DNA of 60,199 bases from a virus. Lineage: Duplodnaviria; Caudoviricetes. Each line of letters opens with the position of its first letter. Position 1 is the first letter of the stretch. Location: IMG/VR virus record IMGVR_UViG_3300027805_000014, positions 1 through 60,199 of that record; one strand, 5' to 3'. Below, piece by piece: positions 1 through 60,199 of this stretch. Below the pieces are notes generated by a model that saw only the letters and a list, made by a program, of their open reading frames with translations, made no database searches and was not told the DNA's origin. Both the position numbers and the translations under genes were made by a program.

Positions 1-274
1 CTTCTTCTGCAGTAACAACCAGCTGACCTCCCTGAAGAACATCCACAAGATCATCAAGGAGATAAATGGTGTATTTTACTGTCACGGCAACCCAATCAAG
101 GAAGGTCTGCTGTATATCCTGCTTGTAAAGGGGGTAACAGAAGTAAGTACCCCATTCCCAGACGCAGATGAGATCATCGACGAGTACCTTGAAACAAATC
201 CATCTGGGTCAATTCGGGCCGCCCTTGACGTGCAACAGCTGCTCTCAGACGCAGACGTGGAGTATCCGAGATGA
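1..274 (+). CDS. 3' part of a variable LRR protein (last repeat + C-terminal cap); continues in frame from 59883..60199 if the window is circular
   Basis: Frame 2 reads FFCSNNQLTSLKNIHKIIKEINGVFYCHGNPIKEGLL...DADVEYPR, stop TGA 272-274 overlapping the next ATG (ATGA); near-identical to 271..798. Confidence 0.85.
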   Translation, partial: FFCSNNQLTSLKNIHKIIKEINGVFYCHGNPIKEGLLYILLVKGVTEVSTPFPDADEIIDEYLETNPSGSIRAALDVQQLLSDADVEYPR

Positions 275-798
275 AGCTACTAGAGATAAAACAGAAGTCA
301 GTTGCCGACCTGAAGATCAAGTACACAGGCGGTAGCTTCTTCTGCCACTACAACCAGCTGACATCCCTTGAAGGTGCCCCATCCCATGTAGGTGGCGGCT
401 TCGACTGCTACAGCAACCAGCTGACCTCCCTTGAGGGAGCACCATCCCATGTAGGTGGTAACTTCAGCTGCAGCGGCAATAAGCTGACCTCCCTTGAGGG
501 AGCACCATCCCACGTAGGTGGCGGCTTCTTCTGCAGTAACAACCAACTGACCTCCCTCAAGAACATCCACAAGATCATCAAGGAGATAAATGGTAGATTT
601 TACTGTTACGGCAACCCAATCAAAGAAGGTCTGCTGTATATCCTGCTTGTAAAGGGGGTAACAGAAGTAAGTACCCCATTCCCAGACGCAGATGAGATCA
701 TCGACGAGTACCTTAAGACAAACCCATCTGGCTCAATTAGAGCAGCGCTGGACGTGCAGCAGTTGCTCTCAGATGCAGACGTGGAGTATCCGAGATGA
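271..798 (+). CDS. Variable LRR protein (4 x 21-aa repeats + cap), MKLLE leader
   Basis: Repeat LTSLEGAPSHVGGxFxCxxN(Q/K) with 63-bp period; xFxCxxNxL matches the LRR core. Confidence 0.85.
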   Translation: MKLLEIKQKSVADLKIKYTGGSFFCHYNQLTSLEGAPSHVGGGFDCYSNQLTSLEGAPSHVGGNFSCSGNKLTSLEGAPSHVGGGFFCSNNQLTSLKNIHKIIKEINGRFYCYGNPIKEGLLYILLVKGVTEVSTPFPDADEIIDEYLKTNPSGSIRAALDVQQLLSDADVEYPR

Positions 799-1151
799 AG
801 CTACTTGAAATTGTTCGCTCTGATTGGCCACTTGCAATGTCTATGACTAAAAAGCTCATAGACAATGGCATAAAAGTGGTGATGCAGACCAAAGACGCTT
901 TTGGTGGGGAGCTGTGGGGAGAAATAGTAGAAGTTGGTCTGGCAACTCAACCTTTAACTAGAAAAAATGCCTTCTTTGAAATTGGTTACTTTGAGTTAGA
1001 CGAAAAGACACAAGAGCCACTGCAACCAAAAATAGCTGAGAGCACGTCTGGTCCAAGAGAAGAATTTGAACAGGCAAAGTTGAGTAAACAGAAAGATGGT
1101 TCATTTATTTTACACCTGCCGTTTATCCCAGGTGATGGAGAATCAGTATGA
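795..1151 (+). CDS. Hypothetical protein with MKLLEI leader; distant paralog of 1533..1874
   Basis: ATGA-coupled to the LRR gene; first six residues identical to the LRR genes; PLAMSM/PLALSL similarity. Confidence 0.7.
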   Translation: MKLLEIVRSDWPLAMSMTKKLIDNGIKVVMQTKDAFGGELWGEIVEVGLATQPLTRKNAFFEIGYFELDEKTQEPLQPKIAESTSGPREEFEQAKLSKQKDGSFILHLPFIPGDGESV

Positions 1152-1531
1152 CCACCAGAGCTTTATACAGGGGATTTTCTACTGCTTTCCATAAGGAGAA
1201 TCCAAGCAAGGGCTTCATGACAGCTAATGTTGAAACTGTGAAACGCGATCTTTTAAACCATATCTGGACGATACGGGGCGAGCGTGTTATGCAGCCAAAT
1301 TTTGGTACAAGCATACCACTTCTTGCCTTTGAGCCGCTTGACACCAACACGATAGCAGTAATTGAAAGAGATCTGAGAGAAGTTTTCGCTTATGACCCTC
1401 GAGTAGAACTAAAGGAACTGGTGGTAATGGCGCTCCCAGACAACAACGCGGTTATTGCTATGGCTGATCTTTTCTACAAAGAACTCAACGTAACAGAAAA
1501 GCTTAAGCTAGATTTTCCAGTAGGTCAGTAA
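1148..1531 (+). CDS. gp25: Baseplate wedge subunit, gp25/GPW family
   Basis: LLNHIWTIRGERVMQPNFGT..LAFEPLD and YDPRVEL motifs typical of gp25. Confidence 0.9.
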   Translation: MTTRALYRGFSTAFHKENPSKGFMTANVETVKRDLLNHIWTIRGERVMQPNFGTSIPLLAFEPLDTNTIAVIERDLREVFAYDPRVELKELVVMALPDNNAVIAMADLFYKELNVTEKLKLDFPVGQ

Positions 1532-1532
1532 A

Positions 1533-1874
1533 ATGCTTCTAAGAGAAATTGAATCAATAGAACTTCCGCTAGCTCTTAGTCTAGCAATGAAGGTGGTACG
1601 TAAGGGACAAGATTTGTATTTTGTTTTGCTTAAGACTACAGGACAAAGAGAAAATTATGGAAAAATAATGGATATTCAACGTATAGACAAAATAAAGATT
1701 GCTGACATCATCGTAGAACCAAACGAGAAGACGTTCAGTTATGGCTACGAACGGTTTATTCATGCTAAAATTAAAAAGGTATCTTTGTTAGGAAAGCATG
1801 ATCATTTTGAGCTAATTGTTCCATCTGGAGTGCTGCACCACCAACTAGAACATGACAATTTGGGTTCTGAGTAA
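1533..1874 (+). CDS. Hypothetical protein with MLLREI leader; distant paralog of 795..1151
   Basis: ORF fills the gap between gp25 and the gp6-like gene; similar length and pattern to 795..1151. Confidence 0.65.
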   Translation: MLLREIESIELPLALSLAMKVVRKGQDLYFVLLKTTGQRENYGKIMDIQRIDKIKIADIIVEPNEKTFSYGYERFIHAKIKKVSLLGKHDHFELIVPSGVLHHQLEHDNLGSE

Positions 1875-1877
1875 ATA
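1872..1877 (+). promoter_or_regulatory. Putative T4-like late promoter (TAAATA)
   Basis: GAGTAAATAC about 30 bp upstream of the baseplate ATG; motif recurs before structural genes. Confidence 0.55.
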
Positions 1878-1907
1878 CACTACACTGAAATTAAACTGGA
1901 TTAATCC

Positions 1908-4900
1908 ATGGCATTGAGAACAACTTACAGCGCGGAAACTTGGGAAAAGGTGTATCAGTCCTTTTCAGCGGTCAATTTTACAGCATTTGACTTTAACACA
2001 GTCAAACAGTCATTGATTGATTACACCAGAACCTACTTTCCCGAGCAGTTCAATGACTACATACAAAGTTCGGAGTTTATCGCGCTGCTTGAGCTGTTCG
2101 CGTACATCTGTGAACAGCTTGCGTACCGCATCGACATGGTTGGTCACGAGAACTTCATAACGACCGCGCAAAGAAAACAATCAATCTTAAAGCTCGCAAA
2201 GCTAATTTCATACAAGGCAACCAGAAATATCCCTGTTCGCGGGCTAGTAAAGTTTACGTCGATCACCACTACTGAACAGGTTTTTGATAGTCGTGGAACT
2301 AACCTTTCCGGAATTCCTGTAACTTGGAATGACCCAAACAATCCAAACTGGAAAGAGCAGTTCTTTTTGGTCATAAACAGAATTTTTAATTCTAGATTTG
2401 GTGAACCACAGAAGAGCTTCCAGATTGGTGACGTTGTTATGGACCTATACAGTCTAAAGAACGACGCTTCATCTTTTCCTTTGGGTGTTTTTCCGTATTC
2501 AGTTTCAACTGGCGCAGAAACATTCCCAATGGAAGTGGTACCTGTTGATCTTGACGAAAATGGTCCATTTGAGCGAGAGCCAGATCCAATTGCCGCTTTG
2601 TCAGTCATCTACGCAAATGACGGCATAGGAGATGGTTCTGACTACACTGGTTTTCTTGCCTTTACGAAACAAGGTGTTTTGACAAGAACAGAATATGTAA
2701 TTCCGGATGTTCTGCCTAACCGTAAGCTTGAGTTTAACACCCCCGGAATCAATCACACTGACGTTTGGGTTCAGCGAGTTGATGACGCGAATATGATCAT
2801 GGAGCGCTGGAAGCAAGTTGACAGCATATCTGAGCAGAACTTGGCGTTCAATGATATCAGAAGCACCAGGAAAAAGTTTGAAGTTGATACTCTAGAGGGG
2901 GACAGAATACAGGTACTGTTTGGTGACGGTGACTTCAGTGATATGCCCCAGGGCATATTTCGCTTCTGGATGAGACAGTCAGCAGGTAGAAGCTTAGTTA
3001 TCCAGAAGAATAGGATTAGCAATCAGCCAATGAGCTTTACCTACACTGGTGAAACGGGCAACACCGAAACGTGCACACTAACATTTAGCTTGACCAGCAC
3101 GCTGCAAAATGGTTCGGCAACTGAAAGTATTGAACACATCAGACGCTCGGCGCCAGCTACCTACTACGCACAAAATAGAATGGTAAATGGTCAGGACTAC
3201 AACACGTACATGTTGAAAGACCCCACAATTCTTAGATTGAGCGCGGTTAACAGGACATTTGCAGGGCAACCAAAGTACGTAGACTGGAATGACGCATCTG
3301 GAAAGTACCAAAACGTTAAGCTTTTTGGTGATGATCTTTCCATGAAGTACCAGATCACGCTCAACTCGCAAACAACCTCAGTTTCTGGGAGAGCGCTTAT
3401 TGACAACGTCATTGAGCCTCTTCTAAGCACACCCGGTGTCATAAACATGATGCTGCACATTTCAGCCGCAGACCCAGTAACCCGCGGTGTTATTAGTCCG
3501 CCTAGAAGAAAATTTATTGAGGATAACAGAGGCGGTAGGTTTTTTGATAAGAACAACCAGTACGTCAACTTAAATTCGTCTGTTGCTGCAGATGGATCTC
3601 TTAAGGAAAAAACGGCAATACAAGGACTGATTGATAGACACTACTACGGTGAGCCTCTTAATATTGTTGTTTTACCGGATGGTACTATCCTTGGACAAAT
3701 ACCGGATCCCGATCTAGTCCCAAAAGATGATAGCAAGATTTATCAAGAAAACTTACCAAGAACTATAGACGGGGTGAACAGGTTCAGACCTGGAGATGCT
3801 GGCTCTGGACTGCAGTCAATAGGTGAACAAGATTACTTTGCCCTAAGGTACAACAGATACATGAAAGGTATTGGTGCAGGAACACTGAGCCTTAACCCGA
3901 CCTTCCAGCTGCCTGCCGAGTTATGCGCTGATGCGCCTGAAGTTTTGACCATAGAGGTACAATCAGATGGTCAAACGCTGTCCGTTCGCAGCGATATAAG
4001 AGGGTCTTTCCCGAATGGGCAGATAGGTCAAATGTATCAGTTCTCTGCAGGAAAACCAGTTGCAGCATTTGACCTTTTTACAGTAACTAATGGACCAATC
4101 CCACTTCAGCCAGGTGATGCATTCATCGTAGATGTTGTGCCTCAAATAGTGGGAGGAGTTATTCAGAACGCAATCATCACCGCGCGGGTGTTACCATCTG
4201 GTCTCTCTCAACCTATCAATCTTAATGGTTGGTGGCAGCTGCTCTTTGGTCCATCTGAGCTACCTGACTATGCTGGTGGAATAATTGAGAGCGAATATTT
4301 TGATCAAAAATTTACAACCGCAGAAGGACCAGCTGATCTTCGCCAGCACTCTTGGCTGATTTTTGTTAAGAAGATAAGAAATTCAAGTGGAAACATAATA
4401 GGCTATGAGGTTCATAACCGTGACCTCAAACTGATTGTGGAAAGCCCTACCACGAAGTTCTGGTACAATTCCGTAGATCAACTGGTTGACAGTGAGACTA
4501 AAAAGCGGGTTTTTGACAACATCAAGATACTTAGATCAAATCTTGATTTTACAGGCAATTCACTCAAAAGAAGTCAAATTTATGATGTAGTTGGAGCTGT
4601 AACAGATGCTGATGGGATTGTCAACTACAACCTTCTAGAAATTGTCCCAACAGATTTGCTCAATGAGGATGAGAGTGGAAACTTAATTCCAGACAGGTTA
4701 CTACAGTTTGAGAACTTTGCGGGATCCGGGACATCCAACTCCTCATATGAATACTTTTCTGTAAATTCTCCAGAGATTGTAATCAGCCCTCTGCAAACGG
4801 AGTATTCAACTGCAGTCACTGCATTCGTTGGCGCACCGGCTGCATCAATGGCAGCATTTAGTTCAACTGCTCAGAAATGGTATGGTAGAAGGTTAAGAAT

Positions 4901-5558
4901 GCCAAAGATTAACCCTGCTGAACCACAACAAAGCACAGATGCTGGTTTGGACTTTATGTGGTCGCACTTCTCTCCCTTCACCAACATAGTCGATCCCTCT
5001 GTAACGAATATCCACGATGTTTACCTAATGACGCGTGGTTACTATGACAGCGTGATAAGCTACGTGCGCGGCTTATCCTCTTCTCTCCCAACACCGCCAA
5101 CACCTCTTGACCTTAGGTCATCATATGGCTATCTTTTAAACAACAAGATGCTTTCTGATACCGTGGTTCTACACCCAGGTAAAATTAAGCTGCTGTTTGG
5201 GACTCTTGCAGAGCCGCAGCTAAGAGCTAAATTCAAGGTTGTTAGACAGCAAGGCGCATCTCTCACGAATGAGAGAATAAAGGAAGAGATTTTAAACGTC
5301 ATAAACACGTTCTTTGACATAGACAATTGGGATTTTGGCAGTACATTCTATGCAACAGAACTCATAACACTTATACACCAGAGACTTCCTTCGGATGTTG
5401 CATCTGTTGTGTTAGTTCCAGTTTACAGCTCTAATTCATTTGGTTCTTTGTTTACTGTAGAAAGTGGTCATGATGAGATTCTACAGTCAGCAGCACAGCT
5501 AAGCGACATAGAGGTAGTTGATGCTTTAACCCCAACAATTATCAGACAATCAAGGTAA
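1908..5558 (+). CDS. gp6: Baseplate wedge protein, T4 gp6/baseplate-J-like, with large insertion
   Basis: DFNTVKQSLIDY..FNDY..ENFITTAQRKQSILKLAKLISY; FGDG; ESIEHIRRSAP..YAQNRMVNGQDY. Confidence 0.8.
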   Translation: MALRTTYSAETWEKVYQSFSAVNFTAFDFNTVKQSLIDYTRTYFPEQFNDYIQSSEFIALLELFAYICEQLAYRIDMVGHENFITTAQRKQSILKLAKLISYKATRNIPVRGLVKFTSITTTEQVFDSRGTNLSGIPVTWNDPNNPNWKEQFFLVINRIFNSRFGEPQKSFQIGDVVMDLYSLKNDASSFPLGVFPYSVSTGAETFPMEVVPVDLDENGPFEREPDPIAALSVIYANDGIGDGSDYTGFLAFTKQGVLTRTEYVIPDVLPNRKLEFNTPGINHTDVWVQRVDDANMIMERWKQVDSISEQNLAFNDIRSTRKKFEVDTLEGDRIQVLFGDGDFSDMPQGIFRFWMRQSAGRSLVIQKNRISNQPMSFTYTGETGNTETCTLTFSLTSTLQNGSATESIEHIRRSAPATYYAQNRMVNGQDYNTYMLKDPTILRLSAVNRTFAGQPKYVDWNDASGKYQNVKLFGDDLSMKYQITLNSQTTSVSGRALIDNVIEPLLSTPGVINMMLHISAADPVTRGVISPPRRKFIEDNRGGRFFDKNNQYVNLNSSVAADGSLKEKTAIQGLIDRHYYGEPLNIVVLPDGTILGQIPDPDLVPKDDSKIYQENLPRTIDGVNRFRPGDAGSGLQSIGEQDYFALRYNRYMKGIGAGTLSLNPTFQLPAELCADAPEVLTIEVQSDGQTLSVRSDIRGSFPNGQIGQMYQFSAGKPVAAFDLFTVTNGPIPLQPGDAFIVDVVPQIVGGVIQNAIITARVLPSGLSQPINLNGWWQLLFGPSELPDYAGGIIESEYFDQKFTTAEGPADLRQHSWLIFVKKIRNSSGNIIGYEVHNRDLKLIVESPTTKFWYNSVDQLVDSETKKRVFDNIKILRSNLDFTGNSLKRSQIYDVVGAVTDADGIVNYNLLEIVPTDLLNEDESGNLIPDRLLQFENFAGSGTSNSSYEYFSVNSPEIVISPLQTEYSTAVTAFVGAPAASMAAFSSTAQKWYGRRLRMPKINPAEPQQSTDAGLDFMWSHFSPFTNIVDPSVTNIHDVYLMTRGYYDSVISYVRGLSSSLPTPPTPLDLRSSYGYLLNNKMLSDTVVLHPGKIKLLFGTLAEPQLRAKFKVVRQQGASLTNERIKEEILNVINTFFDIDNWDFGSTFYATELITLIHQRLPSDVASVVLVPVYSSNSFGSLFTVESGHDEILQSAAQLSDIEVVDALTPTIIRQSR

Positions 5559-5564
5559 TCAAAA

Positions 5565-5882
5565 ATGCGATTTAGACAATTCTTAACAGATGGGTTTTCA
5601 AGAGACTTTTCCGCAAAGCCGCCAAAATCAGCTGGTAAGGGGCCTCAGTGGACTGTAGCTGAGTTAGCAAGAAAGTTTGATTTGACTGTCCCACAGCTGG
5701 TGGGACTAAGGCAAAAGTATCCTGGATTTCCAGAACCATCTGCTAAACATACTGTTGCTGGAACCAAAACGTACTATGATCTAAAGGACGCTCTTAAGTG
5801 GTTTGCTTCAGTCAGGAAAAGTGTTTCGGGTGATATTGAAAATTTAAAGAAAGAAATTGAAAGTCACAGCGGACGTGATTAA
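5565..5882 (+). CDS. Small HTH-like DNA-binding protein with MRFRQFLTD leader
   Basis: WTVAELARKFDLTVPQL...FPEP...YYDLKDALKW resembles an AlpA/MerR-type winged HTH. Confidence 0.55.
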   Translation: MRFRQFLTDGFSRDFSAKPPKSAGKGPQWTVAELARKFDLTVPQLVGLRQKYPGFPEPSAKHTVAGTKTYYDLKDALKWFASVRKSVSGDIENLKKEIESHSGRD

Positions 5883-5917
5883 TCTAAAGTGACACCGGGT
5901 AGCTTTTGGTAATCCAG

Positions 5918-5923
5918 TAAATA
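5918..5923 (+). promoter_or_regulatory. Putative late promoter (TAAATA)
   Basis: CAGTAAATAG in the intergenic gap before the 3083-aa gene. Confidence 0.55.
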
Positions 5924-5948
5924 GAGCATACAGCTTTGCTACTGAGAT

Positions 5949-8900
5949 TTGACCACAATGGCACAAAAGATCGACTTCCATCTACCATTCAATGACCTAA
6001 CGCAGTATGTTCCAAGCAACTTAAGAAATTCAGTTGTTACGGGGCTGCTAGACAACCTGTTTAACAGGTTTTTGACGCGAGATGAGAGTGCCCCATTATA
6101 TGGGTACGCTGGTAACACCCCTTCAAATGCCGAAGATAAAACACCAAGAATACCGCAGTTAAGCGTTGAGAGAGACATTAATGCAATAACTCCGGTTCTT
6201 AACTTCAAAATTGGAACTGAAAGATTTTGTTTCACAGTAAACGATCTAATCAGCAAGGCTGAAAGGGTTGGAATTAATACTAGTTCCCAAAACTGGTTGT
6301 ACTCACAGGGAAATAATTTTTGCCCGCCCATCACTTTTGACAAGTTCGTAAACTTTTTCAACTACTACTGGGTAGCAAAAGCAGTTTCATCCACTCCACA
6401 GATGGAATGGAATGCTGAAAAGCTTCCGGAGTACTTTGTAATTGAAAGACCAAGTTTAACTGATCGTATTAAGCTCAACTGCAGAACTGCCTCTAATCCA
6501 GGACAGCAGTTTGTGACTACTGGTTCTGGATTTCTGGACCAAATCTGGGCTATACAGTTTACCTCTCCGCTGACATTCACCATTACACCATCGACTGTAC
6601 TTGTTGGCCCACAGGGTTTATACACTCAAGTTGCAGCAGAGCAATCAACGTATGTTCTTTCCGCACTTAGCACAGGGCTTTCAAATCCGGTTGATGTTTC
6701 CCAAACATTTTCATTTACTGTTCAAGGACCTGCTGGCACATTTACCTTACTGCAGTTCAAGATAACCAGAACGCCAACGTTCAATGAAAATAACCAACAT
6801 GATGGGTACACTGAATTTTCTGCTGGCGACAAGATTGAACTCAATGCTAAGTATCTTTCATCCACGTGGTCATTCACTTTTACTGGAACTCCTGGACTAA
6901 AACCAATTATTGGCAGCGTTAGAACCCACAATGAGTACCAGACAATAGGTGGTGTACAGTTAACAGCCGGTGACAGAGTTCTTCTAAGAAGTCCTGGCGT
7001 TCTACCAAATGGTCAATCTTCAGTTAGTGGCATATTTGAGGTTAAGCCGGGAGTGTGGGTATCACCTGACGATTTTAACCAAGATACATGGTTAGCAGGT
7101 GCAGAAACTTTTATCACCGAGGGGATTAACTCTGGGAAACTTTTTAGATCGTCTGCAGTGTCTGCGCCTGCGCTATGGTCTTGGACACAAGTCGGAACTG
7201 AAAGCAACACAAATGACTGGCAAGAAGGTAATTTCTGGATAACCTCTGAGGAGGTTGAGAGACTAGGTCTTGATAAGTCATTGGTTCTGCAAGCAACTCG
7301 TCCCATCATTGAGTATTCATCTAACATTCAGCTTAACGCACGCGTCCAAGATGGTAGACCTGTAGACAGTGATACTGCCGGAACTTCAGCACCTGCGCCA
7401 AACTACAGACAGAAAAAAACTGTATTCAACCAGCTTCCACTGTTTGACCTTTTTAGGTATGATGGAACTCATTCCAATTTAGTTAGTTCTATCTTCTATT
7501 ACGAAGAAGACTCAACTGCTCCTCTAGACACGGCACTGCAGCGTCGTGTTAAAAGAGCTGAAAACGGAAGCGCTGACTTTATTTTCAATCACGGGTGCGT
7601 CGATTTAAATGGTCATCTTTTGTTCTATCGAACTGGCAGATCTGACGAAGATCTTCATACTGTTTGGAAGGCTGGGTACACTGAAGCAACGGTAGTAGAC
7701 ATCACGAATAGGGTGAACTTAATTGAGCTACCAGGTTCAGTGACATTTTCCGGATCTGGAAATGGAACTATAGCTTCAATTGTTGGAAGAGGAATTGAGC
7801 CTCAAACTATCACAATTTCTTTCACGTCTGCTACGACATTTTCCATAGTTGGCAGCTTAGAAGGCTACATTGGCGATGGAATGGTAAATGTTCAGTTTGT
7901 TTCTGACAAACTAGTTCTAACAGTTGTCACTGGAACAATATCATTTTCGGCTGGTTCGCAGTTTGACATTTCGCTTGTGTATCCTGGCCAAATTACGGGT
8001 GTTTCTGCGACTGACACAACACAGCAGCAAATATGGACCTTGACTTTTAACCAGGCCGGGACGTTCATGGTCAGTGGGTCAAAGAACGTCTATCTCCCAG
8101 AACCGTTCAATACTGCAGCTGTTAACGCGCCATATGATAACGGGGAAATAGCTTTCACCATAACATCTACTCTGCCATTTTCAGTTGGAGATCAATTCAT
8201 TATCCGAGTTGCAAATCTAGAAAGACCGAGATACGTTTTTAGAGATGATAGCAATTCAATAACTGACAAATTTGGTGGGCCAGCGCTTGACTCTACTGGA
8301 GAGGGGGCGTACCAAGCTTCGCGCACCTTTATCAACAACCCACATACTGAAAATAGAGCGGAACTGCCTGAAGGCATTGTCTACTCTCACTTCAGAAGCA
8401 TAATTTCTAATCAGATTAAGGGACAATCTGATGACTACGCGTTTGGTGGACAGATAAAGCTATGGAGTGAACAGCATTCATTGCTTGCTTCACTTCTAAT
8501 GCAAAGGGATCTAACACCTATTTCCATGATTGATCTAGCAAAGAGGCTTTATGAGGGTGCGCTCAATTCTGTTAGAGAAATCTATATTCAAAACATAGTC
8601 GAGTACTTCTCAACTCAAAAAGTTGCTTCAGTTGCTGGTAGTTCGGCAGATACTTCCCAGGATAAACAAGAAGTTTCTGCGCTGCTTGATTACATTCTAG
8701 ATATCAGATCAGTTGACCAAGAAGTAAGACAGGTGCTTTTTGATACCTCATCTGGTGTTGTGGGTTTTCCAGCCACACTACCACAGCTTGGAATTTGTGA
8801 ACTAGTAGAACCATTTAGAGCATTTGACAAGGTGTTGGGTAGAGATGTTCTTATTCACCATGATGGCCACGTTTCTATTCCATTTGCAGACACGCAAGAA

Positions 8901-11900
8901 TTTAGACAGGTTATTCTTGGAAACTACGCGTCAAAAACTGTTCAGCGCTCTGATGGAACGTCAACGCCTGCCGTAGGCTCATTTACCGCCACTCCACCGG
9001 AAAATCCATATAAAGGGGAGCTATGGCTACTACCATCCGGTGAGATGCGCGCATTTGATGTTGATTTCGACACGGTCTCTACTCCGTCTGCCGAAGTTGT
9101 TGGCAGCAGGTGGTACAACAGGAACAGTAGACTGCTCTTTGTATCTAATGGCGTAACTTGGGACTTAGGTTCAGATCCATCTACGGCTTGGAAAACTGTC
9201 AACCTGGCAGAGACCCTAAATGAGATTTTTATGCAGGTCGAACAGAGACTGTACGACCATATAAACCCAAATCAGAGAAAATTTGATTTTTCGGTCATCC
9301 ATCAAAATTCACAGTATCAAGATCAACTAAGAAGAGAACTGTTCACGTTTGCTGCAAGAGAAGGTCTCGACCCACTTGCAACTAACTACAATCCGCAAGA
9401 TGCTTTTACGTGGAACTACTCGCAAGCTGTGCTAACATCATTCGCTGCAGTTTCAACACCATCAGTTCCTGCGCGCTGGTATAACGCGCTTATCGCGCAT
9501 CAACAGACCGTTCCAGGCGTCATTCCAACGGAACGCCCTAATCTTGAACCATGGAAGCTATTAGGGTTTTCAAGTTATTCAAGTTGGTGGTCAGCGCTTT
9601 CTGCATCTCAGAGGACCGCATTCGAGAGCGGTGTTGCTGAAGATGATTTAGACAATTTTGTATATCAAGGAAGCGTGCGAGTGGTGGCAGCTTCAACAGT
9701 TACCAACTTATCAGGACTGAAGGTAATCGACGGCGTTCAGCTTTCTGCCGGTGATCGCGTTCTTTTGACTGCAGAAACATCAACCTTGAATAATGGTGTT
9801 TGGGTTGTTTCTCTTGGTGGTTGGGCACGTTCTTTAGACCCACTCCCAAACAGATGGTTTGAAGTAACTGATGGTGTTACCCGAAGAGGGACGCGTTGGG
9901 CTGTAACCTCAGCAGGAATCGCTAACCTTAACCCAGTTATAGTCAAGCAGGCCAGAATTTGGTCTGATGCGCTTTGGCAGCATGTTCAACTGCAACGACC
10001 ATCTTTGAAGGTTAGCATCAATATCTACACCGATGATCTTCTTCCACCGTACGTATCATTAAGTTCAAGTGTCAGCCAATTTGCGTTAACCAACGCGCTG
10101 CCATCTGGAATAACACAGCCTTTCCAGTTTGGTGAAGGCTCACCAGTTGAGGAGATATGGGAACGATCTATTGAGTATGGCTATGCTCAAGCAAAAGCAC
10201 TATTCCGGTTTGACCCTCTTGCATTCCTAGGTTTTTGCTGGGGATTTAACTGGGTTGAGGCTGACGGCATACTATATGATGGAGTTGATATTTCAATCCC
10301 AGGAAACAAGCGCTTCAAGCTGCACGGTGAATCAACTAACTCATCAAGAAGCTCAGCATCATTTAATTTCACCGCAATCTCATCTCCTATCAGCGCAAGC
10401 TACACCGTAACCTACGACGCGTATGACTCACAGCGTAGACAAAATTTCAGTGTTCGCAGATCAGATGGTTCTATTGCTGCTTTCATTCAGGAGGGAGTTA
10501 CAACTTCACTTACGTTTGATGGGATAACACTCTCAAGCAACGTCCCTTTCATTGAGGATGCTGGTATCCCATTTAGAATTGGAGACATGTTTAACTTAAC
10601 GGTCACCGCACCATCTACTTTGTCCACTTCATTTTCTCCAGCGGCGTTCCACAGCATTCTTGGATTTGGTCAGATTTTCACAAATGCCCTAAGGTCAGTG
10701 TCAATAGACACATCGTCAAGTTTTGCAATCTCGGCTTTTAGGGGTTGGGATGTCAACATGGGTCATAGAGCGGGTGGCTTGGTTGCAACTGATGATTTAC
10801 GAGTTTACACGGAAACAGATACTCTAAGCAGGGCCTCATATGATCTGGTGTTCAAGAAGAACGATGGTGTAAAGGATCTTTGGTTGCAGGCCCTGAGAGT
10901 GGTTCTTATCCAAAAAGGAACAGCTGATATTTCTGGTGAATATCCTGCCAATACAGCTGAAGACTGGATTTTTAGAATTGAAGGCTACAACGCCAACTAC
11001 CTAGACATTGATTACTATTCACTGCAAAGCATTGACAGTGGAACTCAATTTCCAACTTCACCAGCACTTGGTCAAACATTCTTTAGGCATGATTTAGGTA
11101 GCGCGTATGTTTGGAATGGAAGTTCTTGGTCGCTTTACGCCTACAACGCGCAAACTTTTTATGCTCTAGACGAAAGCGCAACTGCTCTGACTTGGTTTAA
11201 ACCACTTACAAAGCTAACAGTTGAAACATCTAGATTACCTATTACCATCATTGGACTGCAAAATGTCATAAGCTTTATTTTTGGCTACGCTATGCTGATG
11301 GAAGAGCAAGGCTGGATGTTTGACAGTTCAACTGAGACAAGCCTTGATCTTTCAACTGGGCGCCACAGAACTTGGCAGCTTGAAGTTGAAACCCTAGTTG
11401 ACAGAGTGTTCAGAGGCATGAGCCTAGGACAAGGTCACATAGTAAACCCATTCGTTGATCGTATTCAAGTTAGACAGGATACAGGGCTACTATCTCAGTT
11501 CAGCGAAGCTCCATTGTTTGATATCTACAGTCACGCCGCAGCATTTGACATTGCCGGAAAAAAGATAAAAACTGATGACTTAATAGTTGAAAGAACAAAT
11601 CAACTATCAAGCGTTAGCTCAATAGTTCCTATTTTTTCAATGCACGCGCTTATTGACGAGTACGAGCATCTGTTTGTGTTCAACAACTTTGTCGATGAAG
11701 CCAATCAGACTGGTTCTTTATATGACGTATTTTCAGGCGGCAGAGTAGTAACTTACAAGTTTAATGGCAGAAGACAAAACACCGGCACCTTGCGTCCAGA
11801 ATTTGGCGGTCATTACCTTGCAGGTAATGAAGTTAAACTTAATCTGCAGGCAAGCACCGACGCTTTGAGCAACATCTATGATGCAAACTTTGCATTTGAG

Positions 11901-14900
11901 AATACGCTGTTGTCTAAACACTCACTTGCGCTGCTTGGATTTAACAACAAAAAGTACTTTAATGATCTTGACATAAATGATAAGTCCCAGTTTAACTTTT
12001 GGCGCGGATTAGTTCAATCAAAGGGAACTAATCTTTCAATAGACGCGTACCTCAACAACAACAGATTTAAGGATGCACGGCTTGATGAGTACTGGGCATA
12101 TAAGGTCGCCGAATATGGTGACGCTCGCCAGAAGACGTTCCCTGAGCTGAAGCTGCAGGTAAATGACACCCTACAGCAGTTTACTCTTTTGCAGTTTGAC
12201 GCTCCTTCTTTCAGCTCAAGCGATGGCGAACTGCCAGGTCAACTCGTCAACTTTAGTCAAATAAGCAGGTTTGATGAGAGCAGATGGTTCTCTATTGAGG
12301 ATCTAGATCAAGACACGTTCTTTAAGGCTGAACCTGTAGGTTCAATCAGCAAGCAGGTTTTAGTTGGAGAGATAGTTAATCTTCCATTCATTGCTGATGC
12401 CACTGACATTTCTGGTGTTGCGCATGAGAAGCTGAACGCGACCACGATAAAGGCGCTTGCTCAAGGAAATATCAGCGTTGTTGGATATGGGCCAGCCACG
12501 CCTAGGTACAACCCAGTAAAGCTGTTCAACTTTGTAGACGACGCGCTGGTTGAAGAAATTGCATTTTGGCACCCAGCTATAGGACAGCAAACACCAAGCG
12601 CCATAGAGGGAATAAACACGATAAGCAGCATCAACCCTGCTAGATACAACTACTCAACTCTTGTCGTAAACAATAACTCATATGATCCACTAAGGCCATG
12701 GGGTGATAGAGAAGTAGGTCGAATTTGGTTTGATACAACCAATTTATCATACATTCCTTACTACGATGCCAAGATTTTTCCAAGCAGAGCAGAAAGACTA
12801 TCTAGATGGGGAGCTCTTGCTGATTTTGCGTCAATAGATGTGTATGAGTGGGTTAAATCGTCAGTTCCGCCAAGTGAGTATAATGCACGAGCATTAACAG
12901 ATGCTGGCAACGCGGACATCAGTTCGTCTGAAAAGGCGTCAGGCGAAGTTGCCCTAGAGGAGCTTTACTACCGTGACAGGGAATGGTTTATCAGGCCAGT
13001 AGCTTGGTCATTCTCGCCAACACCACAGGATATTGACTGGGGAAATAAGCCTCCAATGAAATACAGTGGTGATGTTGTCGGTGAAGCAGGGCTGACGATA
13101 AGTGGAACAAAAATTATTCTTGAAAGTGGTAAGTTCTTTGATTATGATATTGCCGCTGGTGACAAAATTGGAACTTGGCAGTATGGCGACACACCATCAC
13201 CATTATCTGAGGGAACTCTTAATGATACCTTTCAGCTTTTCCTTGATGGAACTACACAGCAAAGCGCTTCTAATTTTTCGCTGACAGTAGAGCCTATTGG
13301 TTATCCCGAAACGCGCATGTATGGGACGGTATTTGTTGAGGCACTTCCAGTTAGCGTTACCCAAATAAGAGATACAGATGGCGCGCAAACTAACCAATGG
13401 GATTTTAGCTACAGCATTTCTATCTCTAATGAAGCCGGCCAAACTGAAACGGTTGTAGCATACGTGGTAAGAGTGGCTGATACTAACACCGACAGTACTC
13501 CACCTACAGAGCCATCAATAAGCGTTGTGCCTGGACAGACATTCACCTATGATTTCCCACTTTCCGGTTTAAGATTCACCGCGGTGTACAACGGCAGCGC
13601 ATCTTCAGTTCAAGCTGGTGTTATATCTTCTTCTTTGCAAACAGCATTTGATGGACAATTTGCATGCAAGGACGCCGTCACAGTTGAATGGTTAATACCA
13701 GCTGAAGATGGTCGATACACAAATGATGAGGAGGATCCGCTATTCGCCTTTAATCAAAGCATAGGATGGCGCGTTTGGGCAGTTCCAACACAGCAGCAGC
13801 TAAATGTTGACAGTAGACAGCCAAAGTCAAGTTGGAAAGCATTTATTGGGAGTTTAATGCCATTCTCTCCAACATATGATCAGCTACAGGAAGCTGTTGC
13901 TTATCAGCAGTCGCCGCTGACTCTGAACAATGGTGTTTCAATTGAGAGATACTCGCCAAAATGGAGTGAATGGAAAGTTCTAAGAAACGTAAGAAAAACT
14001 GAAACAGCTGTAGAGACAGCTCCTGTGACATTTAACGCGTCAGATTTTAGCATATCTAAGTTTGACGCAAATAAAACCGCTGTGTATGTGAATGGTATTT
14101 CACAGCTACGTTCCTCGTTTGAAATTTCAGGTTCTCAGCTAACCATAAACTCTGTACAAAGCGGATCTAGAGTTGATGTCATAGTGGAGAGGTATGAGCC
14201 AACCCAGGATGAACTTGAATTTAATCCAGAAGTTGAAGATGATTACTCTGTCCAGCGCCAATACAAGAAGGACTATGAGTATGTTCAGGTTCAGCAGCGT
14301 GACAGAGATGGCAATCTAGGAACTACCTACTACTACTTCTGGGTGAAGAATAAATCTACAACTTCTTCGGCTAAGAAGATGTCGATTCAGCTTATCGCCC
14401 AGCAGCTACGTGACGGGCCTGCGAACTACCTGACATTCCAGCACATTCTACCACCGGAGAATGGTTTACCGTGGAGATATGATTCAATAACAATCGCAGG
14501 CCTATCCTACGTGGTAACTAAAGACAACACGTTTAAGCTAAGGTTTACTAGAAACTTTGCGCTTCGCGATGATCCAAATGATCTAGATCTGAAGAACACC
14601 CACACGGAATGGAGGTTGATGAGACCAGGACAAAAGAACAGAATACCTGAACGTCTTTGGATGAAGCTGATAGACAGCGCTGCAGGTATAGATGGAGCCG
14701 GCAATGAACTACCATCTCTCAGAAGACAGCTGTACGATGAAAGAAATGGAACAACAACGCGTTTTGGGTTTGGTACTGAACAGATCCTAGCTCCATCTAA
14801 TCTACTTAGGACGTCACTTGCCAGTGCCATAGTAAATACAAGATTGACTGTTGAGGTAAATGATGGAAACGTTCCAGATTTTATTCAGTTTATTGACAGT

Positions 14901-15200
14901 GAGATAAGCCTTCTAGAAATATCGCAGATGGTAGATCCAGTTCTTAAAGCAATGGTGGTTGACCTTAAGGTGAAGCAGATTGAAAGACTCTACTTTAGCA
15001 CGCCTGAAGTTACGAGGCAGACAATGACTAAAATTTGGTCACAGGCCTCTATTTCACAGGTAAATGAGCTGTTCTTCGCTGCACTTGAAGATATTCTTGC
15101 TAGTAACTTTGAGTTAACGGACATCTTCAAAACGTCAAGACTGTCTCTATACTCCATTCAAGAAAAAAGTCTAAACGTGGTAGCATCAAACTATGAGTAA
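5949..15200 (+). CDS. Giant virion structural protein (baseplate-associated, about 3080 aa; ATG start probably 5958)
   Basis: 9.2-kb uninterrupted ORF after the baseplate genes; FDKFVNFFNYYW motif; two GVQLxAGDRVLL modules; beta-rich S/T segments. Confidence 0.7.
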   Translation: MTTMAQKIDFHLPFNDLTQYVPSNLRNSVVTGLLDNLFNRFLTRDESAPLYGYAGNTPSNAEDKTPRIPQLSVERDINAITPVLNFKIGTERFCFTVNDLISKAERVGINTSSQNWLYSQGNNFCPPITFDKFVNFFNYYWVAKAVSSTPQMEWNAEKLPEYFVIERPSLTDRIKLNCRTASNPGQQFVTTGSGFLDQIWAIQFTSPLTFTITPSTVLVGPQGLYTQVAAEQSTYVLSALSTGLSNPVDVSQTFSFTVQGPAGTFTLLQFKITRTPTFNENNQHDGYTEFSAGDKIELNAKYLSSTWSFTFTGTPGLKPIIGSVRTHNEYQTIGGVQLTAGDRVLLRSPGVLPNGQSSVSGIFEVKPGVWVSPDDFNQDTWLAGAETFITEGINSGKLFRSSAVSAPALWSWTQVGTESNTNDWQEGNFWITSEEVERLGLDKSLVLQATRPIIEYSSNIQLNARVQDGRPVDSDTAGTSAPAPNYRQKKTVFNQLPLFDLFRYDGTHSNLVSSIFYYEEDSTAPLDTALQRRVKRAENGSADFIFNHGCVDLNGHLLFYRTGRSDEDLHTVWKAGYTEATVVDITNRVNLIELPGSVTFSGSGNGTIASIVGRGIEPQTITISFTSATTFSIVGSLEGYIGDGMVNVQFVSDKLVLTVVTGTISFSAGSQFDISLVYPGQITGVSATDTTQQQIWTLTFNQAGTFMVSGSKNVYLPEPFNTAAVNAPYDNGEIAFTITSTLPFSVGDQFIIRVANLERPRYVFRDDSNSITDKFGGPALDSTGEGAYQASRTFINNPHTENRAELPEGIVYSHFRSIISNQIKGQSDDYAFGGQIKLWSEQHSLLASLLMQRDLTPISMIDLAKRLYEGALNSVREIYIQNIVEYFSTQKVASVAGSSADTSQDKQEVSALLDYILDIRSVDQEVRQVLFDTSSGVVGFPATLPQLGICELVEPFRAFDKVLGRDVLIHHDGHVSIPFADTQEFRQVILGNYASKTVQRSDGTSTPAVGSFTATPPENPYKGELWLLPSGEMRAFDVDFDTVSTPSAEVVGSRWYNRNSRLLFVSNGVTWDLGSDPSTAWKTVNLAETLNEIFMQVEQRLYDHINPNQRKFDFSVIHQNSQYQDQLRRELFTFAAREGLDPLATNYNPQDAFTWNYSQAVLTSFAAVSTPSVPARWYNALIAHQQTVPGVIPTERPNLEPWKLLGFSSYSSWWSALSASQRTAFESGVAEDDLDNFVYQGSVRVVAASTVTNLSGLKVIDGVQLSAGDRVLLTAETSTLNNGVWVVSLGGWARSLDPLPNRWFEVTDGVTRRGTRWAVTSAGIANLNPVIVKQARIWSDALWQHVQLQRPSLKVSINIYTDDLLPPYVSLSSSVSQFALTNALPSGITQPFQFGEGSPVEEIWERSIEYGYAQAKALFRFDPLAFLGFCWGFNWVEADGILYDGVDISIPGNKRFKLHGESTNSSRSSASFNFTAISSPISASYTVTYDAYDSQRRQNFSVRRSDGSIAAFIQEGVTTSLTFDGITLSSNVPFIEDAGIPFRIGDMFNLTVTAPSTLSTSFSPAAFHSILGFGQIFTNALRSVSIDTSSSFAISAFRGWDVNMGHRAGGLVATDDLRVYTETDTLSRASYDLVFKKNDGVKDLWLQALRVVLIQKGTADISGEYPANTAEDWIFRIEGYNANYLDIDYYSLQSIDSGTQFPTSPALGQTFFRHDLGSAYVWNGSSWSLYAYNAQTFYALDESATALTWFKPLTKLTVETSRLPITIIGLQNVISFIFGYAMLMEEQGWMFDSSTETSLDLSTGRHRTWQLEVETLVDRVFRGMSLGQGHIVNPFVDRIQVRQDTGLLSQFSEAPLFDIYSHAAAFDIAGKKIKTDDLIVERTNQLSSVSSIVPIFSMHALIDEYEHLFVFNNFVDEANQTGSLYDVFSGGRVVTYKFNGRRQNTGTLRPEFGGHYLAGNEVKLNLQASTDALSNIYDANFAFENTLLSKHSLALLGFNNKKYFNDLDINDKSQFNFWRGLVQSKGTNLSIDAYLNNNRFKDARLDEYWAYKVAEYGDARQKTFPELKLQVNDTLQQFTLLQFDAPSFSSSDGELPGQLVNFSQISRFDESRWFSIEDLDQDTFFKAEPVGSISKQVLVGEIVNLPFIADATDISGVAHEKLNATTIKALAQGNISVVGYGPATPRYNPVKLFNFVDDALVEEIAFWHPAIGQQTPSAIEGINTISSINPARYNYSTLVVNNNSYDPLRPWGDREVGRIWFDTTNLSYIPYYDAKIFPSRAERLSRWGALADFASIDVYEWVKSSVPPSEYNARALTDAGNADISSSEKASGEVALEELYYRDREWFIRPVAWSFSPTPQDIDWGNKPPMKYSGDVVGEAGLTISGTKIILESGKFFDYDIAAGDKIGTWQYGDTPSPLSEGTLNDTFQLFLDGTTQQSASNFSLTVEPIGYPETRMYGTVFVEALPVSVTQIRDTDGAQTNQWDFSYSISISNEAGQTETVVAYVVRVADTNTDSTPPTEPSISVVPGQTFTYDFPLSGLRFTAVYNGSASSVQAGVISSSLQTAFDGQFACKDAVTVEWLIPAEDGRYTNDEEDPLFAFNQSIGWRVWAVPTQQQLNVDSRQPKSSWKAFIGSLMPFSPTYDQLQEAVAYQQSPLTLNNGVSIERYSPKWSEWKVLRNVRKTETAVETAPVTFNASDFSISKFDANKTAVYVNGISQLRSSFEISGSQLTINSVQSGSRVDVIVERYEPTQDELEFNPEVEDDYSVQRQYKKDYEYVQVQQRDRDGNLGTTYYYFWVKNKSTTSSAKKMSIQLIAQQLRDGPANYLTFQHILPPENGLPWRYDSITIAGLSYVVTKDNTFKLRFTRNFALRDDPNDLDLKNTHTEWRLMRPGQKNRIPERLWMKLIDSAAGIDGAGNELPSLRRQLYDERNGTTTRFGFGTEQILAPSNLLRTSLASAIVNTRLTVEVNDGNVPDFIQFIDSEISLLEISQMVDPVLKAMVVDLKVKQIERLYFSTPEVTRQTMTKIWSQASISQVNELFFAALEDILASNFELTDIFKTSRLSLYSIQEKSLNVVASNYE

Positions 15201-18200
15201 CATTAGAAGCAAAAATTCAATCTATGTTGACAGCCTTGTGGGGTTTGCTCTTGATACAAAGCCATATCACAGTAAAGTTACTGAGGTTGCGGTTGAATAT
15301 AGATTTGAAGACACTTTAAACGTCAATGTGGAGGACGTTGTAGCAAGCAAGATGCTATCAAAAGCAGGATGGTTGTATAACTATTTTTCTGGTGGCAACA
15401 GCTCCTTTAGGTCCCTGCCACTACAGCGAGTAGTCAATCCATTTGCGATTAGAACGCAGCTTAATTCAGATCAAGCTAACAATCCCGGCGCTTTTAAGGT
15501 TGGTAGAGATGAAAGCACAGACTTGCTTGGTGTACCATTTGTGTATTACAAGAAGGCGACACCTGGATACGCTGAGGTATGGAAACAGGGAACGCGTCGA
15601 GACAACCTTCTTAGAGGGCACGACTATTTTCATGTATATGGATCTGCAGAGATAGCAGTTTCGCTGCCACCTGCCAATGAAACAGACCAAAGTCGAAGAT
15701 GGCAGCACACTAATGAAGGTGGCGTAATTTCAGCAGTCACTGCTGAAACTCAACGCCTAGCTGTTGATATTAACAACCCCAACAGCTGCGTGCGCAGAAT
15801 ACGAGAAATCCTACTGTTGATTAATGAACAGTTGCAAACTTCACCAAGTGCAGCTGCTCAGATAGAACTTAATGCCATTCGTGGAATTACTGGTGTTGAC
15901 ACTAGCGTTGCATCCATTTCCAGAACTGCAAACACGGTAACTGTTACTTGGGATGCAGATCCATACGCTTTACAGCAGGCGTACACTGTCGGTAAGCAAG
16001 TTATTGTTAGTGCTGATGAAACGTCATTTGATGGAACATTTACAATTCAAACCGCGTCGATCGCTGACGGTAAGTTTAGAATTACGTATTCGCACGCTGG
16101 TGCCAGCGGTTCAGCGGTTGCTCCCGCTATTAGGCTTTCGCAGCCAACCTTGCCAAGAAGCTACGAGGCGCTTCTTAATTCTCTTGTTGCCACAGGTACC
16201 CCAGTCATTTCTGGATACACGGGGTGGATAGGTGAAGATGGTTTTGCCGCAAATGGAACCACGACACAGTCATCTGCTAAATACGTTGACGATGCTCTAA
16301 GTAGACTAACTCCACCTGCGTTCTTTAGTGTTTTTAGTGATGGCCGGTTAAGAGAAGGCAGTATCCTATCGTATCCAGAAAAAGTTACTGGTAATGGGTT
16401 TGAAGTAACGAGCATTGTTGCCCAATCCCAAACACCTGAAGAGTGGTCGCTCCAAACTGTTAACATTTCGCCACTACAGCTTTTAGTTTCCGGTAGTGTA
16501 AGTGGAATCATTGGACTTGCTTCAGTGGGCACGCAGTTTACGTCAAGTAATATTTCATTTTTTGTTGGTGAGAGTGAGGGTACTCCAATAGAAGGTGACA
16601 AAGTTTTATTCTGTCCAGAGAATAAATTTTTTGTCTCTTCAACATCACCAACACAGGTGTGGAACCTAATAAAAACTGACCCACTTGCCTACTCAAGACC
16701 AACTTTCTCATCATCTCGTTTTGGTTCTATTGAAGACCTGGGTGCAAATAAGTCAACTGTTTCCATACTTGATCAGACTATTCCAACTGGAACTATTGTT
16801 CTGACGGCGATCAATTCAAACACGTTTTCACTTACGAGTACCGCAGAACCCACATACACCGCTACAGTAACTGTTGGGACTACCTTCAATGATGGACGTC
16901 TAGGATTTAAGATTGTTGCAGGAAGTGCCCAGCAATTTGTTTCAGGTGACACGTTTTACATCAGCATCGTAAATCAGCCTGCATTAGCTGTAGAGTTAGA
17001 TCTTTACTATGGGTATGATCTCGATAGCTATGACAATATGACGCTTCTGTATAACAACACTGACCCCACAGCGTCAACTTATAACAAGCCGGTTGAATTT
17101 AGATATGATAGTAGATTTATAGACTATGATTTTTCTAGTCTAAACCTTAACATAGCACAAAGTGCCCGCCAGGGACGAAAATTCAAGCTGACTGCAATCC
17201 CTGATGGTCAACCAGTTGCTATACTGCAAAAAGATGGAAGTGGACCAAGTAATGCTATTGATCTAGCTGCAAGTGATGGTGGTTCTTCTGCACCAGTTAT
17301 CTCAATGCCAGGTGATGCAAACTCTGCAGCTGATCTGCTGATCTACTACGCGAGCAGCTTTAGACTAGAATTTTCAGATGATGATTTTAATACCAAGACA
17401 TTTGTCGCAAACGTTCCAGTTGATGGCACCTTTACCAATGACGAGCTTGGTATCTCGTTTGTGTTAGCATCTGGGTCAAAACCATTTATAGCGGTAACAA
17501 GTGATAGCGGTCTAGGTAATCCAAGAGCAGAGGGCGGCGATATTTTTCTGTTCAAAGTGACAAATGAACCGCCTTCAGTTGAATCACTCCCTTTAGTCTT
17601 TTCATCCCCCAACGCACCATATCTTCTGATGCATGGGAGTGGTTTTTGGAAATGCCCGGATGCTAACTGGACGGTAAGATTTACATCTTCAACTGCATAT
17701 GAAGTCACAGCAATCTACTCTACCGGAGAGCAGATAGGGCAGATAGTTCCAGGTTATCCAAAGACAGGAAATATTGGCGTAACCGGTTCACAGTCCTTCC
17801 AAAATGCCACGTACAAGGACGAATTAGTCTACTTTACCATTAAATCCGGTTCAAGGGCATTTGCCGCAAATGACACATTTACATTTTCGACTTTTAGCCG
17901 CAAACCCTCGATACTAGTTCATGGATCGGTAAGTGGATGGAAAGATGAAGCTGTAATTGGCGAGTGGTACTGGAATGGTGAGATTGCATTTAAGGTCAAC
18001 TTGCCATCGGCTTCAACGTTTCTGAATATCAACGAACAAGTAACCGAAGCCACCATTCCCGGCATCTCTGACATAAGCATAAGACCAGATTGCAGCTCTA
18101 CTGTATACAAGTTCACCAAGATTTCAACAGGCTCTTTTGTTTGTAGCAGATCAGATACCGGTATAGTTGGATCAGCTTTAAGTAGTGGAACATTCTCAGA

Positions 18201-20298
18201 TGAATTTATTTCGCTAACGCTTAATGACCCTACTATTGAGGTAGGTGAGTCATTCATCGTACAAGTAAAGGCAGATGAGCTGGTATTTTGGAATGGAATA
18301 AATTCAACTCTTATAAGACCAAGCATAGACAGTCTTGTTCCAGCTGACGGAGATTTCATTTCTATTCAGAAGGCCGAAGAGAGCTCTGTCGGGATATCCA
18401 TCAACTACAGACAGGTAGCTAACCCACCTTCTCTTGACGCGCTGTACCCAGTTGGGGTTGATAGCGATTTCATAGATACCTACACTGGGCCATTAAATCC
18501 ATCTATCGGTAAGTTTTCGCCAGAAGCCACCATCTTTGACGGATGGCTCCCATTAAGAGTTGAGGGAAGAGATGCTATAAACTCAATTGCATTTTTTCCA
18601 GATGATGCTACTAGCTATGGAATTTACTCTGCGGTAACAAATGAACCAATCGCTACAATCTACTCAAGCGCAACCATTAATGAGCCTATTCAGCTTGAGT
18701 GGGATGAAACATTTTTCAACAGCTTTTTACCACTTAACTCTGAAGCAAACATCATCACGTATGGGACACAGTTAGATGAAAAGGTAAAAGTCAGCATCTC
18801 TGAAAAGATTAATTTTCTTGTTTCAGGTGGTGTGCTTTTCGAGGATGCGCTGTTTTCAGATAAGCTACAGATTGCACTGAGTGAACAAACAAATCTTAAC
18901 ATCACTACAAGTTTAAGCGATGAATTCAGCACAAATGTTGAAGATGGCCCATTTTCAAGGTTTATGGCTGGTTACGCCAACCTACCATATGATCTAGAAA
19001 TTGGAACTATTGGACCTGGCTGCTTTGACGAAAACTTTGATACTGGGATATCCCAGTACACTTTGTTCTCTGGCAACGTTGGTCTGTTCTCGGTTGCAGA
19101 AACAACTTATGGTCAAACTCTAACTGTGGAGTCGCAGACATCTGCAACCCCCGCACAGATACGTAAAAATCTACCAACAGGGATTCAAGTAGATGAGTTT
19201 AAGTTCAAGGTAAGATTAAACAATCTAAATCAGGATGATGCTGCCTCCATATTCTTGACAGATGCTATTGGCAACGGACTTGCTGGAATTTTCCCAGCGC
19301 GCGAAGCCGCGTTTGATTTTGCTAGAAGGCCGCTTATTTTTTGGAGAAATAGCCCAACATCTGCATTCACTTCTACCTATCTTCCAAGTGCACTAGCGCT
19401 TGGTGTTTGGTATGAAGGAAAGTTCTTTAATGACAGCGGCACCAGAAAATTCTCTTTGACTAATCTGACAAATGGCAACGTTCAGACAATTAGCTTTGGT
19501 TCTTCCGCAGCCCCAGTGGCCAATATGCTTATCTTTACAGCAGATTCAGGAAGCGCAACCTGTAGCACATCATATGCTGACATTACTGTATGTCCGCCAG
19601 TCACCATAAGCGGGCAGTATGATACTGGTATCCCACTGGTTGATAACTTCTTGCGCGCTAAGTTTTTATCAGAGCTTTCAGCTCTTACCATTGAACAGGG
19701 TGAAGAACTAGCAGTCCTTCAGGCACTTATAAATCCACTTCTCCAACCTGGAGGACTTTCTTCTACCTCACTTCCAGACTTTTTGACAAATCTAGACACC
19801 GACCTGTTCATTGATGGATCAACAGATCCAGAGCTTGGAATCCCAGAGCTTGGAATGGCTGTTGATGTTAATCAAAATTCTGGTGAAGTCGCGTCAACGG
19901 TATTTGAAGATAGCGTCAGTTTCTCATTTACTATTCCAGAAGGCGCAGCTGCAGATATGTCAGACACGTCATTTGGTTCAGCTCCATTTGACACTGTCCA
20001 ATTTGACGCAACTGTTGAGTCAGAAGCCACATTCTTCTCGGCCTCGCCACCGCCTGTACCAAGTTCAGTTCCTGCTGGCGCTAATTATCAAACTTTGCAA
20101 ACTCCTTTCTTTGCGGCTTCGCCGGCGCGTGTTTTTACTATCAATTTCCTTCAGCCTGTTAACTTCATACCGACTGTGCAAATCGCCACGGAAAATCAAC
20201 CTGAACTAAGAATTGTGCCTGTAGTAGAAAGATTATCTGCTAGAAGCTTCACTTTTAGTATTGCGGCTAGTGATAGAGCGAAGGTTGTAGTTACCTAG
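15193..20298 (+). CDS. Large virion structural protein (1701 aa)
   Basis: Overlaps the stop of the upstream giant gene; KPYHSK motif; repeated beta-rich FxxGDxF modules. Confidence 0.65.
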   Translation: MSNIRSKNSIYVDSLVGFALDTKPYHSKVTEVAVEYRFEDTLNVNVEDVVASKMLSKAGWLYNYFSGGNSSFRSLPLQRVVNPFAIRTQLNSDQANNPGAFKVGRDESTDLLGVPFVYYKKATPGYAEVWKQGTRRDNLLRGHDYFHVYGSAEIAVSLPPANETDQSRRWQHTNEGGVISAVTAETQRLAVDINNPNSCVRRIREILLLINEQLQTSPSAAAQIELNAIRGITGVDTSVASISRTANTVTVTWDADPYALQQAYTVGKQVIVSADETSFDGTFTIQTASIADGKFRITYSHAGASGSAVAPAIRLSQPTLPRSYEALLNSLVATGTPVISGYTGWIGEDGFAANGTTTQSSAKYVDDALSRLTPPAFFSVFSDGRLREGSILSYPEKVTGNGFEVTSIVAQSQTPEEWSLQTVNISPLQLLVSGSVSGIIGLASVGTQFTSSNISFFVGESEGTPIEGDKVLFCPENKFFVSSTSPTQVWNLIKTDPLAYSRPTFSSSRFGSIEDLGANKSTVSILDQTIPTGTIVLTAINSNTFSLTSTAEPTYTATVTVGTTFNDGRLGFKIVAGSAQQFVSGDTFYISIVNQPALAVELDLYYGYDLDSYDNMTLLYNNTDPTASTYNKPVEFRYDSRFIDYDFSSLNLNIAQSARQGRKFKLTAIPDGQPVAILQKDGSGPSNAIDLAASDGGSSAPVISMPGDANSAADLLIYYASSFRLEFSDDDFNTKTFVANVPVDGTFTNDELGISFVLASGSKPFIAVTSDSGLGNPRAEGGDIFLFKVTNEPPSVESLPLVFSSPNAPYLLMHGSGFWKCPDANWTVRFTSSTAYEVTAIYSTGEQIGQIVPGYPKTGNIGVTGSQSFQNATYKDELVYFTIKSGSRAFAANDTFTFSTFSRKPSILVHGSVSGWKDEAVIGEWYWNGEIAFKVNLPSASTFLNINEQVTEATIPGISDISIRPDCSSTVYKFTKISTGSFVCSRSDTGIVGSALSSGTFSDEFISLTLNDPTIEVGESFIVQVKADELVFWNGINSTLIRPSIDSLVPADGDFISIQKAEESSVGISINYRQVANPPSLDALYPVGVDSDFIDTYTGPLNPSIGKFSPEATIFDGWLPLRVEGRDAINSIAFFPDDATSYGIYSAVTNEPIATIYSSATINEPIQLEWDETFFNSFLPLNSEANIITYGTQLDEKVKVSISEKINFLVSGGVLFEDALFSDKLQIALSEQTNLNITTSLSDEFSTNVEDGPFSRFMAGYANLPYDLEIGTIGPGCFDENFDTGISQYTLFSGNVGLFSVAETTYGQTLTVESQTSATPAQIRKNLPTGIQVDEFKFKVRLNNLNQDDAASIFLTDAIGNGLAGIFPAREAAFDFARRPLIFWRNSPTSAFTSTYLPSALALGVWYEGKFFNDSGTRKFSLTNLTNGNVQTISFGSSAAPVANMLIFTADSGSATCSTSYADITVCPPVTISGQYDTGIPLVDNFLRAKFLSELSALTIEQGEELAVLQALINPLLQPGGLSSTSLPDFLTNLDTDLFIDGSTDPELGIPELGMAVDVNQNSGEVASTVFEDSVSFSFTIPEGAAADMSDTSFGSAPFDTVQFDATVESEATFFSASPPPVPSSVPAGANYQTLQTPFFAASPARVFTINFLQPVNFIPTVQIATENQPELRIVPVVERLSARSFTFSIAASDRAKVVVT

Positions 20299-20304
20299 TG
20301 GTCG

Positions 20305-20312
20305 CATAAATA
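20305..20312 (+). promoter_or_regulatory. Putative late promoter CATAAATA
   Basis: Exact motif about 25 bp upstream of the 20337 ATG, with a GAGGA RBS between. Confidence 0.65.
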
Positions 20313-20336
20313 TCTGAAAGTCACCAGAGGAACAAA

Positions 20337-20945
20337 ATGGCAGAAGCACTAAACACGATCGTAACTGGACATGTCCTCATCAAAGATACGTCTACTGGCG
20401 AAGTACTGCTTGATAAGTACAACGCTATTCACCCGAAAAACATGGCAACCGCTATTGCTAGAGGACTTTCAAATAGTCAAAACTATCAAATTTTCAAGCT
20501 AAAGCTTGGAAATCAGGGTACTTACATTGATGCATCCAAGCAGATAGTGTTCAGGTCGCCCGTTGTCACGGGCGACACCGCTGATCTTTACAACCCAACT
20601 TACGTTGAGGTTGTTGATGAGCTTGATACCTCAGTTGGCGCAGGAAATTCTGTTGTGTTTACGAATATTCCTTCAAGCACCAGCACGAGAGTTATTGTGA
20701 CAGCCGTCATATCCTCAAACGAAGCAGTTAACAACCCAACGGATGGTGGAGACGGAGATAGTTCATTAGATCCCGAAGGTAGCTACTTCTTTGATGAGCT
20801 TGGATTGTTCACAAAGCAAACTGACACCAATCTTCTAAATGGAACCGGTGAACTTATGCTTTCGCATTTGATCTTTAGTCCAATTGAACACACCGGAAAT
20901 CGCGAGCTTACTATTGTCTATACGCTGACCATTTCAGTTTCTTAA
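20337..20945 (+). CDS. Putative tail/baseplate structural protein
   Basis: GHVLIKD..LLDKYNAIH...FDELGLF...LSHLIFSPIEH..NRELTIVYTLTI pattern seen in large myophage structural genes. Confidence 0.6.
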   Translation: MAEALNTIVTGHVLIKDTSTGEVLLDKYNAIHPKNMATAIARGLSNSQNYQIFKLKLGNQGTYIDASKQIVFRSPVVTGDTADLYNPTYVEVVDELDTSVGAGNSVVFTNIPSSTSTRVIVTAVISSNEAVNNPTDGGDGDSSLDPEGSYFFDELGLFTKQTDTNLLNGTGELMLSHLIFSPIEHTGNRELTIVYTLTISVS

Positions 20946-20978
20946 CTTAACCTGACATAAAGTTAGAGAGGTCACGCT

Positions 20979-22679
20979 GTGAAGATTACGTTCAGACAAG
21001 GGGTTGCTCGCTACCAGACAGACGTTGGCGCCAATCCCACTTTTCTGCAAAGATCAGCAAATTCAAACACTATAGACCTTATAGTTTCACCAGATCCAAC
21101 GGTTATCGTATTTGCGCACAGAGATGCTAACTACGTATTTGAGGAGGTAAAAACTGTAAGAAATGCTTGGGGCCCATTTAGTGGAAACGAAACACGCTAC
21201 CTTTATTGGGACGTTGATCTACTTACGGCCCAGTTAACTCGAGGCGCAACTCTTTACCCTCCTATCATCTCAGCTCTAGCACCAGTAAATCCAATCTTTG
21301 ACCAACATTGGTTCGATGTTCAAGAGATGGTGATGAAGGTATGGAACGGTGCTAAGTGGATTGAAAAAATACGGGTATTTGCAGCAACACTAAGCTCAAA
21401 CTCAATCATAAAGGCCCCGCCAGGACTCCCATCTAGCTCAAACTCTTGGATAGGTACGCAGGTTGGTGTCGTCGGTGAATTTGAAACTGGCAACATAGTA
21501 CTTGACAGCTTTTTTAAGCCATTAAGACAATCAGATGGCTCATTCGTTACGTCAACTACCAATATGTCGGTTGTTAGTATTGGTACAAGACGAGTAAGAT
21601 TTGAAAACGATATAACCAGTCTGTTAGCTGAAGAACAGATACCGAGATACAGCTTGGTACAGATAAAACCAGGCAGAAGAGCACTGCTTGCTCGTAGTAC
21701 TGACAAGTGGTCAAGAGTTTCAGGAATAGCGCTTGAAGACATGTATCAGGGAGAAACTTCTATAGTTGTAACTGGTGGTCTTGTCAGAAATGAGCTTTGG
21801 GATTGGCCAGCATCTTCAATAGGTAGGCCAATATTCTGTGGACCTACTGGACAAGTCACTTTAATCCCTGCAATTTTTGGGGTGCACCAGCAGGTTGGAT
21901 ATATCTACGACACGGATGCTATCTACATCGAGGTGCAACCGGCAATAATGCTAGATAACCCGTATGATGTCGAAACACCTGAACCACCAGTAGTTAATCC
22001 TACTTTACCAACAGCTAACTTCAGCGTTATTGTTTCAGAAAGACGTGGAACTGCACCGCATACGGTTAATTTTGTCAATACCTCAGAAAATGCAACATCA
22101 TATGAATGGGACTTTCACAATGGTGGAGGAATTGATAGTACAGCGCTTTCTCCTACGTACACCTATATCACGCCAGGAACGTACAGCGTAAGTCTAAAGG
22201 CCTACAACGCATTTGGAACTGATACTGAAATAAAAACGGGATTCATCATCGTCGATCCGTCAGGCCCAGCGCCAACGTTCACTAATCTTGATATTTCATT
22301 AACTGGTCCTTTGCAAGTTCAAAAAAATGAGCTGTTTACTGTTTCAGTAAGCATCTCAAATGCGGGCCTATTAACTGCAACTAACATTGAAAGAACTATC
22401 CAACTTCCTGATGTTACACATTCTGATGGTGTAAGGCATCAGGTAGTTCCATCTGGCCTGCCTCCGGGTGCAACGGTTACGCGTCAATCTAACGTTACTG
22501 TGGTTCAGCTTCCACCTATTTTATCTCTGATAAGTGGTGGAGTTGTAAATATTTCTTTCTCCGTACAGGCACCACCAGTACAATCACAGATAAATATCGT
22601 TGCGAGCGTCAACAGCCCTGAAAATGATTCTGAGACTGGCGATAACACTACCAACCTTTACGTTGAGGTTAGGTCATGA
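20979..22679 (+). CDS. Virion protein with PKD domain and C-terminal Ig-like (DUF11-like) domain
   Basis: PTANFS...GTAPHTVNFVNTS..ATSYEWDF..PTYTYITPGTYSVSL is a PKD signature. Confidence 0.7.
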   Translation: MKITFRQGVARYQTDVGANPTFLQRSANSNTIDLIVSPDPTVIVFAHRDANYVFEEVKTVRNAWGPFSGNETRYLYWDVDLLTAQLTRGATLYPPIISALAPVNPIFDQHWFDVQEMVMKVWNGAKWIEKIRVFAATLSSNSIIKAPPGLPSSSNSWIGTQVGVVGEFETGNIVLDSFFKPLRQSDGSFVTSTTNMSVVSIGTRRVRFENDITSLLAEEQIPRYSLVQIKPGRRALLARSTDKWSRVSGIALEDMYQGETSIVVTGGLVRNELWDWPASSIGRPIFCGPTGQVTLIPAIFGVHQQVGYIYDTDAIYIEVQPAIMLDNPYDVETPEPPVVNPTLPTANFSVIVSERRGTAPHTVNFVNTSENATSYEWDFHNGGGIDSTALSPTYTYITPGTYSVSLKAYNAFGTDTEIKTGFIIVDPSGPAPTFTNLDISLTGPLQVQKNELFTVSVSISNAGLLTATNIERTIQLPDVTHSDGVRHQVVPSGLPPGATVTRQSNVTVVQLPPILSLISGGVVNISFSVQAPPVQSQINIVASVNSPENDSETGDNTTNLYVEVRS

Positions 22680-23596
22680 CAAAAGTTTTTAAGCCAATCT
22701 ATAGAGATGAGCAGTACGGTGAGCTGGCGCAGCTAGCAGACAATGCTATCGTTAACATCGGCGGAACTTCAAGTCCGTTCTTCACTGTTGGTGGTAGACC
22801 TCTCCTTTTTGCTGATGGTTCAACCACTGCACCTGACACCGGAAGTGGTTTTACCTTTCAAGTTGCGTACGGAAATTCACTTGTTCCTGCACAGATAAAC
22901 ACGACAGCTGGCAAGAACATAATTTTCAATTCTGTTAATGGCATCAAATTTACATTTGATGCCAACAACGGAAATGTAACAATTGGTGGAAGTCTTAATC
23001 TAACAGGGCTAATAAACGGCGTTGCTGTTAGTAACCTCATTGACCACATCAACGCATCTACGATTATCCCAAAGCACACCGCTGAACAGATAAACGTAAA
23101 TGATAGTGCGTTAAATCAAATATCTGGACAGAATGTTCAGCGTATCATAGAAGATATTGACTCCAAGATAAATGAGCTTGTTGTCAATAATGTTGTTGGA
23201 TTTGAATTTAAACAAGTAACGCCATCAGTTACTTGGAACATCTCGCACAATAAAAATAGTAAAAAGATACATGTAACAATATGGGATAGCACAGATGAAG
23301 TTGTGCTGCCAAACAGCATAAAGATAATAGACGCTAATAACATTAGAGTAACATTTTCATCACCGCAATCAGGAAAAGCGGACTTGATGATTTATATCAC
23401 TAACGAATTTGACCCTGATGCTCCTAACTTGGTTGACGCACCAGAAAGGCAAAATGAAAATATCAACGTGGTCGCGAATATTCCGTCAGTTGAATTTACT
23501 GGTAACTTGGTTTCTGACTCCTCTATTACAGAAACAGTAAATATTTCAGCAGATATAAATGAAGTAACTTTAATTGACGGCAGTCCAGCAGAATAG
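22676..23596 (+). CDS. Putative virion protein containing one WxIxHN module
   Basis: FKQVTPSVTWNISHNKN...PNSIKIIDANNIRVTFSSPQSGKA. Confidence 0.6.
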   Translation: MTKVFKPIYRDEQYGELAQLADNAIVNIGGTSSPFFTVGGRPLLFADGSTTAPDTGSGFTFQVAYGNSLVPAQINTTAGKNIIFNSVNGIKFTFDANNGNVTIGGSLNLTGLINGVAVSNLIDHINASTIIPKHTAEQINVNDSALNQISGQNVQRIIEDIDSKINELVVNNVVGFEFKQVTPSVTWNISHNKNSKKIHVTIWDSTDEVVLPNSIKIIDANNIRVTFSSPQSGKADLMIYITNEFDPDAPNLVDAPERQNENINVVANIPSVEFTGNLVSDSSITETVNISADINEVTLIDGSPAE

Positions 23597-23614
23597 GATA
23601 ATTAAGCGAGGAAT

Positions 23615-24571
23615 ATGATGAACGCGGAAATAAAATTGAATATGCAGGGTTTTTACAGAATAGTATGTAAGAATCCTTATGATGAGAAAAGAGTTCTGGC
23701 AGAATGGTTTCAAAATGAAATTGTTAATACTGGGCTTGATCTTTTTGGCAATGATTTACTCGACAGCGTTAGCGCGTGTTTCGTGGGAACAGGAAATTCT
23801 CAACCACAAGACTCTAACACGCAGCTTGATGTTCAGGTTGGCAGTACAAATGACGTGATTTCATCTGTTTCAGGCCCTGGTACTGGTTCGCCTGCTTACA
23901 GCTTCTGCAGAAAAACATTTAGATTTGCTGAAGGTTCTGTTTCTGGAATTATAACGGAAATTGGTGTCGGAGCTGTTTCAGGTTTCAATCAGCAAATTCT
24001 ATTCAGCCGAGCGCTCATAAGGGATCAGAGTGGTTTTCCAGCAGCTGTACAGGTAGAGTTAACTGATGTCCTTGAAGTTGAGTATGAACTCAGAATGTAT
24101 CCAGTTACATTTGACTCGACCGGTAACTTTTCGCTCAATGGTATAAACTACATGTACACCATTAGACCTGCTCTTGCTAATGTTCCAGTTCCCGGCTGGG
24201 CGTCTTCATCAAATCCAAGCACGATTTTGACAAATCCTGTTGGCGTACAGTGCGTTGCAACAAACCTAATGCAATTAGCCCCCTACACCGACTATCCAAT
24301 CTATCCGGATGGAAATGAATCAGACACCATTACTAGTTTCTCTGATTTTGCTTTTGTATGGAAACCGTATATTGCGGGTTTATATTACAGAGATTTAGAA
24401 ATTAACTTTGATTTCCAAAACGCAAATTTTGAAAATGGAATTCAAGGTTTGTTCGTTGTTACAAATGGTGGCTATTACCAAGTGGTATTTGCACCAAGCA
24501 TTCCAAAAACTAATACCAAGCAGCTAAAGGTAACTCTTAGAATTTTTTGGGGTGGATTGGGTGGAACATAA
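23615..24571 (+). CDS. Putative tail structural protein
   Basis: WFQNEIVNTGLD..CFVGTGNSQP..ITEIGV..LFSRALIRD..LEVEYELRMYP pattern of phage tail proteins. Confidence 0.55.
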   Translation: MMNAEIKLNMQGFYRIVCKNPYDEKRVLAEWFQNEIVNTGLDLFGNDLLDSVSACFVGTGNSQPQDSNTQLDVQVGSTNDVISSVSGPGTGSPAYSFCRKTFRFAEGSVSGIITEIGVGAVSGFNQQILFSRALIRDQSGFPAAVQVELTDVLEVEYELRMYPVTFDSTGNFSLNGINYMYTIRPALANVPVPGWASSSNPSTILTNPVGVQCVATNLMQLAPYTDYPIYPDGNESDTITSFSDFAFVWKPYIAGLYYRDLEINFDFQNANFENGIQGLFVVTNGGYYQVVFAPSIPKTNTKQLKVTLRIFWGGLGGT

Positions 24572-24605
24572 TTGCGACGTGATTTTTCAACTTTAATGAA
24601 AAACG

Positions 24606-24613
24606 CATAAATA
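24606..24613 (+). promoter_or_regulatory. Putative late promoter CATAAATA
   Basis: Exact motif about 30 bp upstream of 24643. Confidence 0.6.
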
Positions 24614-24642
24614 AAAGATCTATAAAACTCATGGATAAGTAG

Positions 24643-24870
24643 ATGAAGCGCTATATTGAGACGAGCGATATTGTTCTTGCGGCTACATTAAAAGTTTTCA
24701 ATCAGCAACTTGACAAGATACAGAAGCATGGAAACAGAGGTGTTTTCTGCTTTGCAGATGTAGATGAAACAATCTTGACTGACTTTGACCTTGGTAAAAG
24801 TTTAGTTGAGCCTGTTTCTTTTAATAACGCTATAAAAGCTCTTACGACTGCAGTAAGACGAATGAATTGA
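24643..24870 (+). CDS. Small hypothetical protein (DUF5659-like)
   Basis: ETSDIVLAATL...GVFCF pattern; fills the gap before the fibre gene. Confidence 0.55.
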   Translation: MKRYIETSDIVLAATLKVFNQQLDKIQKHGNRGVFCFADVDETILTDFDLGKSLVEPVSFNNAIKALTTAVRRMN

Positions 24871-24901
24871 TTTTTTAACCTTAGTCTAAGGAGACAGATA
24901 C

Positions 24902-27673
24902 ATGAAGATTAATGGCTCATTAGTATTTGACGCATCATCAGCATCAGAAATTCAGAACCTGCGCGTTCAGAAGTACACTGGTGCAACAGTACCAGCTCAC
25001 ACTGCTGCTGATGTTGGCCGTCTGATCTACGTCACCACCGCTGGTGGTGAACTCAACTACAAGGCAAACACCGTCTACATGGGTGGTGCAAGCGCTTGGA
25101 TTCCAGTTGCAACTGGTGGCGACGCTGAGGCTCTGCAAACTGAAGTCAACGCAATTGAAACTTCTCTCGGTGCCGGCATTGGTTCGGATGGTACGTTTGC
25201 TGCTGGTGGTTTTGATGCCAAGTTTGCCGAGGCACTCGGTGGCGCTCCAACCAGCTTTACTGACGCTATCAACAAGCTGGCAACATACGCCGATGCAAAC
25301 AACCAGCTTTCAGAGCTTGATGATGTCACAATCACCAGCGTTCAAAATGGTCAGTACCTCAAGTACGACTCAGCAACTAGCAAGTGGGTCAATGACACGC
25401 TGCAAGTTGCTGACGTAACCGATCTCACAGCTTCTGCTGCCGAGCTCAATGTTCTTGACGGTATCACCTCTTCTACCGCTGAACTGAACATTCTTGACGG
25501 CGTAACTGCTGACAAGGACGACATCAACCTGATTGATGGTTTTGCTGCTGCTCTTACCGCTGCTGGTAAGTCAGTTAGCGCCACTGAGTACGGATACCTT
25601 GACGGTGTCACCTCAGCTATCCAGACACAGCTTGACAACAAGCAACCCCTGGACGCAACTCTGACTGCACTTGCGGCATTCAACACCAACGGTATCGTTG
25701 TTCAAACTGCTGCTGACACATTTGCTGGTCGTTCGCTGACAGCTCCTGCTGCTGGTATCACCATCACAAATGCTGACGGCGTTGCTGGCAACCCAACATT
25801 TGCTCTTGCAAATGACCTCGCTGCTCTTGAAGGCCTGGCAACTACCGGTTTCATCGTTCGTACTGGTGACGGTACAGCTGTTACCCGCTCGGTTGCTGGC
25901 ACTGCAAGCAACATCGTTGTTACCAATGGTAGCGGCGTTTCGGGTGATGCAACTATCGATCTGGCAGCTGTTACTCAAGCCGCGACTGGTAACTTTGTCA
26001 AGGTTACTCTTGACGGCTTTGGTCGTGTGACCGGTAACACGGCAGTTACAACTGCTGACATCACGACTCTGGTTGACGCTACCTACGTCAACGTTTCTGG
26101 CGACACGATGACTGGTGACCTGGTAATGGGTGCCAACTATGTCACAATGTCGAACGCACCAACGCAAGCAACGCAAGCCGCTAACAAGGCATACGTTGAC
26201 TCTGTTGCTGCTGGCCTGTCATGGAAGCAAGCTGTACGTGCAGCCACCACCGCAAACGTTGCTCTAGCTCCAGCCCCAGCAACTATTGATGGTGTAACTC
26301 TCGTAACTGGTGATCGCGTTCTTGTTAAGAACCAAACTGCTGCTGCAGAAAATGGCATCTACGTGTTTGATGGTACGGACCTGGTCCGTGCAGCTGACAT
26401 GAATGCTGCTGCTGAGTTTGCAGGTGCTGCAGCATTTGTTACCGAAGGTACTGCTAATGCAGATACTGGCTGGACACAAACTGCCGAAGTTACAACTCTT
26501 GGCACATCGTCTGTAACATGGACGCAGTTCTCTGGTGCAAATGCCTATACATGGGGCGATGGTCTTGTCATCAATGGCAATACCGTTAGCGTCAATATGG
26601 GTGCTGGTATCAAGATTCTGCCTGCTGACGAAGTCGGTATCGACGTCGCATCTGGTAAGGCAGTTCAGCTGACCTCTGAATTGACTGGTGGACAGCTTAC
26701 CTTCGTTCTGGACACTGGTTCAGGTATGGAGCAGTCATCTGCTGGTCTGAAGATCAGCACTGGTGGTGTTACCAACTCAATGTTGGCCAACAGCACGATG
26801 ACCATTGCTGGTACATCAGGCTCGGACGCAGTTGCTCTTGGTGAAACCCTCACCTTCTCGTCAACTGTAACTGGTCTGGTTTCGTCAACTGTTGCTACCA
26901 ACGGCGTCGCTCTCGATGTTCGCCTCGCTTCGACGAGCGTAACTGGTGTCGCAAGCTTCGCAACTGGCGACTTTGCGGTTTCTGTTGGTGGTGAAGTAAC
27001 CATCAAGACTGGCGGTGTTGACAACGCTCAACTTGCCAACAGCACCATCACCGTTGCTGGTACAACTGGTTCGGATGCAGTCGCTCTTGGTGAAACCCTC
27101 ACCTTCTCGTCGACTGTTTCTGGTCTGGTTTCCTCGACTGTTGCTACAAACGGCATCGCTCTTGATGTTCGTAAGGCAACAGCTTCAGAAACTGGTGTCG
27201 CAAGCTTCAGCAGCGACTTCTTCAGCGTCTCAGACGGTGCAGTCAGCCTCGCAGCATCGCTTGACGATCTGACCAACGTGTCGAGCGCCGACGCAGCTGT
27301 AACTGGTACACTGCTCACCAAGACAGCAACTGATTGGCAGCCTGTCAGCCGTGCTGACGTCGTTGCTTCGGTAACGCTGGATGACATCGGCGACGTTGCT
27401 CTGAGCTCGCCTGCAGATGGTGAAGTTCTGGTCCGCAATGGTTCAAACCAGTGGGTCAACCAGAAGGTCTATCACCTGCACACCCAGACTGGTACTGCAA
27501 CGACTTGGACTGTTACCCACAATCTGGGCGTTAAGTACTGCAACGTAACTGTTGTTGATGCTTCAGATGAAGTCATCATCCCACAGTCAATCACGTTCGA
27601 CAGCACAACGCAGCTAACCGTTACATTCAACACCGCCATCGCTGGTAAGGTTGTTGTAATGGGTATCGCCTAA
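24902..27673 (+). CDS. Fibre-like virion protein (923 aa)
   Basis: A/G/T-rich; LDGFGRVT, AANKAYVD, IDGVTLVTGDRVLVKNQ..ENGIY motifs; strong AAGGAG RBS; internal 83-aa duplication. Confidence 0.75.
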   Translation: MKINGSLVFDASSASEIQNLRVQKYTGATVPAHTAADVGRLIYVTTAGGELNYKANTVYMGGASAWIPVATGGDAEALQTEVNAIETSLGAGIGSDGTFAAGGFDAKFAEALGGAPTSFTDAINKLATYADANNQLSELDDVTITSVQNGQYLKYDSATSKWVNDTLQVADVTDLTASAAELNVLDGITSSTAELNILDGVTADKDDINLIDGFAAALTAAGKSVSATEYGYLDGVTSAIQTQLDNKQPLDATLTALAAFNTNGIVVQTAADTFAGRSLTAPAAGITITNADGVAGNPTFALANDLAALEGLATTGFIVRTGDGTAVTRSVAGTASNIVVTNGSGVSGDATIDLAAVTQAATGNFVKVTLDGFGRVTGNTAVTTADITTLVDATYVNVSGDTMTGDLVMGANYVTMSNAPTQATQAANKAYVDSVAAGLSWKQAVRAATTANVALAPAPATIDGVTLVTGDRVLVKNQTAAAENGIYVFDGTDLVRAADMNAAAEFAGAAAFVTEGTANADTGWTQTAEVTTLGTSSVTWTQFSGANAYTWGDGLVINGNTVSVNMGAGIKILPADEVGIDVASGKAVQLTSELTGGQLTFVLDTGSGMEQSSAGLKISTGGVTNSMLANSTMTIAGTSGSDAVALGETLTFSSTVTGLVSSTVATNGVALDVRLASTSVTGVASFATGDFAVSVGGEVTIKTGGVDNAQLANSTITVAGTTGSDAVALGETLTFSSTVSGLVSSTVATNGIALDVRKATASETGVASFSSDFFSVSDGAVSLAASLDDLTNVSSADAAVTGTLLTKTATDWQPVSRADVVASVTLDDIGDVALSSPADGEVLVRNGSNQWVNQKVYHLHTQTGTATTWTVTHNLGVKYCNVTVVDASDEVIIPQSITFDSTTQLTVTFNTAIAGKVVVMGIA
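26760..27245 (+). repeat. Internal tandem duplication in the fibre gene, 249-bp (83-aa) period
   Basis: GTxGCTCTTGGTGAAACCCTCACCTTCTCG at 26831 and 27080; GSDAVALGETLTFSSTV occurs twice. Confidence 0.85.
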
Positions 27674-27694
27674 TAGGTAATCTGTCTCAAATTT

Positions 27695-27719
27695 AAGGGC
27701 GGCTTCGGCCGCCCTTTTT
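27695..27719 (+). terminator. Rho-independent terminator with cUUCGg tetraloop
   Basis: AAGGGCGGC-TTCG-GCCGCCCTTTTT directly after the fibre stop. Confidence 0.9.
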
Positions 27720-27728
27720 CATGGTCTC

Positions 27729-27736
27729 CATAAATA
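27729..27736 (+). promoter_or_regulatory. Putative late promoter CATAAATA
   Basis: Immediately after the terminator, about 25 bp before 27761. Confidence 0.65.
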
Positions 27737-27760
27737 GACAGGTTGAATTGACATTGGGGG

Positions 27761-28369
27761 ATGATAATGAAATTTTTTGGCCACGCAGATCTTCAAAAGA
27801 ACCAATTGCAAAATGCAGCTCTTCAGACTCTGTCCAGTTTTCCATCGAGCCCTGTTGTAGGACAAATTGCGTTTGTCAACAGCATTGTCTATATTTGCGC
27901 CAGCGTTGAAAATAGCCTACCAATTTGGATTCCACTTACACGCGAAATTACTGCGTATACGCACCTTCAAAATTCAGCATCAACATCTTGGAGCATTACG
28001 CACGGGCTTAATACCACAAGTGTTCAAGTTCAGGTATTTGACGGTGCTAACAAGATGGTTATCCCAGATGACATTGAGATTACATCTGTAAATTCTGTGA
28101 CAATCGCATTTAATACTCAGATGACCGGCCGGGCTATTGTTCTAAGCGGGCATTTTGATGGTAATGTTAAGCCAACTTATTCGTTCACTCACTATCAGTC
28201 TGAAAGCTCTACTACCTGGACAGTTGTTCACGGCTTAGGGTACAACCCAATCGTAAGAGTGTTTATCGGTAACCAGGAAGTTCAACCTGCATCGATTACT
28301 CATGACACCGCAAACCAAACAACTATTACATTTTCAACCAGCCAAGCTGGATATGCTAAGTTTATCTAA
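27761..28369 (+). CDS. Virion accessory protein with two WxxxHGL modules
   Basis: YTHLQNSASTSWSITHGLN and FTHYQSESSTTWTVVHGLG. Confidence 0.7.
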   Translation: MIMKFFGHADLQKNQLQNAALQTLSSFPSSPVVGQIAFVNSIVYICASVENSLPIWIPLTREITAYTHLQNSASTSWSITHGLNTTSVQVQVFDGANKMVIPDDIEITSVNSVTIAFNTQMTGRAIVLSGHFDGNVKPTYSFTHYQSESSTTWTVVHGLGYNPIVRVFIGNQEVQPASITHDTANQTTITFSTSQAGYAKFI

Positions 28370-28381
28370 GGAGATTGGTAA

Positions 28382-28612
28382 ATGTCTGACTTTTCTCCAA
28401 AGGCTGTAACCACATATCGCCATGTTCAGCAAGTACCAGCTGAAACGTGGACAATCGAGCATTGGCAGGGCATTTATCCCGCGGTGGATATTATCTCAGA
28501 GGTTAATGGGCAGCAGGTTAAACTTATGCCGCAAACAATAACCTATGTAGATGCAAATACTGTGACTGTTAACTTTTCAACTGCACGGAGCGGTATTGCC
28601 GTAATATCATGA
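28382..28612 (+). CDS. Single-module WxIxH protein
   Basis: YRHVQQVPAETWTIEHW...PQTITYVDANTVTVNFS; AAGGAG RBS. Confidence 0.65.
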   Translation: MSDFSPKAVTTYRHVQQVPAETWTIEHWQGIYPAVDIISEVNGQQVKLMPQTITYVDANTVTVNFSTARSGIAVIS

Positions 28613-28830
28613 GCGCTGGTTCAAAAATTCTAAGATTCACACAGTCAGTCGCATCAAGCGAATGGACAGTTGCCCACAACTTTGGAACGAAGCCTGCGTG
28701 CGATGTTGCTGTATTTCACAATAACGCAATGCAGAAAATCTTTCCAAGTAATGTTGTTCATCAAAATGACAACACTGTGGTTATTACATTTAGCTCACCA
28801 AGAACTGGAACTGTAACACTTATCGCGTAA
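28609..28830 (+). CDS. Single-module WxVxHN protein
   Basis: FTQSVASSEWTVAHNFG...PSNVVHQNDNTVVITFS; ATGA coupling. Confidence 0.65.
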   Translation: MSAGSKILRFTQSVASSEWTVAHNFGTKPACDVAVFHNNAMQKIFPSNVVHQNDNTVVITFSSPRTGTVTLIA

Positions 28831-28831
28831 A

Positions 28832-29188
28832 ATGTTTACTAGCTTCTTAAGTCAAAAAATCATAGTTGCTGTAGTTCTTATCCTAACTTTGCTCGCTGGT
28901 GGATTTGCCACTCAGTCGCATATTAGAGGTCTAAAGCTGCAGATTGAAAAGCTTAAGTCAGAAAATACAGCGCTTTCATTAAAAATTGAGCTACAAAATA
29001 AAGCTGTACAAGCACTGAAAGATGCAGCAGAAAAAAAGCAAAAGGAGGCTAGGATTCAGATAGAAAAAGCAAAAAAAGAAACAGAAAACGCTAAAAAGCA
29101 AGCTGAAACCATTTATAACTCTGTTCCTTCTACTCCGGATGATATGTGTAAAAGTGCCCTCGATCTTATTAATGGAGTACAAAAATGA
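28832..29188 (+). CDS. Inner-membrane spanin (Rz-like)
   Basis: N-terminal TM segment, coiled coil, C-terminal Cys; overlaps a lipoprotein gene. Confidence 0.75.
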   Translation: MFTSFLSQKIIVAVVLILTLLAGGFATQSHIRGLKLQIEKLKSENTALSLKIELQNKAVQALKDAAEKKQKEARIQIEKAKKETENAKKQAETIYNSVPSTPDDMCKSALDLINGVQK

Positions 29189-29427
29189 AGGTGGTAATAG
29201 TAATGATCGCGGCAGTTCTAAGTGGATGTGCGCTAACAAAAGTTCCTGAACCTGTTTATGTTCCTCTTCCGGTTCCTTGCAAGATAGAAGAACCAACCCA
29301 GCCAGAGTTTAGATATTCTCCACCGTATAATCACATCTATGAAGCGGTTACTGATCTCATTGGTGACAGGGTCCTTGCAGAAGCGTATCAAAAAGAGCTT
29401 AAAGCTGCGTTAAACGCATGTAGATAA
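29185..29427 (+). CDS. Outer-membrane spanin lipoprotein (Rz1-like)
   Basis: Signal peptide with LSGC lipobox, Pro-rich segment, C-terminal Cys; implies a Gram-negative host. Confidence 0.8.
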   Translation: MKVVIVMIAAVLSGCALTKVPEPVYVPLPVPCKIEEPTQPEFRYSPPYNHIYEAVTDLIGDRVLAEAYQKELKAALNACR

Positions 29428-29431
29428 AGCA

Positions 29432-31090
29432 ATGAGCTGCTGCCCCCCTGCCCCACAGCTAGTTGAATCAGCAGGCGCTGACAATGTAAGTGGCAGAACT
29501 GATGAAACTGCCATTCTACCCGGTGAGCGTGTTGAGTGCTACATGTCAAGAGCAGAAAATCCTTCAGGCAAAAAGGATGATCTTACAGATTACGAACCAA
29601 ATAGAATACTTAACACGTCAATACCAGTCAAGACAGATGGTTCAATAGACGTTAAATTTGAATTAACGTCGACGTCTACTGTTCCCGCCTCCAACGTTGC
29701 GTGGGAATATTCAGGTAATCCAAACTGGCTAACATCATCTACAACAACAGGAAATAATGATACACTGAAAAGTGGTAGCATACCTGATAGTGACAAAGGC
29801 AAAAAGTTTGAGGTTCAAGTAACCGCAAAAAATGGGACGGAAGTGCTTGATACCAGAAGGTTTGCATTCGCTGTTGAAACTCCATCACCATCAAACTCAA
29901 TACAGTTCATAAACCCGCTGCCCGGAGGTAGAGTTACTTCTCTTTTTGGTCCAAGAGTTCACCCAGTCAAAGGAACCAATGCACCTCACAAAGGCATTGA
30001 TATTTCAACACCAGGTGCTGCTACATCGGACGTTGTGGCGGCCGCTGATGGTGCGGTTGTTTTTACAGGAAATCAACCGGGCGGGGCTGGAAACTATATG
30101 AAGATAAATCATAGAAATTCAGCCGGACAGCTGCTTTGCCAGACTGTGTATATGCATCTAGATAGATTTTACGTTAGTGAAGGACAAAAAGTTGCGGCTG
30201 GGCAAAAGATTGGAAAAGAGGGAAATACTGGGATTGGTACTGCGGCGCATCTGCATTTTGAATGCAGGATAATAAATGGATCAACTCAAACCTGGGTTGA
30301 CCCATTGCCGCTTATCAGAGGCGAAATGCCCGCAGCATTCGCAACAACACCCGACAATCAGGCTGCTCCAGGCAGCGAAAGAACAGTTCAGGGAGATGCC
30401 ACATTAACGCCGGCAGATGTTAATGCAAAAACAGAGTGCCCACCTCCTAGTGCTGATTACCCTAATACACCAGATCCATTAACGCCTGCTATCCCACCAT
30501 CTTGGGAGCCACCATCGGGCACTATTTTTCAAAAAGCATGGTACTTCGTAATGAAGCACGAAGTTGGACCTCACTGGTCCAGTTCACCGGAATTTTCACC
30601 TGGCGACAGCGAGCTTGACGCTGGACTTTTTGGAACTAAATTACAGAAGAAAAAAGTAGGTTACATAAATCACCCTGTAGATCCGGGCGGCGAAACTAAG
30701 TTTGGAGTTGCGCAAAAAACAAATGCCGGAAAGATAACAGTAAGAGACCTAACTTATCCTCAGGCTGAACAGGTTGGATTTAACAACTACTGGAAGAGAA
30801 TTCCTGGTATTTCATCACTTGAAGCAGACAAACCAAGAACTGCAATCTTGTTAATGGACATGATATATCAGCACGGTGAAGGTAACGTATCAAAACTTCT
30901 ACAGCGGGCAAATATTTTTGGTCTAGGGGATGCCCAATCGTGCGAAGCGCTTAAACAGCAAAGAGATACATTTTTCAAAGATATAGTAGCAAGCAACGAA
31001 TCAAAACGCGTATTTTTAAATGGGTGGTTAAGAAGGTCAAACGAAGCCTTACAGTACGCATTGAGCGTTAGCCTCTCACAGACGTCATAA
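29432..31090 (+). CDS. Multidomain peptidoglycan hydrolase: Ig-like + M23 peptidase + GH108 lysozyme + PG-binding tail
   Basis: HKGID, YMHL, HLHFE (M23); HEVG..NHPVDPGGETKFGV (GH108); FLNGWLRR. Confidence 0.85.
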   Translation: MSCCPPAPQLVESAGADNVSGRTDETAILPGERVECYMSRAENPSGKKDDLTDYEPNRILNTSIPVKTDGSIDVKFELTSTSTVPASNVAWEYSGNPNWLTSSTTTGNNDTLKSGSIPDSDKGKKFEVQVTAKNGTEVLDTRRFAFAVETPSPSNSIQFINPLPGGRVTSLFGPRVHPVKGTNAPHKGIDISTPGAATSDVVAAADGAVVFTGNQPGGAGNYMKINHRNSAGQLLCQTVYMHLDRFYVSEGQKVAAGQKIGKEGNTGIGTAAHLHFECRIINGSTQTWVDPLPLIRGEMPAAFATTPDNQAAPGSERTVQGDATLTPADVNAKTECPPPSADYPNTPDPLTPAIPPSWEPPSGTIFQKAWYFVMKHEVGPHWSSSPEFSPGDSELDAGLFGTKLQKKKVGYINHPVDPGGETKFGVAQKTNAGKITVRDLTYPQAEQVGFNNYWKRIPGISSLEADKPRTAILLMDMIYQHGEGNVSKLLQRANIFGLGDAQSCEALKQQRDTFFKDIVASNESKRVFLNGWLRRSNEALQYALSVSLSQTS

Positions 31091-31093
31091 ATA
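31086..31093 (+). promoter_or_regulatory. Putative late promoter CATAAATA
   Basis: Exact motif about 25 bp before the PAAR gene. Confidence 0.6.
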
Positions 31094-31118
31094 CCTGGCA
31101 TCTTACGGAACTTAATGC

Positions 31119-31418
31119 ATGTCCGGAAACGTAGTTAGGATTGGTGACAAGGTTTCATGCGGTGATAACTCCGCGCAGGGCTCCCAAAATGTTTTTGCTA
31201 ACGGTATGCCCATAACCCATCAGGGATTGAAACAGACCACTGGGCATGGATGTTTTCCACCCACCGTGTTTATAGGACCATGGTCAACCTCAGTTTTTGT
31301 AAACCATCAACCTGTGGCATTAAAAGACGTAACTAAAATTCAGGTTCATAAGTGCGGAAGAAGCTCCCATGATGGAACTGCCGTGACGGCGTCAGATGAT
31401 GTTTTTATAGAGAAGTAA
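31119..31418 (+). CDS. PAAR-family spike tip protein
   Basis: RIGDKVSCG..GSQNVFANG..GHGCFPP..SVFVN..HKC...H..SDDVFI. Confidence 0.85.
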   Translation: MSGNVVRIGDKVSCGDNSAQGSQNVFANGMPITHQGLKQTTGHGCFPPTVFIGPWSTSVFVNHQPVALKDVTKIQVHKCGRSSHDGTAVTASDDVFIEK

Positions 31419-31419
31419 G

Positions 31420-32295
31420 ATGCCCACAAGCAGTCTACCTTTAACCAGATACAGACCACCCGCTCGTCAGCAAGGCACGCCAACTATTAAAAGCTATTCG
31501 GCCACAAGGTCAAGATTGACAAAAGGTGGAACATTTTTCCGTTCAAAAAACGTCGGAATACATCAAAACAGGTTATCAGTTGAAGTTGTTGAATACTCTT
31601 CAACTGAAGCAGTTTGCGTAGTCGCTAACGATGCAGTTCAAAGCAGTGAAAATATCATTGGAACTGCAACTGCATCTCTACTTAGGGTAGATTTACCCTT
31701 TACTGAAAAAATAGAGATATACAATCTTCACACACCGCAGCCACGCGCGCGCAATTATAGCATTAGTGCACAAATAGGCGCGGCGCCACAGCAAATTGGC
31801 AGTGATGTAGCATTCTCTTTTTCGAAGCCACTGATCATTGCTGGGAAAGTAACTGCTATGCTTTTGCCAACTTCTACAAGTTTCACGCAGGTAGACAAGA
31901 TAATCATAAAGCCAAGATTTAGGCTCTATAGGTTAAAGCCCGTCTCAGCAGTAGATGCAGACACTGGTGCAACTATAAATGGATGGGACATAGAAGACTT
32001 ACGTCAGCAGGTTAATGCTGACGTAAGCTGTTGGGTAGAAATGCCACCACGTGGTTCAGCGTATGACGTTCACGATTCTGGAGTAGATGCCCCAGCGTTG
32101 ACGTCATTTGGTAAATCTTTTCTTAGCGGTGCCGATGGATTACCGGAACAACCCAATAATGAGATAACTGGACCAACACGATCTCTAATTCATCTAAACT
32201 ATGCTGAAGATGGCAAAGGACAGATGAGTGAGGTGAATGTGGTGTACCAGTGGGTAGGTGATAGTCAGTATCAAGGAAGTTGGGTTCCTTACTGA
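31420..32295 (+). CDS. Hypothetical (probably structural) protein
   Basis: 291-aa ORF closing the + strand block. Confidence 0.6.
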   Translation: MPTSSLPLTRYRPPARQQGTPTIKSYSATRSRLTKGGTFFRSKNVGIHQNRLSVEVVEYSSTEAVCVVANDAVQSSENIIGTATASLLRVDLPFTEKIEIYNLHTPQPRARNYSISAQIGAAPQQIGSDVAFSFSKPLIIAGKVTAMLLPTSTSFTQVDKIIIKPRFRLYRLKPVSAVDADTGATINGWDIEDLRQQVNADVSCWVEMPPRGSAYDVHDSGVDAPALTSFGKSFLSGADGLPEQPNNEITGPTRSLIHLNYAEDGKGQMSEVNVVYQWVGDSQYQGSWVPY

Positions 32296-32942
32296 CGCGC
32301 TTCTTCTTGTGCAAACCACTCTACGTATGTTCCGCCAAATAGTGACGGCTTATACGTCCATGGAGTTCCATCGGCTGTATTAAGCTTGAAACAAATCTTT
32401 ATCACTTCAAATGTTCCAACTAATATAGGTGAAACTGCTGTTATGAAGTGGGGTCCTCCAGGAAATAAAACCATTGTGCCTCTTTGAGGAACTAAGCTAA
32501 AGTCATACGCAGGAAATTCTAACTTTCCACCATATGTCTCAAATCTGGGGTCAAGTGGAACGCTATTGTTGTAGTCTTTTAACCAAAGATACCCAACTAT
32601 ATCAATGTCCTTAACCTTAACCCACTTTTTTCGTATAAATTTAGAATTTTCGCACCCGTGTTTTTCAGCTGGAACTTCTGGATTTTCAAAATACTGTTGA
32701 AAAAGCGGAGTTTCTAGCTGACCAATAGTGCCATTAAATCTCTCTTCAAGTAAGCTCCTATTAGCATCAACTGCTGAATGTATGAACCCCTTTAACTCAC
32801 TGTCAGCTACTAAGCGTTCATACTTTAGTGGCTTATTGTTTTCGTCAAGAGAAGGAACTTTGAGACCAAGCTCATTAATTATCAGGTCGCACTTAATGGC
32901 AGAAATTGCATTCTCTATGACAAAGAAAGGACTACGTATCAT
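32289..32942 (-). CDS. 2OG-Fe(II) oxygenase-fold protein, metal ligands atypical
   Basis: YLWLKD..YGGKLEFP..PQRGTMVLFP..AVSPILVG; HGCE instead of HxD. Confidence 0.6.
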   Translation of the reverse strand: MIRSPFFVIENAISAIKCDLIINELGLKVPSLDENNKPLKYERLVADSELKGFIHSAVDANRSLLEERFNGTIGQLETPLFQQYFENPEVPAEKHGCENSKFIRKKWVKVKDIDIVGYLWLKDYNNSVPLDPRFETYGGKLEFPAYDFSLVPQRGTMVLFPGGPHFITAVSPILVGTFEVIKICFKLNTADGTPWTYKPSLFGGTYVEWFAQEEARQ

Positions 32943-32948
32943 TTGATG

Positions 32949-33458
32949 TTAGAAAAACTTTGAAAGTTCTGGTCCAACTTCAAGATAAGTTTGGCCAAAT
33001 TTAGAACGATATACATCAGCTGCTGGCGCAAGAACTCGTCCACTTTCAGTAGTTAGGAAGAAACGATGTTTCTTTTCCCAGGTAGAGATAACGCTTTCAT
33101 TGATAGTGAAAGTTGTTTTTTCTCCACGATGCAGCTCTTTTACAAAAAGCCTTGTCTTTTTCCCTAAAAATGCAGGAACCATTTCACCATCAATTGAGCA
33201 GTTACCAAGACTTTCCATTTTGGTTGGCTCTTCTTCAGCTGGCTCTTCTTCAGCTGGCTCTTCTTCAGCTGGCTCTTCTTCAGCTGGCTCTTCTTCAGCT
33301 GGTTTTTCATCTTCGCCGCCAATCATACCAATAGCCATGTGCAGTAGGTTTTCAGCTGTTGCTTCAACGACTTCTACATCATGACCGGCATCCTTAAGAG
33401 CCTGTTCACCAGCAGAAACATCCTCACCACTAGGCGCAAAAATGACTATCTGCGCCAT
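32949..33458 (-). CDS. Acidic hypothetical protein with (PAEEE)n linker; possible head-core protein
   Basis: ORF with five PAEEE units, GGAG RBS. Confidence 0.65.
   Translation of the reverse strand: MAQIVIFAPSGEDVSAGEQALKDAGHDVEVVEATAENLLHMAIGMIGGEDEKPAEEEPAEEEPAEEEPAEEEPAEEEPTKMESLGNCSIDGEMVPAFLGKKTRLFVKELHRGEKTTFTINESVISTWEKKHRFFLTTESGRVLAPAADVYRSKFGQTYLEVGPELSKFF
33226..33300. repeat. Perfect 15-bp tandem repeat x5 (GGCTCTTCTTCAGCT)
   Basis: Read directly; encodes PAEEE on the - strand. Confidence 0.95.
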
Positions 33459-33461
33459 GAT

Positions 33462-33893
33462 TTACTCCAACCCTGCCAGAATTCTAAAACGCTTAGCTGT
33501 CGCAGCAGCCTCTGCCTTCTTCACTGCTTCGCTGTGCTCTACTACCGAGACAGGTGAGCTACACTCAGCGTCGCACGCAAGCTTAACTTTATCAACTGCA
33601 ATTCTTTTTACAACCTTGTATGTTTTGCTGGTGTCACCCTCACGGATGCCAACGTTAAACACAACGTCAAATGTGCACAGCTCACTATCTGAATCAAAGC
33701 AACCTGATGGTGCAATGCTATCAGCATAAATGTTGATGCACGATGGGTGCCTAGAATTATCAGGTGATCCAATTACCACAGATTGATCTACACCTGACTG
33801 AGTAGAATACCCACCATCTGATTCTACTGATGAAACAGGTTCAACAGAAACGATTGGTAGATTAATAGACATTTCATTTGTAGTTTGACGCAT
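33462..33893 (-). CDS. Hypothetical protein ending in RFRILAGLE
   Basis: ORF preceded by a late-promoter motif. Confidence 0.6.
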   Translation of the reverse strand: MRQTTNEMSINLPIVSVEPVSSVESDGGYSTQSGVDQSVVIGSPDNSRHPSCINIYADSIAPSGCFDSDSELCTFDVVFNVGIREGDTSKTYKVVKRIAVDKVKLACDAECSSPVSVVEHSEAVKKAEAAATAKRFRILAGLE

Positions 33894-33908
33894 ACAGGGC
33901 TCCGTTTT

Positions 33909-34586
33909 CTATACTACATTATTTATGGCGTCCTGCCAGAAGCGGTCTGCTCTTTTCTTAAGTTCAGGAATAAACTCAGAAAGCTGTACCTTAAATTCCT
34001 GTGGAAAGCCGGTCCCAGCGACCATGAGGATGACGCCTTCGGCAATATCAGTCCCAAACATCTCGTTGTGCGCCTGCGCGTAGAATGCAAGTTGCAACTT
34101 ATAGCTGTGAATGTCTTTGCTACTCTTAATTCTGCTGGAGGTCTTGAAGTCGATAATGACTGGTCTTTCCTTGTAGATTGCTATGAGGTCGCATCTACCT
34201 GCGAGCTCAAGAGAAGTTGAATAGAGCGCAACTTCCTGTCCCCACACCTCTTGAATCTTGCTAAGCTTTAACTTTAGCGCGTTGAAGCTCTGCATATCAG
34301 CATATGGAACTGGTTGACCATCTATATGGGAATCTATCTGTTCACCCTTGAGGAAGCGCTCGCACAACAGATGGACGTTTGTTCCACGATCTGTGGCAGC
34401 TTTGCTGACTTGCGCTGCCCTAACCGGCCCTAGGCTCTCCTGCCAATTTTTAAGGCTTTGTTTCTTCTCTTCAGGTTCTGTGTACCCGAGCACAGTTGTG
34501 ATAGATGGCATAAAGCCGGCTGGAGTATCATACCAGCGGCGCCCTTGGTGACTAACGGTTTGCAAGTCCGGGTAGGGAAACTTCAT
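33909..34586 (-). CDS. PD-(D/E)XK exonuclease
   Basis: SITTVL, RGTNVH, AGRCDLI, IIDFKTS, QLAFYA motifs. Confidence 0.85.
   Translation of the reverse strand: MKFPYPDLQTVSHQGRRWYDTPAGFMPSITTVLGYTEPEEKKQSLKNWQESLGPVRAAQVSKAATDRGTNVHLLCERFLKGEQIDSHIDGQPVPYADMQSFNALKLKLSKIQEVWGQEVALYSTSLELAGRCDLIAIYKERPVIIDFKTSSRIKSSKDIHSYKLQLAFYAQAHNEMFGTDIAEGVILMVAGTGFPQEFKVQLSEFIPELKKRADRFWQDAINNVV
33920..33927 (-). promoter_or_regulatory. Putative late promoter CATAAATA
   Basis: TATTTATG on +, about 27 bp upstream of 33893. Confidence 0.6.
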
Positions 34587-35296
34587 CGGCGCTTGTTCAT
34601 GCGAGCTAGACGTTTTGAGAGCGGCTTCATTCGGGTGCGCTTCGCTTTCAGTATGCGTACGATTTTCTTTTTACGTGCAGCAATCTTAAGCTTCATGCGG
34701 GTTCGGGCTGGAGCTCTTGGCTTAAAGGCATTCTTGATATTAGCAACAACCCTGCCTTTTCGGAAACCAGATGTTACCCTAAAGCCACGCTTTATCTTCT
34801 TACCTGCTCTACGAAATGCTCGCTTGACGCCCTCCTTTAGCTGTTCATCATCAATCTCATCGTCTTGTTTGATTGTATCATCAGCTTCGGCGTCTTCGTC
34901 CTCTTCTTCAGGACCAGGTTCTTCAATCTGATTTTTGCCAGATGCATCATGCTCCTCAATCCCAATCTCCTTAAGTGTTTTGAGATCAAGCATGACGCCT
35001 TGTGGATATGCCTTATCGCCTTCACGGCTTAGAACGATGCCTTTATCTAGAACCTCAACAAAAACTGGATTACCTGCATGATCTTTGACCTCACCACTTT
35101 CGCCATCTTCAGCAAGGTCAAAGAGGGCGTTAAGTTGATCAAGGTCTAGCTTCATTGAGAAGCCATCGCATGATAGAAGAATGCCGTGATTGGCTAGGTG
35201 ACCGATATTCCAGCCACCTTCAGGCGTCACAGGACCAGTAGAGGTGGTGTCCTCTACTGGCTGTTCTTCAGCGGTGACTTCTCTAAGAAGCTTCAC
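34583..35296 (-). CDS. Putative prohead-core/internal protein: MKLLRE leader, acidic N-part, highly basic C-part
   Basis: Acidic stretch, then LKE-GVKRAFRRAGKKIKRGFRVTSGFRKGRVVA..RMNKRR. Confidence 0.55.
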   Translation of the reverse strand: MKLLREVTAEEQPVEDTTSTGPVTPEGGWNIGHLANHGILLSCDGFSMKLDLDQLNALFDLAEDGESGEVKDHAGNPVFVEVLDKGIVLSREGDKAYPQGVMLDLKTLKEIGIEEHDASGKNQIEEPGPEEEDEDAEADDTIKQDDEIDDEQLKEGVKRAFRRAGKKIKRGFRVTSGFRKGRVVANIKNAFKPRAPARTRMKLKIAARKKKIVRILKAKRTRMKPLSKRLARMNKRR

Positions 35297-36120
35297 TGTA
35301 TGCTTTTCCCTGTCTTTTCAAGTCGATCTGCTAACTTGTTCATCATATTGAGTGTCACGCTTCCCTCGCCGGCAACAGCTCTATCTCCGCGCTGAACCAT
35401 TGCCATCTTTGTCTTCATGGATGACATCAACTGATTTGGATTGACGCCCAGTGCAGTCAAAAGCCGTTCCGCTGCCTGTTCATATGGGCTAACTCCCGGG
35501 GTAAAAGTAGTTTGTGTCTCAAATGCTTCCTGCACCTTAACAGTCTGACCAACACTCATCAGATCAACGCCAAGTTCCGATGCTAGCATTGCAAACTTTG
35601 AACGCGCGGCACCCGAGCGAAGAATATCAGCAGTTTCCATCATGGCTGCCTGATCACGACGCATCGCACGTTGTAGGACACCAGCAGGAAGCTTAAGTGC
35701 CGCCAAAACTGCTTCCATCTGCTTTACAATTGTTCCGCCAATCAGCTGAAGGTTCTTCTCGGGAGTCATAGAAGCATTTGCCTCCATAACTTCTTCTTCC
35801 TTACGAGCAAATCCCTTTGCAGTCGCAAGTGCTGAGAATAATCTTTGCGCTGCAAGACGCAGTGGGCGGTTTGTACGCATCTCATCTGCAACTGTCATAG
35901 CTGCTTCTTTAACGGCTTTTGGGCGCATCTCCAGAGTTTCAACTGAAACACCCATCAGGTGATACAGCTGAACGACCTGACGAGCCATAGGCATTGGCAG
36001 ATTAGCAACTACTGGGCTACTTGATGGAAGAGTATGGATATCAAAGTCATCCTTGAAACCATCAACATCCTTCTTAGCTTCATTTAGAACTCTGTTTAGA
36101 AATTTTTGTCCCACTGTCAT
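35293..36120 (-). CDS. Hypothetical helical protein, putative head-internal (start at MTVGQKFLNRVLNE)
   Basis: AAGGAG RBS before ATG 36120; three loosely repeated helical units separated by V/LxEA. Confidence 0.6.
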   Translation of the reverse strand: MTVGQKFLNRVLNEAKKDVDGFKDDFDIHTLPSSSPVVANLPMPMARQVVQLYHLMGVSVETLEMRPKAVKEAAMTVADEMRTNRPLRLAAQRLFSALATAKGFARKEEEVMEANASMTPEKNLQLIGGTIVKQMEAVLAALKLPAGVLQRAMRRDQAAMMETADILRSGAARSKFAMLASELGVDLMSVGQTVKVQEAFETQTTFTPGVSPYEQAAERLLTALGVNPNQLMSSMKTKMAMVQRGDRAVAGEGSVTLNMMNKLADRLEKTGKSIQ

Positions 36121-36131
36121 TTTTGATCTCC

Positions 36132-37490
36132 TTAGTTTATCTTTTGCCACATACGAATATATGTATTGGCTCCTGTGGTGTCAGCAAGATAACGTGTACC
36201 ATCGTCAAACACCAGTATGAACATATCTTCTGGTGGCATGTGTTTTACATTAACCAAAGGATGTGGTGGTTTAATTGAGTACCCGTAGATCTGTTCACCT
36301 GAATACACCTTGAGTTTCCCTACTGTATTTTGCAGTTTTCTTAGGGAAACGTCATTTAGATTGTCTTTTGCTGCATAACCACTGCCCTCAAAATCAGACC
36401 AATACGATGGTTTTTCAGCAAGCTTAACTCCCACTTCATCGGCTGCAGCCAGTTCACGAGAACCAAAAGCTTTAAGTAGACTTACCGGCTTCATGACAGC
36501 AGAAGCCTTTCCACCGTTGTAGACTTTTACAAGTTCACGAGCGAGTTTCTCATCAGAAGTAGTTGATACTACATGCCGCTTGTTACCCTTGAAGCCATAG
36601 ATGATACGACCATCTGCTTCAAATCTATCATATCCCTTTGGAACCTCAATATCTGGGTTTTCTACGCCCCTACCTTTACTGAAGTCAGCTTTGACGACTT
36701 GACCTTCAGCTACCTTGTTTTTACCAGCAAGGCCCCCACCAATCTGCTTAAGTAAGCTGTGCTTGTCACTCTTCTTGCCACTCTTCTTGTCACTTAGTTC
36801 TTGTTCTTCTTCACCTTCAGGTTCTTCTTCACCTTCAGGTTCTTCTTCACCTTCAGGTTCTTCTTCACCTTCAGGTTCAGGTTCTTCTTCACCTTCAGGT
36901 TCTTCTTCACCTTCAGGTTCAGGTTCTTCTTCACCTTCAGGTTCAGGTTCTTCTTCGTCTTCTACTGGGGTGGCGTCGCTTCGTTCCTCATCATCTACTG
37001 ATGCGATGGTTTCCATGTCATCATCGTCATCCAGATTGCCAATGTCTGAGGCATCATCTAGGTTGACAACATCCTCTGGTTCTGCTTCTTCACCACTAGG
37101 CGCGCCTTGTGGCCAAATGACGTCAACGATATCAAACTTGGCAGCAAGGTTGTTGATAGCTTCCTCTATGTCATCTTCCATACCAAGCATTTTCTTCATT
37201 TCAGCCTCAAAGGCATCTGCTTGGGCAGCATTGACGTAGACCTTAACTACCTCGCCGTCACTTGTCTCAAGGCCGTATAGAACTGTTTCTACTTCATCAT
37301 TAAGCTCATGCGCTTTTTCTAGATAGTTAGCAACATCAGAACCTCTAATCTTTCCGTCACTGTTGATGGTGTTTCTCATCAGATCAAACTTGACCTCAGC
37401 ACCTTTTCCTTTCATGTCAGATGTACCAGCATCTGAACCATCCGCTGTTGAAAGATCTTGCTGATTAACTATTTCAGATAGAAGCTTCAT
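36132..37490 (-). CDS. Putative head-internal protein, MKLLSE leader, long EPEGEE acidic repeat
   Basis: 452-aa ORF with an acidic low-complexity centre. Confidence 0.65.
   Translation of the reverse strand: MKLLSEIVNQQDLSTADGSDAGTSDMKGKGAEVKFDLMRNTINSDGKIRGSDVANYLEKAHELNDEVETVLYGLETSDGEVVKVYVNAAQADAFEAEMKKMLGMEDDIEEAINNLAAKFDIVDVIWPQGAPSGEEAEPEDVVNLDDASDIGNLDDDDDMETIASVDDEERSDATPVEDEEEPEPEGEEEPEPEGEEEPEGEEEPEPEGEEEPEGEEEPEGEEEPEGEEEQELSDKKSGKKSDKHSLLKQIGGGLAGKNKVAEGQVVKADFSKGRGVENPDIEVPKGYDRFEADGRIIYGFKGNKRHVVSTTSDEKLARELVKVYNGGKASAVMKPVSLLKAFGSRELAAADEVGVKLAEKPSYWSDFEGSGYAAKDNLNDVSLRKLQNTVGKLKVYSGEQIYGYSIKPPHPLVNVKHMPPEDMFILVFDDGTRYLADTTGANTYIRMWQKIN
36803..36955. repeat. Mixed 18/24-bp tandem repeat encoding (PE)1-2GEEE
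   Basis: TTCTTCTTCACCTTCAGG units, some with an extra TTCAGG. Confidence 0.9.
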
Positions 37491-39843
37491 TATCTTTTGT
37501 CCTATTTGGATTTTTAAACTTTGGCTGCTTCCAATCGCGCCTCTTAATCTTGAAAGTTAGTTTCTTTTCAAGTGGGGCAATTGCTGAGGCAGTCGTTGCG
37601 GTTGAAACTGTTCCAGAAGTTGCAGAAGTTGCAGAAGTTGCGGTAGTTCCAGAAGTTGCGGTAGTTCCAGAAGTAGAGGCAGATGCGGTAGCTTCACCGC
37701 CACCATCTTGTTCCGAAATCCATTTAATCAGTTTCATTTCTGACACCATTTGATAGTTTTGGCCGCTAGCATTTAAAAGCAGTTCATTTTGGATTGCCTT
37801 AATACGGACTAGCAGTGGCGAAGTAGGAATGAACTGCATGATGAACAGATACAGCTTTGAGAAAAACTTTACTTTTTCATCAAATGAAAGCTGCTCATAC
37901 CTAAATGCGCTGTCAAGGAGAGACGTGACCCTATCCATGTTTAAGCCTGGATATTGCTGAAGAACCGACAACGTTGTTCTGTGTTCTTCCCAGTCAATCG
38001 GTGTATCTCTGCCAAAGCTAAGGTCCATGTGCAGAAATCTCCACCAGTTAGCAGGAACTTTGCGGGTAAACTTAAAGATGTCCTTTGCAACCTTCTTACC
38101 GATTATCTTTTGGACTGCTGGAGTCCCAACTCTCCAAATTACGTATCCCCAGAAGTTTAATGGGGACATCTCTTTTGCCCACTTAGTTAGTCTACAGTAC
38201 GACTTATCCTTCAGCAGACGAATGCCATGCTTATCATCGCTTTTATAGATCACGGTTGACATGATGACGGTCGCAAAGTAGATGTTCAGAAGTGTCCAAC
38301 CGTCTTTGTTTTGATAATGTGATTTATCAGTGAGGAAAAGTTTTTCTGACAGTAAAGCTTCACTTAACTGCTCTTCTTCTGTTTCATGAACAGCCTTTGC
38401 TATTTTTCCATAAAGAACAACAGCAAGTTGTACAAGTGACTTTGCCGCCTTCACCTTTTGACCAAGTTCATCTAGATCCCGCTTGCTCTCCGCAAAGGTA
38501 GTTAGCGTCCTGCGAATGACCTCTGGTGAAAGCCCCATTGACTTACCGCTCTTAAGCTTAAGCTGGAAGTTATCCTTGTTAGCCTTGAAGTCCTTTAGAC
38601 TTGTTGCGAGCTTTTGTTTCGCGGTTTCAATCAAGGCAATAATCTTGCGCTGCGTTGCTCTAAAGTCATTCCCGCCTGTCAGCTCATTTGCCACATTTTT
38701 TATGGTTTCTTCTGGTGTTTTACCCTTGACGGTTAGAAATATCTTCTTCGCGCCTTGAGTTCTGGCAAGCTCTTTATTTCCAAGAAGATCTGCTATCATT
38801 ATCTTCAGCTCACCAATAAGTCCTCCCCTGCTTTCAAGAGGAGCTGACATGTCCGTCGTCCGTATCATAGAATTAATTGAGTTACGAACAGCGTGGTTGA
38901 ACTGGTTGATGGTGGTAAACAGGTCCTTGTCGACTATCTTAACCTGTTCCTCAGAACCGGGAGTACGAAGAACAACACCCTCTATGCCAATGTTCTCATC
39001 AGGAGTAAGATCATTTGCGGCTAAAGGCGATTTTGTCTGGTGAACGAACTTTGCAAGCAGTTCATTTTTGATAGGAAGCTTAAAATCAGTTAGAACCTTA
39101 GCTTGCAGTTTAGCTTTTAGTTCTTTTGCAGCAGGCCGGATGCTCTTGTCAAATGATCCTAGAGAGCTAGTTAACACATCAAAGTTAGTAAGCTTAGATC
39201 CTTCTAAATCTGCTTTCTGTTTTAGGAACTTATCAAGAGCAGCGAGCTGCTTAGAAACATTAACCTGATGAAGGGCGCCAGCATCAATTTTCTGCGCTGA
39301 TACAAACTGGAAGGTAAAATCTCTAGGCTCAACAATTAGATTTTCGCCGTCAACAGTATCTACAACCTTTGTTGAAACCTTAACTGTCTGATTGGACAAA
39401 CGCTGTGCAAGTTGATCAACCAGAATGTCTTCAGTTCCCTCAACACCTCTTATAAACGCAATGTAGTTTTTCCCACCAGCACCATACACTACGGCGTTTG
39501 GCTGCCGGCCAAACAGCACCTCAATTTCTATGGTATCTCCAGGTCTGATGATTGATTTTATTTCTGTCTCTTTAGCCTTAAGAGCCGCGAATGAAGCTCT
39601 GAACCCATTGTTAGCCGCAAAATATGGGTAGTCATCGACGCTGTAGATATTTTCAGCGTTCTTTCGCTTACCGGCTCTGCTGGTAAAAAGCTTACCATCT
39701 GCGTCAAGACCAAACCAGAGATTTGATCCGTCCAGTTTTTCTGTTGCCTGCATTTTTGTGATATTTGAGACAGCAGCAATAAACTGTTGGAGGTCAAGGT
39801 CCTCCAAATGCGATATTCCTTCAGTGATAAGATGTCTGTTCAT
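37474..39843 (-). CDS. Large protein with ligase/nucleotidyltransferase-like N-domain (DUF6267-like)
   Basis: SHLEDL, TEKLDGSN (motif I KxDG), IEIEVLF, IEGVVLR (motif IV), VKIVDK (motif V). Confidence 0.6.
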   Translation of the reverse strand: MNRHLITEGISHLEDLDLQQFIAAVSNITKMQATEKLDGSNLWFGLDADGKLFTSRAGKRKNAENIYSVDDYPYFAANNGFRASFAALKAKETEIKSIIRPGDTIEIEVLFGRQPNAVVYGAGGKNYIAFIRGVEGTEDILVDQLAQRLSNQTVKVSTKVVDTVDGENLIVEPRDFTFQFVSAQKIDAGALHQVNVSKQLAALDKFLKQKADLEGSKLTNFDVLTSSLGSFDKSIRPAAKELKAKLQAKVLTDFKLPIKNELLAKFVHQTKSPLAANDLTPDENIGIEGVVLRTPGSEEQVKIVDKDLFTTINQFNHAVRNSINSMIRTTDMSAPLESRGGLIGELKIMIADLLGNKELARTQGAKKIFLTVKGKTPEETIKNVANELTGGNDFRATQRKIIALIETAKQKLATSLKDFKANKDNFQLKLKSGKSMGLSPEVIRRTLTTFAESKRDLDELGQKVKAAKSLVQLAVVLYGKIAKAVHETEEEQLSEALLSEKLFLTDKSHYQNKDGWTLLNIYFATVIMSTVIYKSDDKHGIRLLKDKSYCRLTKWAKEMSPLNFWGYVIWRVGTPAVQKIIGKKVAKDIFKFTRKVPANWWRFLHMDLSFGRDTPIDWEEHRTTLSVLQQYPGLNMDRVTSLLDSAFRYEQLSFDEKVKFFSKLYLFIMQFIPTSPLLVRIKAIQNELLLNASGQNYQMVSEMKLIKWISEQDGGGEATASASTSGTTATSGTTATSATSATSGTVSTATTASAIAPLEKKLTFKIKRRDWKQPKFKNPNRTKDNEASI

Positions 39844-39847
39844 GTTT

Positions 39848-39855
39848 TATTTATG
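39848..39855 (-). promoter_or_regulatory. Putative late promoter CATAAATA
   Basis: TATTTATG only 4 nt upstream of ATG 39843, so the transcript would be nearly leaderless. Confidence 0.55.
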
Positions 39856-39857
39856 AC

Positions 39858-39887
39858 AAAGGGCAGCGGATTACTCCCTGCCCTTTT
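39858..39887. terminator. Hairpin terminator after 39908..40162, possibly bidirectional
   Basis: AAAGGGCAG-cggattactcc-CTGCCCTTTT. Confidence 0.65.
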
Positions 39888-39907
39888 CACTGTTTAGAGC
39901 GCTAGCT

Positions 39908-40162
39908 TTACTCGGCTACAGCATCTTCCCCGCTGGCAGCTTCAGCCTTGGCGCGCTTCTCTTCGAGCTCCTTGCGAACTGCGGCAACAATTTGACCACT
40001 AAGCCCCTGCATAGCAGCTTGAGTCTTCATCACGGCCAGCTGCTCAACTTGAAGTTGGGCATTGAAGGTGTTGTAGATACCTACCGCGCTTTGAACTCCT
40101 TCGCTGAATTGAGCGACGTCGTAGCTGATGCCGTCAAGAGTGATGGTACGTGGTTCTGACAT
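39908..40162 (-). CDS. Small coiled-coil hypothetical protein
   Basis: AGGAG RBS, own promoter motif and terminator. Confidence 0.7.
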   Translation of the reverse strand: MSEPRTITLDGISYDVAQFSEGVQSAVGIYNTFNAQLQVEQLAVMKTQAAMQGLSGQIVAAVRKELEEKRAKAEAASGEDAVAE

Positions 40163-40198
40163 ATATTTCTCCTGTTATGAAGTGGTTGATACTAAGTG

Positions 40199-40206
40199 TA
40201 TTTATA
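40199..40206 (-). promoter_or_regulatory. T4-consensus late promoter TATAAATA
   Basis: TATTTATA on +, upstream of 40162. Confidence 0.65.
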
Positions 40207-40229
40207 CTGCGAAAAATTCGTGTTTTCAG

Positions 40230-41594
40230 TTAGAGCAGGTCATCAATAGATCTTGGCTTGGTTAATGCGGATAACGTAAAGGCTCCCGAACTTTGAATCG
40301 ACGACTTAGGTTTGAACTTTAGCGCAGGTTCGTCAAGATCAGAGATTCGTAGGCTAGTTTTATTCCATCGCATCAGCAGGTTTTTGCCAACTGCATCGCT
40401 GTTGCGTGACTTGACAAACTCAAAGCGATATTCTCCAGCTTCATCCATCGCCTCAGTCTTGACAAGAGCAACCATCAGATCAGACGTGTTGGTCTTCGAT
40501 GAACCGCCCTGAACGTCCCCTTGGTGCATCTGCCTACCTTCCTCGATTGCTGAGGTCGCGTGTTTACCAAGCTGGGAAGCTGAGATCATGATGCAGTCGT
40601 AGTCAAAGCCGATTGCACGGACTTCCTCAGAGACGTACTTGTCCTTCAGGAACATGTTGTCGCCAGCACCTCGCCGCACCGGCTCCATCAGGTCAAGGTA
40701 GTCTACGATGATCCAGTCTGGACGGAAGGCGTGACGGGCTTCAAGCTCTCTCAGGTAGGCAAGGATGTGGTTGGCGTTGGTGGTACCTTCGCGCATCCGC
40801 TTGATGAAGAAGCGGGCGCCAGTCTTCTCGTAAAACTTCTGAATCTCAGTAGCAACTACAGTCCGATTAGAGGGGATCATACCGCTTGCCATGCGTGCGA
40901 TCATCTGGTCAGTACGACGTGCAACCTTCTTGTCTCGCATCTCCAGTGAAATGTAGACGCCGTTGAGGCCTCGCGACATCAAATTGAGCCCAAGGTTGAG
41001 CATACCAACTGACTTACCGCCACCAGAAGGCGCTAGGAAGGTGATGAGCTCCTGGCGACCGATACCACCACCAATCATTTCATCTACGCTGTCCCATCCG
41101 GTAGGGATCAGCGCATCCTCGGTTTCATCTGCTTCAAGCCGGGCAATCGGGTTGTCAAAGTAGTCGATGCCAAGCTCAGTGATGATGTCTATCTCGGTGG
41201 CTTCCTTCAGCTTGGAAACCATCGTTCCAATGTCACCTTTTTCCAGGTAGCCGCCAGTTCCGATAGCCTTGGTGACCTCGTTGATGACTGCTCTGAAGCG
41301 ACAGAACTTGGCGATTTCCTTCAGCAGGTACTCGTTATCTCCGCGTTGCAGGAACACTTCTTGGCAGTCAAACTTGGTTGTGGCCTTTACAATTGGTAGC
41401 GCTGGAACGGCCCGGTGCTCCTGAAAATAGTCCTGCATGAACTTGATGACCTTTGCAGCTGTCGGGTCAAAATACTCAGGCTTGACAATTCCATTTAGGC
41501 GGGCAAAGAGCTCTGCGCTTGACAGCATCGAGTTGATGTAAAGACGCTGGGCGTCTTCATCCATCTGTGGTGGTCGATCTTGTTCTTTACTCAT
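40230..41594 (-). CDS. gp41: Replicative DnaB-like helicase (T4 gp41-like)
   Basis: IPTGW..D..IGGG, APSGGGKS Walker A, ISLEM, IIVDYLDLM, SASQL, KSRN. Confidence 0.92.
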   Translation of the reverse strand: MSKEQDRPPQMDEDAQRLYINSMLSSAELFARLNGIVKPEYFDPTAAKVIKFMQDYFQEHRAVPALPIVKATTKFDCQEVFLQRGDNEYLLKEIAKFCRFRAVINEVTKAIGTGGYLEKGDIGTMVSKLKEATEIDIITELGIDYFDNPIARLEADETEDALIPTGWDSVDEMIGGGIGRQELITFLAPSGGGKSVGMLNLGLNLMSRGLNGVYISLEMRDKKVARRTDQMIARMASGMIPSNRTVVATEIQKFYEKTGARFFIKRMREGTTNANHILAYLRELEARHAFRPDWIIVDYLDLMEPVRRGAGDNMFLKDKYVSEEVRAIGFDYDCIMISASQLGKHATSAIEEGRQMHQGDVQGGSSKTNTSDLMVALVKTEAMDEAGEYRFEFVKSRNSDAVGKNLLMRWNKTSLRISDLDEPALKFKPKSSIQSSGAFTLSALTKPRSIDDLL

Positions 41595-42607
41595 TTAGTT
41601 CCTCTCAGTTTGCCTATCATAACACCAAGAGACAGTTGGAGCTGGCTTTGCTGTGGATAGACTTCTTTGGTTGTTGCATTCTGCATCAGTGTGTAGATGG
41701 TGTAGGGAAGTCCAAACACCTGCACGCTTCTGTTGGCATCCTTTACTCGTTCATCAACGAAGCTGATTTCCCATCCATGCTCTAGGGCAGTTTTTCCAAA
41801 CACGCCGCCAGTCTTGTCGCGATCAATCACGAAGATTACACGCCTCCGGCATCTCTTTAGGATCTCAAGCTTTGCTGAGTTAAGACTCGCGCCAAGTGTG
41901 CACACCCCATCAAGCACCACTGCGTCAAACACGCCTTCTGTAACAAACAGCGGGGTGTCGCTCCACGTGAATATTTGGTCATACCCATATAGCACGGCGT
42001 CACGAGATACTGAAGAATTTAGGTATCGTGGTTTGATGCCGTCTTTGATGCTGCGCGCTTGCCAGTAGATTACCTTACCATCTCGGTAGAATGGGATAAC
42101 TGCCCTTCCCACGAAGCGCGGGTCAAGACTAAAGTGCACTTTCACCTTTAGCGGATCAATCTTTCTACTCTCTAGGTATTCAGCAATTGGAAGCTGCACA
42201 TCTATGTGGTGATCAACACCTATTGGAAATGACTGATTTGGAAGAGAAACTTCTGGAGTAAACAGCTTAACTTTCTTAAGCGCATCAAGAGTAACGTCTT
42301 CTTCTTCTTTCTTCACGTGACTGAATAGAGAAGATCTGATAACTGAAAGGTCCTCCTTGGTAATCCCAAAGGCTTCAAGGATTTGTCTGAAGTTCCTTGA
42401 TAAACGCCCCGTCCCTTCTTCGTAGCGGGCCTTCGCACCACAGTTCCAACAGCTGAAGCCTACGTTTTCACCGTCAAAACGGAAAGCGGCTCGAGGTGAA
42501 TGATCATGACACACCTCGCATCTTAGTTCATGAAATCCTCTTGGGTTAAGAGGACCAAGAACTAATTTTGACCTAATGACATCAGCTAAAGACGAATTGT
42601 GTATCAT
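41591..42607 (-). CDS. gp61: DNA primase (T4 gp61-like)
   Basis: Zn finger CEVC..CWNC; YWQARSI; TOPRIM VTEGVFDA, DRDKTG, KDAN. Confidence 0.9.
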   Translation of the reverse strand: MIHNSSLADVIRSKLVLGPLNPRGFHELRCEVCHDHSPRAAFRFDGENVGFSCWNCGAKARYEEGTGRLSRNFRQILEAFGITKEDLSVIRSSLFSHVKKEEEDVTLDALKKVKLFTPEVSLPNQSFPIGVDHHIDVQLPIAEYLESRKIDPLKVKVHFSLDPRFVGRAVIPFYRDGKVIYWQARSIKDGIKPRYLNSSVSRDAVLYGYDQIFTWSDTPLFVTEGVFDAVVLDGVCTLGASLNSAKLEILKRCRRRVIFVIDRDKTGGVFGKTALEHGWEISFVDERVKDANRSVQVFGLPYTIYTLMQNATTKEVYPQQSQLQLSLGVMIGKLRGTK

Positions 42608-42654
42608 CTTTATATTGTATCAAACTGGGGCATTAAGAAATATCAAAGCAAAGA

Positions 42655-43290
42655 TTAGCGCTTTTGCTTGACCATTGTAAGCTTTCTTTCAGCGCCAATC
42701 GCATAGTGGAAGGTGCTATTATCAACCTCTTGCACACCACCTGGCCCTCTATTGTACGCGTTCATAAGAGCTCTACCAGAGAAACCATATTCCTGTTGCA
42801 GCAGCTTTAGGTACCTTGTTCCAACTTCAAGGTTAAAACGATCATTGAGAATTAAGTTTGCCTTAATCTCATCATCTGTGCGAGTATGAAACCCGTAGAC
42901 AGTGAATAGAAAAGGCCAGCGCTGAAGCACATCCTTAGCAGCCGCAAGCTTGATCTGCATTGGGCCAAAATACGCCTCTGGCCCAGGATTTGCCACTCTG
43001 TAGCTTTTTAGCCCGCCTGCGTGCGTTTCTTGAAGCAGCACCGCTTGAACAACTTCAGGATTTTTGAATCCATTTGCCTTGGCAACCTCGTAGGCCATAT
43101 TAAGAAGCTTATGCTGCTTTTCAGAAAGATTAGATGGAAGAAGCTGAACAGCTTGCCCGCCAATGACTTTCTGTGGCTTTTCTCCAATTACCGCAGTCGC
43201 GATTGGTTGAGGAATTCGCTGCATCGTGATAAACACGAGAGCCAAAACAGAAAGGACAACTAAGATAAGAAATGCAAAAACTGATCTCAT
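42655..43290 (-). CDS. Lytic transglycosylase (SLT-like) with N-terminal membrane anchor
   Basis: AVLLQET, GPMQI, GTRYL, AYNRG; hydrophobic N-terminus. Confidence 0.8.
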   Translation of the reverse strand: MRSVFAFLILVVLSVLALVFITMQRIPQPIATAVIGEKPQKVIGGQAVQLLPSNLSEKQHKLLNMAYEVAKANGFKNPEVVQAVLLQETHAGGLKSYRVANPGPEAYFGPMQIKLAAAKDVLQRWPFLFTVYGFHTRTDDEIKANLILNDRFNLEVGTRYLKLLQQEYGFSGRALMNAYNRGPGGVQEVDNSTFHYAIGAERKLTMVKQKR

Positions 43291-43458
43291 TTTGTATCCT
43301 TACTAGGAGATACGTACATTATTAGACAATAGTTAGAATATTTTAACTTGTTTGCGCGTAAATGAAACCGCCAAAAAATGATTCAGCATTTTCAGTGGTT
43401 CACTCACAAATCCCGTAGGATCTATATTTAACAGTATGCTTTAGAAATGCTAAACAGA

Positions 43459-44301
43459 TTAGCTGTCTGCTGTTTGCATTTTGCCTATAGAATGAAGCAA
43501 CCAGCCTGCACCAGCGCCGTGTTTAAACCTGTGCGGTACTTTCCTGCATGACTGCAAAGTTGTCCACGGAATGCCTGTTGCTTCCTGCGCAGCTAACATA
43601 CTGTCAAATTTGTAAACTTGCCCGTTTGAATCTTTTAAAACAACACTTCTTTTTCTGGCAGACCGTTTAGCCTTAACTGACCATTGGCGCTCAACAGCAC
43701 TGGCCCGCAGAGCTTTAGTTGCTGTTAGCTGTTTTTTAATTTCTTCTTGCATTCTAAAACTGCCAACATCAGTGAATGAGAATGCTCGGCCTTTATGTTT
43801 TCCGCATGTAATTACGACTACCTCAGATGTTGACAGTCGTTTTTGCAAATTGCTTCTGCCTATTTTTTCACTAGAGCAAAAACGATAAAAGTCAGGATGG
43901 CAGTAGTATTTCCCATCAGTCATTTCAAAAATCGGTATAGCAAGTCTAATGGCTTTTCTTGCTGCCTCGTATTGCTTAGAGGTTAATGTCCGCTGGTGAT
44001 TGCGGCAAGATGTCATGAAGAAAGATAAAGCTAAGTTCATCGATCTCTTTGCTTTACCTTCAGTGCATCTTGCGAGCAGACGATGAGCTATGAAATGCTC
44101 ACGGGGTGTTAGCGCAACCAAGTTACGACTTGAATTACTTCCACCTAGAGATCTTGGAAGTATGTGGTGTTTTTCTATATGACCCTCAGGAGCATTATGC
44201 ATTCGATGAGTCATAAGAAGAACATACCAGCGAAGAAACTTATTTCGTTTGAGGCCCGGCGTTTTAAGCAGTCGGGCCTCAAGATGCATTACTGCATCCA
44301 A
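43459..44301 (-). CDS. HNH homing endonuclease (free-standing)
   Basis: EKHHILPRSLGGSN..NLVALTPREHFIAHRLL; C-terminal FDSMLAAQEATGI HTH/NUMOD-like segment. Confidence 0.88.
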   Translation of the reverse strand: MDAVMHLEARLLKTPGLKRNKFLRWYVLLMTHRMHNAPEGHIEKHHILPRSLGGSNSSRNLVALTPREHFIAHRLLARCTEGKAKRSMNLALSFFMTSCRNHQRTLTSKQYEAARKAIRLAIPIFEMTDGKYYCHPDFYRFCSSEKIGRSNLQKRLSTSEVVVITCGKHKGRAFSFTDVGSFRMQEEIKKQLTATKALRASAVERQWSVKAKRSARKRSVVLKDSNGQVYKFDSMLAAQEATGIPWTTLQSCRKVPHRFKHGAGAGWLLHSIGKMQTADS

Positions 44302-44307
44302 AATATG

Positions 44308-44730
44308 TTAAATGCCAGGAATCTGACCTGCTACAGTTCCTTGATCACCCTTGGTGAACTCTGAACCAATCTGCATGTCAGATCCATAAACTTCAACAGT
44401 CGCTAATCCTCCGCCGAGGACTGCACCTCGAGGGCGCTTGACTTTGACGTAATTCATATGAAAGAAATCTAGAGCGTTAGTTCCATTGTTCAGCTTTCCT
44501 TGAGACAGCAGTTCCCACAGGGGATACTTGTCAGCATGAACGCTTACCAGGAACCTCTTCAGCCGTGCTTTGTCTATGGGGTGAAGCTTATCTACTTCAA
44601 TACCATAGATTGTGCCATCGGGTGTTTCAGAAACAACAGCAATTTCCTTTAGGATACCGTCATCATTCCAATCAATGAGGAAAACGTGCTGTAGGTCGGT
44701 TGGACGCTTTTCAATCTTTGTAGTAGCCAT
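44308..44730 (-). CDS. Hypothetical protein
   Basis: AAGGAG RBS, clean ORF, upstream TAAATA. Confidence 0.7.
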   Translation of the reverse strand: MATTKIEKRPTDLQHVFLIDWNDDGILKEIAVVSETPDGTIYGIEVDKLHPIDKARLKRFLVSVHADKYPLWELLSQGKLNNGTNALDFFHMNYVKVKRPRGAVLGGGLATVEVYGSDMQIGSEFTKGDQGTVAGQIPGI

Positions 44731-44873
44731 TGCATATCTCCTTGCTTGGTTATGGGAAACACGTTAGACGTTTTATCCCTCACGGGAACCCTTTAAAATG
44801 TCTAGAGTGTTTCTAGACACAACCTATTTATTGTGGAGAAGAGAGGTTACTGCAGGAAGATGTTGCCGACTAC

Positions 44874-44881
44874 TATAAATA
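44874..44881 (+). promoter_or_regulatory. T4-consensus late promoter TATAAATA for the antisense endonuclease
   Basis: Exact motif about 27 bp upstream of ATG 44908; divergent AATAAATA at 44825-44832. Confidence 0.6.
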
Positions 44882-44907
44882 GCACAAAATATCTGGAAGT
44901 GTCTCCT

Positions 44908-45639
44908 ATGAAACTACGAAACACTCTTCTATCTTTGAATGTGTTTGATCATAACCGCATCAACGTGAACTCGCAACGCATAGTCAAGCGAAATCCAGAA
45001 GTGTTTCGCGCCCTGGAAGCAGAAACAGCATTCCTCGGTGACGCCTCTCTCAAAGAGAGGATATTTGCTGTATTTGCTGGAATAACGTCACGACCCATTT
45101 GCTCCTGTGGAAATAGGGTGTTGTTTGAAGAACGAGGAAAGCCGCGATACAGAAGCGCGTGCTCTGGAAAATGTGCCGCTCAAGTTAGATTGAAAACCCT
45201 TGGGCCCGAAGGTGTAGCAGAAGTTTCCGCTAAACGAAAATCTTCGATGCTGAAGATAGGTGCTGATGGCAAGACCACTTTCCAACGCATGTATGACAAA
45301 CAACACGAAACCAAGGTGAAGAAGGGGATTTTCGTTCCCAGGGACAAAATGACAGCAAAACAGAGGTATCATTCTGAATGCTGGCGCATCACTAGATCCA
45401 ATGATCTGTCAAAGTTACCTAACTTTCACCTGCGTGGAAAGAACGGCAACCCCGGTGCGTTTCAAATAGACCACAAGATCTCTATCAGTTATGGATTTCT
45501 ACACGGCATATCACCTAGCGTGATAGGGCATTTCTGCAACCTTGAAATGATACCGTGGGAAAGCAACGTCAAGAAGAACTATCGGTGCAGTATTTCACTC
45601 GAAGAACTTTCTGACAGAATATCAAAACGCCAAAGTTGA
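44908..45639 (+). CDS. Putative HNH-type homing endonuclease, opposite to its neighbours
   Basis: CSCG..CSGKC Zn motif; QIDHKIS..NLEMIPWESNVKK. Confidence 0.75.
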   Translation: MKLRNTLLSLNVFDHNRINVNSQRIVKRNPEVFRALEAETAFLGDASLKERIFAVFAGITSRPICSCGNRVLFEERGKPRYRSACSGKCAAQVRLKTLGPEGVAEVSAKRKSSMLKIGADGKTTFQRMYDKQHETKVKKGIFVPRDKMTAKQRYHSECWRITRSNDLSKLPNFHLRGKNGNPGAFQIDHKISISYGFLHGISPSVIGHFCNLEMIPWESNVKKNYRCSISLEELSDRISKRQS

Positions 45640-46629
45640 TTTCTTCTTTGCCGCACGATACTCTGCGGCTGCTTCCTTCATTGGTGAATGTATCCCTGTG
45701 GCACTCAACATTTCCACGAAGTACTGCGCCTCTTCTGCGATTTTCTTCAGTCCGTACTTTGAACAGAACTTGACAAAATGGAAGTAACTAAACTGCCCAT
45801 GGTGAACAACCTCGCGTTCAATGGTTTCAGTTATAAGCTGACGAATGTCTTCAGGCTGCTTTGAAAGGTCCATCAGCAGCTCATTCTCAGCGAAGAGGTC
45901 ACCAACTTGGAAGGTCCGCTTCTCGCCAGTGGATGGATCGCTGAACTCCCAGGTCTCATTGAACAGGTTGGTCCGAGCGTACTCGTCCTTGAAGGCAGCC
46001 TCGATCTTTGTCGAGCGGACGCGCGGATAAGCTGACATCACGTTGTCGCCGGCATCACCACGAATGCACTTCTCAAACATGAAGTACTTTGGATCGATGC
46101 GCTCCCCAGTTTTCTTGTCATTTCCTCGTAGCTTACCGTCATCTGGGTTCATCAGTGAAACACCTGGAAGGTCAAGCAGCTGCATGAAGTCCTTGTCGCC
46201 CGACAGAATGATGACCTCATCACCCTTTGCTGAGAAGTGCTGGGCGTAGCCAGCGATGACGTCATCACCTTCAAGCCGAGGATGCGACAGGCAGACCAGC
46301 GAGGTGTGCTGGCGGGCGAGCTGTTCAAAGGACTTGATGAGCTCGAAGAACGGGATCATGCTGTCGTCCTTCACCCGGTTTGCCTTATAAATGCGCTTTG
46401 ACACGCAAGCATCTGACTTGGTGTAGGTCTTTCGCCAGTTGTCAGCCCCTTCGAAAGCCATTGCGACCTGGTCAGGTTGGACCTTTCGGTAGAATGACTT
46501 AAGGGTATTGAGGCTCATGTGCATCGCAAGACCTGCTTGGTCCTCAGCTGAGCCAGTGGCATGATATTTCCCGTGAGCAGAAGAAACTCGAAACAAAAGG
46601 TTGGAGGTGTCAACAATAAGGCGCTTCAT
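45622..46629 (-). CDS. rnh: RNase H / 5'-3' flap exonuclease (T4 rnh-like)
   Basis: LIVDTSN, YKANR, EGDDVIA, SGDKDFMQL, GDAGDNV. Confidence 0.9.
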   Translation of the reverse strand: MKRLIVDTSNLLFRVSSAHGKYHATGSAEDQAGLAMHMSLNTLKSFYRKVQPDQVAMAFEGADNWRKTYTKSDACVSKRIYKANRVKDDSMIPFFELIKSFEQLARQHTSLVCLSHPRLEGDDVIAGYAQHFSAKGDEVIILSGDKDFMQLLDLPGVSLMNPDDGKLRGNDKKTGERIDPKYFMFEKCIRGDAGDNVMSAYPRVRSTKIEAAFKDEYARTNLFNETWEFSDPSTGEKRTFQVGDLFAENELLMDLSKQPEDIRQLITETIEREVVHHGQFSYFHFVKFCSKYGLKKIAEEAQYFVEMLSATGIHSPMKEAAAEYRAAKKKSTLAF

Positions 46630-46655
46630 AGGTTGATTATATCACAAGTTGGTGA

Positions 46656-47024
46656 TTAGCGACGCTGCATCTGCGGATGTTTGTTACCAGACATTCCGTC
46701 GGTGTTTCTAGTTACAGTTTCACCTCGTGGAACCAAGCCGTACAGCATGTCAAGGTCTTCACCGCGCCCACGGATAAGCTCGACCGTTACGTTGAGCAGT
46801 GGTTGCCAGGTTGGTAGGAAATCTCGGCGAGAGAACGTGGTGCGCAGGTACATGGCGAGCTCCATGCACTCAAGTGACTGGCGACCCATCATGATTTCCT
46901 GCAGACGCCTTTCAAGCGCTTGGTCAATGTCTTCATCTAGAAATCCAAAGGTGCCGGGAGCTGCTGTCAGATCAAAGATCTCATCAGCAATCTGAGTTAG
47001 ACGCTCGGTAGAAACTTCTCTCAT
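46656..47024 (-). CDS. Hypothetical protein
   Basis: ATGA-coupled ORF in the - strand operon. Confidence 0.6.
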   Translation of the reverse strand: MREVSTERLTQIADEIFDLTAAPGTFGFLDEDIDQALERRLQEIMMGRQSLECMELAMYLRTTFSRRDFLPTWQPLLNVTVELIRGRGEDLDMLYGLVPRGETVTRNTDGMSGNKHPQMQRR

Positions 47025-47326
47025 TGCATCAGCACATTCTGGTTGCTGGACAACTGAGGATGAGCCTCAGACTGCACAGCCTCATCACCTGCCATTAGCG
47101 ACATTGGTCTAAGGGCTGAAGCTAGAAAGAAAAGCTGAACTGTGTCTTCATCTGTTTCTGCCTGAAATCCAAGAGACTTGACTTTCTCAACGAATGCATC
47201 GTTGTAGTCAAAGCCCATCTTTACGCGACCATCTGCTTCAAATTCCTGGATTTCCAGCATAGCCCATGGCTTTTCTTCCTTTCGCATTGACCTGCTGAAT
47301 AGCCTACGGATCCACTCCTTTACCAT
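47021..47326 (-). CDS. Hypothetical protein
   Basis: KPWA..FDYNDAFV..L...GF pattern; overlaps neighbours. Confidence 0.65.
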   Translation of the reverse strand: MVKEWIRRLFSRSMRKEEKPWAMLEIQEFEADGRVKMGFDYNDAFVEKVKSLGFQAETDEDTVQLFFLASALRPMSLMAGDEAVQSEAHPQLSSNQNVLMQ

Positions 47327-47679
47327 TTTCCTGCCCCTTGAACTGCCTTGGCACCTTGAAGGAGTCGCTCAACTTCAGGACGCAGGACCTCAGCAATCTT
47401 TTCAACCAGCATACTTTCAGCCAAGGTGTTGGCGATGCTGTGTGTCAGGTCCTGCACCGTATTGTTGGCAAAGGTGCTGATGCCAATAGTTGCTGTAGTT
47501 CGCTTACCACCAAAGCCCAATGTTACCCTGACCGTACCATCCTGCGCAACTTCACCTGCGACAATTGGTGTCCACTTTTCAGCAAGCGGTTGGACTTCCA
47601 TCAGTTGACGGTGAAGTTCAGCTACCTGTTGCTCAAGACGAGCAACGTACTCAATTCGGCTCTTTTCAATGTCGTCCAT
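47320..47679 (-). CDS. Hypothetical protein (start at MDDIEK)
   Basis: GGAG RBS upstream of ATG 47679. Confidence 0.6.
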   Translation of the reverse strand: MDDIEKSRIEYVARLEQQVAELHRQLMEVQPLAEKWTPIVAGEVAQDGTVRVTLGFGGKRTTATIGISTFANNTVQDLTHSIANTLAESMLVEKIAEVLRPEVERLLQGAKAVQGAGKW

Positions 47680-47680
47680 G

Positions 47681-48400
47681 TTATTCTCCAGTTGCCTGTG
47701 GCATAATGATGAGTGAATGTCCTTTGAGAAGGCAAGTAAGAGAACCACCTTCACCGATGACTACCGAGACTTCATCTTGGTCCTTCGCTGCATTTGACAG
47801 AAGATTCGCAAGAAGGTCAGCACGGTATACAAACACGATACTCTCTGGCTCAACAACAAACTCAGCTTGCTTCTCAAGAACAAGAGCAAAACGGTCATTA
47901 TTGCTATCAGCACACTCAGCGTGAACTGTGCCAGCCCTATCAACCTTGACTACAATGTTCTCCGCACCGAGAGTACGGGCACCTTGCGCCAGCTGGGTGA
48001 TTTCACCTCGAGTGAAAGTGACAACAACTGCCTCAGTGTCAGCGTTCTCCTGTGGGTACTTCCTGTCCAGAAGAGACATTGAGGTGCAGCGAAACTGCAG
48101 CTTTGTCCGACCCGCCGAGAGAGTAATTTGGCTGACCTCGCTCTTGTCATTGACCTTGAGCTCGGCTTCAACGCCATCTCCAAAGAGAGATACTCGCTTC
48201 GTGAGCTCGTCAACTCGGCCAATACCAACCTTTATTTCGGCAGAACAGCTTAGCTCCAGCCTGCTGATGATTGCAGCATCGCGCTTATCATTGACACCAA
48301 GGATCTTTCCATCTCGAAGAACTGCAAGCTCAATGCCAACAATTCGGCTTACGGTGAGAGCTGTCTTCAGCTTCTCGATATCAGTAGTGTTAAGCTTCAT
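47681..48400 (-). CDS. Possible sliding-clamp-like protein
   Basis: About 240 aa, two-domain helix/beta pattern, downstream of the polymerase; no diagnostic motif. Confidence 0.4.
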   Translation of the reverse strand: MKLNTTDIEKLKTALTVSRIVGIELAVLRDGKILGVNDKRDAAIISRLELSCSAEIKVGIGRVDELTKRVSLFGDGVEAELKVNDKSEVSQITLSAGRTKLQFRCTSMSLLDRKYPQENADTEAVVVTFTRGEITQLAQGARTLGAENIVVKVDRAGTVHAECADSNNDRFALVLEKQAEFVVEPESIVFVYRADLLANLLSNAAKDQDEVSVVIGEGGSLTCLLKGHSLIIMPQATGE

Positions 48401-48719
48401 AGATGTTTCTACGATTGATTTGATCAATTGTATCACTGATTGAGTTCAAAATGCAGTGAGCGTCTGATTGAAGATCCTCATCCTTGAGCTCCATCAGCTT
48501 TTCTTGCCTGTAGAAGAAGGTGGTAACTAACCGCTGGTGGTCGAACTCAACCGAGCAGCCAAGTTTGACGGCGCCCTGAATGATCCAGTTTTCACGGTAA
48601 AACTCAAACTGTTCGTGGATTTCTTCCTCTTCAACAGGAATAATGTTGTCATCCACCTCATTTAGCTCTAGCTCAATCTCAACCTCTTGTTCTTTCTTCT
48701 TTCTGCTGGTAATCTTCAT
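48390..48719 (-). CDS. Hypothetical acidic protein
   Basis: ORF between the polymerase C-part and the clamp candidate. Confidence 0.55.
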   Translation of the reverse strand: MKITSRKKKEQEVEIELELNEVDDNIIPVEEEEIHEQFEFYRENWIIQGAVKLGCSVEFDHQRLVTTFFYRQEKLMELKDEDLQSDAHCILNSISDTIDQINRRNIYEA

Positions 48720-48720
48720 T

Positions 48721-49680
48721 TTAGAACCTCAAGAGCTTATTGACCAGTGCTCGCTGCGGAGTAGGCACTTCCCAACCCATCGCCTCGAAGATACCATCGA
48801 GCTTTGCATCAATCATCTTCTGCTCAGTCAGCTTGGTGTCAACCGCGAAGTGCTCAGTAAACCAGCTCGGAAACTCATAGGCATCTGCCGGAAAGGCGAT
48901 GGACTTCAGACCATCAGGATTGCCCTTCAAGTAGAAGATGATGACCTTGTCTCCTGACTTCAGGAGCTTTGCGCCTTGCTCGTAAGTAGACACCAACCTG
49001 TTGTAGTTCATCGCTGCTCGAACATGCCCAGGTACATTCTGTGGACCATTGCCGGTGTTGAGCTTGCCTTGCGCAGGGTAACCAGCCCTCTGCCAAGCTG
49101 CATAGAAGGCATCAAGGTTGTTCACCTGCTTGGCAACACCCATCGTGAAAATGTCACCGTCCTTACCGAGCAGGTCCTTGCGCCGCCTATTAACGAACTC
49201 CTCAATTGTTGGGTAGTCCTTACCGTCCAAGAGAAGCCCCATTAGGTCCTTCAAGAACTGCTGGATGATCTTGGGAGTGTCAGCCTTCTTGATCTCAGAG
49301 CCCTGTGACTTGAGCTTGTCGACTGATGCACCTTCAAGGTCGACCACCTTTAGCACATATTTCTTTTTTGCTTGAAAGATGCCACGCTCTACAACTACCT
49401 CTCGCCCTGCCTTGATGAGGTTGTCGAAACCTGGTTGACAGTTGAACGACCGGCGCACGAACTCAGGAAAGCTGTCATTGGTCAGCCGTGCAGTCTCATC
49501 AGCAACAGCGACTGCCTCCTCCTTGTCGGAAGCATGCGTCTTAAAGTAACAGCTGTTGTGAACCAAGATACCATTTGCAAAAAAATACGGTGTTGTAGCA
49601 TCCTCCATAATGATATCGTAGACATACTCGTCGTTGAAGTCATCAAGCTGTTCTACATTTTTGACTTTTAGCCTTTTCAT
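48721..49680 (-). CDS. polB: Family B DNA polymerase C-terminal part, preceded by 42-aa split-intein C-fragment (49680..49555)
   Basis: YVYDI..PYFFANGILVHN|SCYF intein end; KKKYV, GSEIKKADTP, VPGHVRAA. Confidence 0.92.
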   Translation of the reverse strand: MKRLKVKNVEQLDDFNDEYVYDIIMEDATTPYFFANGILVHNSCYFKTHASDKEEAVAVADETARLTNDSFPEFVRRSFNCQPGFDNLIKAGREVVVERGIFQAKKKYVLKVVDLEGASVDKLKSQGSEIKKADTPKIIQQFLKDLMGLLLDGKDYPTIEEFVNRRRKDLLGKDGDIFTMGVAKQVNNLDAFYAAWQRAGYPAQGKLNTGNGPQNVPGHVRAAMNYNRLVSTYEQGAKLLKSGDKVIIFYLKGNPDGLKSIAFPADAYEFPSWFTEHFAVDTKLTEQKMIDAKLDGIFEAMGWEVPTPQRALVNKLLRF

Positions 49681-51218
49681 CTTAGGATCAACTTCAAGTT
49701 GCCACAATCAGAAATTCTATACCAGCCGGATGATAGCATATTGTCAGTTTCTGATTTACTTTCATCAAAATCTGAACCAAGAACGGTGGCAAGCCGGTGC
49801 TTCATGGTCTGGTAGCGCGTTAGCCGCTGTGAAGATTTGACCCACAGATAATTTGGTGCCGTTTGTGAAACGACGGAAAAACCAATCTGTTTATAGCCTG
49901 CGCCATTAGATATTCTCAAGTCAGCGAAGGATATTATGCTTCCTGGAGATGTTCTTCTAAAATGCGCAATTAGCCTAGAAAGACCACCGACCACCGCATC
50001 TTGCGCGGCGAACCTAATCAATTCAGTTTCCCTCTTTTTGTTGAACCTATTTTTACCAAAAACAGCCACCGCAACCACTTCACCGTCGTGCCGAAGTGCA
50101 GTGTACTTAGCTCCTGCCGCGAACCCTGAAAGATGAGTTCTTTCTAGGAAACTTCTTGCTTCAGTTGAATCTATAGTGACTACCTCACACTGCCGGGCAT
50201 GGATCTTCCGTAGCAGCTTTAGTTTTGCACGAATAATGTTAAAAACAATTTCAGGCTTTTCATTTATTTCAAAATCCCAAAAGTGTAAAAGTTGAATACC
50301 CTGTTGAGCAGCAAGTTTTGTCTTATCTAACAAAGAATGCTTTGCTCTAAAGTCATTGTGCCAATATTGTCCATTTACCTCTATGGCAATTTTATAATCT
50401 GGCAGCACAAAGTCCAGCTCTAAGGGTGAAATCACACGCCTACAATTTTCCCTAAATGGGATACCAAGCTGCTTCAAAAAGTCAGATATCACGCTCTGCG
50501 GTCTTGATCTTGGGGCGCACGTTGGACACACAGGAAGCTGCCCCTTTATCAGACGCTGCTCAAAACGCGTGCCACATTTGGGGTGCTGCCAGCCGTAAAA
50601 GTGACTCATCCCCTTCCACACTGGGGCTTCAGCAATTAAGCAGCCTGTAGCGTTAGCAATCACCTGCAACCGCCTATAAAATCCGTCACCAGAAAAAGAC
50701 TGCGATCTAGCTTCAGCCGCAATCTTTTTCACATATGCAGTGTGGAGCGGGTCTATTGAATATTTGGATTTTCTCGTCTGTTTTATTCTATCTGCAATTA
50801 CTTGAACCTGTGCGGGATTTTCCGCACCGTACCGTGTAAGCATCGTTTTCTTTTTCTGTTTTTGCACATCAGGAACAGCCATATTATGGCTGACACCATA
50901 TTTTTTCTGTAAGGTTTTTGCAGATTTTTGGTGCGTTTCTTTACTTGATAATGTGCATTTGGGGGAGCAAAAAGCTGCAAATTTTCGCTTCTTGAGACTA
51001 GGTGAGGTGAATTTCCCACAATTCAAACAGATGGGCCTTTCTGATACATTTAAAAGTACAGCTAAGAATTTTTCATCTGTGGTTTTAAAATCTCCCAGCT
51101 CTTGGTTTTTAAGAGACTTTTTGAAGCTTCTAACCTGTGCATTGGCAAATGGAACTTTTGCTGTACTTGGGACCTTATCAAGTAGAACCATTAGCTTATC
51201 GTGCAGTTCAGATATCAT
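49677..51218 (-). mobile_element. Free-standing homing-endonuclease-like gene inserted between the split-intein halves
   Basis: CLNC..FCSPKC, KKYGV/RYGA repeats, ELDF..IAIEVNGQYWH (PD-(D/E)XK/Vsr-like), C-terminal ARQC..ELIRFA..SFADLR..DCG domain; overlaps both pol halves. Confidence 0.82.
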
Positions 51219-53463
51219 TTTCTAAACAAATAAAATCATCAGAGGAAAGAATATCGGATGCTTTTACCTCAATCAATTCATCATTTCGTCTAACCATAAT
51301 GCTGTGATCTCCAGTAACTATCACTTCTTTGCCATCTTCGAGCGTTATCTTCCACTTCGGCTTGCTCACGCGGTGTCGATAAACTGCGCGTACAGGTTTA
51401 TGTTTGACACCATTTGTCGTAAAGCACGGGCTTGTTAGATTTTCAGATGTCGCAAACTGCTTATCACCACTTTCCCACTTCAACGGCAGCAGATTGAACA
51501 ACTCCTCTATGGTTGTATCTCCCGCCGATGAACGAACCATCGTCGTTCCATCAACGCTGTCAGTATCACCGTAGATGATGGTGCTTCCACCAGCAATGTA
51601 AACGTGAGCTGGCTTTCCATCTTCATCAACTGATGTCTGCTTCTGCAGCTTCATCTCAACATCAGGCTCAAGCAGCGAGTGAATGGTCTCCATCATGTGG
51701 GTCGTAATCTGGCGTCCGCATGCAGTTACAGATGCGCCCATCTCCTTTCGCCCAAACCTAAAGGCTGCGTTCAACAAAGCCCCGTAGGTACTGTTGAGCT
51801 GAATTTTTTTAGTGAGCTGTAGCAGGTCATAGTGCTCAGCTTGCCTCTCATATTCCGCCTTCTTGACTGGATCTTTCTCTTCCTTCGCAAGCTTGGTGTA
51901 CTTCTTCTTTTCAGCCTGGAGGCGCTTACGCTCTGCAAACCAGAATGTTAGCGTGTCTGCAACAAGACCCTGTCCAGAGCTTTGGTCAAAGACCGAGCCG
52001 TACGCTGATATAGCCCACTTCTTCTCTTTCAGTAAATGCCGCCACTGACTACCAGTAGCTTCAAAGATCTCACCGTCGTCGAACTTCAAGTAGTGCATCT
52101 GATCATCACCGCTGACCATGATGCCTCGCCAATCAGTCTCACCTTCCACGAACTGACCAATGAATTTCTCGGGAGAGATGTTGAGGGCACGAATAACAGA
52201 TGGGTACAGCGAGTTGATGTCAACCGAACCAATCCACTCGTGCATTCCGATGTGGGGATTAAGCACAAGCGCGCCCTCTACCTTCTCACCGTCAGTCATC
52301 ATCCGCTTGTCAGGGACGATGAGATTGTGGACGTTGTGGGCTCGGTTGGCGATACCTGTCTCGACGTAGCGCACCGTACCGAGGATGTTCTCGAAGAGAC
52401 AGGTATTCTCGTGCGCCATCTGGTTGACCAGCTGGATGAACTTGAACTTGGTATCTAGATCTACTAGACCCCCAACGTCCCGGAAATTATAGGCCACAAA
52501 TCGAGGGAAGTCATTCTTGTACAGCTGTTCAAGAGTGCCTTCGTAGTGGAGCTTCGCTAGCCCAATCTCCTCCTGTAGGATGTTGCCAAGTGAGTAGGAG
52601 GTCCGTCCTTCAAAGGTAAACTTCTTGAAAAGATCTAGATAGTCCAGATGAGTTCGACCGCTTAGCGTATACACCATTTCCTGAGAGCCAAAACGTTCAA
52701 CAAATCGTTGACGTGGCCCTGGGCATCCAATGAAGCACATCTTCTTAAGAAGGTGCTGTGCCTGCAGCTCAAGCCGGCGCACGATGTACGGAATATCGAA
52801 GAACTCTGAGTTCCACCCGCTGATGATGTCAGCGTCCTGGATGTCATCAAGCATGCACATCAGGAGCTCTGTCTCGTGACGACAGATCTTGATGATCGGT
52901 TTGTCACCCTCTCGAAGCTCGCCCTTTACAACGAGCGCTTGGAACTCAGCTTCAATGTCCTCAACGGTGCCGTTCCAAATGGTGCCATCTTCCTGAATTG
53001 GCGGAAGTACATAGGTCTTGTACTGACGTGTCCAGGACTGCCAGACAGTAACGGCGTTGATGCGGGCATAGGGGTTTGACGGACCAGCGAAGCCGATCTT
53101 CGAGGAGTAGTCCACCTCGATGTCGAGGAACGCGTAGTTGACTACCGGTGTGGGTAGGTCGTGGTACTCATTCATCAGCACCTTGAAGAGCGGTGGAATG
53201 TCGCTCTCGTACTTCACCGGGCACTGGCGCGCGCCCTGTTTGAACTCATCTTCCGTATCGAAAACCAGTTTTTCTAGCGCTCTCCCGTCAAGACCCTTGT
53301 ATGTCCCGGTCTCTGAAGGAACATAGAAATAATGCGGGGCTTTGAAGGTTCGACGCTTTCGTCCCTCCTCAGTACGTTCCCAGACAACAACAGCGTCATT
53401 GTCCCAGTCTCGGATAGCGCCAACGTAGTTAGGTTTAGTCATTCGCCAGTTGATCAACTTCAC
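51208..53463 (-). CDS. polB: Family B DNA polymerase N-terminal part, ending in 116-aa split-intein N-fragment (51558..51211)
   Basis: DIEVD, GWNSEFFD, YNFRD (exo); DINSLYPS, KIQLNSTYG, YGDTD|SVDG; intein block B VTGDHS. Confidence 0.93.
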   Translation of the reverse strand: MKLINWRMTKPNYVGAIRDWDNDAVVVWERTEEGRKRRTFKAPHYFYVPSETGTYKGLDGRALEKLVFDTEDEFKQGARQCPVKYESDIPPLFKVLMNEYHDLPTPVVNYAFLDIEVDYSSKIGFAGPSNPYARINAVTVWQSWTRQYKTYVLPPIQEDGTIWNGTVEDIEAEFQALVVKGELREGDKPIIKICRHETELLMCMLDDIQDADIISGWNSEFFDIPYIVRRLELQAQHLLKKMCFIGCPGPRQRFVERFGSQEMVYTLSGRTHLDYLDLFKKFTFEGRTSYSLGNILQEEIGLAKLHYEGTLEQLYKNDFPRFVAYNFRDVGGLVDLDTKFKFIQLVNQMAHENTCLFENILGTVRYVETGIANRAHNVHNLIVPDKRMMTDGEKVEGALVLNPHIGMHEWIGSVDINSLYPSVIRALNISPEKFIGQFVEGETDWRGIMVSGDDQMHYLKFDDGEIFEATGSQWRHLLKEKKWAISAYGSVFDQSSGQGLVADTLTFWFAERKRLQAEKKKYTKLAKEEKDPVKKAEYERQAEHYDLLQLTKKIQLNSTYGALLNAAFRFGRKEMGASVTACGRQITTHMMETIHSLLEPDVEMKLQKQTSVDEDGKPAHVYIAGGSTIIYGDTDSVDGTTMVRSSAGDTTIEELFNLLPLKWESGDKQFATSENLTSPCFTTNGVKHKPVRAVYRHRVSKPKWKITLEDGKEVIVTGDHSIMVRRNDELIEVKASDILSSDDFICLENDI

Positions 53464-53764
53464 CCATTACGATTTCTACCAGCGTGAGTTGCTGCTCAAG
53501 GCCTTCTTTTCGGGTCTGATAGTCATTGTTGAATGTCATCGCCACGAAGTTGTTGAAGAGCTGTGGCTTCAAGCCAAGATCTTCAAGAGCGGCGTCACGC
53601 AAGCCCTTGATGATTGATTGCTCATGCGCAATTTTGGTCTTTGATTGAACTGCTTCATCAACTAGATGCTGAAGCTTATTCTTGGATGAAGGGTCGCGCA
53701 TGATCTCTTCGATGCTACGAAACTTCTTCGGCTTTGCTTCAACCAATTCATTACGCTTAGGCAT
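53435..53764 (-). CDS. Putative dsDNA-binding protein (T4 DsbA-like)
   Basis: AAGGAG RBS before MPKR; KLQHLVDEA..IKGLRDAA..LGLKP pattern. Confidence 0.5.
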   Translation of the reverse strand: MPKRNELVEAKPKKFRSIEEIMRDPSSKNKLQHLVDEAVQSKTKIAHEQSIIKGLRDAALEDLGLKPQLFNNFVAMTFNNDYQTRKEGLEQQLTLVEIVMGEVDQLAND

Positions 53765-53844
53765 TTTTTTCTCCTTAAAGGTGATTGCTCTAATGCATTT
53801 TACAGCATTGGCCAACCGTTGAAAACAAGATTTTTATGATTGCT

Positions 53845-54261
53845 CTAGTTGAGCTGATGAGCTGTAGAAATCTTTGCACCATACACGCGTAGCTGACCTA
53901 CCGCGTAAATTTGACCTGTTTTTTCCATGGCCTTGTCATAGATCCAAAGCCTACACACTTCACCCTCAGTCCAATCTTTAGAAAGCGTTGAAATTCCGGT
54001 GTATACAGGGTTAATTTCTGATGCAACCTTAAGCTTGATGGGCTCTGATGAGGCATTCATTTTCTTAGCCACATCCTCCATCAACGCTCTGCCTGACATA
54101 ACGCATTCATCATATGAATTAAAGTTCCGTGACAACATAGTCGCGCGAGAAATATTCGAAAGTGACGCGTCGAAGGCAAAACTGTTGTTTCCTTGCTGTA
54201 AATATAAGGAGCAAGAGTAATTAAAGGTGTTAAGCTTCTCAATTGAGCTGGCGGTGCTCAT
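53845..54261 (-). CDS. Hypothetical protein
   Basis: ORF in operon. Confidence 0.55.
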   Translation of the reverse strand: MSTASSIEKLNTFNYSCSLYLQQGNNSFAFDASLSNISRATMLSRNFNSYDECVMSGRALMEDVAKKMNASSEPIKLKVASEINPVYTGISTLSKDWTEGEVCRLWIYDKAMEKTGQIYAVGQLRVYGAKISTAHQLN

Positions 54262-54691
54262 GTCTTTCTATGATCTCCGAGTACGATGGTAGCTGAAATG
54301 GATGGTACTGTGCCTTAGCTGTTATCAGATTTTCCTCGTCTTTGGTGATGTTGACCAGCTTTATGGTATAGGCATTTCCATCTAATCCGGTAAACTTTAG
54401 GGAATCCCCTCGATCCTCAGCATCTAGAACAGAATCGAGTTTCTCAATGTCAGACGGGATGAATATGGGATTAAACTGTTCTTCTTTATTTGACTGTGAA
54501 AGATGCTTCTGTATTAAATCGACTATATTGTCAAGCCCATTTAACGCCTCAACATCATAGGAAAAATCCACCGACATCAGATCAACGCCAATAATATCAC
54601 TTGCTGCGACGGGTGATAGGCGCGATGCAACATGCTGAGCTGCATCTGCTCTTGTATAGAGAGAGAAAAAGCAAGGTAACTTGTCATTCAT
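54239..54691 (-). CDS. Hypothetical protein
   Basis: ATGA-coupled ORF. Confidence 0.55.
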   Translation of the reverse strand: MNDKLPCFFSLYTRADAAQHVASRLSPVAASDIIGVDLMSVDFSYDVEALNGLDNIVDLIQKHLSQSNKEEQFNPIFIPSDIEKLDSVLDAEDRGDSLKFTGLDGNAYTIKLVNITKDEENLITAKAQYHPFQLPSYSEIIERHEHRQLN

Positions 54692-55845
54692 ATGTCTGGA
54701 CCAACAATCACTTTTCCATCTACTACGAGTTGTTCACTATCTCCCAAAATTTCAGTTTTTATAGTTAGCTCTGGATTAAATCTGTGAACAGTAGAAGATG
54801 GAAAGTGGGTAGATAAAGAACTCTCAGAAATTTCTAGAACTAGAGAATCACCTTTGTTATGGTACTTTAGGTATTCAGAGGTGGAATTTAAGGATGAAAG
54901 AGTAGCGCCTACGTCATTGTATCTGTCTACGTGGCTATATGGCTTTCTTGCAAAAACGAAGAAGCAGCTTTCAAGTGGAACATCGCCAAAACCAGTCACT
55001 GTGGCGTCTGAATATGGAAACAATACTGAATCCACTGGCAAAATGGTATTTTGGAAAACGTCAAAAGTAAATAGGTAGAAGTTTTGTGAGGAAACTCCAT
55101 TGAACCTAGTTATATGAGAAACATTTTCCCATGCCCCAGAATAAAGACGAGTTTCATCATCTCTGTTACGGCTGAAAGTAACGATGAATGGTTCAGCTTC
55201 AGTGAACTTTGAAACTACTATTTCAACTTGAAATATTCCATCTGGTAGAATGGGTGAGTTGAACTTGACGGTGTTAGATGGGGCTGGTGGGGCGACTGTT
55301 CCATCATCCAGCTGGTAGTCATTCACGCCTGTCCCGCGCGAAAGCAGGACACCATTCAAGTAAACTTTTACATCATCGGGCGTTGGGCCCCATGCCTTAA
55401 AGCGAAGAGTTTTTGCCGAAAGCCCATCCTCCACGCCTGAGATAGAAGTAAATTGACTGCTTCTTCTAAAGACGTAGGACTTAAATTCTTTTGGGATAGC
55501 ATCCTTTGCGATAAGCTTAAGAACAGCGCTGGAGGTATCAGCCGGCGCCTCGTTGAGATGTACAGCCAAAACTAGCTGCTGTTTTTCGCCAGTTGACGTA
55601 TCTATAAATCTAGTTTCACCTTTTTGCGAGATGCTAGATGGCGAGGTCCCCCGTTGATACCAATCAACAATTCCAATCTCTGGCGCGGGTGTTATAGATG
55701 CGTCAGACCTATATTCAAGTGGAAAAAGCCTGCCCTCGCACCTTAGAGTTATGGTGCACTTATCTGGCGAGTATCTAATGTTGTCGACTAACTTGTCAAC
55801 AGTTCTCTTGCAAACGCTGCAGGCTAAACGCAGGTATTTTTTCAT
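54688..55845 (-). CDS. Hypothetical protein with N-terminal Cys cluster
   Basis: CSVC..CTITLRC; VKVYLNGVLL beta module. Confidence 0.6.
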   Translation of the reverse strand: MKKYLRLACSVCKRTVDKLVDNIRYSPDKCTITLRCEGRLFPLEYRSDASITPAPEIGIVDWYQRGTSPSSISQKGETRFIDTSTGEKQQLVLAVHLNEAPADTSSAVLKLIAKDAIPKEFKSYVFRRSSQFTSISGVEDGLSAKTLRFKAWGPTPDDVKVYLNGVLLSRGTGVNDYQLDDGTVAPPAPSNTVKFNSPILPDGIFQVEIVVSKFTEAEPFIVTFSRNRDDETRLYSGAWENVSHITRFNGVSSQNFYLFTFDVFQNTILPVDSVLFPYSDATVTGFGDVPLESCFFVFARKPYSHVDRYNDVGATLSSLNSTSEYLKYHNKGDSLVLEISESSLSTHFPSSTVHRFNPELTIKTEILGDSEQLVVDGKVIVGPDI

Positions 55846-56081
55846 TGTGTCCTTACGGTTCTGTACTGTCGAAGTACTACGTTGACATCACCGCAGTTGA
55901 AGGCATGCCCATTTTCAAAATTGACGACCTTAATACATGTTCCAGCTTGGTCCACGTGAACTTCAGGCAGCATCTTATAGCTACTGTACATGCTATTTAG
56001 CGTAAAAAGCAGCGTCGTCAGCGCGCTAACTAAAACACATAGAATAAACAGCTGCGCATTAGACAAAGTAACAAACTTCAT
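55842..56081 (-). CDS. Small membrane-anchored protein
   Basis: One TM segment then a Cys pair. Confidence 0.55.
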   Translation of the reverse strand: MKFVTLSNAQLFILCVLVSALTTLLFTLNSMYSSYKMLPEVHVDQAGTCIKVVNFENGHAFNCGDVNVVLRQYRTVRTQ

Positions 56082-56290
56082 TAGTTCTTTTCCTGTTTAA
56101 TTTCTACTTTGAACAACGTAGCAGGGTTAACCCATTTTTTCCAGGTTCCGTCGTAGTCATTTACTGGAGTGATTTCTACCAGCACCTGTGACTTTCCGCC
56201 AGGAAGGGGACGAGAAGCTTCTCGCCCCGTCTTCCTGACTTCTACTTCACCATGAACGTATGTTTCAGACAATTTCACCCCCTTGGCCAA
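56081..56290 (-). CDS. Small hypothetical protein
   Basis: Tight coupling with neighbours. Confidence 0.55.
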   Translation of the reverse strand: MAKGVKLSETYVHGEVEVRKTGREASRPLPGGKSQVLVEITPVNDYDGTWKKWVNPATLFKVEIKQEKN

Positions 56291-56625
56291 ACGCGTTGAA
56301 CTGGGATGTTCAGCCCTTCAGAACCACAGAAGCCAGTCCAGAGAGAAATCATTTTTTCTGCTCCAATCGGATTTGCGGTGTGGATTTGAATCTGCTGAAC
56401 TTCTCGCAGACTCCACCTTTCATCCAGGTGGCCCTCAATCAGATGCCACATGAACTTGAAGGCGGTGTCATCTCCGCCCAGATCATGATCAAAGCTGATC
56501 TGGGCAGGAAGGCCCTTTTCTTCAACAAGACGAATTGCTTCAGTGGAAGAACGTGCAATGGCACACTCAAAGTGCCAACCAGCATCCTGCGGAACTCTCT
56601 CATCATCCACAAACAGGTTCCACAT
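56275..56625 (-). CDS. Stand-alone receiver-like protein (cyclic-phosphate-processing REC family)
   Basis: LFVDDERVP, ISFDHDLG, IHTANPIG. Confidence 0.7.
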   Translation of the reverse strand: MWNLFVDDERVPQDAGWHFECAIARSSTEAIRLVEEKGLPAQISFDHDLGGDDTAFKFMWHLIEGHLDERWSLREVQQIQIHTANPIGAEKMISLWTGFCGSEGLNIPVQRVWPRG

Positions 56626-56694
56626 TTTGGTTTTATCCTTTTTGGTGTCAGGACGACATTATAACACACTTCTGCAAAGATTGACAGCTTTTTA

Positions 56695-57297
56695 CTAGCT
56701 GTTTAGTACCGAATTTACAATTTCTCTAATTCCCCGAAGAACATTTAGAGCCATTCTGGCATCCCCAAGCGCATCATGAATATCTGGTCGTTCTCCATTG
56801 AAAAACGGAAAAACGTCATTCGACCGATACTTACCGATTGCACCGAACGCCAGGCTTGATGTGTCAATCACGACGTGATGCAGATCAGGCATCACCCCGT
56901 AGGGGGCAAGCAGCTGACGCATTGCCTCAATGTCAAACCACGGATTGTGATTTGCGAACATTACCTTGCCGGTCCCAAAATGGTTAAGAATAAACTCGGC
57001 AAGTTCAGCTGCGGCTTCTTCTTTCTCAAGACCTTCAACTTCCAGCTGTTCTCGAGTGATGCCATGTATCTTTTCAGCACCCTCTGACCACTCGTACTTT
57101 GGGTCAAATTTTACTTTAAAGCTTAAGCTTGCTACTTCCTCAAACGTGTCAGAAGTAGCGACAACTGCACCGAAGGCTATGGCTTGAAATTTTGAGAATG
57201 TTTCTTCATAGCTTGCGAAAGTAGAACCAGTGGTTTCAACATCTAGTACTAGAATGTACTTCCCAGGGTGAGCGTTACTGTAGAAAGGCTTAGTCAT
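56695..57297 (-). CDS. DEDDh 3'-5' exonuclease (DnaQ-like)
   Basis: LDVETTG, HNPWFD, IDT, HDALGDA. Confidence 0.88.
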   Translation of the reverse strand: MTKPFYSNAHPGKYILVLDVETTGSTFASYEETFSKFQAIAFGAVVATSDTFEEVASLSFKVKFDPKYEWSEGAEKIHGITREQLEVEGLEKEEAAAELAEFILNHFGTGKVMFANHNPWFDIEAMRQLLAPYGVMPDLHHVVIDTSSLAFGAIGKYRSNDVFPFFNGERPDIHDALGDARMALNVLRGIREIVNSVLNS

Positions 57298-57541
57298 ATT
57301 CCCTCACATGTTCAGGCGGAAAGGGCCACACGCCATCGTACTTGTCTTCTGCAATTTTAGATTTCTTGGCAAACTTCTTTTTTGTCAGCGTAAGTTCGGG
57401 TATTTTCGTCTCATTTACGTCAACATCAATCGTATAACGGTTACCGTTATTGCCATACAGGATTAATTGATTGATGCATGTAGCGTCAACCTTCAAAATG
57501 GTCACGCCCACTAGTTTTTGAAAGCTGGTTTCTCTGCTCAT
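57290..57541 (-). CDS. Hypothetical protein
   Basis: Coupled ORF. Confidence 0.55.
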   Translation of the reverse strand: MSRETSFQKLVGVTILKVDATCINQLILYGNNGNRYTIDVDVNETKIPELTLTKKKFAKKSKIAEDKYDGVWPFPPEHVREYD

Positions 57542-58149
57542 AGCGTCCTCAAGAAATTATCAACCTCATCAACACGCCCGTCAACTGAAGTCTCTTTAAC
57601 GTAGTAGGATGGCATTGAAATGAGATCAAAGCGCTGTGTGAAGCGTTCAATGCTTTCCCAAACCGTGTTAACAGAAGAAAAACTGGCACGATTAGGATCT
57701 CCTGCCCATTGCACGTGGCTCATAAAGGGTAAAAGTATAATCGCGTCATAACAGCGACTTTGCGCGGCTATGCATCTTCCCGTATAGTCATGGAGCCACG
57801 CGACGGCGTCAGAAAATTCCCATTTTTGAGCATCAACTAATTCCCAAGTCCAGTACGTGGTATACGCGCAGATATCAGCGAAGGTTCGTTCTGTGAGAAC
57901 AATGTCCTGACTTGCAGTAGACCTAAGCTCCTGGTCTCGTTTTAGCTTCTGCGCTAGGACTTCTTCCTGAAAACGCTGCATGGTTTCTACGTTGTCAAGA
58001 ACCGTATCCAGTCTATCCCAACCAAGCTGCGCTTGTACCGCGCGAGAAACTTTAAAGTAGTCGACTTTCCAGCCAACGTTCCTTAGACCCCCAAGAAGGG
58101 TGCTCTTTCCTCCACCTTGGGCACCAGACAATCCAACAACCTTAGACAT
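57538..58149 (-). CDS. P-loop nucleotide kinase-like protein (AAA_28/NadR-like)
   Basis: GLSGAQGGGKSTLL; LTERTFAD..AY; YDAIILLP. Confidence 0.75.
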   Translation of the reverse strand: MSKVVGLSGAQGGGKSTLLGGLRNVGWKVDYFKVSRAVQAQLGWDRLDTVLDNVETMQRFQEEVLAQKLKRDQELRSTASQDIVLTERTFADICAYTTYWTWELVDAQKWEFSDAVAWLHDYTGRCIAAQSRCYDAIILLPFMSHVQWAGDPNRASFSSVNTVWESIERFTQRFDLISMPSYYVKETSVDGRVDEVDNFLRTL

Positions 58150-58527
58150 TTACCCTCCGTAGATAATCTTCTGCAGAGGCTTGAGGTCTCGTTCTAGTTC
58201 TTCTGCAGTTAGATCCTTCGCGTGATAACCTAGATTGTCTAGTGAAAACTGCAAGAAGTGAAAAGAAACCACGCGCATGGGTTGCACATTCAGGTACATC
58301 ATCGGGGATGTTGCCCAACTGCCATCTCCCCGTTGATTGAGCGTGTAGTGGCTTATTGCTCTTTCAGATAGAAATTGATGAATAAAGCCCATCAAGCTTT
58401 GGCTTCGCTTTAGTTGAGCTATTCCTCGTGCTATCGCGGTGGACATTTTTCCACCCTCCACGCCTGTTATAGAGGTTCCTATAACCTTGACTAACTGTTT
58501 CTGTTTCTGTTTCTGTTTCTGTTTCAT
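58150..58527 (-). CDS. Hypothetical protein starting M(KQ)5
   Basis: First gene of the - strand block. Confidence 0.5.
   Translation of the reverse strand: MKQKQKQKQKQLVKVIGTSITGVEGGKMSTAIARGIAQLKRSQSLMGFIHQFLSERAISHYTLNQRGDGSWATSPMMYLNVQPMRVVSFHFLQFSLDNLGYHAKDLTAEELERDLKPLQKIIYGG
58495..58524. repeat. Hexanucleotide microsatellite (CTGTTT)x5
   Basis: Read directly; abuts the ATG at 58527. Confidence 0.95.
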
Positions 58528-58607
58528 ACTTGGGCCCATTGCAATTTACATTGATTATAACTGCATTTTTCATTTTATCTGGTAAAATACAGGACGTACC
58601 AACCTGT

Positions 58608-58615
58608 CATAAATA
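58608..58615 (+). promoter_or_regulatory. Putative late promoter CATAAATA in front of the LRR array
   Basis: Exact motif 30 bp upstream of ATG 58646. Confidence 0.65.
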
Positions 58616-58645
58616 CGAAATGATTGCTTTCTGCGCTGATTAATT

Positions 58646-59299
58646 ATGAAGCTACTTGAGATAAAACAGAAGTCAGTTGCTGACCTGAAGATAGAGTACA
58701 CAGGTGGTGGCTTCTACTGCTACAACAACAAGCTGACATCCCTTGAAGGTGCACCATCCCATGTAGGTGGTAGCTTCTTCTGCGACCACAACCAGCTGAC
58801 ATCCCTTGAAGGTGCCCCATCCCATGTAGGTGGTGCCTTTGCCTGCTACAACAACAAGCTGACATCCCTTGAAGGTGCACCATCCCATGTAGGTGGTGAC
58901 TTTTCCTGCTACCACAACAAGCTGACATCCCTTGAAGGTGCACCATCCCATGTAGGTGGTGACTTCTTCTGCAGTCTCAACAAGCTGACATCCCTTGAGG
59001 GTGCACCGCCCCATGTAGGTGGTGCTTTCTACTGCAGCAGCAATAAGCTGACATCCCTCAAGAACATCCACAAGATCATCAGAGAGATAAATGGTGTATT
59101 TTACTGTTACCACAACCCAATCAAGGAAGGTCTGCTGTATATCCTGCTTGTAAAGGGGGTAACGTTGGTAGATACCCCATTCCCAGACGCAGATGAGATC
59201 ATCAACGAGTACCTTGAAACAAATCCATCTGGTTCAATTAGAGCAGCGCTGGACGTGCAGCAGCTGCTCTCAGACGCGGATGTGGAGTATCCAAGATGA
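58646..59299 (+). CDS. Variable LRR protein (6 repeats + cap)
   Basis: MKLLEI leader; six GGxFxCxxN(K/Q)L units. Confidence 0.88.
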   Translation: MKLLEIKQKSVADLKIEYTGGGFYCYNNKLTSLEGAPSHVGGSFFCDHNQLTSLEGAPSHVGGAFACYNNKLTSLEGAPSHVGGDFSCYHNKLTSLEGAPSHVGGDFFCSLNKLTSLEGAPPHVGGAFYCSSNKLTSLKNIHKIIREINGVFYCYHNPIKEGLLYILLVKGVTLVDTPFPDADEIINEYLETNPSGSIRAALDVQQLLSDADVEYPR

Positions 59300-59886
59300 A
59301 GCTACTTGAGATAACCCAGAGATCAGTTACCGACCTGAAGATCAAGTACACAGGTGGTGACTTCTTCTGCAGTAACAACCAGTTGGCATCCCTTGAAGGA
59401 GCACCATCCCATGTAGGTGGTGACTTCTTCTGCAGTAACAACCAGTTGACATCTCTTAAAGGTGCACCGTCCCATGTAGGTGGTCGCTTCTACTGCAATA
59501 ACAACAAGCTGACATCCCTTGAAGGTACCCCATCCCGTGTAGGTGGTGACTTTACCTGCTACAACAACCAGCTGGCATCCCTTGAAGGAGCACCATCCCA
59601 TGTAGGCGGCGGCTTCTTCTGCTACAGCAACCAGCTGACATCGCTCAAGAACATCCACAAGATCATCAAGGAGATAAATGGTGTGTTTTGTTGCCACAAC
59701 AACCCAATCAAGGAAGGTCTGCTGCACATCCTGCTGATCAAGGGGGTAACAGAAGTAGGTACACCTTGCCCAAAAGCAGACATGATAATCAACGAGTACC
59801 TTAAGACAAACCCATCTGGCTCAATTAGAGCAGCTTTAGATGTGCAGCAGCTGTTATCAGATGCAGACGTGGAGTATCCAAGATGA
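59296..59886 (+). CDS. Variable LRR protein (5 repeats + cap)
   Basis: ATGA-coupled paralog. Confidence 0.88.
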   Translation: MKLLEITQRSVTDLKIKYTGGDFFCSNNQLASLEGAPSHVGGDFFCSNNQLTSLKGAPSHVGGRFYCNNNKLTSLEGTPSRVGGDFTCYNNQLASLEGAPSHVGGGFFCYSNQLTSLKNIHKIIKEINGVFCCHNNPIKEGLLHILLIKGVTEVGTPCPKADMIINEYLKTNPSGSIRAALDVQQLLSDADVEYPR

Positions 59887-60199
59887 AGCTACTTGAGATA
59901 AAACAGAAGTCAGTTGCTGACCTGAAGATAGAGTACACAGGTGGTGCCTTTGTCTGCTACAACAACCAGCTGACCTCCCTTGAAGGTGCACCATCCCATG
60001 TAGGTGGTGACTTCTTCTGCAACAGCAACCAGCTGACCTCCCTCGAAGGAGCGCCATCCCATGTAGGTGGCGACTTCTGGTGCTTCAACAACCAGCTGAC
60101 ATCCCTTGAAGGTGCACCATCCCATGTAGGTGGTGACTTTTCCTGCTACCACAACAAGCTGACATCCCTTGAAGGTGCACCATCCCATGTAGGTGGTGA
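59883..60199 (+). CDS. Variable LRR protein, 5' part (4 repeats before the window end)
   Basis: ATG 59883 overlaps the upstream stop; MKLLEIKQKSVADLKIEYTGGAFVCYNNQL... Confidence 0.85.
   Translation, partial: MKLLEIKQKSVADLKIEYTGGAFVCYNNQLTSLEGAPSHVGGDFFCNSNQLTSLEGAPSHVGGDFWCFNNQLTSLEGAPSHVGGDFSCYHNKLTSLEGAPSHVGG

Follow-up and report, generated by a model that had tools for sequence, protein, structure and literature searches.

Why would a phage keep, one behind the other, several small genes built of leucine-rich repeats (LRRs) that differ at the same few positions of every repeat, and where might their products act? The question is raised by the window, by which we mean the whole stretch of DNA analysed, the 60,199 nucleotides of IMG/VR record IMGVR_UViG_3300027805_000014. 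The record is of the linear class with a CheckV completeness of 17%, and hence a fragment; its source is a large uncultured T4-like phage, represented here by this fragment only. The features concerned are listed below.

58608..58615, + strand: late-promoter-like motif CATAAATA, 30 nt upstream of the first LRR gene
58646..59299, + strand: LRR gene A, 217 aa, with MKLLEI leader, N-cap, six units, capping unit and C-terminal domain; LRR_4 score 26.9 bits
59296..59886, + strand: LRR gene B, 196 aa, five units; its protein was used for the AlphaFold model; LRR_4 score 28.5 bits
59883..60199, + strand: 5' part of an LRR gene, 105 aa with four full units, running off the record end
1..274, + strand: 3' part of an LRR gene, 90 aa (last unit, capping unit and C-terminal domain), beginning at the record edge
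271..798, + strand: LRR gene D, 175 aa, four units; 100% match to P0005
795..1151, + strand: 118-aa ORF without LRRs, ATGA-coupled to gene D, with the first 14 nt and the MKLLEI leader in common
1148..1531, + strand: gp25-like baseplate wedge gene (Pfam GPW_gp25, E 1.9e-09; phrog_261, E 8.2e-17)
37474..39843, - strand: ligase-like late gene, 789 aa, whose orthologue P0222 has an LRR module fused at its C-terminus

Gene layout at the two ends of the record

The original prediction counted at least four ATGA-coupled LRR genes. Three complete genes were recovered, and an ATGA overlap couples each LRR gene to the next one; the additional gene, running from 59883 through the record ends to 274, could not be upheld as such. 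Positions 59883-60199 and 1-274 do read in frame across the ends, but their junction into one gene is unproven, since this is a 17% linear fragment whose ends are repeat copies. The final 106 nt of the record (60094-60199) repeat 58857-58962 without a mismatch, and its first 22 nt occur again at 59361; with exact repeat copies at both termini, both ends sit in assembler-breaking repeats, and the same end topology was seen in the related record G002. A circular 60-kb genome was considered and not accepted, the record being linear, 17% complete and bounded by repeats. The safe tally is three complete and two partial LRR genes. Tandem Repeats Finder placed 63-bp arrays at 58702-59058, 59352-59642, 59939-60199 and 351-557 (scores 274-504), with the proviso that in a short-read metagenome assembly individual units may be chimeric.

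Attempts to anchor the locus by its surroundings gave little. The 118-aa ORF belongs to no Pfam or PHROG family, lacks significant likeness to a 113-aa ORF (E 0.34) and bears none to the 331-aa ORF of locus L008. A blastn search of the stretch against GenBank phages returned no match, and the upstream 203-aa protein used as query retrieved no related IMG/VR locus. In loci L008-L011 the LRR genes are 80-93% identical in DNA to those of the window although the flanks are unrelated, and the window's ends are therefore not placeable by synteny. Among sequence reads, only 5 runs share words with the window, at a fraction of at most 0.18. Matching Logan contigs are pieces of 80-270 nt from other samples; where they cover LRR genes, they diverge by 5-10% and so probably derive from other family members, and in one of 169 nt the start of the gene is preceded by a different upstream stretch.

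Repeat unit, predicted fold and family

The repeat unit comprises 21 residues (63 bp) and reads GG-x-F-x-C-x-x-N-(Q/K)-LTSLEGAPSHV. A recount of GGxFxCxxN units reproduced the 6, 5, 5 and 4 copies claimed at the outset, 20 in the window, with 17 distinct combinations of x residues. The claim of a constant scaffold likewise held: amino-acid variety is confined to x3, x5, x7 and x8 (6-8 residues each) and to the Q/K choice, every remaining column has one or two residues, and the Cys is invariant in 20/20 units. These units (4-6 per protein) lie between an N-cap, preceded by a short flexible leader (MKLLEI...), and a capping unit, INGxFxCxxNP, which varies at the same four positions and is followed by a helical C-terminal domain of ~60 residues. 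The x residues are drawn from a restricted set (D, N, S, G, Y, F and H), both in the window and in 1408 distinct units from 240 homologues. Columns 18-19, which here hold S-H directly behind the invariant Pro, vary family-wide (2.7-2.9 bits) and are fixed in the window array.

That these proteins are LRR solenoids, as first proposed, was borne out by an AlphaFold model together with Foldseek and profile matches. The gene B protein was modeled as a solenoid with a pLDDT of 95.9 and a pTM of 0.90; at the N-terminus, residues 1-3 stay under 50 and the mean over the first ten is 62. DSSP assigned a strand at F-x in every unit, with the x positions flanking the F-x-C strand; from this strand and LRR homology, the x residues are predicted to line the concave ligand-binding face. 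All 50 Foldseek matches listed were LRR proteins or LRR-containing entries, the top ones being LRR domains of IpaH, SspH1 and YopM and variable lymphocyte receptors, VLRs (E 2e-3 to 3e-2, probability ~1). Against solved structures, the family sequence profile matched InlJ (3bz5) at E 5.8e-17, SspH1 at 8e-11 and IpaH7.8 at 2e-5. Scores for Pfam LRR_4 (cut-off 27 bits) straddle the threshold, at 28.5 for gene B, 26.9 for gene A and 22.9 for gene D. Matches to the LRRNT cap, with E 0.049-0.26, reached only 11-14 bits where the cut-off is 25.8, and no Pfam family for the NEL ubiquitin-ligase domain appeared at E up to 1.

InlJ of Listeria monocytogenes, a 21-residue 'cysteine ladder' LRR, is the best solved sequence relative. 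It shares the short units, the Cys at the second core position (C aligns to C in 3bz5), the 21-residue length and the pattern x-C-x-x-N-x-L-T-x-L. InlJ is, however, a secreted, wall-anchored bacterial adhesin of 457+ residues, whereas the phage proteins, of 175-217 aa and without a signal peptide, are encoded in tandem arrays, each with caps and a C-terminal domain of its own. The type III effectors IpaH, SspH1 and YopM (Foldseek 5b0n, 3cvr, 9h6w, 4nkg and 4ow2, and profile matches) use short bacterial-type LRR units as the target-recognition module of proteins delivered to another cell; in contrast to these effectors, the phage proteins have no NEL domain and no secretion-system delivery, and the structural E values are only 2e-3 to 3e-2. 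The best structure matches in BFVD came from Marseillevirus, Mimivirus and uncultured Caudovirales (E 5e-7 to 1e-3). Like the 'Leucine-rich repeat' entries of the latter, the giant-virus families are multi-copy LRR families of large viruses, but those of giant viruses have eukaryotic hosts.

The family is widespread, with >6000 short homologues in metagenomes and >2400 longer relatives (2475 at E 1e-10 or better among 8000 scored). In IMG/VR, arrays of up to 14 genes show comparable focused variation, with about 100 hypervariable units per array at the upper end; near-duplicate loci (L109/L110, L143/L147/L148, L127/L130 and L131/L136) were kept in the counts. Comparison across relatives of the window and IMG/VR loci agreed with the expectation that arrays vary between related phages. 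Our literature search found no paper naming or studying this phage LRR family; a CASP16 paper and an anti-defence machine-learning preprint mention LRRs only in unrelated contexts. A bacterial precedent for the design does exist: in Flavobacterium psychrophilum, one locus holds up to 19 tandem genes, each with 2-14 LRRs whose hypervariable positions fall on one side, and bears strong signatures of recombination (Altae-Tran et al. 2020, PMC10392669). That locus has the same array and focused variation, the comparison being one of design and not of sequence; it differs in lying on a bacterial chromosome and in encoding cell-surface proteins with a secretion peptide and a type 9 signal (PMC10392669). 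Array plus focused variation, offered originally as the candidate novelty, is weakened as such, being already known from IMG/VR phages, where it is common, and from a bacterium (PMC10392669).

Neighbourhoods, leaders and candidate roles

The motif CATAAATA, which we take to resemble a T4-type late promoter, has 7 matches in the window compared to 1.67 expected (0/100 shuffles reach 7), and all 7 point to a gene start just downstream, one of them that of the 789-aa ligase-like gene. In the window, TATAAATA occurs at chance level, and across 74 IMG/VR loci NATAAATA lay upstream of 16/189 LRR ORFs versus 63/603 other ORFs, which is no enrichment. The LRR array is followed by the 118-aa gene, gp25 and a gp6-like 1216-aa gene (phrog_10646, E 1.2e-258) and so heads a baseplate run. 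The relative G001 has two LRR genes immediately behind a gp5-like hub gene (phrog_13211, E 2e-25) and another one gene downstream of its T4-type prohead protease (PF03420, 89.5 bits); a protease of this type (Peptidase_S77) is present in both G001 and G006. Elsewhere, LRR genes come directly after a portal gene (L125) or after a portal gene and one 203-aa gene (L012), and in further arrays ATPase, RNA-ligase or HNH genes stand between the LRR genes. None of the 80 loci retrieved with gp25 had an LRR gene within 8 kb. Within the window, a 17% fragment, no head, portal or protease gene was found.

The leader MKLL(x)E[IV] or MLLREI begins 8/60 ORFs of the window, non-LRR proteins included. Family leaders such as MKLKQLFES, MKYLLESS and MKKLLESLLEQ retain L-x-E, and 98/120 homologues have [LIVMF]-x-E within their first 16 residues. 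The motif is short and common, however, L-x-E occurring in the first 14 residues of ~11/52 other window ORFs, and the window leader has only 5-6 residues. In T4, gp21 cuts after L/I-x-E, the 10-residue leader of IPIII is enough for head loading, and the internal proteins form a diverse, polymorphic set (PMC9026906 and PMC3012670). IPI, IPII and IPIII are small, non-essential and polymorphic, with only the short L/I-x-E leader in common, are loaded into the head and ejected, and IPI blocks a host restriction enzyme (same two papers). A short leader with L/I-x-E, common to unrelated proteins, was found here too, as a motif only. The T4 leaders MKTYQEFIAE and MKTFKEF are longer than that of the window (MKLLE|I), the folds are unrelated, and the phage LRR proteins are known from their genes alone.

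Putting promoter motif, neighbourhood and leader together, we favour, tentatively and with a little less than even confidence, the reading that the LRR arrays encode a late, virion-delivered panel of variable binders, whose packaging, ejection and targets we infer. The genes would be transcribed late from the CATAAATA-type motif, with transcription reading into the baseplate genes, and their products, made late, would be loaded into the virion. The likeliest compartment would be the head, given an L-x-E leader of T4 prohead-protease form that is common to unrelated proteins. Delivered into the next host cell, each paralogue may bind a different fast-changing host molecule, defence proteins being the obvious candidates. 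Against head delivery, the window array adjoins baseplate and not head genes. The missing enrichment of NATAAATA and the arrays mixed with ATPase, RNA-ligase or HNH genes also count against the favoured reading, as does the homologue in Vibrio phage SRILMA, the one cultured phage examined, which is without an MKLLEI-type leader and has DnaB and small genes as neighbours.

The C-terminal domain offered few clues to compartment. Its 79 C-terminal residues are on average 92% identical among 8 copies. Folded alone, the domain reached a pLDDT of 76 with a best structure match of Z 3.2; it has no Pfam or PHROG function, and its Atlas feature scores stay below 0.9. A profile search gave 94 cluster representatives, none at 1e-10 or better, which look like small LRR proteins by their length (mostly 130-300 aa) and the C-terminal position of the match. 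The module also occurs in fusions. P0222 (1113 aa) aligns with the 789-aa ligase-like protein of the window in two blocks of 74% and 62% identity and ends in LRR units plus the C-terminal domain of the window LRR proteins; LRR modules are fused to this ligase-like protein in P0222/P0136 and to PcfJ (PF14284) as well. For ten of the long fusion proteins and for eight proteins encoded nearby, Pfam searches were uninformative.

These fusions, as well as the longer relatives, suit an alternative in which the proteins never enter the virion and serve as binders in the infected cell, where they would inhibit host proteins or provide phage enzymes with exchangeable targeting subunits. No signal peptide or membrane segment occurs in the LRR sequences, the closest solved LRRs include the substrate-recognition domains of IpaH and SspH1 effectors, and in Vibrio phage SRILMA the homologue lies beside DnaB. 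We nonetheless regard intracellular action as rather unlikely: the late-type motif and the structural-gene neighbourhoods speak against it, and a binder that appears only late in infection would have to reach the next cell to have much time to act.

It is also possible, though unlikely, that the proteins are virion-surface adhesins, the C-terminal domain docking on baseplate or fibres while the variable face binds the host surface, so that the array would be a host-range panel. Location in the tail or baseplate module, a criterion for receptor-binding proteins, was found both in the window (gp25/gp6) and in G001 (gp5-like hub), and the conservation of the C-terminal residues fits a docking role. 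LRR domains have been proposed as host-recognition parts in other phages (10.64898/2026.04.21.720040, Goslar preprint, and PMC10945359), and the tandem LRR proteins of F. psychrophilum are surface proteins (PMC10392669). The C-terminal domain, however, has no recognisable fibre or attachment domain, and G006 (116 kb), the closest baseplate relative, has no LRR gene, which makes the LRR protein dispensable as a baseplate part. The copies adjoining portal or protease genes, the leader common to non-LRR proteins and the fusion of the module to a ligase-like enzyme in P0222 also speak against a surface adhesin.

Selection at the variable positions and its meaning

Among the 20 window units, pN at x codons was 0.42 against a scaffold pS of 0.31 and pN of 0.03; at the x codons alone, pN/pS was 1.4. 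For 40 distinct units from the window and four related records, dN(x) was 0.68 compared to a dS(scaffold) of 0.34, a ratio of 1.98 (bootstrap 1.65-2.36), in agreement with the predicted excess of non-synonymous change at these sites. In 52 pairs of units with at most 2 differences per 51 scaffold nt (89 in total), 224 non-synonymous changes but only 3 synonymous ones fall in the 12 x-codon nt. The scaffold dN/dS of ~0.1 is to be read knowing that the unit regexes used for family, selection and array counts fix or restrict several scaffold columns, so that scaffold amino-acid variety is bounded by construction, an effect absent for synonymous counts and for columns 0, 1, 9, 11, 14-16, 18 and 19. 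Judged from these codon comparisons, the rest of the protein is under apparent purifying selection. The dN(x)/dS(scaffold) ratio could be overestimated if gene conversion has evened out the scaffold.

Units A3 and C3 are 100% identical, and for most units the nearest relative lies at another position, in another gene or in another phage. Unequal recombination among units and genes would alter unit number and shuffle units between paralogues, and selection would diversify the four side chains flanking the F-x-C beta-strand. As read from the sequences, the diversity is that of germline paralogues and appears to stem from recombination and selection. None of the outcomes named in advance as fatal to the original prediction (variable residues buried or scattered in the model, no excess of non-synonymous change at x sites, paralogues sharing one target in an array invariant across related phages) was found.

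Neutral drift with recombination, in which the x positions are merely unconstrained surface residues and there is no repertoire, could draw on the window pN/pS of only 1.4, obtained from four codons per unit and with low power, but is very improbable: dN(x) is twice dS(scaffold) with a bootstrap interval that excludes 1, near-identical units show a ~ten-fold excess of change, the residue set is restricted, and columns 18-19, variable family-wide, are fixed in the window array. Writing of the NNC variety by a targeted mutator, for instance a diversity-generating retroelement that works on AAC codons, is scarcely credible and was rejected: 72/80 x codons do end in C and vary at codon positions 1-2, but scaffold adenines are conserved (the invariant AAC beside x8, plus ACA, GAA, GCA, CCA and GTA), there is no all-AAC template unit, the reverse transcriptase RVT_1 was found in 0/5 records, all of them fragments, and third-base T (7/80 x codons) is about as frequent as in scaffold two-fold codons, so that NNC fits point change from NNC ancestors.

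The description 'antibody/VLR-like' is accordingly apt in one respect. Lamprey and hagfish VLRs (Foldseek 5uei, 3e6j and 2o6q) share the LRR solenoid and the focusing of variety on the x positions of the predicted concave face. VLR diversity arises by somatic assembly from cassettes, whereas that of the phage resides in germline paralogues; no somatic assembly was seen, nor any targeted mutator in the five fragmentary records, and LRRNT fell below threshold.

Taken by itself, the window is a modest gain, being one small, assembly-broken example; what it adds is the link to a late-type promoter motif, the link to a baseplate operon and, in a relative, the fusion of LRRs to a ligase-like late enzyme. 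Because the scaffold is small and cysteine-laddered, and accepts almost any residue at the four x positions of each unit, it would also lend itself to binder engineering. If the panel of delivered binders is real, phages would own a general, evolvable recognition scaffold for the arms race with their hosts, mirroring the LRR receptors of hosts. In its most far-reaching form, which we consider doubtful, large aquatic phages would maintain LRR binders as germline libraries, an array comprising up to 14 genes and ~100 hypervariable units. Tagged by a T4-like targeting leader, these binders would be loaded into the capsid and injected with the DNA, each would neutralise a different host defence or takeover target, and unit shuffling and positive selection would renew the library. 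Such a capsid-loaded library would be a viral counterpart of LRR-based immune receptor repertoires.

Focused variation in the LRR genes of the window

ORF reading identified three complete LRR genes and two partial ones, each overlapping the next by ATGA:

58646-59299 (+): gene A, complete LRR ORF, 217 aa
59296-59886 (+): gene B, complete LRR ORF, 196 aa
271-798 (+): gene D, complete LRR ORF, 175 aa
59883-60199 (+): 5' fragment of an LRR gene, running off the record end
2-274 (+): 3' fragment of an LRR gene, beginning at the record edge

Tandem Repeats Finder detected four 63-bp arrays in the window (scores 274-504). Read in register, these consist of the unit GG-x-F-x-C-x-x-N-(Q/K)-LTSLEGAPSHV, present in 6, 5, 5 and 4 copies, and the 20 units carry 17 distinct combinations at the four x positions, all as described in the original prediction. 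Each x column contains 6-8 different residues, compared to 1-2 in the other columns. The capping unit (INGxFxCxxNP) varies at the same four positions, while the remaining C-terminal 79 residues display a mean identity of 92% across 8 copies. This tandem pattern of focused variation is real, and far beyond chance.

The claim of at least four genes held in part. When the record end is joined to its start, a 196-aa gene is obtained in frame; however, the IMG/VR record, which the window covers in full, is classed as linear, with a CheckV completeness of 17%, its last 106 nt exactly duplicate 58857-58962, and its first 22 nt recur at 59361. Such repeats would halt a short-read assembler, and breaks in phased 63-bp units always close in frame. 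Since the ends sit in repeats and an in-frame join is expected anyway, we counted three complete and two partial genes. Of 2 related virus records, G002 likewise carries partial LRR genes at either end, and G001 has one at a single end together with an internal LRR pair. LRR genes are probably located at several loci in the phage genome, and some units in the assembly may be chimeric.

Fold, selection and spread of the family

The gene B protein, modelled with 35 homologues, was predicted with high confidence (pLDDT 95.9, pTM 0.90), uncertain only at its start (residues 1-3 below 50, first ten averaging 62), and has a two-residue strand at F-x in every unit. Its best Foldseek matches in the PDB were the LRR domains of IpaH, SspH1 and YopM along with several VLRs (E 2e-3 to 3e-2), and those in BFVD were LRR proteins of giant viruses and 'uncultured Caudovirales'. 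The sequence profile matched internalin J (3bz5, E 5.8e-17), whose Cys aligned with the conserved Cys of the phage units, as well as SspH1 (8e-11) and IpaH7.8 (2e-5); Pfam LRR_4 was borderline (28.5, 26.9 and 22.9 bits versus a cut-off of 27). F and C fall on core positions 4 and 6 of the LxxLxLxxN frame, and the x residues on positions 3, 5, 7 and 8, which are exposed on the concave face in established LRR structures. By homology, the x residues of the phage proteins would then be exposed on that face.

For the 20 window units, Nei-Gojobori estimates were pN 0.42 and pS 0.31 at x codons, compared to pN 0.03 and pS 0.31 in the scaffold. With 40 distinct internal units from the window and IMG/VR loci L008, L009, L010 and L094, dN at x codons was 0.68 and scaffold dS was 0.34, a ratio of 1.98 (bootstrap over units 1.65-2.36) that gene conversion homogenising the scaffold could exaggerate. 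The anticipated excess of non-synonymous change at x sites was thus observed. Among 52 near-identical pairs (at most 2 differences in 51 scaffold nt; 89 scaffold differences overall), the 12 x-codon nt displayed 224 non-synonymous versus 3 synonymous differences. Residue usage at x is restricted, with D, N, S, G, Y, F and H prominent. The x-codon pattern fits diversifying selection.

Shuffling of units is evident: unit A3 is identical to C3, genes A and C have identical N-caps, and for most units the closest neighbour is found at a different position, in a different gene or in another phage. A DGR is an unlikely source of the variation, given that scaffold adenines are conserved across units and that reverse transcriptase was found in 0 of 5 records, all fragments.

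The family is large. When 8000 candidates were scored, at least 6173 proteins of 96-307 aa matched at E <=1e-3, and at least 2475 longer ones at E <=1e-10, some fused to PcfJ-like or unknown domains. Confirmed family stretches in IMG/VR numbered 429. The 74 loci fetched contained 199 complete LRR ORFs, with at least three in 25 loci; one locus (L142) had 14 LRR ORFs, 101 units and 68 x combinations. The x columns were more variable than the scaffold in every one of the 35 loci that had 8 or more units, all four ranked among the five most variable columns in 25 of these 35, and family-wide entropy was maximal at x columns (3.1-3.4 bits). Phage relatives in GenBank were few (three Vibrio phages and four huge-phage records, leaving out four weak Listeria-phage matches), all unannotated or 'hypothetical', and our literature search found no paper on the phage LRR family. 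A tandem hypervariable LRR locus is published for a bacterium (PMC10392669). Taken together, these findings do not bear out the proposed uniqueness of an array combined with focused variation.

Genomic context and candidate modes of action

A leader of the form MKLL(x)E[IV] or MLLREI, as in the LRR genes, begins 8 of 60 window ORFs, non-LRR proteins among them:

795 (+): non-LRR ORF, 118 aa, starts MKLLEI
1533 (+): non-LRR ORF, 113 aa, starts MLLREI
35296 (-): non-LRR ORF, 237 aa, starts (V)KLLREV
37490 (-): non-LRR ORF, 452 aa, starts MKLLSEI

The first 14 nt of the 118-aa ORF are common to the LRR genes. Across the family, leaders are diverse but keep L-x-E near the start. The 452-aa ORF contains 18-42-bp tandem repeats (36762-36956). 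In T4, gp21 cuts after L/I-x-E, a 10-residue leader is enough for loading proteins into the head, the diverse internal proteins have only that leader in common, and one of them, IPI, inhibits a restriction enzyme of the host (PMC9026906, PMC3012670).

CATAAATA, a candidate for the phage's late-promoter motif, occurs 7 times in the window versus 1.67 expected, a count reached by 0 of 100 shuffles; TATAAATA was at chance level in the window. All copies are oriented with, and placed shortly before, a gene start, one of them 30 nt before gene A and another just before a 789-aa gene:

20305, 24606, 27729, 31086, 58608 (+): CATAAATA
33927, 39855 (-): CATAAATA

The LRR array is followed, with an ATGA overlap, by the 118-aa ORF, immediately after which come the gp25-like and, next, the gp6-like baseplate genes. 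G001 has two LRR genes immediately after a gp5-like hub gene, and a third is separated from an upstream T4-type prohead protease by one small gene. LRR genes follow a portal gene directly in locus L125, and past one 203-aa gene in L012. Since the 116-kb record G006, closest in gp25/gp6, has no LRR gene, the LRR genes are accessory.

Based on the CATAAATA and structural-gene context, the L-x-E leader and the parallel with T4 internal proteins, we tentatively rank first the possibility that the LRR proteins are virion-delivered binders, most likely loaded in the head and then ejected. Against this, the leader motif is short, the window, a 17%-complete fragment with baseplate and replication genes, has no recognised head, portal, terminase or protease gene, NATAAATA shows no enrichment upstream of LRR ORFs (16/189 versus 63/603 others in 74 loci), and a Vibrio phage copy adjoins DnaB and lacks an MKLLEI-type leader. 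A role as intracellular binders or targeting subunits ranks second and seems unlikely; that of baseplate adhesins, third, seems slightly more so.

Several neighbouring ORFs were also recorded. ATPase genes of phrog_1297 are interleaved with LRR genes in L140 and L104, a recurring pairing. In L094 (within G001), a 317-aa ORF (1689-2642, -) with a GIY-YIG-like start is flanked on one side by a portal-like C-terminal fragment and on the other by the gene for the prohead protease. L012 also has, several genes past its portal-LRR cluster, a 373-aa ORF (12445-13566, +) whose sequence is putatively TnpB/IS605 OrfB-like.

Other ORFs and implications for the family

37474-39843 (-): 789-aa ORF, KLDG and EGVVLR motifs in alignment with the homologous protein P0222
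5949-20298 (+): giant ORFs, 3083 and 1701 aa, after the gp6-like gene
51208-53460 (-): DNA polymerase ORF, phrog_262
49677-51215 (-): homing-endonuclease-like ORF, 512 aa, phrog_3339/559, overlapping and following the polymerase ORF

The 789-aa protein, for which no Pfam or PHROG family was found, looks ligase- or nucleotidyltransferase-like by its motifs. Its orthologue P0222 (1113 aa; 74% and 62% identity) extends beyond it with LRR units and a C-terminal domain as in the LRR genes, and a further orthologue, P0136, likewise has a C-terminal LRR module. The giant ORFs, the larger of which is 44% identical to an L016 ORF, presumably encode baseplate or fibre proteins. A further 328-aa ORF follows the homing-endonuclease-like ORF (region 48721-53463, -).

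Of the original prediction of an antibody/VLR-like binder repertoire, the binder-repertoire idea is supported to the extent of the LRR solenoid fold, the focused variation and the selection signal. The antibody/VLR analogy and host-defence targets are not supported. Arrays of hypervariable LRR genes are already published, as are accessory proteins delivered by phages. The array in the window, small and broken by assembly, belongs to a large, as yet unstudied family of phage LRR proteins.
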